Part shown: positions 1-52,308 of the stretch, piece after piece
Layout of the letters: every line of letters starts with the position of its first letter
Position numbering within the stretch: position 1 is the first letter of the stretch
Source: a virus
Lineage: Duplodnaviria; Caudoviricetes
Virus record (IMG/VR): IMGVR_UViG_3300044726_000110
Location: 1-52,308 of that record
DNA: 52,308 nt
Reading direction: 5' to 3' (one strand)
Translations under genes and position numbers: made by a program
The notes under the pieces: model-generated
Told to the model about the DNA's origin: nothing
Seen by the model: the letters and a program-made list of their open reading frames with translations, nothing else
Databases searched by the model: none

Positions 1-43
1 ACGGTGAACGCGAAGATGTAGAAGCCGAGTTCGGCTACCTCTT

Positions 44-313
44 TCATCGCGACAGCAGGAAGTGGAGTTCGTTGGTGTGCAGGATCGCGATGAGTGCTGC
101 TTCCTGGGTTGGGAAGCTGCCGAGTTCACGCGATTGCCCGTCGTCGGTGATCATTGCGCGCCACAGGCCGCTCATTGGTTCGGCCAGCATGTGACCGAAT
201 CCCTGCTCGTGCCATTCGCCGTCCACCGAGGATTTGAGGAATACCTCGAAATCGTTCTTGGTGTCCGGCAGGGGGCGTATGCCTACGCCAATGTACTGTT
301 CGGGTTCAGGCAT
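44..313 (-). CDS. hypothetical protein (89 aa)
   Basis: ORF overlapping the upstream gene by 8 bp in the leftward operon; hairpin follows its stop. Confidence 0.7.
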   Translation of the reverse strand: MPEPEQYIGVGIRPLPDTKNDFEVFLKSSVDGEWHEQGFGHMLAEPMSGLWRAMITDDGQSRELGSFPTQEAALIAILHTNELHFLLSR

Positions 314-629
314 TGCGCATCGCCTTCAGGATCTGCTCGCCTTCGGCTGTGACTGCCACGCCGATGCCGAACAGCGGTGATCCGTGCTCCTGGCGGTAGG
401 ACCAGACGACGTTTCCCGGTGCCCACAATCCTGTGCGCTTGAAAGCGGCGTCTACCCACGGTTGCGGGAGTGCAGTGTCGATGCCCGGCCCATCGAGGCC
501 ACGCATCCGTATTGCTTCACCGTGCGTGAACTGCTCGCCGATTGCAATGCTTGCACTGATATCGGCGGGCGTTGCCGGGAAGTACGGACGCGCGTGCTCA
601 GCCAGTATGTACTGGCGCGAAGTTGTCAT
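306..629 (-). CDS. hypothetical protein (107 aa)
   Basis: GGAGG RBS upstream of ATG; coupled to next gene. Confidence 0.75.
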   Translation of the reverse strand: MTTSRQYILAEHARPYFPATPADISASIAIGEQFTHGEAIRMRGLDGPGIDTALPQPWVDAAFKRTGLWAPGNVVWSYRQEHGSPLFGIGVAVTAEGEQILKAMRNA

Positions 630-730
630 TAATGACCTCCAAGTTTTGGTGCGTTATTTTACATGCTCAAGCATGCAACACGCAACGAAGATCTCTCTTC
701 GCTGCGTGCGGCTAGCGGGTGAGCTATCGC

Positions 731-1033
731 TCAGACATTTTGGTAGAGCGTATCGATGATCAGCCACGTGTCGTCCACGTAGCGGGCGAGGCGGATCACG
801 TCGGGCCGGTAGTGGCGGTAGTAGCCGCCGCAGCAGTCGTGTGCGTGAGTGCAGTGGTACGGCTCGAAGCGCTGTGATTCGTTGGCGAATTGCTTCACCT
901 GATCACGCGTGCCACGGGCTGACCAGATCTCGCGCACCGTGTCGCCGCTGCGGTTACAGACGTTACCGATGCTTTCGAGATCGAGTTGTGCTTCGGTTTT
1001 CATCGGCGGCGCTTGCTGGGCGCGAGCGTCCAC
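731..1033 (-). CDS. hypothetical protein, Cys/His-rich (CTHAHDCCG)
   Basis: ORF in leftward operon; start uncertain. Confidence 0.65.
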   Translation of the reverse strand: MDARAQQAPPMKTEAQLDLESIGNVCNRSGDTVREIWSARGTRDQVKQFANESQRFEPYHCTHAHDCCGGYYRHYRPDVIRLARYVDDTWLIIDTLYQNV

Positions 1034-1320
1034 GTGCGCGGCAGTGCCAGTTGTTGTGCTGGCTGGCGCTTACACGTGCTCATGAATGCACACATGTTGT
1101 GGAGGATGCGAACGTGGCGGGCGATTACTCGCTCGTCGTCGTCAATGTCATCCTCGAACAATACGTGTGCAACACGATTGCGGGCGTCGTCGTTGGTGTC
1201 ACCTGGCTGTGCATCGTACCGCTTCATGACAATGTTCACGGTGCCGTTGTTATACGGCGTGCAAACAATGTCGATGAACGGCTTCGATGAAGGATGCCAT
1301 TGCATGTTGCGCAGTGGCAT
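1000..1320 (-). CDS. hypothetical protein (106 aa)
   Basis: ATG at 1320 overlaps upstream stop (TGATG). Confidence 0.6.
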   Translation of the reverse strand: MPLRNMQWHPSSKPFIDIVCTPYNNGTVNIVMKRYDAQPGDTNDDARNRVAHVLFEDDIDDDERVIARHVRILHNMCAFMSTCKRQPAQQLALPRTWTLAPSKRRR

Positions 1321-1661
1321 CAGATGAACACCGTGGGGTTTTCCCAGTACGCGGCGCGCTCTGCGAGCAGATTCAGAACGTCGCGCTTTGTGTGCGTATC
1401 GTTCCACACCGACGTTTCGACATCGAGGCCGAGCAGTTGCTGCTCGAAGTTGACGTGCCAGCCGCCGGGTAGTCCGCTGACGCTGCCGAACATCTCTTTT
1501 TCGGCCCGCACGATTGCGTAGAGCAGGCATGCGGGAGTGTCCGTTTTCTTTTCGGTGATTCGCGTGCGCCCGTGACCGGGCATACGGAACCATCCCTTTT
1601 CACGGATGATCTCGGCGGCGCGATTGCAGAGTGCAGCGTTCTGGGCTGCGGTCGTGGTCAT
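1320..1661 (-). CDS. DUF6197-like phage protein
   Basis: AGGAG RBS; pattern AAEIIxxxGW...CLLxAI...WND..T..DV resembles DUF6197. Confidence 0.65.
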   Translation of the reverse strand: MTTTAAQNAALCNRAAEIIREKGWFRMPGHGRTRITEKKTDTPACLLYAIVRAEKEMFGSVSGLPGGWHVNFEQQLLGLDVETSVWNDTHTKRDVLNLLAERAAYWENPTVFI

Positions 1662-1746
1662 TGGTTTGTGACTCCTGAGTGATGTTTGCTGCACACGCAG
1701 CGGCAAGCCGATGAGCGTGACTCATCGGCTTTGCGCCGTGGGTGAG

Positions 1747-1962
1747 TTACTGGGCGTTGTGGCGGTCCAGGTGCGCTGCCATTTCGTGCATGAATTCGAT
1801 CGTGCGCTTGATTCGTGCGCGATCAGCGAGTGTGCGGGCGCTTTGCTGGAGCGCTGCGGCGTGAACCTCGACTGCCCACTTCCACGTGGGGTTCATCACC
1901 ACGTAGTGGGATGCGGGTAGTTCGGTGCAGTCGCAATCCGTGCTGTCGTGAGCGTCAAGCAT
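1747..1962 (-). CDS. hypothetical protein (71 aa)
   Basis: AGGA RBS; overlaps upstream ORF. Confidence 0.55.
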   Translation of the reverse strand: MLDAHDSTDCDCTELPASHYVVMNPTWKWAVEVHAAALQQSARTLADRARIKRTIEFMHEMAAHLDRHNAQ

Positions 1963-2140
1963 GGATGAGTGTCCTGCATGCGCAAGCGCATTTGAGTTCG
2001 GGTTCCACGTCGTTGACGCATTCGTGCGGGTCGAGTTGATCTCCCGCCGTACGCATGGTGTGGGCTTGATCCTCGTAACCGAGGATGCCCATGTCATACG
2101 CGGCGGTTACACACTCGTCGCATACTTCTACGTCCGGCAT
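1955..2140 (-). CDS. small Cys-rich hypothetical protein (61 aa)
   Basis: CDEC and CACAC motifs; overlapping operon context. Confidence 0.6.
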   Translation of the reverse strand: MPDVEVCDECVTAAYDMGILGYEDQAHTMRTAGDQLDPHECVNDVEPELKCACACRTLIHA

Positions 2141-2394
2141 TCGTGGGCCTCGATCACTTCAGCCACCGCGCGCCGTAGTTGCTCGCTTGTGGTGGTGAAC
2201 ATGGGGAGCCAGGTCGATGCGCTGCATGCTGCTTCGTGGCGCACTTGGACGTAATGCCGTCGTGTGCGTGATCCCGGTGGGGTATCGAGCGGTTCATGCA
2301 ACGTGATCTGGTACCCGTGGTACTGGTACACGTTCCCGGTTCGCGGCGTTTGCACATTGAGTGTGAACCCGCGCGCGGGGCTGGCCGATTGCAT
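2128..2394 (-). CDS. hypothetical protein (88 aa)
   Basis: GGAGGAG RBS before ATG at 2394. Confidence 0.65.
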   Translation of the reverse strand: MQSASPARGFTLNVQTPRTGNVYQYHGYQITLHEPLDTPPGSRTRRHYVQVRHEAACSASTWLPMFTTTSEQLRRAVAEVIEAHECRT

Positions 2395-2484
2395 TGACGA
2401 TCTCCTCCGTGTGTGGTGTTGGTACACAAGTGTACCGCACGGATGCCTGCCAACACTGATCTGCGTTGGCAGTGAATCCGTGCG

Positions 2485-2664
2485 TTATACCGGTGTCGGT
2501 GTGTTGCGCTCCATGCGTAGGAGCGCCTCGATTGTGAAGCCCAGATCCGCCTGCTCGCAGAGCGAATTGCAGTAGGTGAGCTTGAGGGATGCGTGCGACT
2601 TGTTGTAGTCGTACGCGCCATTGCAACGCTTGCAATGGCGTAGTGGGATGCGGGCATCCTGCAT
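2485..2664 (-). CDS. small Zn-binding protein (59 aa, MQDARIPLRHCKRC...CNSLC), absent from ORF track
   Basis: Translated by hand; AAAGGA RBS; CxxC...CxxxC; fills gap between neighbours. Confidence 0.65.
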   Translation of the reverse strand: MQDARIPLRHCKRCNGAYDYNKSHASLKLTYCNSLCEQADLGFTIEALLRMERNTPTPV

Positions 2665-2666
2665 GG

Positions 2667-2978
2667 TTAGAGTCCTTTCGCTTTTTGTGTGGCGATGAGG
2701 ATTTCGTTGACCTCATCGGATGTGCGGTAGGCGGCTATGCCGTCCGGCCCCGTGGGTACGCCCTCGACTTCGTGAGTGGAGAACTTGGTGCCGATCGTGT
2801 GTCCAGTGGCGACCTCGTAATTGCGGTGGCCGTCGCTGTACAGCAGCCTGCACGATACTACGCTCACGGTGTAGCCGTTGTCGTAGTGAATCCGCGCGGC
2901 TGTGCAGCCACCGAGTGGGTGGCTGCGATGTTCACCGAACTGCGCGAGCGCAATGTCGGTGACACCATAATTATCCAT
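2667..2978 (-). CDS. hypothetical protein (103 aa)
   Basis: AAAGGA RBS; phage-like NGYTVSVV...YEVA segment. Confidence 0.7.
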   Translation of the reverse strand: MDNYGVTDIALAQFGEHRSHPLGGCTAARIHYDNGYTVSVVSCRLLYSDGHRNYEVATGHTIGTKFSTHEVEGVPTGPDGIAAYRTSDEVNEILIATQKAKGL

Positions 2979-3171
2979 GACTGTGGTCCTTTCGCTTTTT
3001 GGCGTACCGCCAGCAAGTGGGGCACAACGCGACTGCAAATGCAATCGTGGTGGCTATCGCGCGGTTACAACAATCGCACAAATAGAGCCTCCTGGGTGTG
3101 GTGGGCGTAGGGCCGGTGAGCAGGTGTGGATCAACCGGACGTGGTTGCGTCTCGGTTGTTGTGTGCTGCAC
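2971..3171 (-). CDS. small Cys-rich hypothetical protein (66 aa)
   Basis: CDCC and CPTC; overlaps next gene. Confidence 0.5.
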   Translation of the reverse strand: MQHTTTETQPRPVDPHLLTGPTPTTPRRLYLCDCCNRAIATTIAFAVALCPTCWRYAKKRKDHSHG

Positions 3172-3295
3172 CGGCCCCGTGCCGATTGCGATTGCGAGTG
3201 CTGCGGTTACAGCGCTGCGTGGTGGCGGTGAGATCTAGCAGTCTCACAGCCACCACGCAGCGGGCGATCTAGGTGATCGCCGCGCCGGGGTGTGG

Positions 3296-3397
3296 CTAGT
3301 AGGCGAGCGCTTGGGAGAGTGCGGCCTGAGCGTAGAGGATGATCGTGGCGACTATCGTCGCCAGTACGAACGCTCCGAATAGTGCGTGCCAGATCAT
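3296..3397 (-). CDS. 33-aa single-TM microprotein (MIWHALFGAFVLATIVATIILYAQ...)
   Basis: Hand translation; ATGA overlap with upstream ORF; AAAGG RBS. Confidence 0.55.
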   Translation of the reverse strand: MIWHALFGAFVLATIVATIILYAQAALSQALAY

Positions 3398-3546
3398 GCG
3401 GCGTGGTTACCTTTGAAACGCCGTACCTGCACGCAGGTTTCCCCGCGTACTTCCCCGCAATATTGCGGGCGCATCAGCGCGGGCAGTTCCCATGTCCACG
3501 ACGCGAATCGTCGTAGCGGGACGGCCTGACAGAACGAACAAAGCAT
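3394..3546 (-). CDS. hypothetical protein (50 aa)
   Basis: GGGAG RBS; CSFC motif. Confidence 0.5.
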   Translation of the reverse strand: MLCSFCQAVPLRRFASWTWELPALMRPQYCGEVRGETCVQVRRFKGNHAA

Positions 3547-3693
3547 AGAGATCTCCCGTGTGGTGTGGCGCGATTGCAGGTGCAAGATTTGCGAGTGCAA
3601 GCACGATCTGCGACTGCAAGCGCGATTGCGATTGCAAGCAGAGATCGTGGGGTGTGGTGTCACACCCTGTGGAGGGGAGATAAAGTTGCATGG

Positions 3694-3727
3694 GGAAATG
3701 GCGCCCCTCCGCTCGGGGCGCCTTTCC
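3694..3727 (-). terminator. GC-rich hairpin after the 3730-4203 gene
   Basis: GGAAAtGGCGCCCC / GGGGCGCCTTTCC inverted repeat. Confidence 0.55.
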
Positions 3728-3729
3728 TG

Positions 3730-4203
3730 CTAGAAACGCGAGCTACGCGTTACCGGTGCGGTGGCTTTGGCCGCCTTTTCTACCAGCGTGATGATCACGC
3801 CCGCCATAACACGCTCGACCGAAATAGCTCCGGTGCGGGCGTCGCGGTACTCGACAACGTTGTCCGAGGAACGGAAATCGACCCGGAATTGACCCGGTGC
3901 GCTTCCAAGTTCCACCGACGCGGCGAGCGCGGCGCGGCTGAAGATGTGCCGCAATTGGTTGCGGTCACCTTCGTAGATCGGCTCAGCGCGTACCGCCGTC
4001 TTGACCGTGGGGTCGTCCGCGAAGATCGGCCATGCGCGAAGGGTGACTTTGCCAGCGGTTTTGGCGCTTGCAAGCACGGTGCGTGCAAATTCGATCTGGC
4101 GGGCGTCCGCGGAGCCAGAGGCTTCGATGAGCGCGAGCAGGTCTACAGCGGGGGCGGTAGGGGCGGCCGCAGCCACCCCCTTATCGAGGGTGGACTCGGC
4201 CAT
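3730..4203 (-). CDS. hypothetical Ala-rich protein (157 aa), first gene of leftward early operon
   Basis: Plausible composition; promoter-like TGtTACAAT upstream near 4310-4318. Confidence 0.7.
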   Translation of the reverse strand: MAESTLDKGVAAAAPTAPAVDLLALIEASGSADARQIEFARTVLASAKTAGKVTLRAWPIFADDPTVKTAVRAEPIYEGDRNQLRHIFSRAALAASVELGSAPGQFRVDFRSSDNVVEYRDARTGAISVERVMAGVIITLVEKAAKATAPVTRSSRF

Positions 4204-4386
4204 GCTAGGGCAAAACCTTTCTGCCGCGTGCGTACGCGGTACGTGGGGCCGCCCCCGCGTGGGGCGGGGGTGGCGGGGGCGGGGGGCCGTGGCCCCTTGG
4301 AACTTCCTCATTGTAACAAAATATTCCTTGATGTACGCTCGTTATGTATCCAAGTCGATCTTCGCGCAAAGCTTAACACTTCGTAG

Positions 4387-4747
4387 TTATGTCAACGTCC
4401 GTAGGTTCACGGGGTGACATAATAGATCGTTGTGTGAGGGGGTGCCGACAGATCCCTTCCATAACGTGTACTAGACTTATGTCAAAATGAACGTATATTC
4501 ACTGGATTATGTCACCCCACGAGTCTGGAGATGACATAAGGTATGTGAGATCCGAGCACACATCGGATCCGAATATGGTGGGGTGTGCGTTCGGATCTGA
4601 GTCTGGGGGTGACATAAGTTTTGACGGATCAATATGGGGCGCACAACGCGTTATGTGGACACCCTCTCACAGAGAGACATAACGTTGGTCGATCATATAG
4701 ACATAAGTATCTTGACATAACGCGCATGGGTCCCACTCGTTATGTCA
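4387..4747. repeat. array of 10 GACATAA/TTATGTC heptamers in both orientations
   Basis: Copies at 4387, 4416, 4477, 4507, 4533, 4611, 4676, 4700, 4714, 4740; non-coding. Confidence 0.9.
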
Positions 4748-5009
4748 AGCGTGGTGTGTAGTTCACCAGGAGAACAATCCGAGTACGATTTTCAAAACCG
4801 AGATAATCGCCCAGGGGCGCATATATATTTTTGCAAAAAATCCAAATTGATCGCCTAGAGCGGGCCGGCCCAAAATGCATGTTCGCGAATCGGTCAGTCC
4901 AGGAGATATAAGGAAGCCCTCATGACTCATTCACCACAAAAATGAATCATGAGGGCCAAAGGAGAGCGCGAGCGTGTCTCGGGGGAGGTCGTTACTCGTC
5001 GCAATACAG

Positions 5010-5039
5010 AGTATAGTTCACGGGGGCACCTATTGTCAA
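5010..5039 (-). promoter_or_regulatory. sigma70-type promoter pointing into the non-coding region
   Basis: TTGACA-18 nt-TATACT on minus strand. Confidence 0.65.
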
Positions 5040-5116
5040 TAGGCTACTCCGTAGTATAGACAGCTTCTATGGAGCCAGGAATGTCTACAACGGCGTCTAC
5101 GGAGTTGTAAACTGTT

Positions 5117-5208
5117 TACAAAACGGCCTTTTAGGTTCAAACCCGAACCCGCCTCGTATACAAAACCCCTTTCTAGGTTCAAACCCGAACGCCCCTCGTA
5201 TACAAAAC
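5117..5208 (+). repeat. 42-bp periodic tandem repeat
   Basis: TAGGTTCAAACCCGAACnnnnCTCGTATACAAAAC at 5132 and 5174; TACAAAAC at 5117, 5159, 5201. Confidence 0.9.
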
Positions 5209-5460
5209 TCTTTACCTTCGGCCAAAAACCCATACACCGACGCATAAATATGCATAGACGCCACCCGCAGTCCCGTCATATAATTGCTCTGCGCAGCAGC
5301 CAAGAAATGATCGAGTAGCTTACGAAGTAAGCAACGAGTAGGATTAAGGAAGCCTCGGGAAGTCACCCGTATCAGGACGCTGATCGGACCACTCATTCCT
5401 AGAGGCCCAGCGGTGGCACTGGCCGGTCGGGGGCACCCGACCGGCCCAACCCGCAAGTTC

Positions 5461-5482
5461 ATCACTGCCTCAATACCGATTC
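5461..5482 (+). repeat. 20-bp motif ATCACTGCCTCAATACCGAT, copy 1
   Basis: Exact 22-bp inverted match to 9238-9259. Confidence 0.95.
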
Positions 5483-5493
5483 TCGATTGCGCG

Positions 5494-5522
5494 TTGCCAA
5501 CACCAAGTGGGCATGCTATTAT
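5494..5522 (+). promoter_or_regulatory. sigma70-type promoter
   Basis: TTGCCA-17 nt-TATTAT with extended TG; GTG start 7 nt downstream. Confidence 0.6.
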
Positions 5523-5528
5523 AGAGGC

Positions 5529-5774
5529 GTGGAAGTTAACGCTAAAGATGCCCTCTGCCCCGGCTGCGATTGTCCCTTCACTGAGCACTATGCGTCAGTT
5601 GCGGGACCGATCCGCTGTACGAGCGTTGGCATGATCATCCTGGGCACCTACACCCGGTGTGATTGCCTCGACTACGTCAGCGCCGCCGTATCGCGGCACC
5701 GGAAGCGGGTCGCGGACTCACTCGAACTTCACAAGCAACGCGTCGATCACATCTTGCGGAGGTTTCGGAACTAA
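5529..5774 (+). CDS. small Cys-rich (Zn-binding) protein
   Basis: CPGCDC...H...C...CDC; TAATG coupling to next gene. Confidence 0.65.
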   Translation: MEVNAKDALCPGCDCPFTEHYASVAGPIRCTSVGMIILGTYTRCDCLDYVSAAVSRHRKRVADSLELHKQRVDHILRRFRN

Positions 5775-6028
5775 TGATTAGCGCACAGGAGCAAGCCGTA
5801 CTTCGCCTGATCGAGCACAACCCCGGCTTCACCAAGCATCAACTTGGGGCCGGAACCCGCCTCATGGTCCCGTATCCCCGCATGGGCCGGATACTTGATC
5901 GTTTTCTTGAGCTTGGCTACGTCCAGGTCGCGCGAAACACGCCAACTGAGAAGCACGGCTACTTCATCACCGACGCCGGCTGCGATTACCTCAATAACGT
6001 TGAGCGCGTCACCGAGATGCGACGGTAG
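5774..6028 (+). CDS. winged-helix (MarR-like) DNA-binding protein
   Basis: VLRLIEHNPG...LDRFLELGYV...YFITDAG wHTH pattern. Confidence 0.75.
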   Translation: MISAQEQAVLRLIEHNPGFTKHQLGAGTRLMVPYPRMGRILDRFLELGYVQVARNTPTEKHGYFITDAGCDYLNNVERVTEMRR

Positions 6029-6030
6029 CC

Positions 6031-6687
6031 ATGCGGACCATCTTCGTACTTGTCATTATAGTGGCTATGCTGCCGCTCGTGGATGTGAGCGCCTATAACC
6101 TACATCCCCACAAATTCCCGTCCGGCTGCATCACGCACTCGGGGGATGCCAACAACGAGGTGGGTGCGGCGCTGACTGAATGGGGCAAGTACGCCAATAT
6201 TCAGGACTGCGGGCCGGGTAATCAGATTACCTACACACTCGTAGATGGGCCAATGTATCCAGGCACCACGGTACGGGCCGAAGCTAACGCCAACGTCGTC
6301 AATAACGTCACCATCTCGTGTGCCATCACTGCCGACCGCGTTACCGGCATCCGATTCGAGACAACGATTCACGAAGTCGGGCACTGTCTTGGCCTGCGCC
6401 ACTCGGATGATCCGTCCGCTAACATGACGCCGAAGTGCTGCAATCCTATTAACAGCGACGACATCGCGGGCATACGCGCCTTGTACCCGTATCCGGTAAC
6501 CTCGACACCAACCTCGACACCGCGCCCGACGATTACGCCGTCGCCTAGCGCCACCCCAACCAATGTGGTACCATTCATCCCAACCTCTACACCAACGTAT
6601 ATACCCACGATGGTGCCAACATCAGTACCGATCGCGCCGCCTACGCGATGGTACCGGCTATTCGTTCCGGCGGTAGCGTATCGGTGA
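6031..6687 (+). CDS. secreted matrixin-like (M10, metzincin) metalloprotease with PT-rich linker
   Basis: Signal peptide; HEVGHCLGLRH zinc motif; Met-turn (ANMTP); Pro/Thr linker; C-terminal YRLFVPAVAYR. Confidence 0.9.
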   Translation: MRTIFVLVIIVAMLPLVDVSAYNLHPHKFPSGCITHSGDANNEVGAALTEWGKYANIQDCGPGNQITYTLVDGPMYPGTTVRAEANANVVNNVTISCAITADRVTGIRFETTIHEVGHCLGLRHSDDPSANMTPKCCNPINSDDIAGIRALYPYPVTSTPTSTPRPTITPSPSATPTNVVPFIPTSTPTYIPTMVPTSVPIAPPTRWYRLFVPAVAYR

Positions 6688-6689
6688 TG

Positions 6690-6847
6690 ACCTTATCGGT
6701 ATTGAGGCAGTGATCCACTGATTAACAAGGCAAACGGTCCAGAACCCCTGTCAGGTATGGAGTACGGAACCGGGCCGCGCAATCAGGAGACAATGCACCG
6801 TTAGCTAGTCACTGCGGTAATGATCACTGCCTCAATACCGATAAGGT
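6690..6847. repeat. perfect 26-bp inverted repeat (motif copies 2 and 3) around a 106-bp spacer
   Basis: ACCTTATCGGTATTGAGGCAGTGATC 6690-6715 and its reverse complement 6822-6847. Confidence 0.95.
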
Positions 6848-6891
6848 AGTTACCGAAGTGCCGCAGGCGCTGGCGATACGTGGATGCCGGG

Positions 6892-6921
6892 TTGACAATA
6901 CGCATATTTATGCTATATAAT
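6892..6921 (+). promoter_or_regulatory. consensus sigma70 promoter
   Basis: TTGACA-18 nt-TATAAT. Confidence 0.8.
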
Positions 6922-6965
6922 GTACTTGGGGCCGGAAACCGGCCATCCAAGGAGTACGCACCACG

Positions 6966-8063
6966 ATGACCCAGGACCAACAATTCTTGCGCTGGCTCCA
7001 CGCCCGCCTACGCGACCAGCACGCCGAGAATCCCAACTACGACTACATGCAGAAGCTCATCGCCATTGCGGAGGCGTTGCCCGAAGGCGTCGATACGCCG
7101 GTCATGTCGCCGGTGCCAAGTGAATCATACTATATGCCGCCAATCAAGCTCAGCGATGGCGAAGTGCTCATCGCGCTGAGCCGCAAGGAGGCCCGTCGCA
7201 TTCACAAGGCGGCAGATACGCTGATGTGGGCCATCGGGATGTCGCCCGCCTTCGTCAAGAAGCCGAAGAAAGCCAAGACCAAGTTCGCGGGGAACCCGGT
7301 CATCTTTGATGAGGCCGTAGATCCCGACGAAATCGTGTTCACCAACGATGAGTACAGCATCAAGGAGACGTACGAGCCAGCCGCCTACCCGTTCGAGTCG
7401 ATTACCACGGAGATCCCGCTATCGGACCGGGTCGCGAAGCTGATGATCGACGCGATGAACAAGCGCGAGGACAAGGTGGCGCGTAAGGCCGAAAAGCGGC
7501 TGAAGAAGAAACTCGCGGATACGCCGAACGTCAACTCATTCGCGGAGCCAATCACTGAGCCGCCACGTCATGATGAGGGCATGCCGCCCACGGCTGCGGA
7601 TCGGGCGTTCAAGCACTTCCAGTCCAATCTCCAGGCCCGCAGCGTCAACGAACTCGGCATCGAGATCCACACGCTGGCGAAGGAGAAGGGCTGGTACGAA
7701 GATGCGGCCCTTGAGCGCCTCATTGACGACCTCGACGCCCTACACAAGGAGAACGGTGGCGTCAGCTTCGTGATTGAAGGACTAATCCGCCAGCACTGGC
7801 CCAAGCGGAACCTCGGTGAGCAGCTTTTCCTCATCGTGACGGAGCTTGCGGAAGCCTTCGAGGAGTATCGGGCCGGTCGCCCGATCAACGAGGTCTACGA
7901 AGATGGTGGGAAGCCGGAAGGCGTCCCGGTCGAAATTGCCGACGCCATCATCAGGATCCTGGACCTGACGGAGTACCACGGCATCAAGATGGGCGAGGTG
8001 ATGCGCCAGAAGATGGACTTCAACGCCACCCGGCCCCACCGCCACGGAGGCAAGTTGGCATGA
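6966..8063 (+). CDS. MazG-like NTP pyrophosphatase domain with long N-terminal extension
   Basis: LIVTELAEAFEEYR...EIADAIIRILD...KMDFNATRPHRHGGK, typical of phage MazG-like proteins. Confidence 0.8.
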   Translation: MTQDQQFLRWLHARLRDQHAENPNYDYMQKLIAIAEALPEGVDTPVMSPVPSESYYMPPIKLSDGEVLIALSRKEARRIHKAADTLMWAIGMSPAFVKKPKKAKTKFAGNPVIFDEAVDPDEIVFTNDEYSIKETYEPAAYPFESITTEIPLSDRVAKLMIDAMNKREDKVARKAEKRLKKKLADTPNVNSFAEPITEPPRHDEGMPPTAADRAFKHFQSNLQARSVNELGIEIHTLAKEKGWYEDAALERLIDDLDALHKENGGVSFVIEGLIRQHWPKRNLGEQLFLIVTELAEAFEEYRAGRPINEVYEDGGKPEGVPVEIADAIIRILDLTEYHGIKMGEVMRQKMDFNATRPHRHGGKLA

Positions 8064-8401
8064 GCACGCAAGTAGATCCGCGCTTTGAGGTGCGGAGTCA
8101 TCAAATTAAGGGAAAGCGGCTTGAGTTCTTCAAGCTGTACGCGCAGGGGCGCTCTTATCGCGAAATCGCCGATGAGATGGGTTGCGCCCTCGACACCGTG
8201 AACAGCTATTATCGGGATGTGTGTGGCATCCTGTATACGACGAACTTGCGCGCCGTGGTGATGCAGGTCATGTATGACTTGCTGGAGGAGGTCCACGTCG
8301 GCTGGGATAACATGGACTTCGGGTTCGGCTCCACGGATCTGCCAGGATTCGCGCCCTGCTACTACCTTGAGGACAAGATCCTGGAGGATAAGGGCGCATG
8401 A
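8060..8401 (+). CDS. LuxR/sigma region 4-type HTH protein
   Basis: LYAQGRSYREIADEMGCALDTVNSY. Confidence 0.75.
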   Translation: MSTQVDPRFEVRSHQIKGKRLEFFKLYAQGRSYREIADEMGCALDTVNSYYRDVCGILYTTNLRAVVMQVMYDLLEEVHVGWDNMDFGFGSTDLPGFAPCYYLEDKILEDKGA

Positions 8402-8655
8402 ACAGGGAACGACTACAGTGGTTGGCAAACAAACACCGACTGTGTCACTGCAAGCTAGCTATCCACGGGGTGGAGCCGCATTGCCGGGAAGATGGCAAAC
8501 TGTGGCCTTGCAGCGACTCCGAAATCATCGCCTTGGCACTGGAGGCTGAGCGGCTGCGAGCGGCACTGGATGGACACCACGCAGCGTGGGCTACCAAGTG
8601 GGAGAACTGTTCAATCTGTCGCGCCCTCGCAGGCACGGGGGCCAAGAGTGGGTGA
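8398..8655 (+). CDS. hypothetical protein, EAERLR/ALAGT module family
   Basis: ATGA overlap; shares motifs with the two downstream ORFs. Confidence 0.7.
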   Translation: MNRERLQWLANKHRLCHCKLAIHGVEPHCREDGKLWPCSDSEIIALALEAERLRAALDGHHAAWATKWENCSICRALAGTGAKSG

Positions 8656-8968
8656 ACTAAGCGGCACCGGGTTCCAATTGAACGAATCGCGCAGGAGGTT
8701 GGAGGACAACGGCTGGCGGGATGACCGCATCGAGGCGCTGGAGTTGGAGGCTGAGCGGCTGCGAACGGCACGACGAATTGCTGAGCGATACGCCCACTGT
8801 GACGCCAACAACAATTTCATCAAGGCGGTTCGAGACGAGTTCATCGCTGAGTTCTACACAGACGACGACTCGATCTGGGAAGAGGACGCCCTCGCGGGCA
8901 CGGAGGCCAATGTAGATCGCCTGACAGAGGTTATCGAGCGCGAAGGCTGGGAGGATACAAAGCGATGA
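8648..8968 (+). CDS. hypothetical protein, EAERLR/ALAGT module family
   Basis: GTG start overlapping upstream stop region; shared motifs. Confidence 0.65.
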   Translation: MGELSGTGFQLNESRRRLEDNGWRDDRIEALELEAERLRTARRIAERYAHCDANNNFIKAVRDEFIAEFYTDDDSIWEEDALAGTEANVDRLTEVIEREGWEDTKR

Positions 8969-9258
8969 CTGAACCGCTTACGGCTGAGGAACTGCGGAGG
9001 CTACGGTCTGATACGGAGGCTGGCTATACCGCGAAGGCACCTACCGTCGCGGCGTTGCTTGCCACCATCGACGACCTGGAAGCGGAGGCTGAGCGGCTGC
9101 GCGCTAGGTTGTCGGATGCTGAACGGAATCTCGAAGACGCGGGGCGCTGGGCTAATCAGGCACGGAACCTATGCGCGTCGATTGTAGGAATGGCAGATGC
9201 ATACAAGAGTTACAGCGCCCTTGCGGGCACGGGGGCCGAATCGGTATTGAGGCAGTGA
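8965..9258 (+). CDS. hypothetical coiled-coil protein, EAERLR/ALAGT family (Ea22-like N-terminus)
   Basis: GGAGG RBS; ATGA overlap; APTVAALLATIDDLE. Confidence 0.7.
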   Translation: MTEPLTAEELRRLRSDTEAGYTAKAPTVAALLATIDDLEAEAERLRARLSDAERNLEDAGRWANQARNLCASIVGMADAYKSYSALAGTGAESVLRQ

Positions 9259-9259
9259 T
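9238..9259 (-). repeat. 20-bp motif, copy 4
   Basis: GAATCGGTATTGAGGCAGTGAT; contains the stop of the 8965 gene and the start of the next. Confidence 0.95.
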
Positions 9260-9683
9260 TAACGGATCAGTTTGGCCTCTGCATCCAACCTGTCACAGCA
9301 ACGGCCTGTGGGTGCGCCAAGTATACTGGAGCGACGAGGAATCCCAGATGGACGGGGTGATGCGCCGCTGGTGCAGCTTTTGCCGCGGCCTCCATCCCGG
9401 CGACCTCATGGATGCGCTAGCAATGGGGGCGGGGCTAACGTGCGCGGTCCAGGATCCCTATAAGTACGGGATGATCGTGGGCCTGCCGCCGCAAATGTTG
9501 CGCTTTTGGCCGCAGCATCTAGATGACGTGGGATGGGGCGACGGGGTGCGAGAATCGTTGCTAGACGCGATTAAGGCGGTCAGCGGGTACTGGTTCGAGT
9601 TCGGTACCGGTACCGTTCGTTGGGGACGAGGGCCGCGTTCAGCTAGCGCTAGCAGCTTGACTAGCCACTTCGCCCATTTATAA
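9255..9683 (+). CDS. hypothetical protein
   Basis: GTGA overlap; CSFCRGLHP motif. Confidence 0.6.
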   Translation: MINGSVWPLHPTCHSNGLWVRQVYWSDEESQMDGVMRRWCSFCRGLHPGDLMDALAMGAGLTCAVQDPYKYGMIVGLPPQMLRFWPQHLDDVGWGDGVRESLLDAIKAVSGYWFEFGTGTVRWGRGPRSASASSLTSHFAHL

Positions 9684-9690
9684 TGAGCAC

Positions 9691-10113
9691 ATGGACTTGG
9701 ACAGCGTTCCGGTGCGAGCACGCACCCCGCACGGCGTGCCGCGATCTGCGACATCTAAGGCATTAAAGGCGAAATGGATGGCCGATAACCCCACGCCGGG
9801 GGAAGCTGCATTCCGCCATATCCTGATGAGCCTGGGCATTGAGCACGAGTTCCAGACGCAAGCCCAGATCGCGGGGTTCATCGTTGACTTTTATCACTGC
9901 GGTCTACGTACTGATGGCAAGGTTTGCCGGCCCTTTGTGGTCGAAATCGATGGTGCTAGCCATTTCACGGCGGCGGGCAAGAAGAAGGATGCGGAGCGGA
10001 CGCGGGCGCTGAAAAGGACCGGCGTCAGCCAGGTAATCCGCTTTACGAACACTGAAGTGATCAAGAATCGGAAGAGTATCCTGCAAGTTGTGATGAGCGC
10101 CCGTGGCAACTGA
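9691..10113 (+). CDS. DUF559 / Vsr-like endonuclease
   Basis: TPGE...Q.QIAGFIVDF...VEIDGASH...DAERT...VIRFTN. Confidence 0.85.
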   Translation: MDLDSVPVRARTPHGVPRSATSKALKAKWMADNPTPGEAAFRHILMSLGIEHEFQTQAQIAGFIVDFYHCGLRTDGKVCRPFVVEIDGASHFTAAGKKKDAERTRALKRTGVSQVIRFTNTEVIKNRKSILQVVMSARGN

Positions 10114-10966
10114 TCCAATCGCACTTCTGCTCGAACAAATGGTCGAGGGCATCGAGGGACTCAAGGGCGACGACAAGGCCGCGTACGATGACCTGGAGTT
10201 CTACTCGCGCTACGTCATTGGATACGGGAATCCTGACTACAAGAGCAACAGTAGGTTTCTGCGCAAAATCTACCAGGAATTGCAGTATTCGACGGATGAG
10301 GAGTTCCTGATCCTTGGTCCGCGGCAGTCTGCGAAGTCTCAGGCCGTCACGATTACTTATACCACGTGGTCAATTGGCCGAAATCCGCTTTTGCGGTTCC
10401 TTTTGGCGTTTGCATCGATGGATGTGCAGGGTTTGGCCTTCGCTCGGCAGCTAGATCAGATCATTTCGGGCAATGAGCGCTATATCAAGATATTTGGGCA
10501 GCTTAAGCCCGATAAGCCCGAAAAGTGGGATGCGAAAGAGAAGATCGTGTCGAGGGACACGCCTCCCGGCGGTTTGAAAGACCCCACGATCAGCGTGGTG
10601 GGTCTTGGAAGCGCGGTTCCGTCGAAACGCGCCGATGTCATCATTTGTGACGACTTGGTCACGGGGGAAAACGCGTACTCGCCCGCATTGAGGAAGATGG
10701 TCAGCAGCTTTGTGAAGCAGAGCCTGATGCCCATCCTGGTGCCGGGTGGCAAGACCATCGTGGTCGGGTCGCGCTGGGATCCACGAGACATCTATGCTGA
10801 ACTGAGCAACGACTGGGGAAAGCCCTTCCCACGTACGGTTCCCATCGATACCAAGATCCTGTATGATAAGAGCGGCGGCGACGCGGTCACCGAAGAGGAA
10901 CTTGAAGAGTTCTATGATGACGTTGAGCTTAGTCCTGACGAGAAGCGCGAAACGATCCTTGTATGA
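10103..10966 (+). CDS. terL: terminase large subunit, N-terminal ATPase half
   Basis: Walker A GPRQSAKS, Walker B VIICDD, coupling motif GSRW. Confidence 0.9.
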   Translation: MATDPIALLLEQMVEGIEGLKGDDKAAYDDLEFYSRYVIGYGNPDYKSNSRFLRKIYQELQYSTDEEFLILGPRQSAKSQAVTITYTTWSIGRNPLLRFLLAFASMDVQGLAFARQLDQIISGNERYIKIFGQLKPDKPEKWDAKEKIVSRDTPPGGLKDPTISVVGLGSAVPSKRADVIICDDLVTGENAYSPALRKMVSSFVKQSLMPILVPGGKTIVVGSRWDPRDIYAELSNDWGKPFPRTVPIDTKILYDKSGGDAVTEEELEEFYDDVELSPDEKRETILV

Positions 10967-10984
10967 TGAGCTTTAGGTGAAATC

Positions 10985-12082
10985 ATGGCGGTCCTGATCT
11001 ACGAGAGAGCCATACATGTGCATACGTCCCGGCACAGCCAGTATTGTGAGAAAGGCTGTGATCTAGAGGACGGGGACTTGCAGAGCTACTGGCCTGAGCA
11101 CTGGCCGGTCGAGAAGCTGGCACGCAAGTGGCGAGCCGTCACATCAGGGCCGTTCGGGGCTGGATACCAGAATGATCCGAATGCGTTGTCGGGAAACGCG
11201 CTGGAACGCGATTGGGTCCACTTCTACGACCAGGAGATGCTCGATGCTCATCGCAGACTACTGGGAGTACCGCGCGGTTCTCTACATGCCGGGGCTGACC
11301 CAACAAGAGGAGGATCAGGACGGGATCCAGACTTTTTTGCGTGTATTCACGCTGAGCGACTCGAAAACCGGGCATACTTTCTTGACTTCTTCAATCGTCG
11401 GCTCCGAATCGACGAACAGGCCCAATTTCTTGAAGATTGGATCACTGTACGGGGTGGGATACAGACTGGGGTTATCGAGGACACGTCAGAGAAGGGTTAC
11501 GTTTGGAATGACCTCCAGCAGGTAAACAAGGATCCCGTAACCGGGCGGGCGCAGGGCACAAGGTTCAACTGGGTCGTTGAGAAGGCGCAGGGGCGCAACG
11601 CAGTGGGTGCCAAGGAACTCCGATATCTGGCGATGGCACCACGCTTCAAGAACGCCCAAATCATGATTCCTGGCATCAGGGACGGGTTGGAGTGGCGAGT
11701 TGATCCGCGCTGGGACATATTCATGCAGGAATGGTGCGCCTTTCCATCAGGTCACGATGACTTGCTGGATGCGGCGTTTTGGACCTCATTTGCGTGTTTT
11801 GGGAAGGAAGCGCCCGCATCAGCGATCCTGTCGGAGAAAAGCGCGTCAGATCGGTTGAGGGAAAAGGTGAAGGGCCGCGTGTGTGATCGAGAGGCCCATG
11901 TGCGCTTTGGTCAGCCGCTTGACCTCTGTGGGCGCTGTATGGCAGAGTTTGAAGCCAGCCAATCGCTGGCGGCTGGCCGCGAACAACTTGGCTCGCAACA
12001 AGCGGGCCAGCCGTCAGCGAGGGGTCTTGAAGTCCATCGATACGACCGGCCAAGCGTAGGGATGGGATTAAGGGGACGGTAA
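10985..12082 (+). CDS. terL: terminase large subunit, C-terminal lid plus RNase H-like nuclease half
   Basis: WPEHWPVEKL, YQNDP, GADP, FPSGHDDLLDA; own AGGTGA RBS. Confidence 0.88.
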   Translation: MAVLIYERAIHVHTSRHSQYCEKGCDLEDGDLQSYWPEHWPVEKLARKWRAVTSGPFGAGYQNDPNALSGNALERDWVHFYDQEMLDAHRRLLGVPRGSLHAGADPTRGGSGRDPDFFACIHAERLENRAYFLDFFNRRLRIDEQAQFLEDWITVRGGIQTGVIEDTSEKGYVWNDLQQVNKDPVTGRAQGTRFNWVVEKAQGRNAVGAKELRYLAMAPRFKNAQIMIPGIRDGLEWRVDPRWDIFMQEWCAFPSGHDDLLDAAFWTSFACFGKEAPASAILSEKSASDRLREKVKGRVCDREAHVRFGQPLDLCGRCMAEFEASQSLAAGREQLGSQQAGQPSARGLEVHRYDRPSVGMGLRGR

Positions 12083-12526
12083 GTGTTTAAGAGTACGCGA
12101 AGAGATCAGGAGTGTCAGCCACTCTCCTGGACCAGCATGATCCCAACGATGAGTACAGATCCTAACGATGGCGCCACAATGGAAATATGGAGCCTAGATC
12201 CGCTCGACTGTGGCGTCTTTTGGTTGGATTTCGGCAAAATCGATGCCAACAACACTTATACAGTGCGTGTGCTGGCTTTGCTGGATAATGGCGAGGAGCG
12301 GGTTGTGAGTCGGGCGGATATCAACTTTTTGAAGCCCTTTCCGAACTGGCCGGTGAGTGTGCATGTAAATGGCACCCCGCAGCGCTTTGACGGGATCCTG
12401 GACGTTGGGTTTGATGTGTATCCCTTTGAGCGGCGTTTGACAATTGTGCAGACGCAAGGCAAGGGATCGGTGTTGCGGTGGAGCGCCTTGACGGGCTTCA
12501 CACAGCCAGCTACCGTTAGCGCGTGA
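12083..12526 (+). CDS. hypothetical beta-rich protein
   Basis: Abuts TerL stop; GTGA overlap with portal. Confidence 0.65.
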   Translation: MFKSTRRDQECQPLSWTSMIPTMSTDPNDGATMEIWSLDPLDCGVFWLDFGKIDANNTYTVRVLALLDNGEERVVSRADINFLKPFPNWPVSVHVNGTPQRFDGILDVGFDVYPFERRLTIVQTQGKGSVLRWSALTGFTQPATVSA

Positions 12527-14043
12527 GTGCTCCCCTATACCCGGTTCGAGCTTCGGAGTCGTCCTACAGCAGCCTCCCCGTGCAATACGAGACGGGGCGC
12601 AAAGAGGACCGCGGATATCGCCTGATTGGGCAGAACGGCAACGGTCGCGAGCTTCCTGAGTACATGCAGGATCGCATGATCGTCAACTCGTTCAAAGCCT
12701 GGAGGACGAACCCGCTGGCGAAGCGCATCATTGAGATGCAGCTAAACTTCATCCTTGGTAATGGGCTGAGCGTCAACGCGCCGGAACCGGAGCATGCAAG
12801 TGCCATTTTTCAGTGGTGGAATGATCCATACAACAACTGGCCGTATAAGATGCCCCGGCGACTTCGTGACCTGGGGATCTATGGGGAATGGCTCCATCGT
12901 CCCCTCGTTGACCGAGACGGCTTCGTTAGGGTTGGTGACGTACAGCCGGATGCAATCAGTGTGGTTCGCCCTGATCCACTAGACCACGGTGAGGTTGACC
13001 AGATCATCCTGAAGTCTGTTGTGCAGGGCGGGCAGGTTACCGAGCTTCCGCCCATCAACGTGATCAGGAAGCGGCTCATTGTGTACCCACAGGGCCACAT
13101 CGGGCTTGATGAGGACTACACGGGCGACCTGTTCTACTTCGGGATGAATAGGACGACTGACTCGCTGCGCGGCGTCGGTGAACTGTTCACGCTGCTCGAC
13201 TACATGGACGCGTACGATGACATGCTTTTCTCCCGTGTGGAGAAAGTGCGCCTGATGAACCAGTTCTTCTGGGATGTATCTATTGACGGTATGACTGAGA
13301 CTGAGATCGGGCAGTGGCTGGAACGTCAGACCGATTTGCCGCCGAAGGCTGGTGGCGTGTTTGCGCACAACAGCGCAATCGTGGCTCAGGCCGTTGTGCC
13401 GGACCTGAAGGCTGATGACCACAGCAAGGACGCCGAGCTGATCAACTCACATATCATCAGCGGTGCGGGCTGGCCGGGGACGTTCTTTGATAGCCCTGGA
13501 TCCGCTGGGCGCGCGGTTGGTGCGGAGATGGCCGAGCCTGCACTGAGGAATGTGGTGAACCTGCAATCCCAGGTTAACGCGATGCTGCGCTTCGAGATTG
13601 ATTATCATCTTTGGAGCATGTACAAGGCCGGTAGCTTTAAGACGGATCCCCGCGATGTTGAGTATAGCTTGAGTTTTAACAAGCCCTCTGCAAGGGATAT
13701 CTCAAGGATCGGGCCAGCGCTCAAGAACCTGATCGTGGGTATCAAGGACGCGCAGGGCATGTATGCGCTGAGCCAGGAAGAGGCGCGCCAGATCATTGTG
13801 AGCGCCGCTAACCAGCTTGGAATCAGCGATCTGCCGCTAGACATGGAACTGCCGCCCGAACTGGTGAAGATGGCCGAGGATGCCCGCACAATGGCTGCGG
13901 ACGCGATGAAGGCCAAGAGCGAACCGGCAGTGGCGGGTAAGCCTGCGGCTAATGGTAAATCGGCAAGGGAACACCTGGATGAAGTGCTACAGCCAAAGCA
14001 CAAGTCCAGCCGCCGGATCCTATGGGGAGCCGGTACAGGTTAA
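12523..14043 (+). CDS. portal protein
   Basis: 506 aa between TerL and capsid; NPLAKRIIE...FILGNG, IYGE, RGVGEL portal-like motifs. Confidence 0.8.
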   Translation: MSAPLYPVRASESSYSSLPVQYETGRKEDRGYRLIGQNGNGRELPEYMQDRMIVNSFKAWRTNPLAKRIIEMQLNFILGNGLSVNAPEPEHASAIFQWWNDPYNNWPYKMPRRLRDLGIYGEWLHRPLVDRDGFVRVGDVQPDAISVVRPDPLDHGEVDQIILKSVVQGGQVTELPPINVIRKRLIVYPQGHIGLDEDYTGDLFYFGMNRTTDSLRGVGELFTLLDYMDAYDDMLFSRVEKVRLMNQFFWDVSIDGMTETEIGQWLERQTDLPPKAGGVFAHNSAIVAQAVVPDLKADDHSKDAELINSHIISGAGWPGTFFDSPGSAGRAVGAEMAEPALRNVVNLQSQVNAMLRFEIDYHLWSMYKAGSFKTDPRDVEYSLSFNKPSARDISRIGPALKNLIVGIKDAQGMYALSQEEARQIIVSAANQLGISDLPLDMELPPELVKMAEDARTMAADAMKAKSEPAVAGKPAANGKSAREHLDEVLQPKHKSSRRILWGAGTG

Positions 14044-14058
14044 CTAGGAGTACGCACC

Positions 14059-14478
14059 ATGTCTGAAATCGTCAATGTCCCATGTAAGTTGCGCCTGACC
14101 GAGATTCGCCGCAAGAATGGCGAGTTGGATCCTGCACTTCATGTGCAAGGGATGAGCAGGCTCAGCAACTCACTCATTGATCAAACCTGGCAGCAGAACG
14201 GTTCGTGGGTCGAACCGGTGGTCAAGATCCATGTGGACAACAACTTTGTCTACGTGGCGTTCTTGGCGCGGAGCATGGAGGAGACACCCGATGTCGGCAT
14301 CCAGTGGAGACACCGGTTTGACGACATGGCATTCAGGCGGAATGTGGAAACCGCGGTGCGCATGGCCTTTGATGACTATGCATCCGCGCGTCATGATCGC
14401 GGCTTGCTAGTCACGAAGGACGGTCTTAATATCGTCACCGTAGACGCGCTAGCCGGGCCGATGCCTGGACGAATCTAG
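14059..14478 (+). CDS. hypothetical protein
   Basis: AGGAGTACGCACC start motif. Confidence 0.75.
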   Translation: MSEIVNVPCKLRLTEIRRKNGELDPALHVQGMSRLSNSLIDQTWQQNGSWVEPVVKIHVDNNFVYVAFLARSMEETPDVGIQWRHRFDDMAFRRNVETAVRMAFDDYASARHDRGLLVTKDGLNIVTVDALAGPMPGRI

Positions 14479-14480
14479 AG

Positions 14481-14792
14481 GTGCTTCCGATGATTCAGGG
14501 GTTGGGGTTATTCCTTGCGGAGTCGGTCCCAATCACCTTGCCCGAAGGCGGGATCATCGGCCTTGCTACCGTTGCAGTCGGTGTACTCTGGAGGCGCGCA
14601 ATCATACTTGAGGACCGATCCCATAATGACTCGTTAGCCAGCCTCAAAGCCGTTGAAGCTATGGCGAACGCGTTGAAGGATTCGGTCAAGACCGTCGAGC
14701 GCCAAACATCTGAGATTAAGGTGCTTACGGAGGAGGTCCGCGCCCTACGTGCGCAGATCCACGATCTGCCGAGTAAGGTAGCGCACAAATGA
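14481..14792 (+). CDS. TM plus coiled-coil protein (holin-like)
   Basis: GGIIGLATVAVGVLW helix followed by heptad region. Confidence 0.6.
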   Translation: MLPMIQGLGLFLAESVPITLPEGGIIGLATVAVGVLWRRAIILEDRSHNDSLASLKAVEAMANALKDSVKTVERQTSEIKVLTEEVRALRAQIHDLPSKVAHK

Positions 14793-14971
14793 TCGTAAAG
14801 AAGCTGTTACGGGCCTTTGCGCCGTGCCGACGTTACAGTATGACTCCCGAGGTTGCAGACGCCGTTAAGTCTGCGTATGCTGAAGTCCATGCCGCGAACA
14901 CAGTCATCCAGCGCATTGCGGATGAGAATGCAGTCGCGGCGCAGAAAAAAGCGCTTCGGAGAGTCCGGTGA
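14789..14971 (+). CDS. hypothetical protein (60 aa)
   Basis: ATGA/GTGA coupling on both sides. Confidence 0.6.
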   Translation: MIVKKLLRAFAPCRRYSMTPEVADAVKSAYAEVHAANTVIQRIADENAVAAQKKALRRVR

Positions 14972-15291
14972 GTGAAAGCATCTACGTATCCTTGAGTGTG
15001 GTGGTCTTGGTGTCGTGGTTGGTGACGCAGGGCACCTGGTTACGGAGATTACGCCGTGCGAATGGGACGAGGCCGTTCATCCGGCTTACGTTAGCCGTAG
15101 GATCGTTGAACACCTTAATTGGTGTTCTTTTCGTCATTACCGCGTTCCACAGCGTGCCGGACGATATCTTCCACTACGCGGCGGGCTGCACCTATCGGGC
15201 GGTATCGTTGTTGACCTGCGCCCTTATGTGGCAGTTGCAGCACCGCCTCCATGATGCTAAAACTCACTTGAGTATGCACGCGGAGGAGTAA
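14968..15291 (+). CDS. three-TM membrane protein
   Basis: Three hydrophobic segments. Confidence 0.65.
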   Translation: MSESIYVSLSVVVLVSWLVTQGTWLRRLRRANGTRPFIRLTLAVGSLNTLIGVLFVITAFHSVPDDIFHYAAGCTYRAVSLLTCALMWQLQHRLHDAKTHLSMHAEE

Positions 15292-15292
15292 T

Positions 15293-15493
15293 ATGGGTGA
15301 CCTAGATCCAAGAGGTCCGTTCAGAGTGGCGGCGGCTGCGGTCAGCGGCGCGCTTACGCTCACGCTCAATGCGGTGTTCCCAGATGTCCCCACGGAGATC
15401 TGGATCGCCTGGGGCGCGGCAATCATGGCTATCGTCGGCGTCGGCGAAGTCATCTACGATGGGCGGCGTAAGCCAGTGGTGCCCGTTCCGTAA
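15293..15493 (+). CDS. two-TM holin-like protein
   Basis: GGAGGAG RBS; two TM helices and a basic C-tail (GRRK). Confidence 0.65.
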   Translation: MGDLDPRGPFRVAAAAVSGALTLTLNAVFPDVPTEIWIAWGAAIMAIVGVGEVIYDGRRKPVVPVP

Positions 15494-15501
15494 ATTTGTA
15501 G

Positions 15502-15530
15502 TTGACGGCTGCGCCGCGTGAGGTTACTCT
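15502..15530 (+). promoter_or_regulatory. sigma70-like promoter for capsid gene
   Basis: TTGACG-17 nt-TACTCT; implies capsid start lies downstream of 15502. Confidence 0.5.
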
Positions 15531-15558
15531 TGCGCGGCGAGCCAGTCAGGTTGTCCTC

Positions 15559-18123
15559 GTGGTGCAAGTTACCGAAAGTGTAGCGTCGCTTCAAGCGGCG
15601 CTTTCTGCTGTCCGTAACGCCTTCGACGCGAATGTGCTCGAAGAAGATGCCGTTACCCGGCTGCGGTACATCCAGGGCGCGCTCTCAGTGGCGGTTAATG
15701 GTGACTGGGTTAGCCCAGTGGGGATCCCCAGTGTCGAGGCTCTGGCCGGATGGCCCGCCGAGACTGCGAGTGAAGCTGGCGCGAAGTTCAGCGCCGCCAC
15801 CCGTGCCGCCATCCTTAGTATGGCAGACACGCTCAAGGGACTCCTGGGTACGCAGCCCGACGATGCCGACAAGACTGCGCTCACTGCCGCCGTTGACGAG
15901 ATCAACGACAGCGTCGAGGCCATGATCAAGGAAATCATGGGGAAGAGCGAACCGGCGACCGAGTCGCTGGCCGCGATCACGTTCTCGTCCATGACGTTCG
16001 TGCAGGAAGGTACTGTTCCTGCGGACGCCAAGTACCGGATGTTCGTCATCCGCGAAGGCTTGAGCGGCAACCGCAATAACTGGACAAGGCCGGTATTGGA
16101 GGCCGCTACGGCAAGCCTTAATAACCGGCCTATCTTCTTGGACCATGCGCGCGGTAGTGAACGGGGCGCGCCTGAGCCACGGAGCCTTGCTGACCGCGTG
16201 GGCTGGTGGAGCGATCCCGCCTACGTCAAGGATTACCCCGTCAGCGAGGGCGTGAAGGCGAGTGGCATCATTGCTACCGCCAATATTCTTAGGCACTCAG
16301 CGCATTCCTGGGTCAATGACATGATCAAGGAATCGCTTGAACGCAACATGCCGGAACTCGTGGGCGTAAGTGTTGACGCCGCAATCACGGGCAAGGTCAA
16401 GACCGGATCAGATGGAAAGATGTTCCGGGACATCGAGAGCATCGTTGGGTGGCACTCGGCCGATTTGGTCGCGACCCCCGGCGCTGGTGGACAACCATTG
16501 GCGGTCCTTGAAGGATTGCTACGCGACGAGGAGATCATGGCACTCGAAGATATGACTCTCGAAAGTCTGCGGGAAGCGCGACCGGAACTCTATGAGGCCA
16601 TCGTCGCGCAGGCCAAGGAAGGGATGGTTCCGGTAACGGAAGCCACGCCTCCCCCGCCCGCAGCAGATCCGCCGCCGGCCCCAGCCGACGACAAGACCGA
16701 TGCTGTCACGGAGACGCTCACGCGCATCCAGCAGATCGAAACCAACATGAAGCTCACGCAGCAGGCGGCTGTCGTTGAGGCCATGCTGATCACTTCGGTA
16801 CTTCCCGAAGAGGTCCGCAAAGTCATCCGCACGGAGATCGGCACCACCGAACTCCGCACCGTGGAGGAACTTCAGGCCACCATCGACAAGTACGTCTCCG
16901 TGGCGCGGACGCTGGTGCAGGAGTCCCAGACCCTGACCAACACCACGCTGATCCCGTTCAGGGGCAGCGTCGTGATGGAAGGCCAGAACACTCCGCTCGA
17001 CCAGGTGATGAACGCGCTCGACGACTGGTTCGGTGCCGGGGATCCTGCCAAGAAAGGCACCTTCCGGCCCATCGAGTCGATGCGGCAGTTCTACCAGGCC
17101 GTCACCGGCGACTACGATTTCAACGGCGTGTACAACGCCAAGGAATCCGCCATCGGCAGCTACCTCGACATGCGTGTTACCGAGGCTCTCCCCGGTCAAA
17201 CACACATCGTCGGCGGCTCCACGATCACGCTTCCCAGCCTGTTCGGGCTGTCGATGAACCGGGCGCTCACCAAGAAGTACGCGGCACAGCGTCTCTGGTG
17301 GGAGCCGGTTGTTGAGAAGAAGCGCCTCAACAACTTCAAGGAGCAGGAGCGCACCCGGCTGCACTCCTTCGGATCTCTGACCCAGCGCACAGTCGGTACT
17401 GAAGAGTACGTCGAACTGGACTGGGCTGAGACGAAGGAAGTGTACACGCCGACCGGATACGGCAACGTTGTCCCGGTCAACCGGCGCGGCTTCATCAACG
17501 ACGACATGGAAGGCATTCGCCGGATTCCCACCCTGCTGGGCGAATCCGCTGGATACACCATCAACGAAGTCGTTGCTGCTCTCTTCACCGCCAACTCGGG
17601 CGCAGGCGTTGCCCTCACCGATACGTTCGCTGTGTTCCACGCCAACCACCAGGGCAACCTGGGATCGGCGGCGCTGGACCAAGCGTCCCTCGAAGCGGCC
17701 ATCGTGCTCGTCTCGGGCATGACCAACGATGCGTCGAAGGCAATCGGCTGGCAGTTGAAGCACCTGTTGGTGCCGAACACGCTGATGCCGACCGCCTACC
17801 GGCTCACTCAGTCCCAGCAGACGCCGGGAACCGCGAACAACGATCCGAACTTCATCGCTTCCCAGTGGGGCGTGTCGAACGTGATCTACGTTCCGCAGTT
17901 CAACGCCGACGCCAACAACTGGTACGCGATGGCAGACCCGTCCGAGATCACGCTGATTGAAGTCGGCTTCATCCTCGGCCAGGAAGAGCCTGCCATGTTC
18001 GTCCAGAACGGGCCGACCGAGGGCATCGTCTTCACCAACGATGTCATCAACTACAAGGTCCGTCACGAATATGGCGCGGACTTCATCGATTACCGCGGCG
18101 CTTACGGCGCAGTCGTCGCCTAA
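15559..18123 (+). CDS. fused prohead protease-scaffold-major capsid protein (Mu gpT-like HK97 fold)
   Basis: Protease motifs PIFLDH, GVSVDA, SADLVATPGAGG; capsid motifs YG..V.VNRR..INDD, FHANH.N, LLVP, YKVRHEYG...DYRG; start approximate. Confidence 0.9.
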   Translation: MVQVTESVASLQAALSAVRNAFDANVLEEDAVTRLRYIQGALSVAVNGDWVSPVGIPSVEALAGWPAETASEAGAKFSAATRAAILSMADTLKGLLGTQPDDADKTALTAAVDEINDSVEAMIKEIMGKSEPATESLAAITFSSMTFVQEGTVPADAKYRMFVIREGLSGNRNNWTRPVLEAATASLNNRPIFLDHARGSERGAPEPRSLADRVGWWSDPAYVKDYPVSEGVKASGIIATANILRHSAHSWVNDMIKESLERNMPELVGVSVDAAITGKVKTGSDGKMFRDIESIVGWHSADLVATPGAGGQPLAVLEGLLRDEEIMALEDMTLESLREARPELYEAIVAQAKEGMVPVTEATPPPPAADPPPAPADDKTDAVTETLTRIQQIETNMKLTQQAAVVEAMLITSVLPEEVRKVIRTEIGTTELRTVEELQATIDKYVSVARTLVQESQTLTNTTLIPFRGSVVMEGQNTPLDQVMNALDDWFGAGDPAKKGTFRPIESMRQFYQAVTGDYDFNGVYNAKESAIGSYLDMRVTEALPGQTHIVGGSTITLPSLFGLSMNRALTKKYAAQRLWWEPVVEKKRLNNFKEQERTRLHSFGSLTQRTVGTEEYVELDWAETKEVYTPTGYGNVVPVNRRGFINDDMEGIRRIPTLLGESAGYTINEVVAALFTANSGAGVALTDTFAVFHANHQGNLGSAALDQASLEAAIVLVSGMTNDASKAIGWQLKHLLVPNTLMPTAYRLTQSQQTPGTANNDPNFIASQWGVSNVIYVPQFNADANNWYAMADPSEITLIEVGFILGQEEPAMFVQNGPTEGIVFTNDVINYKVRHEYGADFIDYRGAYGAVVA

Positions 18124-18125
18124 CA

Positions 18126-18156
18126 GAGAGGGGGCTGCACATTGCAGCCCCCTTTC
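18126..18156 (+). terminator. intrinsic terminator-like hairpin after capsid gene
   Basis: AGGGGGCTGCA-CAT-TGCAGCCCCCT plus short T run. Confidence 0.7.
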
Positions 18157-18170
18157 AAAACGCAAACTTG

Positions 18171-18309
18171 TGGGTAGACATTTCGATATCCGCGTGGTAC
18201 GTTCCCGTCAGCACTGGTAGTTGGGCGAGAGTCCAGAGGTTACGGGAGTCGGACAGTAGCGCGGATAAGAGGTGAAAGCCTACTCCCTACTACCTCGATG
18301 GAGTACCCA
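18171..18309 (+). ncRNA. candidate structured cis-regulatory RNA leader
   Basis: Nested helices, two GNRA-capped hairpins, anti-SD alternative pairing; no family recognised. Confidence 0.45.
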
Positions 18310-18311
18310 AC

Positions 18312-19232
18312 ATGGCCGGTGAAACAGGATTCCCTGGTGGCATCCTTACCCGTGGCAACCAGCCGTTTCTTCCGGCTGGTCGGGCAGCTTCGCAGATCTT
18401 GCGAATCCTCGCCAACGTAACCCAGAACGACCCCAACGTGATCGGCAGCGACACGTACCGGGCCGCGAACATCGCGACCGACAGCACCAAGACGGTCACC
18501 GGCCTCGCGACCACCGGCCCCGGCAACAGCCCGCAGGCCACCATCACGATGGCGGCGCACGGCCTCAAGGTCAATGACGTAATCCGCATTGAGAACGAGA
18601 TCATGCTCGTCATCGGTGTGCTGAACGTCAACCAGATCGTGGTCCGGCGCGGCACGCATGGCACGTCCATTGCGACACACGCTGACGCCACCGCGATCTT
18701 CGTGGAAGTGGCACTCGGCGGGGGCAGCATCCCGGTCGCGATGAACAACGGCGTCACCCCGACGCTGTACACCGCGAGCCTGGTGTGGGCGATCAATAAT
18801 TTGGGTAGGGAGCGCGTCAAGGCTTACCTGATCGACGTGAACACCGTGCTGGTCGTGGCCTGCGATAGGCCCGCCAAAGATGGCGGCGCGCCGAGGTCGG
18901 GTGCCAGCGCAATCGCTACCACCGAAACCTTCACTTCTGGCTCCAACGTCTGGGATGCGGCGACACTCGCCGGTGGCCGCGATGCTGGTGGCGTGGAAAT
19001 GATCAGGCATGTCCCCACGGCGGCGCAAGTCACCGCTGGCAAGATCGTGCTGGCCTTCCCCTACGTCCCGGTCGTGGAAGCGATCTACGCTCAGGTCACC
19101 TCGTCCGGTGCCGTCAAGGTCTGGGATGGCGCAGCCACCGTCTCGGGCACCAACGTCGTCATCGACAACGCGGGCGGCGTTGACTGGGCCGCAACCGACA
19201 CGCTCTGGATCTTCATCCGAGCCACCACGTAG
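18312..19232 (+). CDS. virion structural protein (head decoration/fibre-like)
   Basis: Follows capsid; A/T/G/V-rich beta composition; IRIENEIM...VRRG motif. Confidence 0.65.
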   Translation: MAGETGFPGGILTRGNQPFLPAGRAASQILRILANVTQNDPNVIGSDTYRAANIATDSTKTVTGLATTGPGNSPQATITMAAHGLKVNDVIRIENEIMLVIGVLNVNQIVVRRGTHGTSIATHADATAIFVEVALGGGSIPVAMNNGVTPTLYTASLVWAINNLGRERVKAYLIDVNTVLVVACDRPAKDGGAPRSGASAIATTETFTSGSNVWDAATLAGGRDAGGVEMIRHVPTAAQVTAGKIVLAFPYVPVVEAIYAQVTSSGAVKVWDGAATVSGTNVVIDNAGGVDWAATDTLWIFIRATT

Positions 19233-19244
19233 GAGTACGCAGTC

Positions 19245-19802
19245 ATGGCAGAACTTTCCGAATTCGACGCGATGCGCCTCGCGGTCAAGCAAGAGGCGAA
19301 GAATTCTCTGGAGGATGCGCACACGTATCTGAAGGACAACTACATCGTTGCGAAGTTGACGGAATTCGCGGAGGAGGCCGGGATTGAAGACCCGGCCACC
19401 ACCAAGGATCCCCTCATTGAGCAACTGATCGCCAAGCTCACCAGTGGTGAGGATGCGGAAACCGGCGACGAGTCCGAGGCCGAGGAGGAATCCGAGGCTG
19501 AGGATGAAGAAGCAGTCCCCGACGAAAAAAGCGTACTCTCGTCGGGGAAGGGGCGTGCGAAGGGCGTATCTCTCCCAGCGAAGGTGGCTTCATATCCACC
19601 GGACCAACTCTGGCCGCAGATCTCTGGCTGGGAACTCGACCAGGGTCTGGACGAGGACGCCCAAGCCGCCTACAGCGAAGATGAGCTTCGTGAATACCTC
19701 GCCTACCTGTGGGCCGAGGGACGCACGGGCCAGGATCCGGCGAGGCGCCTGCGTATCGTCGATTACAAATTCAAGGGAATCAACAGGCCGGAGGCCGAGT
19801 AA
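19245..19802 (+). CDS. acidic protein with HeH/Rho-N-like motif
   Basis: YIVAKLTEFAEEAGI...TKDPLIEQL. Confidence 0.6.
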   Translation: MAELSEFDAMRLAVKQEAKNSLEDAHTYLKDNYIVAKLTEFAEEAGIEDPATTKDPLIEQLIAKLTSGEDAETGDESEAEEESEAEDEEAVPDEKSVLSSGKGRAKGVSLPAKVASYPPDQLWPQISGWELDQGLDEDAQAAYSEDELREYLAYLWAEGRTGQDPARRLRIVDYKFKGINRPEAE

Positions 19803-20164
19803 TGGGTTTCCACATGTACGAGGGGGTCGGGGACGGGAACGGCACGTTCACGGTGCGCGGGCCGGTGAGCGGCCTCCTCGAAGCCATCAGTATCAGCGAT
19901 GATGCTGACGCGTCCAACGTCGCCAAAACGGTGCAGATCGTGGCGACGTTGGCTGAGGGGCTGACCTTCAACTTCGGCGCACCCACCATCGTCGGCAATA
20001 CGCCGATCCAGCTTCGTCCGCGTGTGTTGGCGAATAACGCCGCCGACTTCACGACCATCGCCAACGTCTACGAGCGATACTGGATCAATGGTAAGGTTTC
20101 CTTCGTGGTAGCCTCCGCTGATGCCGGCGACATCACCCGAGTTCGGTTGATCGTGGAGCAGTAA
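19802..20164 (+). CDS. hypothetical structural protein (120 aa)
   Basis: TAATG coupling; beta-rich. Confidence 0.7.
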   Translation: MGFHMYEGVGDGNGTFTVRGPVSGLLEAISISDDADASNVAKTVQIVATLAEGLTFNFGAPTIVGNTPIQLRPRVLANNAADFTTIANVYERYWINGKVSFVVASADAGDITRVRLIVEQ

Positions 20165-20165
20165 A

Positions 20166-20894
20166 GTGGTCGTTACCGTTGAAGCTCTGCGGACAGATGT
20201 GCGTGCCAAGTTCCAGAATCTGGACCCTGGCATGTTTTCTGATGAGGCGTTGGACCTGGACATCCGTCTGGGTCTTTCGAGGTTGTCGTCAGATCGCCCG
20301 TACGAGGCCAACTACACACTGGCCGCGACGGGCGAGAAGCACAACCTCAACAGCCTGATCTCCAACTGGCTGCATGACTTCTCCGTGATCAAGTCCATCT
20401 GGTTGCCGACACCGACAACCAGCATGGGCCGCGTTGACGCGCTCAAGTCGGATACGTACCGCGTGGTCACGATGGGGAGCACGGACTGGTTGTATGTGAG
20501 CGGTGGCGTGAGTAGCAGCGGCGCACTCATCGTGTACACCATCCCGCATACGTTGACAGGGATAGCGGGTGCAGCAGTTACGACCGTTCCGGATCTGCTG
20601 TACCCGCCCCTGCTCCACATAACGGGCCACCACGTCGCGATGAGCCAGGCATCCAAGATGAGCGGCCAGCGCGACAAGCAGATGCCTGCGGACTTCGTCA
20701 ACTTCGGCACCAGCAACGCGGACCAGTATCGGCGGCAGGCGCGCGAGTTTGAGCGCGACTACCTCAGTGCGATGAATCTGTCATTCGACCGGCCCAAGGC
20801 AATCGGCATGGTGCGGAATATGCCGTCACAGACGCCGACCGGCGAGCCGTGGATGACGCATCGCACGACCGGGGTGGGATACAGTGGCCGTTAG
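20166..20894 (+). CDS. head-tail adaptor
   Basis: Position; N-terminal TVEALRTDVR...FSDEALD helix pattern. Confidence 0.6.
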   Translation: MVVTVEALRTDVRAKFQNLDPGMFSDEALDLDIRLGLSRLSSDRPYEANYTLAATGEKHNLNSLISNWLHDFSVIKSIWLPTPTTSMGRVDALKSDTYRVVTMGSTDWLYVSGGVSSSGALIVYTIPHTLTGIAGAAVTTVPDLLYPPLLHITGHHVAMSQASKMSGQRDKQMPADFVNFGTSNADQYRRQAREFERDYLSAMNLSFDRPKAIGMVRNMPSQTPTGEPWMTHRTTGVGYSGR

Positions 20895-21369
20895 CTCCCT
20901 TGCAATGCGCGACTCGATCAAGACGTTGCTGGAAGCTGCCGGGGCCGAGAACGTCTACACCGAGGATCCGAAACTCGTAGACTGGCCCACCGTGTTCGAC
21001 ATGCTGGTCCAGCAGAACAAGCAGTTCATCCAGGCGTGGGTGATCCGGCGCGTTGGGAGTGTGCCGCTCACAAGTGAGACATCTCAATACGTCCCCATCG
21101 GGTGCGCCATTTACTGGAACCACACGTTCAACGTGATGCTGTTCTTTGGCTATGTCGAGGGCAGCAGCGAAGATCAGATGCATGCGCTCATCGATCAAGT
21201 CCTGACGTACATGCAGGGGAAGCGCACGTTGGGGAACACCGCATTCGGGGTGATGGCCCCGCTAACGCTCACAGGTATCCGGCCTGAGCAGTTGGGCGGT
21301 ATCGGTGGATATGAGGCTACGTTTACGCTCGTTGCCCAGCAACACGAGTCGGGAGTAGTGATGGAGTGA
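20884..21369 (+). CDS. tail terminator-like protein
   Basis: Size and position just upstream of tail tube. Confidence 0.55.
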   Translation: MAVSSLAMRDSIKTLLEAAGAENVYTEDPKLVDWPTVFDMLVQQNKQFIQAWVIRRVGSVPLTSETSQYVPIGCAIYWNHTFNVMLFFGYVEGSSEDQMHALIDQVLTYMQGKRTLGNTAFGVMAPLTLTGIRPEQLGGIGGYEATFTLVAQQHESGVVME

Positions 21370-21375
21370 GCATCT

Positions 21376-21732
21376 ATGGCCTGTGGCTGCACACCAGTTG
21401 ACCTTGACGCGGTAGCCGCCGCGTGGCAGTCTTTCAAGGAACTTGAGGAGTCCGCCGTTATGACCCAGCCAACACCCCCAGCAGAGCAGCCAGCCGAGGA
21501 CGAGGAACTGACCACGGTCTACTGGACCGGGGATCCCGAAGTCACGGCTATCAGCGCGGGCGGCGTCGATAACCTGGTCATCAAGAACGGCCAAGCCAAG
21601 GTGCCGATCAGCATTGCGGTCTACCTCACGAGTGCCCAACCGAGAAACTTCAGCGCGGCCCCGCCAGCCAAGGGATCGCCAGAAGCCGCCAAAACGCCGA
21701 GTACGCCAGCGAAAGAAAACGCTCAGGAGTAA
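21376..21732 (+). CDS. hypothetical protein
   Basis: ORF between terminator and tube; may start at internal ATG 21459 (GAGGAG RBS). Confidence 0.6.
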   Translation: MACGCTPVDLDAVAAAWQSFKELEESAVMTQPTPPAEQPAEDEELTTVYWTGDPEVTAISAGGVDNLVIKNGQAKVPISIAVYLTSAQPRNFSAAPPAKGSPEAAKTPSTPAKENAQE

Positions 21733-21738
21733 TCCGCG

Positions 21739-22686
21739 ATGACGATGGCACGGTCCTTCCAATACAAGGTCGCCCTGAAGAAGGAAACCGTCTGGGGTAC
21801 TCCTGTTGTCCCCGACGTGACATTCCCGATCATGGACGGCTCCGGCGTCCCGCAGCTTACCGCCACTTATGATGACGGCAAGCGCGGTGTTGCAACCGCC
21901 GACTTCGACGCCCTGCTCGATGCGGGCCACGGCGAAATGTCGTTTGAGGGGTGGTACTACCCCGAGACAATCGCCCACGCCATCATGGGGCTGTTCGGTA
22001 CCGACACGATCTCGGGCGCGTCTGACCCGTACACGCACACGTTCTCGCTGAACGTCGATGTGCCGTCGTACACGATTGAAGAGACGTACCTCGCTGGGGC
22101 CAGCGGTGGCGTCCAGTACGCCGGATCCAGGTTCGGCTCGCTGAGCTTCAACTGGGATGCGTCGGGCGGCGCTCTCGGCTACAACGCGACCGCGATGGGC
22201 AAGATCCCCACGGTCGTGACCCCGGCTGCACCGGCCATCTCGATTGAGACGGCCTTCGAGGGCTGGCAGGCCACGGTCACCAGCACCGGCCTGACCACTC
22301 CCTGCGTGGTCACTCAGGGCGAGATCAACCTCACGCGTGACCTCCAGGTCATTCACACCGGGTGTGACAGCAAGGATCCGTCCTTCATCAACGCCGGTGC
22401 CATGTCGGTCGAGGGCAGCTTGCAGGTAGCCTTCAACAACATGGCTCTCTTCAACCTGTTCCTCGCCGGTACCCGCCAGTCCCTCGTGATCTCCTTCGTG
22501 AAGGGGACGCCGGAACGCAGCATTGTGTTCACGATGACGGACTGCTTCTTCGGTGCCGCGCCGCCCGAGTGGGATCGCTCAGGCATCTCGGTTCTCATGC
22601 GCCTCAGCTTCCGTGGTATCTACAACCTCACGGATGCCGGCAACATCAAGATCGTCTGCAAGAACGCCAAAGCGACGGCGTACTAG
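21739..22686 (+). CDS. major tail tube protein
   Basis: KETVWGTPV, YTHTF, PSYTIE motifs; precedes chaperone and tape measure. Confidence 0.85.
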   Translation: MTMARSFQYKVALKKETVWGTPVVPDVTFPIMDGSGVPQLTATYDDGKRGVATADFDALLDAGHGEMSFEGWYYPETIAHAIMGLFGTDTISGASDPYTHTFSLNVDVPSYTIEETYLAGASGGVQYAGSRFGSLSFNWDASGGALGYNATAMGKIPTVVTPAAPAISIETAFEGWQATVTSTGLTTPCVVTQGEINLTRDLQVIHTGCDSKDPSFINAGAMSVEGSLQVAFNNMALFNLFLAGTRQSLVISFVKGTPERSIVFTMTDCFFGAAPPEWDRSGISVLMRLSFRGIYNLTDAGNIKIVCKNAKATAY

Positions 22687-22743
22687 GACGCTCTCACAAA
22701 CCGGGGAGCCAGCCCCACCAATCATCAACTAGGAGTACGCACC

Positions 22744-23280
22744 GTGGCATGGAAAACAATAAGCATCGAGATCGGACGAAAGTACGATCTCGATGAACCC
22801 AACCAGGACTTGTGGATCAAGGCAATCCCGATGATGTGGTTGCCTGGTTCACAAAGCACCGACATCATCTCCCGCATTAATGCTGATGAGGCGAAGGTGC
22901 GGGAGATCGGTGAGGACGGCGAAGAGGCCATCAAGATCCGCATGGCGGGCCTCTACGACATCTTCCCGGCACTGGTCGCTTCGTGGAACCTGAAGAACGA
23001 CGACCAGGACATGCCGATCCCGAGCAAGCTGGAGGACATGTCCTTCGTCCGCTCACTCCCGGTCCAGATCATTCAGGAGGTCTGTGACGCCTGCATCAAC
23101 TACGGAGTCGAGACTGAGCCAGACAACGCGGTGGCGCTCGTTGCGGCCAATGACCCCGATGCTGGAGATGCGGCGGCACAAGCTATCCCTTTAGCGAAAG
23201 ACGGCGAATCCGAACCGCTATCCTTAGTGGCAGCGGGCCAAGCAGAGCCGTCGAGCAGCAATGGAAACTCTTACAGCTAG
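22744..23280 (+). CDS. tail assembly chaperone (G)
   Basis: Follows tail tube; LVASWNL...P motif; slippery site near 3' end. Confidence 0.8.
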   Translation: MAWKTISIEIGRKYDLDEPNQDLWIKAIPMMWLPGSQSTDIISRINADEAKVREIGEDGEEAIKIRMAGLYDIFPALVASWNLKNDDQDMPIPSKLEDMSFVRSLPVQIIQEVCDACINYGVETEPDNAVALVAANDPDAGDAAAQAIPLAKDGESEPLSLVAAGQAEPSSSNGNSYS

Positions 23281-23624
23281 CGCAGGCACAGGGCCAGGAA
23301 ATCGATACGTCCGCGCTGGCTGAACTCATGGAGGCGACTCGACCCGGTGGCGTAAGCGATCAGGAGAAGGAGCCTCTTCCCGAATGGTACGTTGTGGCAG
23401 AATGCATGAAAGCGTATCATTGGACTGAGCGTCAGTTCTGGGAAGATAACAGTCCAGCGATGATCTTCCGTCTCCTGTGGATCGAAAAGGTCCACGCGGA
23501 GAGGGATGAAAAAGATCGAACGAGGGCGCAATCGAATGCCGCGAGCAACAGCGCAAATCAAGGTCAGCCTGGATCCGGGGGAATGGCAAGACCTCGCCCG
23601 CGAGGTCAATCGGCTCGCCGCTAA
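23187..23624 (+). CDS. tail assembly chaperone -1 frameshift extension (GT)
   Basis: C CCT TTA slippery heptamer at 23187-23193; -1 frame open to 23624 (YHWTERQF). Confidence 0.8.
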   Translation, partial: PFSERRRIRTAILSGSGPSRAVEQQWKLLQLAQAQGQEIDTSALAELMEATRPGGVSDQEKEPLPEWYVVAECMKAYHWTERQFWEDNSPAMIFRLLWIEKVHAERDEKDRTRAQSNAASNSANQGQPGSGGMARPRPRGQSARR

Positions 23625-24096
23625 CCTTCCCGAAGAACGTAACATCATCCTCCAGGGAATGCGCGAGACTGTGGAATCAGCCGTCATGTCTCAGTACACG
23701 GATTATCCTGTGGACGATGCACGGCCTAGCCCATCCGTCTTTAGTGGGGCATGGGGCGCGGGACTGGACGTAAAGGTGCGGCCCGATCTTGGGGCGATCA
23801 CGATTACGAACAACGCGGCACATGCCGCCGCTGTCGAGATTGGTCGCGGCCCCGGCCCGGTGCCGCAGTCGCCAATCGCGGAGTGGGCACGTGAAAAGCT
23901 GGATCTTGAGGATCCGAAAGCTATACGGCGCATTTGGCGCAAAATTGTGGAGCGCGGCTATCGAGGTGAGCACATCATTTGGAAGGCCACCAACCCGTAT
24001 GCTGATGGCGGCACCGGGCCGGATCTTCACAACGAGCTAGGCTATATTCTTCGTGACCGCATCGAGCGGCTCATGAGAAAGCATGGGTGGGGCTAG
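23536..24096 (+). CDS. HK97 gp10-like tail completion protein
   Basis: NNAAHAAAVEIGRGPG...P...IAEWA...IVERG pattern. Confidence 0.7.
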   Translation: MPRATAQIKVSLDPGEWQDLAREVNRLAANLPEERNIILQGMRETVESAVMSQYTDYPVDDARPSPSVFSGAWGAGLDVKVRPDLGAITITNNAAHAAAVEIGRGPGPVPQSPIAEWAREKLDLEDPKAIRRIWRKIVERGYRGEHIIWKATNPYADGGTGPDLHNELGYILRDRIERLMRKHGWG

Positions 24097-27000
24097 TGGC
24101 TTTCGGTGGCGGCGGCTCCGCAATCTACACGGCGCAGTTGCAGATCGACACGCGGCAGGCACAGGCCGCGCTTTCGGCGTTCGGCAATCAGATGCGGACC
24201 TCGATGCGCCGCGTATCGCAGGAGACGAAGCAGGCGTCCGTTGGAGCCACGATTGGCCTAGAGCGGCTAACTAAGAACCTCGCGGGGCCGGGGCTGGGAT
24301 CGCAGCAGTTCCGTGTAGCGTCGGCTGGAGCCAAGGCCACCAAGACCAGCTTTGATAATCTCACCGCTTCGCAAATCGCTAGCATGAAGGGTAACGATAA
24401 GCTGCGCGTCTCCCTCATTGGCGTCACGCGCGCGTTCGCTGATCAGAAGAAGATGGGCCAGGTCACTAGCCAGACGCTACGGACGATGGCTGCTGATGTT
24501 GCGATGATCGGTCGTACCGCTAAGACGCAGGCCGACCGAAACATGTTCAAGGGTCTGACCGATGACTTGGTTGCTTATGCCGACGCGATGGACGCCGCCC
24601 TTAATGACGTAGGGCGCAATAAGGCAATCGTAAATCAGGCGAAGCAGCGGGTCGATTCGCTGAAGCTAGAAGCTGATCAGTTAAAGATGAATACGGCGTA
24701 CTATAAGGACGCCCAAGCCGCAATGCGCGCGCTTGCTGCCCCCGCTAAGGGAGCGAAAGGATTCACCTCTACGGCCCCGCGTGGCGGGATCCTGGGCCGC
24801 ATGGGGATGACGAAATCCACGTTCACGCCTGTGGCTGGGCCTGGTGGCGGCAAGGACTCGGATCTTGTCCGTGGGCAAATGATGCCAGAGCGGTCCAAGG
24901 CCGCCGCCAAAGCGTTGCTGAATCTTAGCTCGGCGGCACAGGGCGCAATGATCGGCGTGGCAGCGTTGGACGGAAACATCGTGGGCCTGGGCTTCTCCCT
25001 GATCTTCTTGAGCTACGGTATCGTTACCGTGGCGGTGGCGTTCGCTGCACTGACGGTTGCGATGATCGCCACTGAGCGCTTCTTCAAGATGATCATTACG
25101 CAGGGGGCCAAGGCGGGCACTGCGATGGAGAAGCTGGGCACACAGATGGCGGGCTTCTTCAAGAGCGCCGCGAAGTCGCAGGAAGTGCTCACCAAGGCAT
25201 CCGGCTTTGCTGCCGAGTTCGGCCTGGATCCTGCTGCTGCACAGCAGGTTACCTATGAACTAGAAAAAATGGGGATGGCTACCAAGACCTACATGACCGC
25301 GATGGCTAACGCGTCGGCGGCGACAGGTCAGGATATCGTAGCCATCAACGAGCAGTTCCTGGCGATCCAGAAGGCCAACGCTGCAGACCAAAAGGGCTTG
25401 ATAGAGCAGTTCTCCAAGGACTTTGATCTCAGCGCGACTAAGTACGCCTCCACGCTCGAACTGGCTATCGCCCTCAATGAGCGGTTCGCTGGCTCTGCGG
25501 AGGCAGCGGCGAATACTAACGCAGGCATCATTGCTAAGATCAAGGCGGCGTGGTTCGACTTCGTGACGACGGTTGGCTCCGTACTGGTGGGCTTCTTCAA
25601 GCCGATCCTTGAAGCGGGCCTCGCGTTCGTGCAGTCGATGCTGGCGGGCTTCAAGGCGGCGCGGGACGCTGGGATCAAGACGGGCGACCTGAACGACCGC
25701 ATGCTGGAGTTCGCCAACACGATCCGTATGATTACCCCGTACCTCATGCGCATCGGCTGGGTGCTGGGTAAGGTCGTGTACTACGGCTTATTGATCATGG
25801 CGAAGATCGTCAAGGTCGTGGCCGACACCCTCATTCGCCTATGGAACAAGATCAAGCCAGTCATCGACACCATCCGCGCTCTCATTCCTTACGTCAAGGA
25901 AATAGCCGACAAGATCATTAACTGGTACAAAGCCAATAAGGATCTCATCGACGGGCTACTCACGGCTATTGCTCTCCTATTCGCATTCGAGGGCGGCATG
26001 CGCACGGGCATGGCGGCGGCAGATCTATTCGCTAAGGCACTCGGTGGCGTGTGGGGTATGTTGGTCGGCCTCTGGAACATGCTGATGAACACCTACGTGG
26101 TGAAGTTCGCCCAGACCGGCATCGAAGCAATCACGTCTGCGATCCGTGCCCTGATGACCCTGATTGGTCAACTCGCTGGCAAGACCATCCAGTTCGCCTC
26201 GTCCGGCATCGAAGGGATCATGAGCGCGCTCCGTGGCATTGGCGGGCTGCTTGATGACATCGCAAAGAAGGCGGCGGCCATCAAGCTGCCGGGGATCAGT
26301 GGCGAGCCTGGGACACCGGGCGCACCGGGAACACCGGGCACAACTCCAGCGGCACCAAAGTTCCCAGCCTTCAATTTTGACAACTGGCCCGCGATGATCG
26401 GTGGTGCGTTGGGGCCGTTGCTCGCACAAGCGATCACTTTGGCGATGGCACATCCGCTGGTCCTGGCGGCGCTGGCAGCGGCAGCACTGGTGATCGGGGC
26501 GGCGTTGTTCCCGAAGGAGACAGGCTTCGTCACGAGTCGCGCCGCCGACTGGATTGGGGCCGCGATCGTCACGATCATTGGTGCGCTTGCCACCATGTAC
26601 TTGCGCATCATTGATAAGTTCATTGAACTGCAAATCCTGATCCGCGTGGAGTTGGCGAAGCTATTCGTCAACGCGTGGCTGGCTGTCTTTGATCTACTCA
26701 AGGAGACGGTACAGAAGGTATTCGGTGGCCTGAAGGATATCATCGTTGGCATCATTACCGGCGACTGGGAACGGGCGGTACGGGGCGCGCTCAAGGTACT
26801 GGACGCGATCTTTATTGATCTGCCGAAGGGGCTGCTGACGATCCTCAAGGATACCTGGGTGTCGGCCCTCACCGAGACTGTACCCGTCATTGCTAACGCC
26901 CTGTGGGAGGCGTTCAAGTACGTCACGGAGCCACTCGTTGATATCTTCAAGGAGCCGTTCACCGCGATCTGGGAGTGGATGAAGAACTGGTGGGCGCAGT

Positions 27001-27773
27001 TCAGCGGCCAGTGGGTGACGGAGAAGTTCGATGCCAGCAAGCGCGCATTCAAGGAGCAGCTTGCAAACATCAAGCAGGCGTTCAAGGACATCTTCGACTT
27101 CCAGGGATCGGACAGCATCGGCAGGATCATTAGCGGCGCGTTCGAGGCGCTGACCAACTTCGTCAACCGTATGCCCAATCCATTCGGGCGCTTCATGGAC
27201 CTCATGGAAGATGTCATTGAGAAGGCGCGCAGGGTAAAAGATTTCGTTAACGCTGTGCTGCCTGGCAATCCGGCTGGCGGTGGCGGTAGCTCTAGCGGCG
27301 GGGGTGGTCAGCAGCAACAGCAACAGCAGGCATATTGGGTGCCTGCACAGATTACCGATTGGAAGTTCCATTACGGGGCAAACGGATCGATCTCGTACGG
27401 CAACTACGCGATTGCAACGAGCCACTGGTCAGATCAAGGAGCAGGGGTAGCCTACGTCAATATGCCGGGGCTGCAACAGCCAGACCTGAGCAAGTACGCC
27501 CTCGGTGGCCGCGTCCCCGGCAGGCCGGGGCAGAAGGTTCCAGTGCTTGCTGAGGCCGGGGAGGTGTTCCTTGGGGCACCCAACCTCGCACGGGCCAGCG
27601 GCAGGGAAGCGGCAGCGTTGGGCGGGGGTGGCGGCGTGAACATCTACCTCGACGCTCGCGGCTCCGTCATGACCAACGATGTGGTCGATGAACTCGCTAA
27701 CCAGATCTTCGCAAAGGTGGGCCGTAATCTCTCCGGTAACCGTGGCATGACCTTCCACAGGATTAATGGATGA
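24087..27773 (+). CDS. tape measure protein
   Basis: About 1228 aa, Ala-rich helical, W/F periodic repeats, C-terminal ALGG.V...AEAGE motif. Confidence 0.9.
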   Translation: MGLVAFGGGGSAIYTAQLQIDTRQAQAALSAFGNQMRTSMRRVSQETKQASVGATIGLERLTKNLAGPGLGSQQFRVASAGAKATKTSFDNLTASQIASMKGNDKLRVSLIGVTRAFADQKKMGQVTSQTLRTMAADVAMIGRTAKTQADRNMFKGLTDDLVAYADAMDAALNDVGRNKAIVNQAKQRVDSLKLEADQLKMNTAYYKDAQAAMRALAAPAKGAKGFTSTAPRGGILGRMGMTKSTFTPVAGPGGGKDSDLVRGQMMPERSKAAAKALLNLSSAAQGAMIGVAALDGNIVGLGFSLIFLSYGIVTVAVAFAALTVAMIATERFFKMIITQGAKAGTAMEKLGTQMAGFFKSAAKSQEVLTKASGFAAEFGLDPAAAQQVTYELEKMGMATKTYMTAMANASAATGQDIVAINEQFLAIQKANAADQKGLIEQFSKDFDLSATKYASTLELAIALNERFAGSAEAAANTNAGIIAKIKAAWFDFVTTVGSVLVGFFKPILEAGLAFVQSMLAGFKAARDAGIKTGDLNDRMLEFANTIRMITPYLMRIGWVLGKVVYYGLLIMAKIVKVVADTLIRLWNKIKPVIDTIRALIPYVKEIADKIINWYKANKDLIDGLLTAIALLFAFEGGMRTGMAAADLFAKALGGVWGMLVGLWNMLMNTYVVKFAQTGIEAITSAIRALMTLIGQLAGKTIQFASSGIEGIMSALRGIGGLLDDIAKKAAAIKLPGISGEPGTPGAPGTPGTTPAAPKFPAFNFDNWPAMIGGALGPLLAQAITLAMAHPLVLAALAAAALVIGAALFPKETGFVTSRAADWIGAAIVTIIGALATMYLRIIDKFIELQILIRVELAKLFVNAWLAVFDLLKETVQKVFGGLKDIIVGIITGDWERAVRGALKVLDAIFIDLPKGLLTILKDTWVSALTETVPVIANALWEAFKYVTEPLVDIFKEPFTAIWEWMKNWWAQFSGQWVTEKFDASKRAFKEQLANIKQAFKDIFDFQGSDSIGRIISGAFEALTNFVNRMPNPFGRFMDLMEDVIEKARRVKDFVNAVLPGNPAGGGGSSSGGGGQQQQQQQAYWVPAQITDWKFHYGANGSISYGNYAIATSHWSDQGAGVAYVNMPGLQQPDLSKYALGGRVPGRPGQKVPVLAEAGEVFLGAPNLARASGREAAALGGGGGVNIYLDARGSVMTNDVVDELANQIFAKVGRNLSGNRGMTFHRING

Positions 27774-29062
27774 GTTTCTCTGTACTTATCAACGGCCTCG
27801 AATACAACGAGAACACGTTCCGCAACACGATGGAAATCCGTGAAGCCATGCAGATGAACGGGTCTGGCATGAGCGCTACCGTGCAGTTGACTGACGACTT
27901 GCCGGTGCCCACGGGTGGGAACGAGATCCGCGTATACAAGGATGACGTGCTGGAGTTCGCTGGCCGCATCAAGAACGTGGACCCGAGCTTTGCGAGCTTC
28001 GCGATGCAGTACGGCTTGGACTGTGCCGACTATACGCCAGACTTCGATTCACAGTTCATCAGCGAGACGTTCGATGAGAACAACATCGGCGACACCGTGC
28101 GGGTTATCATTGGATACGTGGGCCGGGGCTTCACCAGTAACAACGTGGAGAACGGGCCAGACATCGGTGAAGTGGTCATGGAGCTTGAGGCTCCCAGCGG
28201 TGTCATCACGCGGCTGGCGGAAGGCATTGAGCACCAGTGGTACGTGGACTATGAGCGCGATGTGCATTTCTTTTATATCAAGAACCGACCGGCCCCGGTG
28301 CCGACGCTGGACTTCGACACTGATCTAGTCAACTACAGCAACCTGACCCCGAGTGAGGATGTCTCGCAGGTCAAGAATGTTATCTACCTGACGGGCGTGC
28401 AAGTCAAGAGCCGCTACAACGCGGGCCACGCCTGGATCGCGGACGGCGACACACGCTTCTTCCCGCTGGGGTATCAACCTGTGGGCCTGAACGAGACGAT
28501 CGTGCGCGTGAACGGCGCACCACAAACGCTCAAACTAGATACCCGCGATGGTCAAATGGGTGACGGTGCCACGGACGACGGATCCGTCTACCTGTGTATT
28601 GATAACTGGGGCATCCGGTGGGCCGACAATAGCCCTCCCGCTGAGCTAGCGCAGCTAGACGTATCGTATAAGTACGTCGTGGATACCACGGTGAAGGTTG
28701 AGGAGCCACGAAGCATCGAGATGATGCGGCTCCGCGAGAATACACCGACCGCGCCATCCAATGGCAGACACGAGTTCAAGTTCGAGGTGCCGGATCTGGG
28801 CCTACAGGACAACGAGGGGCCAGTAGTTGATTACGGAAATCTGCTGCTTAGCCGCTACGCATTTCCACGTTGGGATATATCGTTCGATAGCTTGACACAA
28901 GGTTGGCAACGTGGGCAGACTTTCTACGGCCAGTCAACGCGGCACGGCTTCGCCACCGACTTCTACATCACGAGTGTGACCAAGAGATTGTACCAGTCGA
29001 GTGACGGCATAACCCGGTTCGCATATAACTTGGAGGCATCGTCCTCACCATTCCCAGGATAG
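27770..29062 (+). CDS. tail tip/hub protein
   Basis: Follows TMP; FAGRI, WYVDYERDVHF, VKNVIYLTG. Confidence 0.75.
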   Translation: MSFSVLINGLEYNENTFRNTMEIREAMQMNGSGMSATVQLTDDLPVPTGGNEIRVYKDDVLEFAGRIKNVDPSFASFAMQYGLDCADYTPDFDSQFISETFDENNIGDTVRVIIGYVGRGFTSNNVENGPDIGEVVMELEAPSGVITRLAEGIEHQWYVDYERDVHFFYIKNRPAPVPTLDFDTDLVNYSNLTPSEDVSQVKNVIYLTGVQVKSRYNAGHAWIADGDTRFFPLGYQPVGLNETIVRVNGAPQTLKLDTRDGQMGDGATDDGSVYLCIDNWGIRWADNSPPAELAQLDVSYKYVVDTTVKVEEPRSIEMMRLRENTPTAPSNGRHEFKFEVPDLGLQDNEGPVVDYGNLLLSRYAFPRWDISFDSLTQGWQRGQTFYGQSTRHGFATDFYITSVTKRLYQSSDGITRFAYNLEASSSPFPG

Positions 29063-29069
29063 GTGATTA

Positions 29070-30605
29070 GTGGCCGGTCAACTAGACCAGTTCAACCGCA
29101 CGATCCGCAACCTGTACGCGGCGGTGTTTGAACGTCCTGGCGGGCCAACTGATAACAGAGTCCCGACCGCGGCGGATCTGCACTATACGCAGCAGCTTAG
29201 CATCCATGCGCGAAATCGGCTGGGGCTGGCTATCGCCAACGACGTGCCCGAGATCTGGCTACGGCTAAATGATCAGCTCCTTGACTACGGGGCCATGAAT
29301 AACCGATACGTGGACTCTGCGGCGTTGACGCGGGTCTGGGTGGATAATAAGGCAGCACTGTGGAGCGCCTCACCTACATGGACGACTACGCCACGGGTGC
29401 AGTCGGTAGACGGGCTAATCGATGGTCGGCCCAACAGCAGTAAGCGCTTCCAGGGGATCGCAGGCGGTACAGCCTACTACATCCTTTCGACCAGCCTACC
29501 GCCAACGCAGAACTTCACGGTTGAGTTCTTGATGAAAGTCATCAGTGTCCCCGGTGGATCGTGGGTAGGCGGCGGCTTGCTGGAAGGCGTTACCACCACG
29601 GGCGCGGGTCTGCTTCTCGATAGTAACGGTACAACGATCCGTCTACGCGGGGAGCCGGGAGCGTTGGTCGCCGGTGCCCTCACGATTGGACAGCTTCATC
29701 ACTGCGCGTTCGTACGCGACTATGAGGGCACGAATCGTCTGTATCTGGATGGCGTGGAAGTCGCCAACGAGGACGGCTCCGTGGGGAGTAGCTCATTTAC
29801 CGTGCCGTGGCGGATCTATGGTGGGGACGCAAGCCTCGTGTTTGAGATGGAAGAGGCCGCCATGTATCGGACCGCTCTGACGGCGGCGCAGATCGCGGCT
29901 CACTACGCAGCGTTTGCGGAGGAGGAGAACGCGGTAGGTTCGAGCTATGCGCCGCTCGCCCGCTACTACGAAGCGCTCACACCTAGCGGCGCGGACGGTG
30001 CCAACGATTCCAGCATGGCGCTCTACAGTGACAAGGTGAGCTACAGCAGTGCGGTGCTGCATGCAACGCTGATGTGGGGCATCATCAGGATCCGGCCCAA
30101 CTATGCATCCACGGCTGGTACCGACAGGACGATCTTCGACTGGAGGGTGGATGCTAACAACAGGGTTACGCTGCACTTCAATCAGGCGACCGACTCGTTC
30201 GTCCTAACGAGGTTGAACGCCGGGGCCGGGGCCACGGCGAGCGTAGTAACCGCTCACGCCGCTTACGATTATATCACTATCGCATTCAAGCTGAGCGCGA
30301 CGCAGATCTCCATCAGCTTGAATGGCGGCGCTTGGACCGATGTTGCGAACACGGCTATCCCCACGATGACGACGGCGCTCAATTTCAGCTTGTACATGAC
30401 CAACGTCCAGTACATACTTTGGTCGGCACTCGGAGTGGGAACCCTCACCGATGCTGGCCTCGCAGCCGTACACGCGAAAGGCAACGCCGACCCGGACATC
30501 AGCGACTTCGGGGACGCGGTGCTCAACGAGATATCCTTCCTCTGGCATGGCCGTGGAACTGCACACGTACCCATCGGGGCGTGGGGAGAATCGATGTATG
30601 AATAA
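29070..30605 (+). CDS. LamG/concanavalin A-like tail protein
   Basis: FTVEF...HHCAFV...LYLDG...EAAMYRTALTAAQIAAHY. Confidence 0.8.
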   Translation: MAGQLDQFNRTIRNLYAAVFERPGGPTDNRVPTAADLHYTQQLSIHARNRLGLAIANDVPEIWLRLNDQLLDYGAMNNRYVDSAALTRVWVDNKAALWSASPTWTTTPRVQSVDGLIDGRPNSSKRFQGIAGGTAYYILSTSLPPTQNFTVEFLMKVISVPGGSWVGGGLLEGVTTTGAGLLLDSNGTTIRLRGEPGALVAGALTIGQLHHCAFVRDYEGTNRLYLDGVEVANEDGSVGSSSFTVPWRIYGGDASLVFEMEEAAMYRTALTAAQIAAHYAAFAEEENAVGSSYAPLARYYEALTPSGADGANDSSMALYSDKVSYSSAVLHATLMWGIIRIRPNYASTAGTDRTIFDWRVDANNRVTLHFNQATDSFVLTRLNAGAGATASVVTAHAAYDYITIAFKLSATQISISLNGGAWTDVANTAIPTMTTALNFSLYMTNVQYILWSALGVGTLTDAGLAAVHAKGNADPDISDFGDAVLNEISFLWHGRGTAHVPIGAWGESMYE

Positions 30606-31500
30606 CGTGATGCAGTTCGAGGCGTATGGCTGGCTGGACATCGAACTTGAGGCACCGGACGGATCTCTTCGTACGATGAGCTTCAAGAATGCCGCCAGTG
30701 ATAACCTGGCCTCTGCCGCCGCGTCCGCACTCGCGCAACAGTCCACAGGCATTCCATACCAAATTAGGCTGGGATCCGGCGCACACTGGGCCACCGAGTT
30801 GGACGAGATCAATGACGTAGGCATACAGGGGCAGGACGGGGATCTGTCGCAGTTCTTCATCCAGAACCAGACCGACAACGTCACGATCTCCTACATCCTG
30901 GCGGGCCTGAAGCGACTGGGCACCAGTGCGGGTAACGTGACAATGCGGCTGTACCCCGCTGGCACCGACGTGCTGATCGTGGAGTCGTCTCCCGTGTCGT
31001 TCAACGGCATCAGCAGTGCGGCCTACGACTGGCGCAAGTTCGAGTTCCCCACACCCACAGCCATCGCTCCCGGTAACTACCGGATGCAGTTGTGGACGGA
31101 TGTTGTGTACAGCGCTGGCGTCACTGAGTTGCAATGGGGTGCGATCAATAGCAATCCTTATGCGAGCGGTGACATGAGGAAGCTGGTCGCGGGAAGCTGG
31201 GTGCATGTGGATGCTGACCCCAACATGGACGCCGCATTCAGGGCGGTAATCCAGACCCATGACCAAATGAGCGCGCTCGTCGGTAGTACGCACGTTCTGC
31301 CCATCGATGGATTCAGCAAGAGTGGACGTTACGTCGCCAGGTTCCTATCCGTATTTCCCGGCGAAGCGGAAGGCTCCTACGTGGGGCACGCATCTCTTGA
31401 GGATGAGGCAGGCACCGTGCTTGCGATCAGTACCGTTGCCATTAACAAGTCTGCTGCTGAGATCCTGCGGATTTACTGGAACACGGAGGTAGTTCCGTGA
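30598..31500 (+). CDS. minor tail protein
   Basis: Tail-module position; INKSAAEILRIYW C-terminus. Confidence 0.7.
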   Translation: MNNVMQFEAYGWLDIELEAPDGSLRTMSFKNAASDNLASAAASALAQQSTGIPYQIRLGSGAHWATELDEINDVGIQGQDGDLSQFFIQNQTDNVTISYILAGLKRLGTSAGNVTMRLYPAGTDVLIVESSPVSFNGISSAAYDWRKFEFPTPTAIAPGNYRMQLWTDVVYSAGVTELQWGAINSNPYASGDMRKLVAGSWVHVDADPNMDAAFRAVIQTHDQMSALVGSTHVLPIDGFSKSGRYVARFLSVFPGEAEGSYVGHASLEDEAGTVLAISTVAINKSAAEILRIYWNTEVVP

Positions 31501-32111
31501 CAGTTAGCGGCGGACTGGGGATTGCCCCCAGTGAGTTCAATGACATCGCCATTGGTGTCCAGCCGACGCATCCGTTCGTGGGCCAGCTTTGGATTGACGA
31601 CACTCCGGCTGGTGGCATCGTGCCCTACATGTACAAGACGGGTGGCTTCGCACTGCTTGACCCGCCTGCACAGATCCGGCTGCTCTCCAGTGGGTCGCCC
31701 GCTGCGGTAGTCTCCAGCCAGACACAGGATACGTTGGCGTTCGAGATCACCGGCCTCACGGTACCTACAGCGAGCGCGCTGGCTTTGAACTTCCTATACA
31801 CGACGACAGGCTCAGGATCCCCGCTTGCCAGGATTGGCCTCGCTGTGAACGGCACCACGGTCAACACCACGCTGGTCAGCGTTGGCTACCCCATTGAGGT
31901 GGGAACCATCGAGCCGCTGCACATCCAGATTGGCCGACGCGACGGCGGCACCGTAGGCGCGTTCTTCCAGCAGGCGCTAGTCCCGCTCAAGGTGGGTATC
32001 ACCGCCGTAGTCCCCTCCGCGATCATTACGAGCATCCGAGTGAACGCACAGATGCTAGGCGCGACAAGGACTGTGACCTTCCACAGCTACAAGCTCTGGG
32101 AGTACCGCTAA
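31497..32111 (+). CDS. minor tail/fibre protein
   Basis: QPTHPFVGQLWIDD motif. Confidence 0.7.
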   Translation: MTVSGGLGIAPSEFNDIAIGVQPTHPFVGQLWIDDTPAGGIVPYMYKTGGFALLDPPAQIRLLSSGSPAAVVSSQTQDTLAFEITGLTVPTASALALNFLYTTTGSGSPLARIGLAVNGTTVNTTLVSVGYPIEVGTIEPLHIQIGRRDGGTVGAFFQQALVPLKVGITAVVPSAIITSIRVNAQMLGATRTVTFHSYKLWEYR

Positions 32112-33250
32112 TGGCTGAGTTCACAATTGGGCCTTACTACGGATCGTCCATTGTATCAACGATGGGCGTGACTGGCGGGCCGGTAACTAACGTGCTTGGT
32201 GTGCAGAACAGCACCTATGCATACGGCCAAGATCACGCCACCAACTGGCCGTGGCAGATCAATATACAGATGGAGCCGATGAGCATCCCGGCAGACGCCA
32301 CTATCATTGGGGCCGAGGTATTGGTGCGGGCGTTCCTCTCCGTAGGATCCCCGATCAAGAGCGTGCTCGTCGGCATGGAGAATGCTGGATACATGGTGCG
32401 GTCGTGGACGACGGCCACGGAGACGTTGGCATACGGCCAGCTCACATCGTGGTCAGGTGGCTCGACTCCTTGGGCGAAACCGGCCCCGGCAGCATTCGCG
32501 GATCTGCTACTGACGCTTGGACCTGCTGGATACTACAGCGACAACCGACACTTCCAACCCGACTTCATCTCGATTCGCGTCAAGTATAGCACCCCGCCGC
32601 AGACACTGAACCTTGCACCCGCCGTGATGAAGTTCCGGGATCCGTTGCAGACAGCAACGAAAGCGGATCCCTCCGACCCGGTTGGCTACACCAACGAGCA
32701 TCGCGCTGGGGACCGGATCCGTAAGGTGGCGGTGGACAAGCTGCGCTACCGAGACGATACGCCGACATCGTTGACTAAAGGCAACGTCTGGCTCGACCCA
32801 GGTAACCCTGGGGTCAAGATCTGGACCGGCACTGAATGGCGGCAGTTGGTCCAGCCGGGAGCCATCCTTCTTGGTACGCAAGGAGCTAAGTCTACCACGG
32901 AGACGGATTGGGTAACGATCCAGGCATACGCGCTGAACGACGTGCCCAGCACGTACGGCTTCTCGTGGATGGTGACCGGCCTCACGTCAGGGGCCAACGC
33001 ACGCGTACGTGTGAATCAGGACGACGCCAAGATCTGGGCTATGACGGACCACGGTACGTTTGCTATGTTTGAGTCGCAGAACGTGAAAGGTGTCGGTCAC
33101 CTCTGGAATACGGTGGGTGACTACATCATCAGTGATGACGCCTTCACGCTCCCGACAGAGATCAACCTCATCGAGTTTCAGATGCGGCGCGTGGACGCGA
33201 GCACGCCGAACGCCATTACATCCATGAGTATGTGGGCACACCCGAGGTAA
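32111..33250 (+). CDS. minor tail/fibre protein
   Basis: LNLAPAVMKFRDP and GNVWLDP...KIWTGTEW motifs. Confidence 0.7.
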   Translation: MAEFTIGPYYGSSIVSTMGVTGGPVTNVLGVQNSTYAYGQDHATNWPWQINIQMEPMSIPADATIIGAEVLVRAFLSVGSPIKSVLVGMENAGYMVRSWTTATETLAYGQLTSWSGGSTPWAKPAPAAFADLLLTLGPAGYYSDNRHFQPDFISIRVKYSTPPQTLNLAPAVMKFRDPLQTATKADPSDPVGYTNEHRAGDRIRKVAVDKLRYRDDTPTSLTKGNVWLDPGNPGVKIWTGTEWRQLVQPGAILLGTQGAKSTTETDWVTIQAYALNDVPSTYGFSWMVTGLTSGANARVRVNQDDAKIWAMTDHGTFAMFESQNVKGVGHLWNTVGDYIISDDAFTLPTEINLIEFQMRRVDASTPNAITSMSMWAHPR

Positions 33251-33252
33251 TC

Positions 33253-35268
33253 ATGGCTTCTTTTCTTGGCGTCTGTCCTGTTGATTTCGGCATGGTTGGG
33301 AACGCGCTGTTTGGGGCAAACGGCAGCGGCACGGCGCCATTTGCGCTCTCTGTCACCGGCGGATATCTAAAGACAGGCAGCCGTTCATCGAGTCCAGGTC
33401 CGGCAGGAACACGCGGATGTGCAGCCTACGTTCCCACTTACTATGCTGCCAACTTCTGGCAGATGGCGAACAACCTCTGGAACGATACTGCTGATCCGCC
33501 CCCGAACGGTCTACCTGTAGGTGGGGCGCTCGATAACATCACCGTTAAGTTCACGGCACACTACGATCTAATCGCCGGTAGCGACGGGGCGCACTTTTTC
33601 TGGCTGATGCCCAGCTACGACTTTGACTTTCTAGACACCACGCAATGGCAGGTCCATCTGGACATGAATACCGCGAAGGAGGTGGTCATCACCAAGGCAC
33701 GGCTGGATGACTCCTCGCCTGTCACGATCCTGAACACGGGCTACGTTCTGACGGAGAACGTTGACTACGATTTTGAGATCAGCATCTACTGTGGGAGCGG
33801 TACGGCTGATGCGTGGGGACTTAAGATCAACGGCGCGCTCGTTGGCTCAGGCACCACTAAGATCGGCGAGACGGGGGCCAAGATTAAGTCGTTCGGCTTT
33901 GGGCCAAACTACGGTGGCGCGTGGCAAAACCTAGATGACATCGACTGGTACTTCAAAGACATCTCGCTGTTCCGTGACGGCTTTCCCGGTACCGGCGAAA
34001 TCGTCCGATTGAGTGTTGACGGCGCTGGTACCTACTCGACCATGACCGGCGCGTATACAGATATCGACGATGCCGCGGGAGCGATCGACGATGACACGAC
34101 ATACATATTGGGTGACGCCAACGGAGAGCGATCCACGTTTACTCTGGATACATCACCGCTGCCCGCTGACGTGGAGATAGGCGGCGTACAGATCCTGGGC
34201 ATTGGACGGTTCCCGACAGGTAGCTCCTTGGGTGGCGCATCTCTGGTGGCTGGCGGCACGCTGTACGATACGGTGACCACCGCGCATTACTTTAACACTA
34301 CCGTCTATCAGCCGACCGCCCTGTGGGTGCTACAGGAGAATCCCGATACGTCCGATCCGTGGACGCTCTCAGATCTCAGTACGCTTGAGATCGGAGCGAA
34401 GCTGCTGACCGGTGGAGCAACGTATCGCATAACGGTATTGTACGCTTTCGTGTGGGTCGAGTACCCGCCGCAAGAGATCGACTTGGCCCCGGTAGAGATG
34501 TCGCTCACAGGAGTGGCCCCGGCCCAGACGTGGCTCGGATACGGACTCGAACCCGTCGTCATGCATCTTGGCGTCAACCCGCCGACGCTGACACAGCGCA
34601 CGCTCAGCTTGAATCCAGTTGTCATGCGTCTACGCGATCCTGGTCAAGGCGTAGGTATCACGCGATACGTCGTCCCCACGGCGCGGGGCCGCTGGTGGAC
34701 AGTGAGCACCACGCAGCCGATCATTGCGGAGGAAGGCTACATCTGGGTTGACCCCACCATTCCTGCTACCCCCAGGATCTACCAGTACGTGAACGGCGCG
34801 TGGGTGGATGCGGTCGTGGGCCTGGAAGAAGCCGCGACTCGTGTATCCTGGGACGGCGGCGGATCCAGCGCCAGCGCCAACCTTGCCACGATCGCCAACC
34901 TCACCGGCCTCAACATCCCTGCGGATGAGCACATCATGATTGAGGCCACCTTCGCGAACACAGGCGGCGTGGACGCGACGGCGCTCGGCATAGAGATCAA
35001 CAACATAACCGTTATGTCGGGTGTCGCGGCACCGGGTACCACGACTGGGGAGTATGGCATATGGCGGATCATCATTCCTAGGAGGGATGTCGCCGCGAGC
35101 CTGCAAGGGCGCAGCTACATCCTTGTGCCGGGGCAGGCCCAAGTCGTGACCACGCTGGCGTCGGTCCCGATTAATACGCCCATCACTTCAATCGAGTTGT
35201 TGGCCGACCCGAATAGCACCGTCAACTTTGAAATCCGAAACGTGGTTGTAAATTCGCTCCAGACCTAG
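33253..35268 (+). CDS. tail fibre / receptor-binding protein candidate
   Basis: 671 aa, beta-rich; GYIWVDP...YQYVNGAW; C-domain resembles the 31497 protein. Confidence 0.7.
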   Translation: MASFLGVCPVDFGMVGNALFGANGSGTAPFALSVTGGYLKTGSRSSSPGPAGTRGCAAYVPTYYAANFWQMANNLWNDTADPPPNGLPVGGALDNITVKFTAHYDLIAGSDGAHFFWLMPSYDFDFLDTTQWQVHLDMNTAKEVVITKARLDDSSPVTILNTGYVLTENVDYDFEISIYCGSGTADAWGLKINGALVGSGTTKIGETGAKIKSFGFGPNYGGAWQNLDDIDWYFKDISLFRDGFPGTGEIVRLSVDGAGTYSTMTGAYTDIDDAAGAIDDDTTYILGDANGERSTFTLDTSPLPADVEIGGVQILGIGRFPTGSSLGGASLVAGGTLYDTVTTAHYFNTTVYQPTALWVLQENPDTSDPWTLSDLSTLEIGAKLLTGGATYRITVLYAFVWVEYPPQEIDLAPVEMSLTGVAPAQTWLGYGLEPVVMHLGVNPPTLTQRTLSLNPVVMRLRDPGQGVGITRYVVPTARGRWWTVSTTQPIIAEEGYIWVDPTIPATPRIYQYVNGAWVDAVVGLEEAATRVSWDGGGSSASANLATIANLTGLNIPADEHIMIEATFANTGGVDATALGIEINNITVMSGVAAPGTTTGEYGIWRIIIPRRDVAASLQGRSYILVPGQAQVVTTLASVPINTPITSIELLADPNSTVNFEIRNVVVNSLQT

Positions 35269-35295
35269 TAAGGTCGCCAGCACAGGAGAACCCTC

Positions 35296-35751
35296 GTGAG
35301 CTTCGCTTATAACATCGCAAAGTTCAAAGCCCTCACTGGGGCGATGAACCTGGAATCACTCGACGTGCGCATGGCACTCATCAAGGTGCCTGGATCCACG
35401 ACGACGGACACGGAGAAGGACAAGGCCACGCTGTCAGCGTTCACTACGCTGGGTGAGCTTGTCGCGACGAACTACGTACGCAAGGCGCTCGCTGCCGAAG
35501 ATGTGGTACAGGACAACGGCAACAACCGGGCCGAGTTCATGGTGACCACACCGATCACCTGGACATCCCTCGGCGGTGGGGCCAACGATACCATCGGGGC
35601 CGTGCTGGTGTACTGTCACGTTACCAACGATGCCGACTCCTGGCCCATCGCGTACATCGACAACGCCGGGGCTAGCTTTGGGATCACCACGAACGGGTCC
35701 GACTTCAGCGTCAACGTCAATGCTGAAGGACTGCTTCAACTGACAGACTAA
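35296..35751 (+). CDS. virion structural protein
   Basis: AGGAG RBS; typical phage structural pattern (NY.RKAL...ITWTSL...PIAYID...TNGSDF). Confidence 0.7.
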   Translation: MSFAYNIAKFKALTGAMNLESLDVRMALIKVPGSTTTDTEKDKATLSAFTTLGELVATNYVRKALAAEDVVQDNGNNRAEFMVTTPITWTSLGGGANDTIGAVLVYCHVTNDADSWPIAYIDNAGASFGITTNGSDFSVNVNAEGLLQLTD

Positions 35752-36022
35752 GGTAGTGCGCCGTCTTGCACGGCTTGCACGATGCCACCCATACACCATC
35801 GTTGGTCCGTAGGGGCACCAGTCTCGGTGCTACGGCAATGCAGGGATCGAAGTGACACCGGTACCGTTGCCAGTGGAGCGCCCGTGCGAACGTGTCGAAG
35901 AGTGAGAGATATTCCTGGGCGTAGAGCGTATCGCGGCATGAGCGATCATGGAAAAGCTGGTCTACGCGGCGGGGGACAAAGGTCGTTCGGCACTCAGGGC
36001 ATACGCGGGCGTCTAAAGCCAC
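35717..36022 (-). CDS. Zn-finger hypothetical protein
   Basis: CPEC...F.P.R..Q.FH...C. Confidence 0.6.
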   Translation of the reverse strand: MALDARVCPECRTTFVPRRVDQLFHDRSCRDTLYAQEYLSLFDTFARALHWQRYRCHFDPCIAVAPRLVPLRTNDGVWVASCKPCKTAHYLSLSVEAVLQH

Positions 36023-36230
36023 AGGGCGGGCCTCCTTCGGCGTCTAGTAAGGTTCTAGCGCTTCCGGCCACTCCTGTCAACTGGCTGTCGGCAGGGCACA
36101 GAACTCGCGCCCTCGGGGGCAGTACCGGCGACAGGCGATGCATCGTGGATGTGGTGACGCTTTGCTGGGTGACTCGCCTAACCAGCACTCTTTCTCGATC
36201 TTGCAACAGGCGCAGACTTGGACCCGCCAG

Positions 36231-36449
36231 TTAGTTGACGGCGGCATCGAGCACCTCCGCTGGCTGGCTGCCGATGGTGGCGTAGAAGAAGTAGTCGTGA
36301 TCGCGGCCATCTTCCCCGGCGCGGACATGTACGGGTGTGTCGTCGGTGAATCCTTGGTCGTAGGCGTGCCGGAGTATCGATGATAGCTCGCCAATCGTGG
36401 GCGGCGTGGTTGAGTGGAACTCCAGCTTGTGGACGAGTTGGACCTTCAT
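36231..36449 (-). CDS. hypothetical protein
   Basis: ATG 2 nt after upstream stop. Confidence 0.6.
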   Translation of the reverse strand: MKVQLVHKLEFHSTTPPTIGELSSILRHAYDQGFTDDTPVHVRAGEDGRDHDYFFYATIGSQPAEVLDAAVN

Positions 36450-36451
36450 GA

Positions 36452-36691
36452 TTAACCCTTCATCTCTACGCGGCAGACTTCGCAGTGGCTGATGTGTTGG
36501 CCGGGGCCGTGGTCGCGGCTCAGCCAGTAGAGGCCAGACATGTTGTAGATCAGCTCGATGCCGAAGTGGATGCAGAGGAACCAGAAGATGTAGTAGGGCA
36601 TCCGGTCTTGGCGGTAGACGAGCGTGAAGGTGATGATGAGAGCGACGTTGAGGGTGAATCGTACGAGGTGCCACCATGCGCCCTTAGTCAT
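36452..36691 (-). CDS. two-TM membrane protein
   Basis: ATGA overlap; hydrophobic helices. Confidence 0.6.
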   Translation of the reverse strand: MTKGAWWHLVRFTLNVALIITFTLVYRQDRMPYYIFWFLCIHFGIELIYNMSGLYWLSRDHGPGQHISHCEVCRVEMKG

Positions 36692-37200
36692 CGCGGGGCC
36701 ACGGCGTACACGAACTTGGAGATGCTCCACGGGAAGTTCTTGAACCCATAGATCTCGTCCGTGGTGAATTCGGACTGGTAGTCGCCATCCAGGTAGTAGA
36801 TGTGTGCTATTCCAGCGCCGGCAAAGAGTTTGGTGCAATCACCGCAGGGGGCAGTGGTCACGTAGAGTACGCTGCCCAGCGTTGGGATGCCTAGCTTGGC
36901 ACACTGGATGATCACGTTGAGTTCGGCATGAATCGTGCGGCGGCAGTGGCCGTCCCGCATGAGGCATCCTGATTCGTCGCAGTGCAGGCCACCGGGGATG
37001 GATCCGTTGTAGCCGGTAGCGACCATGTGGCGACCCTGCACCAGCACGGCACCCACATGTCTACGTGGACAGGTCGCCCGCTTCGAGACTGCCTCCGCGA
37101 TCTCCATGAAGGTATCGTGGAAGGAAGGACGGGTAGAGAGGCGATGCTCCACATTCACATCCACGTATGGTGCAGCGTCGGTCATAGACTGGTCGGTCAT
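36688..37200 (-). CDS. dCMP deaminase (ComEB-like)
   Basis: RATC.RR.VGAVLV, TGYNG, HAE, PCxxC. Confidence 0.92.
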   Translation of the reverse strand: MTDQSMTDAAPYVDVNVEHRLSTRPSFHDTFMEIAEAVSKRATCPRRHVGAVLVQGRHMVATGYNGSIPGGLHCDESGCLMRDGHCRRTIHAELNVIIQCAKLGIPTLGSVLYVTTAPCGDCTKLFAGAGIAHIYYLDGDYQSEFTTDEIYGFKNFPWSISKFVYAVAPR

Positions 37201-37260
37201 GTGGTTTGACTCCTTGGTGTGATTGGTTGTCGAGGATCCGTTGTTGGCGACGATAGTCCG

Positions 37261-38082
37261 TCATGCGTGGAACTTCGCCTTCCACACGGGGGCGTCGAGG
37301 ACGTTGGTGGGTGCGCTGTACTCGAAGTCCGCGAACAGCATGGGGTAGCGGTCGAAGCAGATCCTTGCAATGCCGTCAGCCACGGCGCGCATTTCTTCCT
37401 CGGCGGCATCGTCGGTCCGCATCGAGATGACGTGACGCAGGGTACGGATGTTTGCCGACCACCCCATCTGCGTTGCCACGCCGTGTGGGAGCCATTTGCG
37501 TAGAGCGGATGTGTAGCGCTTCTTCTTATCGAAGTTCATCTCATCCAGGTGCAGGAGGCTGGTCATGTAGTTGACGTGCGACTGGATGAAGCCGTTGATC
37601 ATCGCAGACTCTTTGAGGAGTTCGGCGCGGACGGCTGGCGTGAGGTCGGTGTCGTTGAACGCCTCGGGATACACGAAGTCCCAATCGTCAAGGCGCACGT
37701 AGCGCATGCTCTCCTGCGAGATCGCCACGCCCACGCGGTGCCGCACCAGTTCGTGGGTCACGACACGGGAGCAGTTGCGGATCACGAAGTTGACTTGTGC
37801 GTGTTCGAGTACGGAGCCGTGGCCGGATTCGAGGATGTTCCACAGGTACTTGGCCTGATCGCTGCGTACGCGGGTGAGGTTCTCGTTGCGGCTCGTATCG
37901 AAGCTGGCGTAGCACAAGCGGCCCATGAACTCGATCAGGTCGTTGAGCGTGGGCGAGGGGAGGTTGTCCCAATGAATGACGGTCGGGGTGTCGTATCCCG
38001 ACTCACGGAGGTACATGCCGATGGCGTGCTTGTCGGGCATCGTTTCCCCGATGAGACGGACGGACGGCTGGACGTACTTCAC
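37261..38082 (-). CDS. thyX: flavin-dependent thymidylate synthase
   Basis: GH.SVLEH, SRVVTHELVRHR, SQESMRYV; GTGA coupling. Confidence 0.95.
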   Translation of the reverse strand: MKYVQPSVRLIGETMPDKHAIGMYLRESGYDTPTVIHWDNLPSPTLNDLIEFMGRLCYASFDTSRNENLTRVRSDQAKYLWNILESGHGSVLEHAQVNFVIRNCSRVVTHELVRHRVGVAISQESMRYVRLDDWDFVYPEAFNDTDLTPAVRAELLKESAMINGFIQSHVNYMTSLLHLDEMNFDKKKRYTSALRKWLPHGVATQMGWSANIRTLRHVISMRTDDAAEEEMRAVADGIARICFDRYPMLFADFEYSAPTNVLDAPVWKAKFHA

Positions 38083-38642
38083 TCGAATGTCTCCAGTGTG
38101 TCGATGATGTCGGCCACGTCCCAAAAGGCGTTCTCGTCCTTGACGTACTTGAAGTCGATATCGGCCTCGGCCAGGATCTCGTTCATGTTCTTGACGGCGG
38201 TGGGGGCGTTCGCATTGTAGCGGTTGCCGGGAAGCAGGAGCAGCACGTCACAGCCCTTATCCGCGAAGTGCTTGGCTTCTTCGAGGACGCCGCTAGAACG
38301 CGTCCAGCCGGGCATGCCGATGATCACGATCTGGTCCATTGCCCCGAAGATGGAGCGGTCCACCTTCATCCAGTATTCGCCGTCAGCGCGGTAGTTGGTG
38401 CGGTTCTCGGTAGTGAGGCCATCCTTGACCTGATCAATGAGGACGGACTCGTACCCGATGGGTGTGTAGAGGAAGTAGGGCAGTGCTACCTGCCACGCGC
38501 TGTACTGGAGGATGGCCGTTTCCTGTAGCACGGTGTCAGTGCGCCACTGGATGAGATCAGCGCGATCCCTGTCGGACCATTCCTCCCACAGTTCGGGGAC
38601 GCCCTTGGGGATCTGGTAGGGACTGGCGACATAGATGTTCAT
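38079..38642 (-). CDS. DUF1937 / nucleoside deoxyribosyltransferase-like protein
   Basis: IYVASPY...W...D...GWTRSSGVLEE. Confidence 0.8.
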   Translation of the reverse strand: MNIYVASPYQIPKGVPELWEEWSDRDRADLIQWRTDTVLQETAILQYSAWQVALPYFLYTPIGYESVLIDQVKDGLTTENRTNYRADGEYWMKVDRSIFGAMDQIVIIGMPGWTRSSGVLEEAKHFADKGCDVLLLLPGNRYNANAPTAVKNMNEILAEADIDFKYVKDENAFWDVADIIDTLETFE

Positions 38643-39031
38643 CGCGTCGCCTCGGTCGGACGCATGCCGGTGGGTTCGGGCGGCGTATGGGCGCTCTGCT
38701 TCATGATGGCGGCGTTGATCTGCTGGCCGCGCTCCTCGGTTACGCATGCCTCGATGAGAACAGCGTAGTTCACGAGGTCACCGATCTTCTCGTCCCACAC
38801 GGCTTGGCTGTGTGACTGCGGCTGTCGGACCATGTCCGCTACGCTGACGATGTGCTTTACCATCATGCCCCACGCGGCCTGTGCTGGCGACTCGCCTTTG
38901 AGGCCACCGGCGGCGTGGAAGTTGTGTAGGCGATCATCGCCGGGTGCGTACTCCTTCGCTTTGGAATCGAGCACCTTGCGGGTAAGCTCGATCCGGCGCT
39001 CTAGTACGTCGGTGAACTCGGAGGGGGTCAT
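38639..39031 (-). CDS. MazG-fold nucleotide-modification-associated (DUF1599-like) protein
   Basis: KAKEY...DRLHNF...KH...KIGDLVNYAVL. Confidence 0.7.
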   Translation of the reverse strand: MTPSEFTDVLERRIELTRKVLDSKAKEYAPGDDRLHNFHAAGGLKGESPAQAAWGMMVKHIVSVADMVRQPQSHSQAVWDEKIGDLVNYAVLIEACVTEERGQQINAAIMKQSAHTPPEPTGMRPTEATR

Positions 39032-40185
39032 GAATCGTCTCCATCTGGCGTTGGGAGCGCGAGGCTCGATACGTACACACGGGAGGAGGGTTCGCCCTCT
39101 TTGTAGGGAACCTCGAATCCGTGCTTGGCGGCTAGGGCAGACAGCGCGACCGTGTCGATCCCGCGCCTGCCCTTGACTGTGCCGTGCTTGACCTTGTAGC
39201 CCTCGGTGTAGAGTTGATAGCCACGGTCAACGGCTGACAGGATCTGGTCCCTGATCTCGCTTTTCTCCGCTCGGAGGGCGGATTCCCTCTCCGATATATC
39301 TCTGTATTGGGCCGCGAGATCGTCGAGGTGCCCTAACATTTTTGGGTTCGGCGGTGCCATCGTTGGGATGGCGTCGAGGTCGATAGTCTCGGACTCGGAC
39401 AGGCCAAGGAAGGCGGGACACTTGCCCTTGAACGGGCACCAGAAGCATTCCGCCTCGCGCCCATTAAAGCTCGGTTTCGGTATCCGACCCTCGTCCATCT
39501 CCTGGATCACTTCGATGTGTATACGGGCGTTGCTGCGCTCGAAGAATTCGTCATCCGGCTCGATGACACGGAAGCAGAAGTGGCTCGTCTCTTTGTTGTA
39601 GGCGCACACGAGTACCCACGACGGGCGGGCGATCCCCTTGGCGAGGACGGCGCGGAACTCGCCCGACTCCCACAGTTCATCCGACTTCACGTCCGAGAGT
39701 GTGTGGATGTACTCTTGTGTTTGGCCGTAATACTTGCGCATGAGGGTGTTCCTCATGTCGAAGCCGCGCTCTGCAAAGATCTTGTAGTTCGTGTTGTTGA
39801 GCGCCTTGGCTTCCAGCACCGCTGTCTCGCCACGGATTAATCGTTCGAGGGCTTCACCCGGTAGCCGCTCGAACAGCCAAGGGGTGATGTTGGCGAGGTC
39901 GCTGATCGCGACGATGGCTCCGTCAGGGTGGCCGGTGCGGTAGGGATCCTCGTGCGCTATCTCTAGCTGGGCGGATCCTGGCATCTCGGTGAAGTAGAGG
40001 TCGAGTCCTTGGTCGGCGCACATCTGCACGATCATGGGTTCCAGCGCCTTGCCGACACGGAACGCTACGTTGTTGTAGTCAGCCACCTTTTCGGTGCCTA
40101 TGAGTTCGTGGTAGATCTCGTGGGAGCACATGTCGCCCCACGACATGCGGACTGCGCCGGTGCCTTTGCGTGGTATAGGTGCCAT
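39028..40185 (-). CDS. Cas4-like PD-(D/E)XK exonuclease with Fe-S cluster
   Basis: N-terminal Cys, GHPDG, LEAK, QxxxY, CFWCPFKGKC. Confidence 0.8.
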   Translation of the reverse strand: MAPIPRKGTGAVRMSWGDMCSHEIYHELIGTEKVADYNNVAFRVGKALEPMIVQMCADQGLDLYFTEMPGSAQLEIAHEDPYRTGHPDGAIVAISDLANITPWLFERLPGEALERLIRGETAVLEAKALNNTNYKIFAERGFDMRNTLMRKYYGQTQEYIHTLSDVKSDELWESGEFRAVLAKGIARPSWVLVCAYNKETSHFCFRVIEPDDEFFERSNARIHIEVIQEMDEGRIPKPSFNGREAECFWCPFKGKCPAFLGLSESETIDLDAIPTMAPPNPKMLGHLDDLAAQYRDISERESALRAEKSEIRDQILSAVDRGYQLYTEGYKVKHGTVKGRRGIDTVALSALAAKHGFEVPYKEGEPSSRVYVSSLALPTPDGDDS

Positions 40186-40186
40186 G

Positions 40187-40462
40187 TTAGTCCACCACGT
40201 TCCCTTCACCGATGGTGCAGTCCGCGATGGAGACATCGAATGCGATCTTCATGTCGCGGACAAGCTGGTGAAAGCGGTTGACGAACCAGTCGGCGTGCGG
40301 TGATGGCGTATCAGCATTATCACCGAACTTGTCTTGGATGGCGCGGATCTTCTTGATGCGCTCGAAGTCGATCACTTTGCACGCGAGGCCAACCTCTGCG
40401 ACGGCGAGCATGTCGGCGGTGAAGCCAGCGGCGTCGGCGGTGCTTATAGGACGTGGTTGCAC
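40187..40462 (-). CDS. hypothetical protein
   Basis: AAGGAG RBS; own promoter. Confidence 0.7.
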   Translation of the reverse strand: MQPRPISTADAAGFTADMLAVAEVGLACKVIDFERIKKIRAIQDKFGDNADTPSPHADWFVNRFHQLVRDMKIAFDVSIADCTIGEGNVVD

Positions 40463-40480
40463 TGGTGTCTCCTTGTCATA

Positions 40481-40509
40481 AGTATACTATGCCGCGAGCG
40501 AGTTGTCAA
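40481..40509 (-). promoter_or_regulatory. sigma70 promoter
   Basis: TTGACA-17 nt-TATACT. Confidence 0.8.
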
Positions 40510-41278
40510 CAGGTCGCCACGTGCTGCGCGGATATGGGTGCTTGTCGGGATCGAATCCCTTGACCGTTCCCCACGATTGTCCGAACTCGAAATCCACGAA
40601 CACGGGAACCTTGAGGGTGACGGCGCTTGCCATGATAGCGGGGATGGTTTCCGCGAGCCACTGCACTTCGCCGTCCGGTGCCTCTATGACTATCTCGTCG
40701 TGGACAAGCGCTATGATTTTGCTAGCGCAGTTACTAGCCTTCATGAAGCGGTACACACGGAGGGCGGCAGTCTTGAAGTAGTCGGCAGCCGAACCCTGGA
40801 TCGGGTGGTTGATGGCACCGCGCTCAGCCTCGCCGCGCTTCTCGAAATCGCGGGACGTTATGTCGGGGAAGTAGCGCCGCCGCCCCATCATGGTTTCGGC
40901 GTACCCGTTGATCTTGCAGAACTTGATCGTGTCAAGCTGCCACTCGCGCCAGCCGGGGTAGGCATCGTAGACGCCCTTGATGAAGCTGTCGGCTTGCTCA
41001 ATGGTCAGGCCCAAGGTGGGTGTGCGCTTGAGGAGGCCGTGCCCTGCCATGCCGTAGGCTACCCCGAAGTTCACGGTCTTGGCGACGAGGCGCATATCCT
41101 TGCGGCGCTTCACGGTCGGCTCGCCACGGGCTAGTTCGGTGGCGAAGATCTGGCGGATGGTGTTCTCGTGAATGTCCCCGCCCGGTCCAAGTTCGCGGAT
41201 CATGGACTCGTCCCCGCTCAGGTGGGCCGCGATACGCATCTCTATTTGGGACAGGTCGATAGCGCATATCTTACTCAT
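40487..41278 (-). CDS. polA: family A DNA polymerase, C-terminal catalytic half (motifs A, B, C)
   Basis: DLSQIEMR, R..AKTVNFGVAYG, NHPIQGSAAD, VHDE; ATGA coupling and GAGG RBS. Confidence 0.95.
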   Translation of the reverse strand: MSKICAIDLSQIEMRIAAHLSGDESMIRELGPGGDIHENTIRQIFATELARGEPTVKRRKDMRLVAKTVNFGVAYGMAGHGLLKRTPTLGLTIEQADSFIKGVYDAYPGWREWQLDTIKFCKINGYAETMMGRRRYFPDITSRDFEKRGEAERGAINHPIQGSAADYFKTAALRVYRFMKASNCASKIIALVHDEIVIEAPDGEVQWLAETIPAIMASAVTLKVPVFVDFEFGQSWGTVKGFDPDKHPYPRSTWRPVDNSLAA

Positions 41279-41460
41279 GGTGCGTACGGCCCATGCATGT
41301 CCTCTTCGCGAGGCTTGAAATATCCGCAGTTGCAGCACACGACCCCGATGAGCGTCTCCCATAAGAAGAAGCCTTTTAACTTGCCGTGGAAGCAGTGGTA
41401 CGGCGAGTTAACGATGCCGCCGCAGTTGGTTACGCGACGATCAGGTTTGGGTATCGCCAT
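41275..41460 (-). CDS. Cys/His microprotein
   Basis: GAGG RBS; C...HCFH...CCNC. Confidence 0.6.
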   Translation of the reverse strand: MAIPKPDRRVTNCGGIVNSPYHCFHGKLKGFFLWETLIGVVCCNCGYFKPREEDMHGPYAP

Positions 41461-41461
41461 G

Positions 41462-41638
41462 TTAGTCCTCACGTTTCCAAGGCGTGACGCTCCAGCGCTC
41501 GCCTAGATACAACATGTACTCACGGGTAGCACCGCACCAGATGCATCCTTCGATGCCGGTAGTTGTGAAGATGCGGTGGTGTTCGTGGTACTGAGCAGGC
41601 CCGTGGATCCCGAGTTTGCAGAACAGGCGCTTAAACAT
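41462..41638 (-). CDS. DUF1660-like microprotein
   Basis: LFCKLGIH...CIWCG. Confidence 0.6.
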   Translation of the reverse strand: MFKRLFCKLGIHGPAQYHEHHRIFTTTGIEGCIWCGATREYMLYLGERWSVTPWKRED

Positions 41639-41834
41639 TCCAGCCATCCTCTTTGTTGAGTCGTGCAATGATCAGTTCGGCCTCGGCCGCGAGATCTCGT
41701 GGGGCCACCTTGTTGTCGCGGCCAGCGTAGGCGGCGCATTCGTGGTAGCCGTTGTCATCGGCCAGCCGCCACTTGCCGTCCTGCTTCTGCTTCCATGACA
41801 GATCAGTTGCCTTGCAGTGCTTGCAGTCAGGCAC
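41631..41834 (-). CDS. Zn-ribbon microprotein
   Basis: CKHC...W...GKW...HEC. Confidence 0.65.
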   Translation of the reverse strand: MPDCKHCKATDLSWKQKQDGKWRLADDNGYHECAAYAGRDNKVAPRDLAAEAELIIARLNKEDGWNV

Positions 41835-42114
41835 GATCTATCACCCACGGTATGTGTAGGTAGCGCGTGGTGTCATCACGTGGAGTCTGTACGTCTAGCG
41901 GAATCGTGACCCTGCTTCTGAGTATCAGTGCGCCCCATACGTGGATTTGTGCGACCATCACCTCATCCAGGTAGAGGCCGGGTGGTACCTCAAGCCTAAA
42001 GTTACCGGTAACTGTGCCTTGGTCGTTCCTGACGTTATGTACCTTCGGGTTCCACCAGCGATAGACTGGTCGCTCCCTCTTGCCACGGGCCAAGATAACT
42101 TGATGCTCATCCAT
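41827..42114 (-). CDS. hypothetical protein (95 aa)
   Basis: GGAG RBS; overlaps the stop of the polymerase N-half. Confidence 0.65.
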   Translation of the reverse strand: MDEHQVILARGKRERPVYRWWNPKVHNVRNDQGTVTGNFRLEVPPGLYLDEVMVAQIHVWGALILRSRVTIPLDVQTPRDDTTRYLHIPWVIDRA

Positions 42115-43924
42115 TGTCAGGCTCCATTGGTGCAATGAACGCGTTGCGGATGAGTGAGCCATCCACCTCGAAGCTGAGGTCGTCGCGCTTGCGGGCTGGT
42201 ATGTTGGTTTGGTTAGGGTTGGCTGAGGCGAACCGTCCGGTCGCCACCGATGCCTGCTTCACCTCGCTGTGTATGCGACCGGCGTTATCCATCCACTTCG
42301 GGAGTCCCTCGATGTAGGTACCGAACATTTTCTGGATCGCCTTGTAGGTGAGGATGTCACGGACGAGGGGGTTGGCGGAGTACGGTGCGAGGGATACCTT
42401 GTCAGTCGGCATCGCCTTCTGGTTCTTGGTTACGCGGAACGTGGGGATCTGGTGTTCGGTCGGCCACACGTAGAGCGCGTTCTGGACCTGCTGCCAGGAT
42501 CCGGGATTGAAGCGCACACCCTTGTTCTTCTTGTCGGCGGGTGGAGCAAACTCATCTACGACTTCCATGATGCGGGCGTACACTGCCTCTAGGCCGGTGC
42601 GGAGGTTCGCGGCGGCTTCGGTGAGTTCGTTGGGGTCGAACAGCATCCCGTTCCGCTCGACCTCGATGACTACGTCGTTAACGGGCACTTCGAGATCAGC
42701 GTACAAGTCCCACTGGTTACGTTCCTCAAGCAGATGCTTAAGGACGTAGTAGAGGCGCAGCGAAGCGTCGGCATCTTGGGCGGCGTAGGCCACGACTGAG
42801 GGGAAGTCGGCGTCTTGAGCGGCTCGCATATCGACAACGTAGTTACCACTTCGGGGATCCTTTCGCTTGAAGCCTCGATCATAGAAGGTCTTGATCTTCT
42901 GCATCTCGATGCCAGTGGCTAGGTGAAAGCCGTCTTTCAGGCCGAGTGGGTAGTCGCCCGCCACCCACGCCATGAGCATCGTGTCATCCCAATTCTGTAG
43001 GTCGATCCCGTACCCGTGGCAGATGTGTCGCTCGAACTTGGCGTTCGACACGATCTTGAGATGCTCGGTGGACTCTAGCTGTGGCTGGATCATGACCATG
43101 ACCGCTTCGGCTTCTGCGTCATCCTCGAAGGGGTAATACAGGCCGTCGCCGGGATCAGCACAGACACCCAAGCCGATGACCTTCGCGCCGCGCATGCCTT
43201 GGTCGTTGTCATAAATTTCATCACCGCTGTCGTCGGCACCGTTGCCGGTATCGGTTTCAAGGTCGAAGCCGAAGATGGGTGCTTCCACGGCGCGGCGGAT
43301 CTCATCCAGGGTTGCCACGGTGCGGCGGAACGGGAGCGCGTTCGTCTCGTACTTGCCAGTCCGCATAATGTCTACGGCTTTGTGAAGATCCTGCCGGAAC
43401 AGCGGCGTCCAATACTGCGGGTTCTGCTGCACGAATATGGGCTGCACGGTCGGTATGATGTATCGGTCCTTGCCCCATAGGTGGCGCTTGTAAACATTGC
43501 CCCGGATCTGGAGGAGGCCAGCTTCGTCGGGCAGCATCTGCTTGACGGCAGCAGCGCCAATCACGAGGATAACGATTGGATCAACTGTCTCGCCCTCCTC
43601 ATCCAAGTAGGGGCGGCAGATGCGGGCCTCGACGTTGAGGACTTCACGATCCTTGAGGGGGCGGCAGTGGACGATGTTCGTGCGGAAGCAGTCGCGGTCC
43701 ATGTCTACGTGCATCGTGGACAGGTGGTGGGCCAGGATCTGGCCTGTCTCCCCAGCGAGGGGCTTACCGATTTGGTCCTCTCGTACGGCGGGGGCCACGG
43801 AGACGATCATCATGCGGGCATCGTGGTTGCCGTACCCCGGCACCACACGGGTGCGATGCTCACTGAGGGGGCATTTTTTGCAGCCGAGTAGGCCGTCGAG
43901 GAACATCGGTAGTGGTTCACTCAT
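42107..43924 (-). CDS. polA: family A DNA polymerase N-half: family-4 UDG-like domain, 3'-5' exonuclease and thumb
   Basis: CKKC, TNIVHCRP; ExoI FDLET, ExoIII YAAQDA; ATGRFASANPNQTNIP...IRNAFIAP. Confidence 0.93.
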   Translation of the reverse strand: MSEPLPMFLDGLLGCKKCPLSEHRTRVVPGYGNHDARMMIVSVAPAVREDQIGKPLAGETGQILAHHLSTMHVDMDRDCFRTNIVHCRPLKDREVLNVEARICRPYLDEEGETVDPIVILVIGAAAVKQMLPDEAGLLQIRGNVYKRHLWGKDRYIIPTVQPIFVQQNPQYWTPLFRQDLHKAVDIMRTGKYETNALPFRRTVATLDEIRRAVEAPIFGFDLETDTGNGADDSGDEIYDNDQGMRGAKVIGLGVCADPGDGLYYPFEDDAEAEAVMVMIQPQLESTEHLKIVSNAKFERHICHGYGIDLQNWDDTMLMAWVAGDYPLGLKDGFHLATGIEMQKIKTFYDRGFKRKDPRSGNYVVDMRAAQDADFPSVVAYAAQDADASLRLYYVLKHLLEERNQWDLYADLEVPVNDVVIEVERNGMLFDPNELTEAAANLRTGLEAVYARIMEVVDEFAPPADKKNKGVRFNPGSWQQVQNALYVWPTEHQIPTFRVTKNQKAMPTDKVSLAPYSANPLVRDILTYKAIQKMFGTYIEGLPKWMDNAGRIHSEVKQASVATGRFASANPNQTNIPARKRDDLSFEVDGSLIRNAFIAPMEPDNG

Positions 43925-44126
43925 CGTCGTGGCCCCTGATTTTCTCAACTTCTGCAACGATGGCATCACCCGCCGCATTCTCCAGCAGCCACATGCAATC
44001 AATGCATAGATGGATATGACCGGGCTTAGAACCGCCCCAACGACGGCTAACCATTGCATCCACTTGGGCCGAAAGAGTTAGCGTAGCGCGCGGATCAGCG
44101 GGCTGACCACAAATACACTCAGCCAA
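43917..44126 (-). CDS. small Zn-binding protein
   Basis: CICG...HLCIDC. Confidence 0.65.
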   Translation of the reverse strand: MAECICGQPADPRATLTLSAQVDAMVSRRWGGSKPGHIHLCIDCMWLLENAAGDAIVAEVEKIRGHDDE

Positions 44127-44316
44127 TTAGGATCTCCAGCTTCTCGCCGCAGAACGGGCAGTAGGTGACCGGAATCCGTACGATGTCCATACCACCTGGA
44201 TCGGTGGCTACCAGTCGCCAGCTTGTCCATGTTGAATCAAAGGTCAGCCGCAGCGGTTCGTAGATGCCGTCACATATGTGACTGGTCGAGTAGTTGAGTT
44301 CTATTAGGACGCTCAT
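44119..44316 (-). CDS. small Zn-binding protein
   Basis: YCPFCGEKL; ATGA overlap. Confidence 0.65.
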   Translation of the reverse strand: MSVLIELNYSTSHICDGIYEPLRLTFDSTWTSWRLVATDPGGMDIVRIPVTYCPFCGEKLEILIG

Positions 44317-44957
44317 CGCCGGTTCCCCATGATGGTGAGGTACTCGTGGATCATTGGGATCTCTAGTCCGACGTGGCCGTTCGACATTGTCTTGTGTTGA
44401 ATCTTGATAATGCGCAACTGCTTTTCGAGTTTGCAGCGCACCATTCGGTGCTCAGCGGTGAGATCGTCGGTGAGGAAGTAAGTCCTTGTGCTGCGTTTAA
44501 GGCGTAGGTCAGCAAGCAGGAGGGCGATCCGTCCATCAGTGCTGAGCAGAGTTGCCAGCCACTTGAGGATATCTTCGCTGCGGGCGAGGAAGCTGTCGTA
44601 TGTTGGGGCTTGAGAGAGGTCATTCTCATCATGTGTGTACCCGATCATGTTCCAGTAGGGAGGGTGCCAGAAGATGAGGTCCACGCCCGCATCCGGTAGC
44701 TCGTGTTGGACGCCCTGACGCACGACCTTCTTCATCACGTCGCCGCCCTTGCGGATGTCGGTGGCGTACCACGGGACTTTGAGATGCTCGCACACCTCGC
44801 CCGTGGTTCCGCCGCCGTGCATCGGATCGTATACGAAGCCGGGTTGGTAGGTTTCGATGAGGTCTTTGATCAGGTAGCCCGACACGTTGCCACGAAAGAG
44901 TGAGTCACCGTACGGGCCACGGTTGGGGTAAGAGGCTACGGAGTCTGCAAATGCCAT
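44313..44957 (-). CDS. amino-DNA methyltransferase (N4-C/N6-A)
   Basis: SAM-binding YDPMHGGGTT; catalytic HPPY. Confidence 0.85.
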   Translation of the reverse strand: MAFADSVASYPNRGPYGDSLFRGNVSGYLIKDLIETYQPGFVYDPMHGGGTTGEVCEHLKVPWYATDIRKGGDVMKKVVRQGVQHELPDAGVDLIFWHPPYWNMIGYTHDENDLSQAPTYDSFLARSEDILKWLATLLSTDGRIALLLADLRLKRSTRTYFLTDDLTAEHRMVRCKLEKQLRIIKIQHKTMSNGHVGLEIPMIHEYLTIMGNRR

Positions 44958-44962
44958 AGCTA

Positions 44963-44991
44963 ATTTTACCCCAACGCTAGTGAGTTGTCAA
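44963..44991 (-). promoter_or_regulatory. sigma70 promoter (leaderless MTase mRNA)
   Basis: TTGACA-17 nt-TAAAAT; ATG 6 nt downstream. Confidence 0.75.
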
Positions 44992-44993
44992 CT

Positions 44994-45812
44994 CTACTTG
45001 TGGCCTTCCCACATCTCGATGTTGGATACCGAATCCGTGACGAAGGCGTTGACCTTGGCGGCGGTGATGCCGGCCCATCCAGGGATCAGCTTGTAGGCAC
45101 CCTCACCGGAGCAGTAGAAGTTGCGCAGCGAGCCGAAGATTGCCAGAGCTTCCCGCGCCCGATCCTCGCCCACGCCGGGGAGAGTCATCAGGTTGGAGAT
45201 CCGCTTGTCGATGGGTGCGCCCACGGGGAGCACGACATCGCGGATGGCATCCTTGCTGCGGAAGAACTTGTGCGAATCCTCTGGCTTGCTCCAGTATTTG
45301 ATCAGGTTGAGCAGGTACTTGTGCTCGTTCTGCGGGCTGTCCGCGTAGGTGACGATGACGCCGTGTGATTGAGCGCCGTTCAGGACGTTCATCAGGCGGT
45401 CGTAGGTACACGCCTTTGCCATGCGTGGCAGGGAGACGTAGCCCTCGCGGTCTACTTGGACCGGCGCGGTGATCAACAAGATGACCACGTCGTAGCACAG
45501 CAGCATGTTGGAGATCTGGAAGGCGAGGCGGTCGTTGTTGATCTTGCCCACCACGTCGGAGACGGTGCTGACTTCGATCCCGATGCGTGCTTGGCGTCCC
45601 AGCTTCTCGACGTGGCACCCAAGGAAGGAGTAGTCGCCGAAATCCTGGCGCTCGCACTTGATGGGGACGCCCGCGTATTCGAGGGCTTCCGCCGTGTCTT
45701 TATGCACACGATACTCGCGGTCATCCATGATGACGGTGGGGAGGCCGGATGCGGCTTGGGCTGACGCTTTCTTCGCGGTGCCCGGTTTAGGCAGGGGTAT
45801 CGGGGTTGCCAT
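44994..45812 (-). CDS. ERCC4/XPF-type nuclease with HhH motifs
   Basis: IMDDRE, FGDY, IEVSTVSD, LPGVGEDRA, IPGWAGITA. Confidence 0.8.
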   Translation of the reverse strand: MATPIPLPKPGTAKKASAQAASGLPTVIMDDREYRVHKDTAEALEYAGVPIKCERQDFGDYSFLGCHVEKLGRQARIGIEVSTVSDVVGKINNDRLAFQISNMLLCYDVVILLITAPVQVDREGYVSLPRMAKACTYDRLMNVLNGAQSHGVIVTYADSPQNEHKYLLNLIKYWSKPEDSHKFFRSKDAIRDVVLPVGAPIDKRISNLMTLPGVGEDRAREALAIFGSLRNFYCSGEGAYKLIPGWAGITAAKVNAFVTDSVSNIEMWEGHK

Positions 45813-46860
45813 CTGCTGGTGACTCGCTTTCTTCGTTCGTGTTGTTCATGGCGGCGCGGGCAGCGGTGAGTACCGCTTCGGCTTCCACGGGATCCACGAT
45901 GTTTTGGGTCTTGGTGACCTCGACGCGGAACTTCTGGAGATCAGTGTAGAAGTTCGTGAACGGGCGGGTGTAGTGACAGGCTTCGCCGCGATCCTTGACG
46001 ACAGTCATCTGCCGCAGGATACGGGGTTCGCTGCGGGTACCCTTCTCATCCATAGGCCGCGCCGACCACAGGATGACACAGGTGTCCACCATTTTTGTGA
46101 GTTTGCCCACGCCGGTTGGTTTCATTCCGAGTTGATCAAAGAGGAGGATGGGTTCGCGTTGCTCGCGGCCAGCCCCGGTCTGCATGTCGGTGACGTGGGC
46201 CAGCCCGATGAATCCAGCGCCCTTCGCGTTGTTTACGAGCGGGCGCATCGAGGCTTCGTACGTGCGGGACACGATGCCCCACGTGTCGCCGTCGAAGGCA
46301 CCGAATCCCTTCTTGCGCTCCGCTCCCCACGATACCATTCGTGAGACGACTTCGTCATCGAGTTGCAGGCCACGGATGTTGGCGATGAACTCTTGGGCGA
46401 GAGCGTAGGAACTGGACGCGAGGTCCACAATGATCCGGTCGCCACGCTTCGCTTGCCGCGTGATGTGGTTGGCAGTGCGGGCAACCATCTCCCAATTGGG
46501 GGCGTGAAAGACGTGGACGTTGCCGCCGTTGCCCTCGAACAGATGAGCGAACTCATAGCCATCCGAGAAGAACGTGGGCGCGGTGTCATCCGTGTCGATC
46601 ATGTAATACTGGTTGCCGTTCTCGGCCACGAAGTCGGCCTGAGCCATCTGCACCCACGCGTATGACTTGCCGCTGTTGGTATCACCAGCGAGGAGGATCT
46701 TGTCGCGAGGCGGGTTGAGCGTGGACACGACAGGTTTCGAGCCGAGGGTTTCGGGTGAGATCTGTGGGGCACCACTGATCGATGGCCGTGCGGTCACCGT
46801 GGGGCGGGACGCCAGTGACACCGGGGGTGCCTTTGGCGTACGTGGTAGGGGTTGAGTCAT
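45787..46860 (-). CDS. P-loop ATPase (Sak4/AAA_24-like recombinase)
   Basis: ILLAGDTNSGKS, IIVD, LAH, KDR. Confidence 0.75.
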   Translation of the reverse strand: MTQPLPRTPKAPPVSLASRPTVTARPSISGAPQISPETLGSKPVVSTLNPPRDKILLAGDTNSGKSYAWVQMAQADFVAENGNQYYMIDTDDTAPTFFSDGYEFAHLFEGNGGNVHVFHAPNWEMVARTANHITRQAKRGDRIIVDLASSSYALAQEFIANIRGLQLDDEVVSRMVSWGAERKKGFGAFDGDTWGIVSRTYEASMRPLVNNAKGAGFIGLAHVTDMQTGAGREQREPILLFDQLGMKPTGVGKLTKMVDTCVILWSARPMDEKGTRSEPRILRQMTVVKDRGEACHYTRPFTNFYTDLQKFRVEVTKTQNIVDPVEAEAVLTAARAAMNNTNEESESPADGNPDTPA

Positions 46861-46882
46861 TATAGAGATCCTTGTGATATGT

Positions 46883-46982
46883 GCTCAGTGCTGCCGATAC
46901 GTCAGGCTCCGACGTAAGGGCAGCACTGAGCCTAGATCAGTGATGAGTTAGAGGGCCGGGGAAAAGCGAAAAACCCCGGCCC
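46883..46982 (-). terminator. two hairpins between SSB-like gene and ATPase
   Basis: GGGCCGGGG/CCCCGGCCC (46953-46982) and GCTCAGTGCTGCC/GGCAGCACTGAGC (46883-46931). Confidence 0.6.
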
Positions 46983-46999
46983 CCTGAACGCCCGATCTC

Positions 47000-47638
47000 T
47001 TAGGCGCTTGCAGCGGCACCGCGCTTGCCAGCCGGTTCCTGCCCCTTGATGTAGGCAGGCGGGAGGCCAAGCTCGGTGCGGACATCGTTGTCGATGCCGT
47101 ACAGATCTTCGGCGCGGAACTGGCGGCGGCTGGTGCCGTCACGCTGTTCCACGGCACGCTGGATGCGGCGGAAGTGGAGTCCGACGAGATCTTTGACGGA
47201 CTCGAAGTGGAAGAACGCGGCGTTGGCCGGGTTCGCGGACACACCGAGAGCTTCGAGGTCGGTGAGGAACACCCCGTAATCGGACTGCCGGCCTGGATCT
47301 GCGCGGGAGCGCTGGCCGTCCTTCTCGACTTCGCGGGGGAGGTTGAGGTACCACTGGATGTCGCCCGTCTCGAAGCCCTTCTCGAAGGCGTCATCGACCC
47401 GAAGGTGGATGATCATCTGGTCCTGGGTGGTGTAGTATTCGCCGGGCTTGGTCTTGGACTCAAGCTCCTCGCCGCCCCGCTTGCCCTCGATGCCGATGAT
47501 CGTGACGCCGAGGTCGGCCATCATGCCATCGCTGAGGCTTTCGACCGATGTGGTCAGGGTGGAGAACATGTTGAGGGTGTCATCATCGACACCGAGGACG
47601 GTTGGTCGCCCCTTGGCGACAGCGGTTGCTTCTGCCAT
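47000..47638 (-). CDS. putative single-stranded DNA-binding protein
   Basis: Next to Sak4-like ATPase; strong promoters; beta-rich; inferred from context only. Confidence 0.45.
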   Translation of the reverse strand: MAEATAVAKGRPTVLGVDDDTLNMFSTLTTSVESLSDGMMADLGVTIIGIEGKRGGEELESKTKPGEYYTTQDQMIIHLRVDDAFEKGFETGDIQWYLNLPREVEKDGQRSRADPGRQSDYGVFLTDLEALGVSANPANAAFFHFESVKDLVGLHFRRIQRAVEQRDGTSRRQFRAEDLYGIDNDVRTELGLPPAYIKGQEPAGKRGAAASA

Positions 47639-47736
47639 GTTAAGTTAGGATCCTTCTTGTAACACTGGTGGTTGGTCGTTAACGGTGGGATCGTCCAGAG
47701 GTCAAAGTGGTGGTAATTGGCAACTCCTGTAAGTAA

Positions 47737-47818
47737 ATACTAGCACACGTGAGTAGTGTTGTCAACAGTACAAAAACGGGCAGAACGTTATAGTACGCCT
47801 GCCCGTTTTCGCTGTCAA
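47737..47818 (-). promoter_or_regulatory. tandem sigma70 promoters overlapping a hairpin
   Basis: TTGACA-17-TAGTAT (47737-47765); TTGACA-17-TACTAT (47790-47818); AAAACGGGCAG/CTGCCCGTTTT. Confidence 0.75.
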
Positions 47819-47832
47819 GCCCTCATCAGGAG

Positions 47833-49596
47833 CTAGGGCACATACCCGATGGCGGCACCGATGCGGGGGAGCATCTTCGCTATGTCGGGGTAATACTTCC
47901 ACCCGTCGATGCGCATCGACTCCTTGAACCACTGCGGAAAGTGCTTCCCGTTCTTGGCCCAAAAGAACTTGAACGACTCATCCAGGATGATGGTTGGGCC
48001 GTTGTGTTCCTGCGTCCGCTTGACCCGGCCCGCCGTCTGGACGATCTGGCAGATGGTGTAGTAGTCGTAGAAGAACGGGTCTACCTCTTTGCGCTTCGCT
48101 ATCACGGGGTCAGTCGTGGGCGGGAACGACAGCTTCGTGATGATCTGCCACTGCGGTATGTTGGGTAGGTCCAAGCCAGTCGAAATCGATTGGCCCAGCA
48201 GTACCTTCGGTTCCTCATCCGCTACGAAGTCAGCGATGGCTGCGTCCTTCATCTTGAAGCGGGCGTACTCGTTAGAGCGTCCGTCGTACGAGATGATGCG
48301 GGAGCGGTAGCGGGTTTGGGTCAGGAGTTCGTCGCGCATCTTCACCGAGGGGACATGGATGAGTCCCTTGTCGGCGTGGTGCTTGGCGAGGAAGGCGTCC
48401 ATCACCGCGAAGAGGTACTGCTTGGCGCGGGGTGTGATCTTGTAGTTCACCCGCACCGTGGGACAGTACAGGATCAGCGAGCGCACCCGGTTGAACACCT
48501 TGGGGCCGATGATGACTTCGACATCTTCTTCCTTGAGGCCCAAGTTTTTCATGAGGAGGGTGGGCGCAAGGTAGGCGCTCATAATGATCACCTTCTCTTT
48601 GGCACCATCCAGGATCCGCTTGAAGCCGTACTTCCCGTAGATGGGCCGCGCCGACCACTCCTTGTTGTTGCGGTCAGGCTCGCAGATGACCCACTCCTCC
48701 AAGTCCTCATCCTTGAGTTCGCGGATGGTGTTGAAGGCTTCGGTCACGCGCTGCACGACTTGCAGTGCCTTGACGATAAGCTGGATCGCTTGGCCCTTGG
48801 ACTGGTACATCTCAGCGGTCAGGATGATCTCACCCTCGCCGTTGAAGGGGAGGCCCAGCCGTAGGGCTTCCTTGTCGATGGACTTCTTGAACTGTTGCAG
48901 CGCCTTGAGGCCGTCCAGCTTCACCCACAGGCGAAGCTCCTTCATATCATAGGTGCCGATGTTCTTGATGAGGGGGACGCCGATCTGCTTCATGTCCGCG
49001 AGGCGGAACTCCACGATGGCGGCGCTCATCAGGATCTGGTCCAGGTCGTGGCCCTCGTCGCAGATGATCCAGTCCCGCTGGCCGAAGGCGCTGATCTTCT
49101 CGCCGTCCGTTTCGTGCAGCCAGTAGGCGTAGTTGTGGATGGAGATCTTGGCGCGGGCTGCGGCAGCTTTTCTCTTGAAGTAGTGGCAGGTGGGCACGTC
49201 GAGGGGCATGCCCTGCTTGCTCCACGTTCCCTTTAGACTACATTTCGCGCCGACCGTACACGGTGCATCCTTGGCCGACTGGAACGTCAGATTGCACTCG
49301 GAGTGCGACCGCCCGTTCATCAGGATCAGCCCCTGGATATCGTTGAGGTACTGTTCCTGTAGCTGGATGGTTTGCGTCAGGACAATGGCGGTCTTGTCAG
49401 CCGCGATTGCAGCGGACGTAGGGATAATGGACTTGCCGCTGCCGCATTCGGCTTCCAGCATGATGATCTTCTTTGGCGAGTTGGCGATCATCTCTGCTAG
49501 TTCTTGTTGCCCCGCTCGCCATTCCCATTCAGGGGGCGTCAGCCCGAGGCTTGCGAGATCGTTTGGCATTGTTTGGGTGCGTACTGCTACTGGCAT
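47833..49596 (-). CDS. DinG/YoaA-like SF2 helicase with Fe-S cysteines
   Basis: Q motif RAGQ, AECGSGKS, DEGH, SA, GLDLP, QTAGRVKR. Confidence 0.9.
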   Translation of the reverse strand: MPVAVRTQTMPNDLASLGLTPPEWEWRAGQQELAEMIANSPKKIIMLEAECGSGKSIIPTSAAIAADKTAIVLTQTIQLQEQYLNDIQGLILMNGRSHSECNLTFQSAKDAPCTVGAKCSLKGTWSKQGMPLDVPTCHYFKRKAAAARAKISIHNYAYWLHETDGEKISAFGQRDWIICDEGHDLDQILMSAAIVEFRLADMKQIGVPLIKNIGTYDMKELRLWVKLDGLKALQQFKKSIDKEALRLGLPFNGEGEIILTAEMYQSKGQAIQLIVKALQVVQRVTEAFNTIRELKDEDLEEWVICEPDRNNKEWSARPIYGKYGFKRILDGAKEKVIIMSAYLAPTLLMKNLGLKEEDVEVIIGPKVFNRVRSLILYCPTVRVNYKITPRAKQYLFAVMDAFLAKHHADKGLIHVPSVKMRDELLTQTRYRSRIISYDGRSNEYARFKMKDAAIADFVADEEPKVLLGQSISTGLDLPNIPQWQIITKLSFPPTTDPVIAKRKEVDPFFYDYYTICQIVQTAGRVKRTQEHNGPTIILDESFKFFWAKNGKHFPQWFKESMRIDGWKYYPDIAKMLPRIGAAIGYVP

Positions 49597-50377
49597 CTTC
49601 TTCGACGGGATCCTTTAGGTTATCAGTGGAGACTGGAATTGCGTCCAAGTCTTGCACGGTTTGGCGCTTCGCGATGTTCACTAGGTCATCATACTGCTCC
49701 AAGATTTCTTCGTCAGTTATTTGGCCGAGCATTATCAGCTTGACGATGATGCCTGATACGTCGGGGGTGCGAATGAGCGCCTTGATCATGGCGGCTTCCC
49801 AATAGGTGTCCACCTCGCGGATGCGACGGGCACCGTCGAACCACTGAGTGATGGCGTTGGCCGCTTGTGGGTAGTCTTGATTAGCCATCATGTCCCGCAG
49901 CATATCCGCGAGGCGAGCGGCCTTCTCCTTGGCGTCGGCGCGCACATTGGCGTGGGCCACGAGTTTGCCGCCGGTCTGTTCAAGGAATAGCTGTGCGGCG
50001 AGCATGGGGGTCGTGGATACCTCGCCCTTATCCATCTGCTCCTGGATGCCGCGTAGCTTCTTGAAGCCTTCGACCGCGAACCACCGCATGAGATCGCCAT
50101 TGGTTTTCCACACCGCCTTCGGCATGCGTGAGCCGATCTTGTCACGGAACTCCTCGAACTGTCCCATCATGGAGACAGGGAGCCGCGTCGAGATGACTAC
50201 AGTCTCCTCACCCGGATACGTTCGTGCCGGGTAGTCAACGATGTCATCCAGTATGGAGACAGCCGTGGGGAATGCGTCAACATCGAGCAGCGTCTCTTTG
50301 AAGGGATCAGCCTTAGCTGGCTCCCCCTCTTTCTCTAGCGCGCTGAGGATGTCGTCGAGATCGTCCTGTGGTGGCAA
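49529..50377 (-). CDS. hypothetical protein with ribbon-helix-helix-like motif
   Basis: VISTRLP...TNGDLMRW. Confidence 0.6.
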   Translation of the reverse strand: MPPQDDLDDILSALEKEGEPAKADPFKETLLDVDAFPTAVSILDDIVDYPARTYPGEETVVISTRLPVSMMGQFEEFRDKIGSRMPKAVWKTNGDLMRWFAVEGFKKLRGIQEQMDKGEVSTTPMLAAQLFLEQTGGKLVAHANVRADAKEKAARLADMLRDMMANQDYPQAANAITQWFDGARRIREVDTYWEAAMIKALIRTPDVSGIIVKLIMLGQITDEEILEQYDDLVNIAKRQTVQDLDAIPVSTDNLKDPVEEDASSSTHPNNAKRSRKPRADAP

Positions 50378-50404
50378 CGTAGCTCGTCTTTCGCTTGTCT
50401 GCTC

Positions 50405-50433
50405 AGTGTACCCGGTGCGTGGTGTGTTGTCAA
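50405..50433 (-). promoter_or_regulatory. sigma70 promoter
   Basis: TTGACA-17 nt-TACACT. Confidence 0.75.
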
Positions 50434-50555
50434 CACCACCGCACAGCTAATTGCGGATCGAGTAACGTTCGGGATACAGCAGCAGCAAAAGGTAAAAGAG
50501 AGTGGTGGCTAGAGCGGGCACAAGTATAGCAAGGTGCAGTACGAGGCGCAAGCGC

Positions 50556-50792
50556 CTAAACATCACCGCGTTCGTTGCGAATGGCGGCGCACTGCTCGTC
50601 AATGCGGAGCTTGGAGATCCACGTGGAGAGGGTGCTGTTGTCGATGTCTAGTGCATCGGCGGCTAGCTTGTCGGTGTCGTGATCAACGAGGGCGTCGATC
50701 AGGATGTCTCGTATGTCTTTGCCGTCGTTGTCGCGCTCAAGCTGGCGCATGGCGAGCGACTTCTTTACTGGTGTCCAGCTTGCTACACTCAT
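50556..50792 (-). CDS. small HTH DNA-binding protein (78 aa)
   Basis: AADALDIDNSTLSTWISKL. Confidence 0.75.
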   Translation of the reverse strand: MSVASWTPVKKSLAMRQLERDNDGKDIRDILIDALVDHDTDKLAADALDIDNSTLSTWISKLRIDEQCAAIRNERGDV

Positions 50793-50794
50793 GT

Positions 50795-50867
50795 TTATAA
50801 GGTAGCAGTTTGAAGCTAGGTTGTCAATGCTCGTTCGTTGACAGCTACCTCTATTATAAGGTAACGT
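50795..50867. promoter_or_regulatory. back-to-back divergent promoters with repeated operator-like TTATAAGGTA
   Basis: Left TTGACA-17-TACCTT; right TTGACA-18-TAACGT; TTATAAGGTA at 50795 and 50854. Confidence 0.65.
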
Positions 50868-50873
50868 GCCAGC

Positions 50874-51653
50874 ATGCCAGAACCTAATGACGGCTACGAA
50901 GGCATCACTGTTCCACCAGGATTCGATCCTCTGAAGAACTGCGGCGCGAAGTTGCGTAAGAAGGGCAAGCTGTGCATGAACGAGTGCGGCTTCAGGACCG
51001 AGGATCTCGGTAATCCCCTGAAGCGGTGCTATCTTCACGGGGGGCTGACTCCGGTGAAGAGTGGTGAGTTTAGCAAGATCGTGGGTGGACGTGTGCCAGC
51101 AAAGAACCGCGTCTCCCTGCGTGACCAGATCGAGGAGATGCGGCGCAGCCCTGACCTCCTAGCACTGGACGAGCAGATCGCTGTCCTCAAGGCAGTGATT
51201 CGCCGCAAGGTAGACATCGCTGAGGATAGCTGGGATCGTTATGACGCATACTTGGACGCTTGTAAAATCGCTGCCCAAACGAATGGCGCGATGCCTGACG
51301 CTACAATGGTACCCGGCCTGCCTCATGAAGAGATGTCTCTGCTCAGTAAGCTCGTGGGCCAGGAATACGAGATGCGATTTAGCAAGCGCTTCAGCGTCCC
51401 CTTGTTGGAAGTGCAAGCGCTCGTCGCTCAAATCGTGAACGCGTTCAACGAGACTGCCACGCGCTACAATATTAGTGATGAAGCGCGGCGCTCCTTCGCC
51501 GTCAAGATCGCAAACCTCAAGACGGCCCGCGTTGGTGAGGATGCACAGCTTAGCCGCGCAGGACTCGGCCCTGTACTTGAGGCACCGCGCAGCATGGATG
51601 AGCAGACCGTTATCGACGTGACACCAAGTGGGGCCGACGTTGCAGCCGGATAA
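50874..51653 (+). CDS. HGGxSTG-motif protein, probable terminase small subunit
   Basis: CGAK...C...RCYLHGG, followed by helical LDEQIAVLKA region. Confidence 0.7.
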   Translation: MPEPNDGYEGITVPPGFDPLKNCGAKLRKKGKLCMNECGFRTEDLGNPLKRCYLHGGLTPVKSGEFSKIVGGRVPAKNRVSLRDQIEEMRRSPDLLALDEQIAVLKAVIRRKVDIAEDSWDRYDAYLDACKIAAQTNGAMPDATMVPGLPHEEMSLLSKLVGQEYEMRFSKRFSVPLLEVQALVAQIVNAFNETATRYNISDEARRSFAVKIANLKTARVGEDAQLSRAGLGPVLEAPRSMDEQTVIDVTPSGADVAAG

Positions 51654-52308
51654 CTTCCAGACTGGACTCATACAGAATCCATTTGATGGCCGCGACTTCG
51701 GCCATGTTATGGGTAGTGTGCTAGCACGGGTGGCACCGACGATACCGTCGTCCCGCTACTGGTATCCAGGACTTGTCACGATCAACCAAGGGAACGTGGG
51801 CGCGTGCGTTGGCTTTACCGGGGCCAACTGGATGCAGAACTCACCGGTGCGCACACCTGTTACATCACAGACGGGGTTTGACCTTTACTATGCGTGCAAG
51901 AAAATCGACGGGATCCCCAACATTGAAGGAACGTATAGCCGCGCACTACTGGAAGTCCTTCGTGGACTCGGCAAGGTCAAGCGATACCTCTGGGCGACAA
52001 CGCCAGTTGATCTTAAGGATTGGGTACTCGGAATTGGACCAGTTCTTGTGGGGACAACTTGGCGATACGGGATGTTTAACCCCGACGCCAAGGGGTTCGT
52101 ATCCTGTACGGGTGAGGTCGTTGGGGGACACGAGTATCTTGTTCGTGGATACTCTCGACCCCTCGATGCCTACCGTTGTCGAAACTCTTGGGGCAGTTCT
52201 TGGGGTATCGGACTTGGCTCACGTTGGTCCGGCTACGGTGGTGAGTTTTGGATCAAGCGAGCCGACCTAGAAGGAATGATCTGGCCGCAGCCCGGTTCCG
52301 GTAACTGG
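51640..52308 (+). CDS. papain-like (C1) cysteine protease, 3' truncated; absent from ORF track
   Basis: Frame +1 hand translation: NQGNVGACVGF, GGHEYLVRGY, RNSWGSSWG; no stop before window end; start TTG 51640 or GTG 51628. Confidence 0.88.
   Translation, partial: MQPDNFQTGLIQNPFDGRDFGHVMGSVLARVAPTIPSSRYWYPGLVTINQGNVGACVGFTGANWMQNSPVRTPVTSQTGFDLYYACKKIDGIPNIEGTYSRALLEVLRGLGKVKRYLWATTPVDLKDWVLGIGPVLVGTTWRYGMFNPDAKGFVSCTGEVVGGHEYLVRGYSRPLDAYRCRNSWGSSWGIGLGSRWSGYGGEFWIKRADLEGMIWPQPGSGNW

Follow-up and report, generated by a model that had tools for sequence, protein, structure and literature searches.

In the window, a 52,308-nucleotide stretch of DNA from an uncultured soil phage, the family A DNA polymerase (PolA) is encoded as two separate minus-strand proteins (Table 1). 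The preliminary description of a two-part family A polymerase with four coupled ORFs (o1 to o4) between its parts is confirmed by the coordinates and by the Pfam matches. The gap between the halves is about 830 bp, filled by the four same-strand ORFs with no non-coding room.

Table 1. Genes of the split PolA locus
Feature	Positions	Strand	Length and content
PolA N-half	42107..43924	-	605 aa + stop; family-4 UDG-like domain, 3'-5' exonuclease, thumb, first palm strand
o1	41827..42114	-	95 aa; orphan, all-beta small protein
o2	41631..41834	-	67 aa; GTG start; CxxC...HxC pattern
o3	41462..41638	-	58 aa; small Cys/His protein
o4	41275..41460	-	61 aa; small Cys/His protein
PolA C-half	40487..41278	-	263 aa + stop; motif A strand, fingers with motif B, motif C

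The N-half lies within a minus-strand ORF of 650 aa (42107..44059) that ends in ...IRNAFIAPMEPDNG before its stop codon, and its start is most likely at 43924 (MSEPLPMF), which matches the relatives P0122 and P0123. The C-half begins with MSKICAIDLSQIEMR from the ATG at 41278, and its ORF ends at 40487. From the N-half to the C-half, the junctions consist of overlaps of 8, 8, and 8 nt, a 1-nt spacer, and an ATGA shared by the o4 stop and the C-half start. The o1 ATG overlaps the stop of the N-half (ATGGATGA; alternative o1 starts are TTG 42093 or ATG 42162), and the o3 ATG overlaps the stop of o2 (ATGTTTAA). There are no terminator-like sites in the operon, the two promoter-like sites compare with 1.7 expected by chance, and no Shine-Dalgarno-like run is read near the C-half ATG. 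Since the six head-to-tail cistrons have overlapping stops and starts, with no terminator and no ribosome-binding site near the C-half, the C-half is probably translated by coupling through the microgenes.

DNA_pol_A (PF00476) is matched by both halves above the cut-off of 34.3 bits, at profile positions 26-149 in the N-half (E 4.2e-21) and 151-380 in the C-half (E 1e-66). The two matches abut at profile 149/151; therefore, no part of the domain is missing. The 650-aa ORF also contains a UDG domain (PF03167, E 3.5e-17, residues 74-216), which is followed by a 3'-5' exonuclease domain (PF01612, E 5.8e-08) with its exo motifs kept. The C-half carries the strand IDLSQIEMR, KTVNFGVAYG, and VHDE, which correspond to motifs A (Asp), B (R..K...FG..YG), and C (HDE) of Pol I, respectively. 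Across alignments of 4 and of 34 sequences, residues D8, R63, K67, Y75, H193, D194, and E195 in the C-half do not vary. Against the relative L016, dN/dS is 0.22 for the N-half and 0.19 for the C-half, within a range of 0.09-0.39 over all pairs and with 0.29 for the single intact-intact pair tested; these values are rough because dS is saturated (at least 1.05). Decay of one half, with dN/dS near 1, is not seen, and the low ratios together with the invariant catalytic motifs indicate that purifying selection acts on both halves.

The alignments and an AlphaFold model of the intact relative P0124 (pLDDT 89.0, pTM 0.87; match to the Klenow fragment 1kfs_A, E 9.8e-39) bear out the earlier placement of the break in the short loop just ahead of motif A. 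The cut falls in a 4-residue beta-turn preceding the motif A strand. In the model, this turn (595-598) joins strands 593-594 and 599-606, and the block 591-600 has a pLDDT of 95. At the break, the window has six extra residues after FIAP and three ahead of ICAIDLSQ; the linker of intact relatives has 4-5 residues. A break inside the polymerase domain before motif A thus stands, but the clean separation of thumb from palm once proposed does not, since the neighbouring strands adjoin via a tight and confidently modelled turn and the N-half retains a piece of the palm sheet.

The split is real DNA and does not stem from misassembly. In run X1, a contig of 48,893 bases, possibly the window's own source, covers 40400-44100 with 0 differences. 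Identical contigs cover 40751-41449, 41505-41875, and 41865-42229 in run X2, from the same sample as X1, and 41168-41318, 41412-41562, and 41708-41892 in run X3, a groundwater run from another study. The junctions across the split are bridged by contigs of the second run and of the other study, the one between the N-half and o1 in X1 and X2 only. The completeness of the record is about 49% according to CheckV, so that a further polymerase may lie elsewhere in the genome.

A search of relatives for the same breakpoint revealed same-turn cuts, for example in L016/L017, L019/L020, and the cultured phage MEP401. L016/L017 and L019/L020, each found in two assemblies, are cut in the same linker as the window, with two ORFs between the halves in the former and none in the latter, where the halves overlap directly by ATGA; the window has four. 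P0002-P0004, which are 66-68% identical, begin MAKIC[AG]IDLSQ. The 10 closest N-half clusters comprise 5 split and 5 intact ones, and split P0123 and intact P0124 are 85.4% identical over 596 aa. Judged from these sequences, split and intact forms are interleaved among close relatives. In the tree of the N-part, a single split clade is rejected by the AU test (p 5.8e-42), with at least three state changes; this evidence for recurrence depends largely on P0123, which is represented by a single contig of 2,132 bases, and without it a single split clade is not rejected (p 0.069), nor is it in the tree of the C-part alone (p 0.086). Recombination between phages could mimic repeated fission.

No homing endonuclease is recognisable between the halves, as had been stated: o1 to o4 have no match in Pfam, PHROGs, or NCBIfam, searches that could miss a new type of nuclease. 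By tblastn against 50,697 phage records, MEP401 included, the four ORFs gave nothing at E<=0.01. Among 1.84 billion representatives, o1 matched itself and two marginal sequences (E 2.8e-04 and 9.6e-04); its single-sequence model (pLDDT 73) has seven strands, and the best fold match (Z 4.6) is within noise. The sole microgene with a homologue is o2, for which a profile search of 5.8 billion proteins gave just those in L016/L017 (BLASTP against L017:2682-2918, E 4e-09, 35% identity); C4, C7, H31, and C33 are invariant. In-frame GC3 is 0.72 for o2, 0.71 for o3, and 0.72 for o4. The three Cys/His-rich ORFs of the preliminary description are o2, o3, and o4; o1 has no Cys. As leads only, o3 resembles small hypothetical Pseudomonadota proteins (ESM Atlas feature score 0.93) and a viral cluster with DUF1660 in 19% of its members (score 0.90). 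Since same-turn relatives have zero or two ORFs and share o2 alone, the microgenes appear to be variable cargo rather than parts of the polymerase.

A split phage PolA with a small inserted ORF is already in print. OM43 phages MEP401/MEP402 (Zobellviridae) have a split DNA polymerase in ORF13-ORF14-ORF15, and the available part of that paper reports infection and growth of MEP401 and describes the inserted ORF as without homology (PMC10580990). In MEP401, gp13 ends in ...IKTLFLSRYGE and gp15 starts with MILNADAKALEW, with Pfam matches at 48-132 and 154-380. As in the window, the N gene encodes the exonuclease together with the N-terminal portion of PolA, the C gene encodes the C-terminal portion, and same-strand small ORF(s) of unknown function lie between them. 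The cut is likewise at the turn before the motif A strand (about 132-145/154 in MEP401, 149/151 in the window), and the flanking strands match. However, MEP401 has one ORF of 77 aa instead of four, lacks the UDG domain, and belongs to a very distant PolA lineage: the matches of the window C-half in the phage collection are all below 60% identity, the best being 41%. The tblastn search with o1 to o4, which covered MEP401, showed no homology to ORF14. While an intron was left possible in the available part of the paper (PMC10580990), no Rfam intron family is matched at positions 40000-44500 of the window. The arrangement is thus less new than the earlier account implied, since cultured MEP401 is already cut at this turn, with a single small ORF of unknown function inserted.

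The best reading of the locus, to which we assign a probability of roughly 80%, is that the UDG-exo-PolA replicative polymerase consists of two chains that are not rejoined, produced by fission at a recurrent turn, with the microgenes as cargo. The conservation of both halves with their catalytic motifs makes a two-chain enzyme the best reading; for the heterodimeric PolA proposed earlier, the two-chain form is upheld in this way, and the halves would be expected to associate. Fission probably took place within the 4-residue beta-turn, which links the strand ...AF(I/V)AP to the one bearing the motif A aspartate. The two halves, of 605 aa (N) and 263 aa (C), would reassemble non-covalently, with the adjoining palm strands pairing as in a one-chain enzyme, and four lineage-specific microgenes probably settled in the newly formed intergenic junction. 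The turn would be a recurrent fission point, as it is cut or intact among close relatives and cut in the very distant MEP401.

The window thus probably holds a non-spliced two-chain PolA of a kind already known, and not a new category; phage PolA genes split around small ORFs are in print for MEP401/MEP402 and annotated in GenBank for Microcystis phage Ma-LMM01. It is a well-documented natural case of a family A polymerase cut inside the palm, one turn ahead of the catalytic aspartate, and kept by selection. The small clade around it mixes intact, cut-without-insert, cut-with-2-ORFs, and cut-with-4-ORFs forms, and is a ready comparative set for the origin of gene fission, the filling of junctions by orphan genes, and PolA split sites for protein engineering.

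The break could also be the footprint of a mobile element that homed to the conserved DNA before motif A, either a free-standing homing endonuclease gene or a later-fractured intein, of which the present ORFs would be decayed remains or replacements. Split genes occur scattered through the close relatives, all at one exact site, the same gene of L019/L020 also has an in-frame insertion of 329 aa in motif B that resembles an intein, and free-standing endonuclease genes fracture phage genes such as Aeh1 nrdA and Aeromonas phage 25 gp43, according to the available part of PMC2677866. The fractured genes described there (Aeh1 nrdA-mobE, split gp43 of T4-like Aeromonas phages, and split-intein loci) resemble the window as essential replication genes in two co-oriented parts, with foreign ORF(s) in between and reassembly presumed; however, neither a homing endonuclease nor split-intein parts were detected in the window. 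We consider such an origin unlikely, given that Pfam, PHROGs, and NCBIfam gave no nuclease or Hint match for any of the three inserts, that the o1 model is a plain beta sandwich without a fold match, that the family-wide linker P-x-G-x-x is kept in intact relatives with no remnant, and that the three junction types, AP, APLED, and APMEPDNG before the stop, are unlike.

An accessory-subunit role for the microproteins, or for at least the zinc-ribbon-like o2, in helping the halves to assemble or work in a multi-part polymerase is improbable. The six cistrons are in tight translational coupling, the C-half apparently depends on coupling via o4, and o2 has been retained in two lineages with its Cys/His ligands invariant. 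Nevertheless, L019/L020 are cut at the same place without any intervening ORF, L016/L017 share only o2, which is placed directly after the N-half rather than second, and o1 is an orphan. The lack of matches to o1-o4 among the 50,697 phage records, and hence to the inserted ORF of MEP401 in the same collection, also argues against such subunits, as does, as a lead only, the resemblance of o3 to widespread small prophage proteins. The interleaved accessory subunits suggested in the preliminary description are thus not borne out.

We are similarly doubtful that the turn before motif A is a landing site for small gene cassettes without a recognisable nuclease, and that the zinc-ribbon microprotein(s) tune the assembly or stoichiometry of the chains. 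The cassettes would move into and out of phage polA genes through recombination with duplication of the stop/start region. The scattered split state is a hint in this direction. A direct repeat, GCCTGAC, flanks o1 exactly at the borders of the insert, and in L017, AAGATCTGC(T/G)CCAT occurs at the start of the o2-like gene and at that of the C-half; these border repeats are no longer than many chance repeats of the same stretches.

Rejoining of the halves into one chain, either in the RNA or the protein or through ribosomal frameshifting or bypass, is very improbable. In L019, the ATGA overlap after CCCCA would permit a -1 slip that fuses the halves, a speculative reading of the sequence. The halves in the window are about 830 nt apart, and the sequence between them is densely coding, with four stop codons in differing frames to be crossed. 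The earlier statements that there are no intein termini and no room for an intron hold: the broken ends have only the 6 + 3 extra residues, with no intein-sized extensions, intein N and C fragments, or intein blocks at either end, and Rfam searches gave no family at E<=1 on either strand of 40000-44500, in which the interval between the halves is filled by coupled ORFs, and likewise none in L016, L017, and L019.

A broken, decaying gene, or a split that is an artefact of assembly or sequencing, has a negligible chance even for a metagenome assembly that is about 49% complete, in view of the identical contigs in X2 and X3, at least five N-half clusters that share the cut, the presence of L016/L017 and of L019/L020 in two assemblies each, the invariant catalytic motifs and low dN/dS in both halves, and the replication of cultured MEP401 with the same cut.

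Other phage polymerases share features with the two-chain PolA of the window. In Ma-LMM01 (gp180/gp179/gp178), PolA is also divided between two genes, which flank an ORF of 51 aa, and is cut inside the polymerase domain; however, its cut is about 20 residues further upstream, as gp178 begins before the ...RFALQAPPGY... strand (MTKIKMNSRFALQAPPGYAWVSVDFSSQELR), and UDG is a separate gene (gp173) rather than a fusion. The S-SBP1-like PolA of T7-like cyanophages is likewise a fission product of two interacting chains, which arose by a 1-nt deletion and a new start codon and has new termini predicted to be solvent-exposed, according to the available part of Czernecki et al. 2023 (PMC10201439). As described there, that cut separates the exonuclease domain from the polymerase domain and has no intervening gene, whereas in the window the cut lies inside the polymerase domain and the N-half combines the exonuclease with PolA profile 26-149.

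UDG-PolA fusions are described in the same part of that source for N4-like cluster 17 and SPO1-like phages as one-chain enzymes (PMC10201439). The N-half shares with them the order of UDG (PF03167) and exonuclease (PF01612), but the enzyme of the window has two chains and its UDG motifs are altered, so that the N-half falls outside the subset with conserved UDG catalytic motifs. In place of the [GA]QSPG of all 11 relatives shown, it has SVAPA, and it has VQPIFVQQN where these 11 have HP[AS][AFY][VA]xRN, with Q replacing the His of HPAFV; in addition, V replaces N of the RTNVN motif of the relatives. The UDG domain is presumably degenerate here.

The window is an entire IMG/VR virus record, a linear contig of 52,308 bases with a completeness rating of about 49%, in which the structural and replication modules lie on different strands and polA is present as two parts separated by approximately 830 bases. 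As the preliminary description had claimed, the N-half ends in ...IRNAFIAPMEPDNG and a stop, and the C-half starts with MSKICAIDLSQIEMR; both the profile matches and the contigs that bridge the region agree with its observation of a polymerase split by four small ORFs (o1 to o4). From the N-half to the C-half, stops and starts overlap or nearly touch (ATGGATGA, GTGCCTGA, ATGTTTAA, a 1-nt spacer, and ATGA). The excess of GC at third positions in the real genes of the phage (0.73-0.83) is shared by o2-o4 (0.71-0.72), and is weaker in o1 (0.61).

Features of the window and of related loci discussed in the text (L-numbers are DNA loci of relatives)
Feature	Position	Strand	Size and content
Structural module		+	terminase, portal, tape measure
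Replication module		-	helicase, ERCC4-like nuclease, DNA methyltransferase, polA, Cas4/RecE-like exonuclease, thymidylate synthase-like, dCMP deaminase
N-half	window 42107-43924	-	605 aa; matches UDG, 3'-5' exonuclease, Pfam PolA profile 26-149
UDG-like domain	window 43430-43810	-	N-half residues about 40-165
o1	window 41827-42114	-	95 aa
o2	window 41631-41834	-	67 aa
o3	window 41462-41638	-	58 aa
o4	window 41275-41460	-	61 aa
C-half	window 40487-41278	-	263 aa; matches Pfam PolA profile 151-380
Two small Cys-rich ORFs	window 43917-44316	-	69 and 65 aa; directly upstream of N-half
dCMP deaminase, thymidylate synthase-like, DUF1937 proteins	window 36688-38747	-	E 7.5e-43 (deaminase), E 3.4e-33 (thymidylate synthase-like)
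Stretch identical in parts to groundwater contigs	window 40546-41892
o1 border direct repeat	window 41826-41837 and 42116-42127		GCCTGAC
Direct repeat in L017	L017:2694-2707 and 3213-3226		AAGATCTGC(T/G)CCAT; o2-like start and C-half start
N-half ORF with fusion	L017:608-2680
Insertion in motif B	L019:2728-3714 (same in L020)		329 aa, in frame
Intact relative	L133:3849-6503		885 aa

The Asp of motif A, the R/K/Y of motif B, and the HDE of motif C are invariant in alignments of four close and of 34 wider sequences, and the exonuclease motifs are retained in the N-half. Nei-Gojobori dN/dS between the window and the split relative L016 is 0.22 for the N-half and 0.19 for the C-half; over all pairs it ranges from 0.09 to 0.39, with 0.29 for the sole intact-intact pair tested (L018-L035), these values being rough since dS is saturated (at least 1.05). 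As far as the sequence can tell, both halves are alive. The reading of polA as a two-chain polymerase, with assembly and activity predicted, is well supported by the conserved motifs, the low dN/dS, and the lack of any rejoining route among those searched.

Alternatively, the halves could be spliced or rejoined, and nothing points that way. The interval between them is fully coding, and Rfam searches of window 40000-44500 (both strands) and of the split relatives L016, L017, and L019 gave nothing at E<=1. The broken ends carry only six (N-half) and three (C-half) extra residues, which is far below the size of a split-intein part, and searches of o1-o4 against Pfam, PHROGs, and NCBIfam matched no family, nucleases and Hint domains included. 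These Rfam, profile, and end-length checks agree, as far as recognisable families go, with the earlier claim that there are no intein ends, no homing endonuclease, and no room for an intron. Since the interval is filled with coding sequence, window 40300-44400 has no terminator-like sites, and promoter-like sites there are at chance level, the six cistrons look like one putative operon.

The split is not an assembly artefact, since a 48,893-base contig from run X1 (possibly the source run) covers the whole split stretch with zero differences, and a check for misassembly found the junctions bridged by identical contigs in two more runs, X2 from the same sample (o4/C-half, o3/o2, o2/o1, and o1/N-half) and X3 from a groundwater study (o4/C-half, o4/o3, and o2/o1). 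The whole stretch comes from a soil sample of another study than X3; therefore, soil and groundwater both harbour this phage or one almost identical to it.

Among 130 fetched loci with the start of the C-part, in which many contigs are represented twice, once from each of two collections, the end of the N-part was also obtained in 84. The two parts are contiguous in one frame in 80 of these and non-contiguous in four (L016, L017, L019, and L020). Walking upstream from motif A in all 130 loci, the frame stays open for at least 150 codons in 121, meets the contig end first in five, and is broken in the same four. In-frame stops counted in nine distant loci were rejected, being the terminal stops of the genes themselves. 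The ten closest N-half clusters among 5.8 billion proteins are divided equally into split (that of the window itself, P0122, P0123, P0125, and P0128) and intact ones (P0124, P0126, P0127, P0129, and P0130). Among the close relatives, P0002-P0004 are C-halves of 250-252 aa, 66-68% identical, that start with MAKIC[AG]IDLSQ. The same breakpoint is found in related phages. In L016 and L017 the N-half ends in ...APLED and a stop, followed by an o2 homologue, a 97-aa ORF, and then the C-half. In L019 and L020 it ends in ...FIAP, its TGA overlaps the ATG of the C-half with no ORF between, and the C-half has a 45-aa N-terminal extension.

Three of the related loci have peculiarities of their own. In the C-half of L019, motif B is interrupted between its G and its S by an insertion (KTIGFG|C...ITGN|SLYG). 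The insertion has no Pfam or NCBIfam match, and its sole PDB match is weak (E 0.55), a 40-residue stretch of the DnaB intein entry 6bs8; an intein that contains a homing endonuclease domain is suggested by a Cys as the first residue, the ...GN|S end, and, on visual inspection, two stretches resembling LAGLIDADG. In L017, an ENA contig, the N-half ORF is fused upstream to RNA polymerase alpha subunit-like sequence (PF01000, PF03118, and PF01193 on P0128); the sister contig L016 has normal polA sequence over this region, and the fusion is most likely a chimeric assembly. L133 encodes an intact relative (39% identity in the N-part, 49% in the C-part), whose linker ahead of motif A is longer; its 7.5-kb contig is binned in a Porticoccaceae MAG, which is a weak hint that hosts of the wider family may lie among gammaproteobacteria.

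In intact relatives the linker reads ...AF(V/T)AP-PGHQ/PGWS/EGCT-IC(G)IDLSQ.... The AlphaFold model of one of them, P0124 (856 aa, 20-row alignment, pLDDT 89.0, pTM 0.87), has its best PDB match in the Klenow fragment (1kfs_A, E 9.8e-39, TM 0.83 on target) and shows a short strand (593-594), a turn (595-598), and a strand bearing the motif A Asp (599-606), with a pLDDT of 95 for block 591-600. Therefore, the cut lies in a tight turn between adjacent strands and not in a floppy inter-domain linker. The N-half retains the first of the two neighbouring strands, and the two chains would presumably pair the split strands again. Co-folding of o2 with both halves, scored for o2, gave 0.00 (mark 0.32), which speaks neither for nor against its association with them.

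In YuA-like phages, the annotation 'DNA polymerase part I/II' is in use. The cultured OM43 phage MEP401 is cut at the same turn as the window (gp13 ends in ...IKTLFLSRYGE and a stop, and gp15 starts with MILNADAKALEW; Pfam PolA profile matches 48-132 and 154-380, respectively), whereas Microcystis phage Ma-LMM01 is cut about 20 residues upstream of the window's cut and has a 51-aa ORF between the halves. In published work, Czernecki et al. 2023 (PMC10201439) describe fusions of UDG to PolA and, for T7-like phages, an exo/pol split that they term the first PolA split, a split DNA polymerase is reported in a marine cyanophage lineage (10.1101/325100), and endonuclease-caused fractures of nrdA and gp43 are summarised (PMC2677866). 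No literature joining phage DNA polymerase, homing endonuclease, and genes in pieces was found; PMC6302109 does not mention a split, interrupted, intein, or two-ORF polymerase, and PMC11946847 does not mention a split. The split polA of the window is thus a further case of an already known kind of arrangement. What the clade adds is a cut within a UDG-PolA lineage, the coexistence of intact and cut forms that are as much as 85% identical, and a graded series of inserts with zero, two, and four ORFs.

In the N-part tree (13 rows) the split rows fall into three separate groups; their monophyly is rejected by the AU test (p 5.8e-42), with a minimum of three changes of state. This rejection rests mostly on one sister pair, split P0123 (ending in ...FVAP) and intact P0124, which are 85.4% identical over 596 aa without gaps. 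When P0123, known from a single 2,132-base contig, is left out, one clade is no longer rejected (p 0.069, two changes); the C-part tree, in which P0123 has no counterpart, shows low resolution (p 0.086). A search for the DNA surrounding P0123 found no relative among viral contigs. Since the P-x-G-x-x linker typical of the whole family is preserved in the intact members, they look ancestral and not re-fused. Overall, there is good support for at least two changes of state between intact and split, with a third being likely; spread of a cut allele by phage-phage recombination could give the same appearance as repeated fission.

The overlap of the o4 stop and C-half start in the window (GCACCATGAGTAAG) and that of the two halves in L019 (GCTCCATGACAA) are of an identical AP-stop/ATG type. 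Relative to an intact gene, the minimal cut form may have arisen by a small frame-shifting indel, after which the N-half would end at a TGA overlapping an ATG start. A parallel is the S-SBP1-like exo/pol split, which PMC10201439 attributes to a 1-nt deletion and a new start.

Since the same cut works with zero, two, or four inserted ORFs, the most plausible reading is that the microgenes are cargo occupying a new intergenic site, rather than polymerase subunits; the preliminary suggestion of interleaved accessory subunits is not borne out. Searches of o1-o4 by tblastn against 50,697 phage records gave no match, and neither they nor the L017 ORFs matched a family in Pfam, PHROGs, or NCBIfam, except for a sub-cut-off match of o4 to PB2 cap-binding (13.6 bits, E 0.071), taken as chance; o4 had no match in any other search. 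Among 1.84 billion representatives, o1 matched itself and two sequences marginally. Modelled from its sequence alone, o1 is a beta protein of seven strands (pLDDT 73) whose fold matches all stay within noise (best Foldseek E 0.21, best VIA Z 4.6), and its kinship with the 97-aa ORF of L017 is not supported (E 0.38). The o2 homologue occurs only in L016/L017 (E 4e-09) and retains the CxxC...HxC pattern; the best ESM Atlas score of o2, 0.83, is below the useful range. By language-model features only, o3 resembles widespread small hypothetical proteins, with DUF1660 in 19% of the members of one cluster.

Short direct repeats lie exactly at the borders of inserted ORFs, one on both sides of o1 and another in L017 at the o2-like and C-half starts. 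Since the same scan gave 15 and 11 families of comparably sized repeats in these stretches, many of them attributable to chance, the border repeats are only a hint that genes may have slotted into a pre-existing junction. Cys-rich ORFs also lie upstream of the N-half, the second of which matches phrog_4030 (E 1.5e-05); therefore, zinc-ribbon-like small genes are common in the module and not peculiar to the polA gap.

The UDG-like domain is altered in this phage alone. In the UDG motifs it has SVAPA for [GA]QSPG, V for N in RTNVN, and Q for both His and Arg of HPAFVxRN, residues that all 11 relatives shown keep, whereas the four Cys are retained. To judge from these residues, the domain probably lacks glycosylase activity. 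The dCMP deaminase, thymidylate synthase-like, and DUF1937 proteins adjoin the replication genes; in a phage that has a UDG-PolA, this set could be relevant to the modification of nucleotides or DNA.
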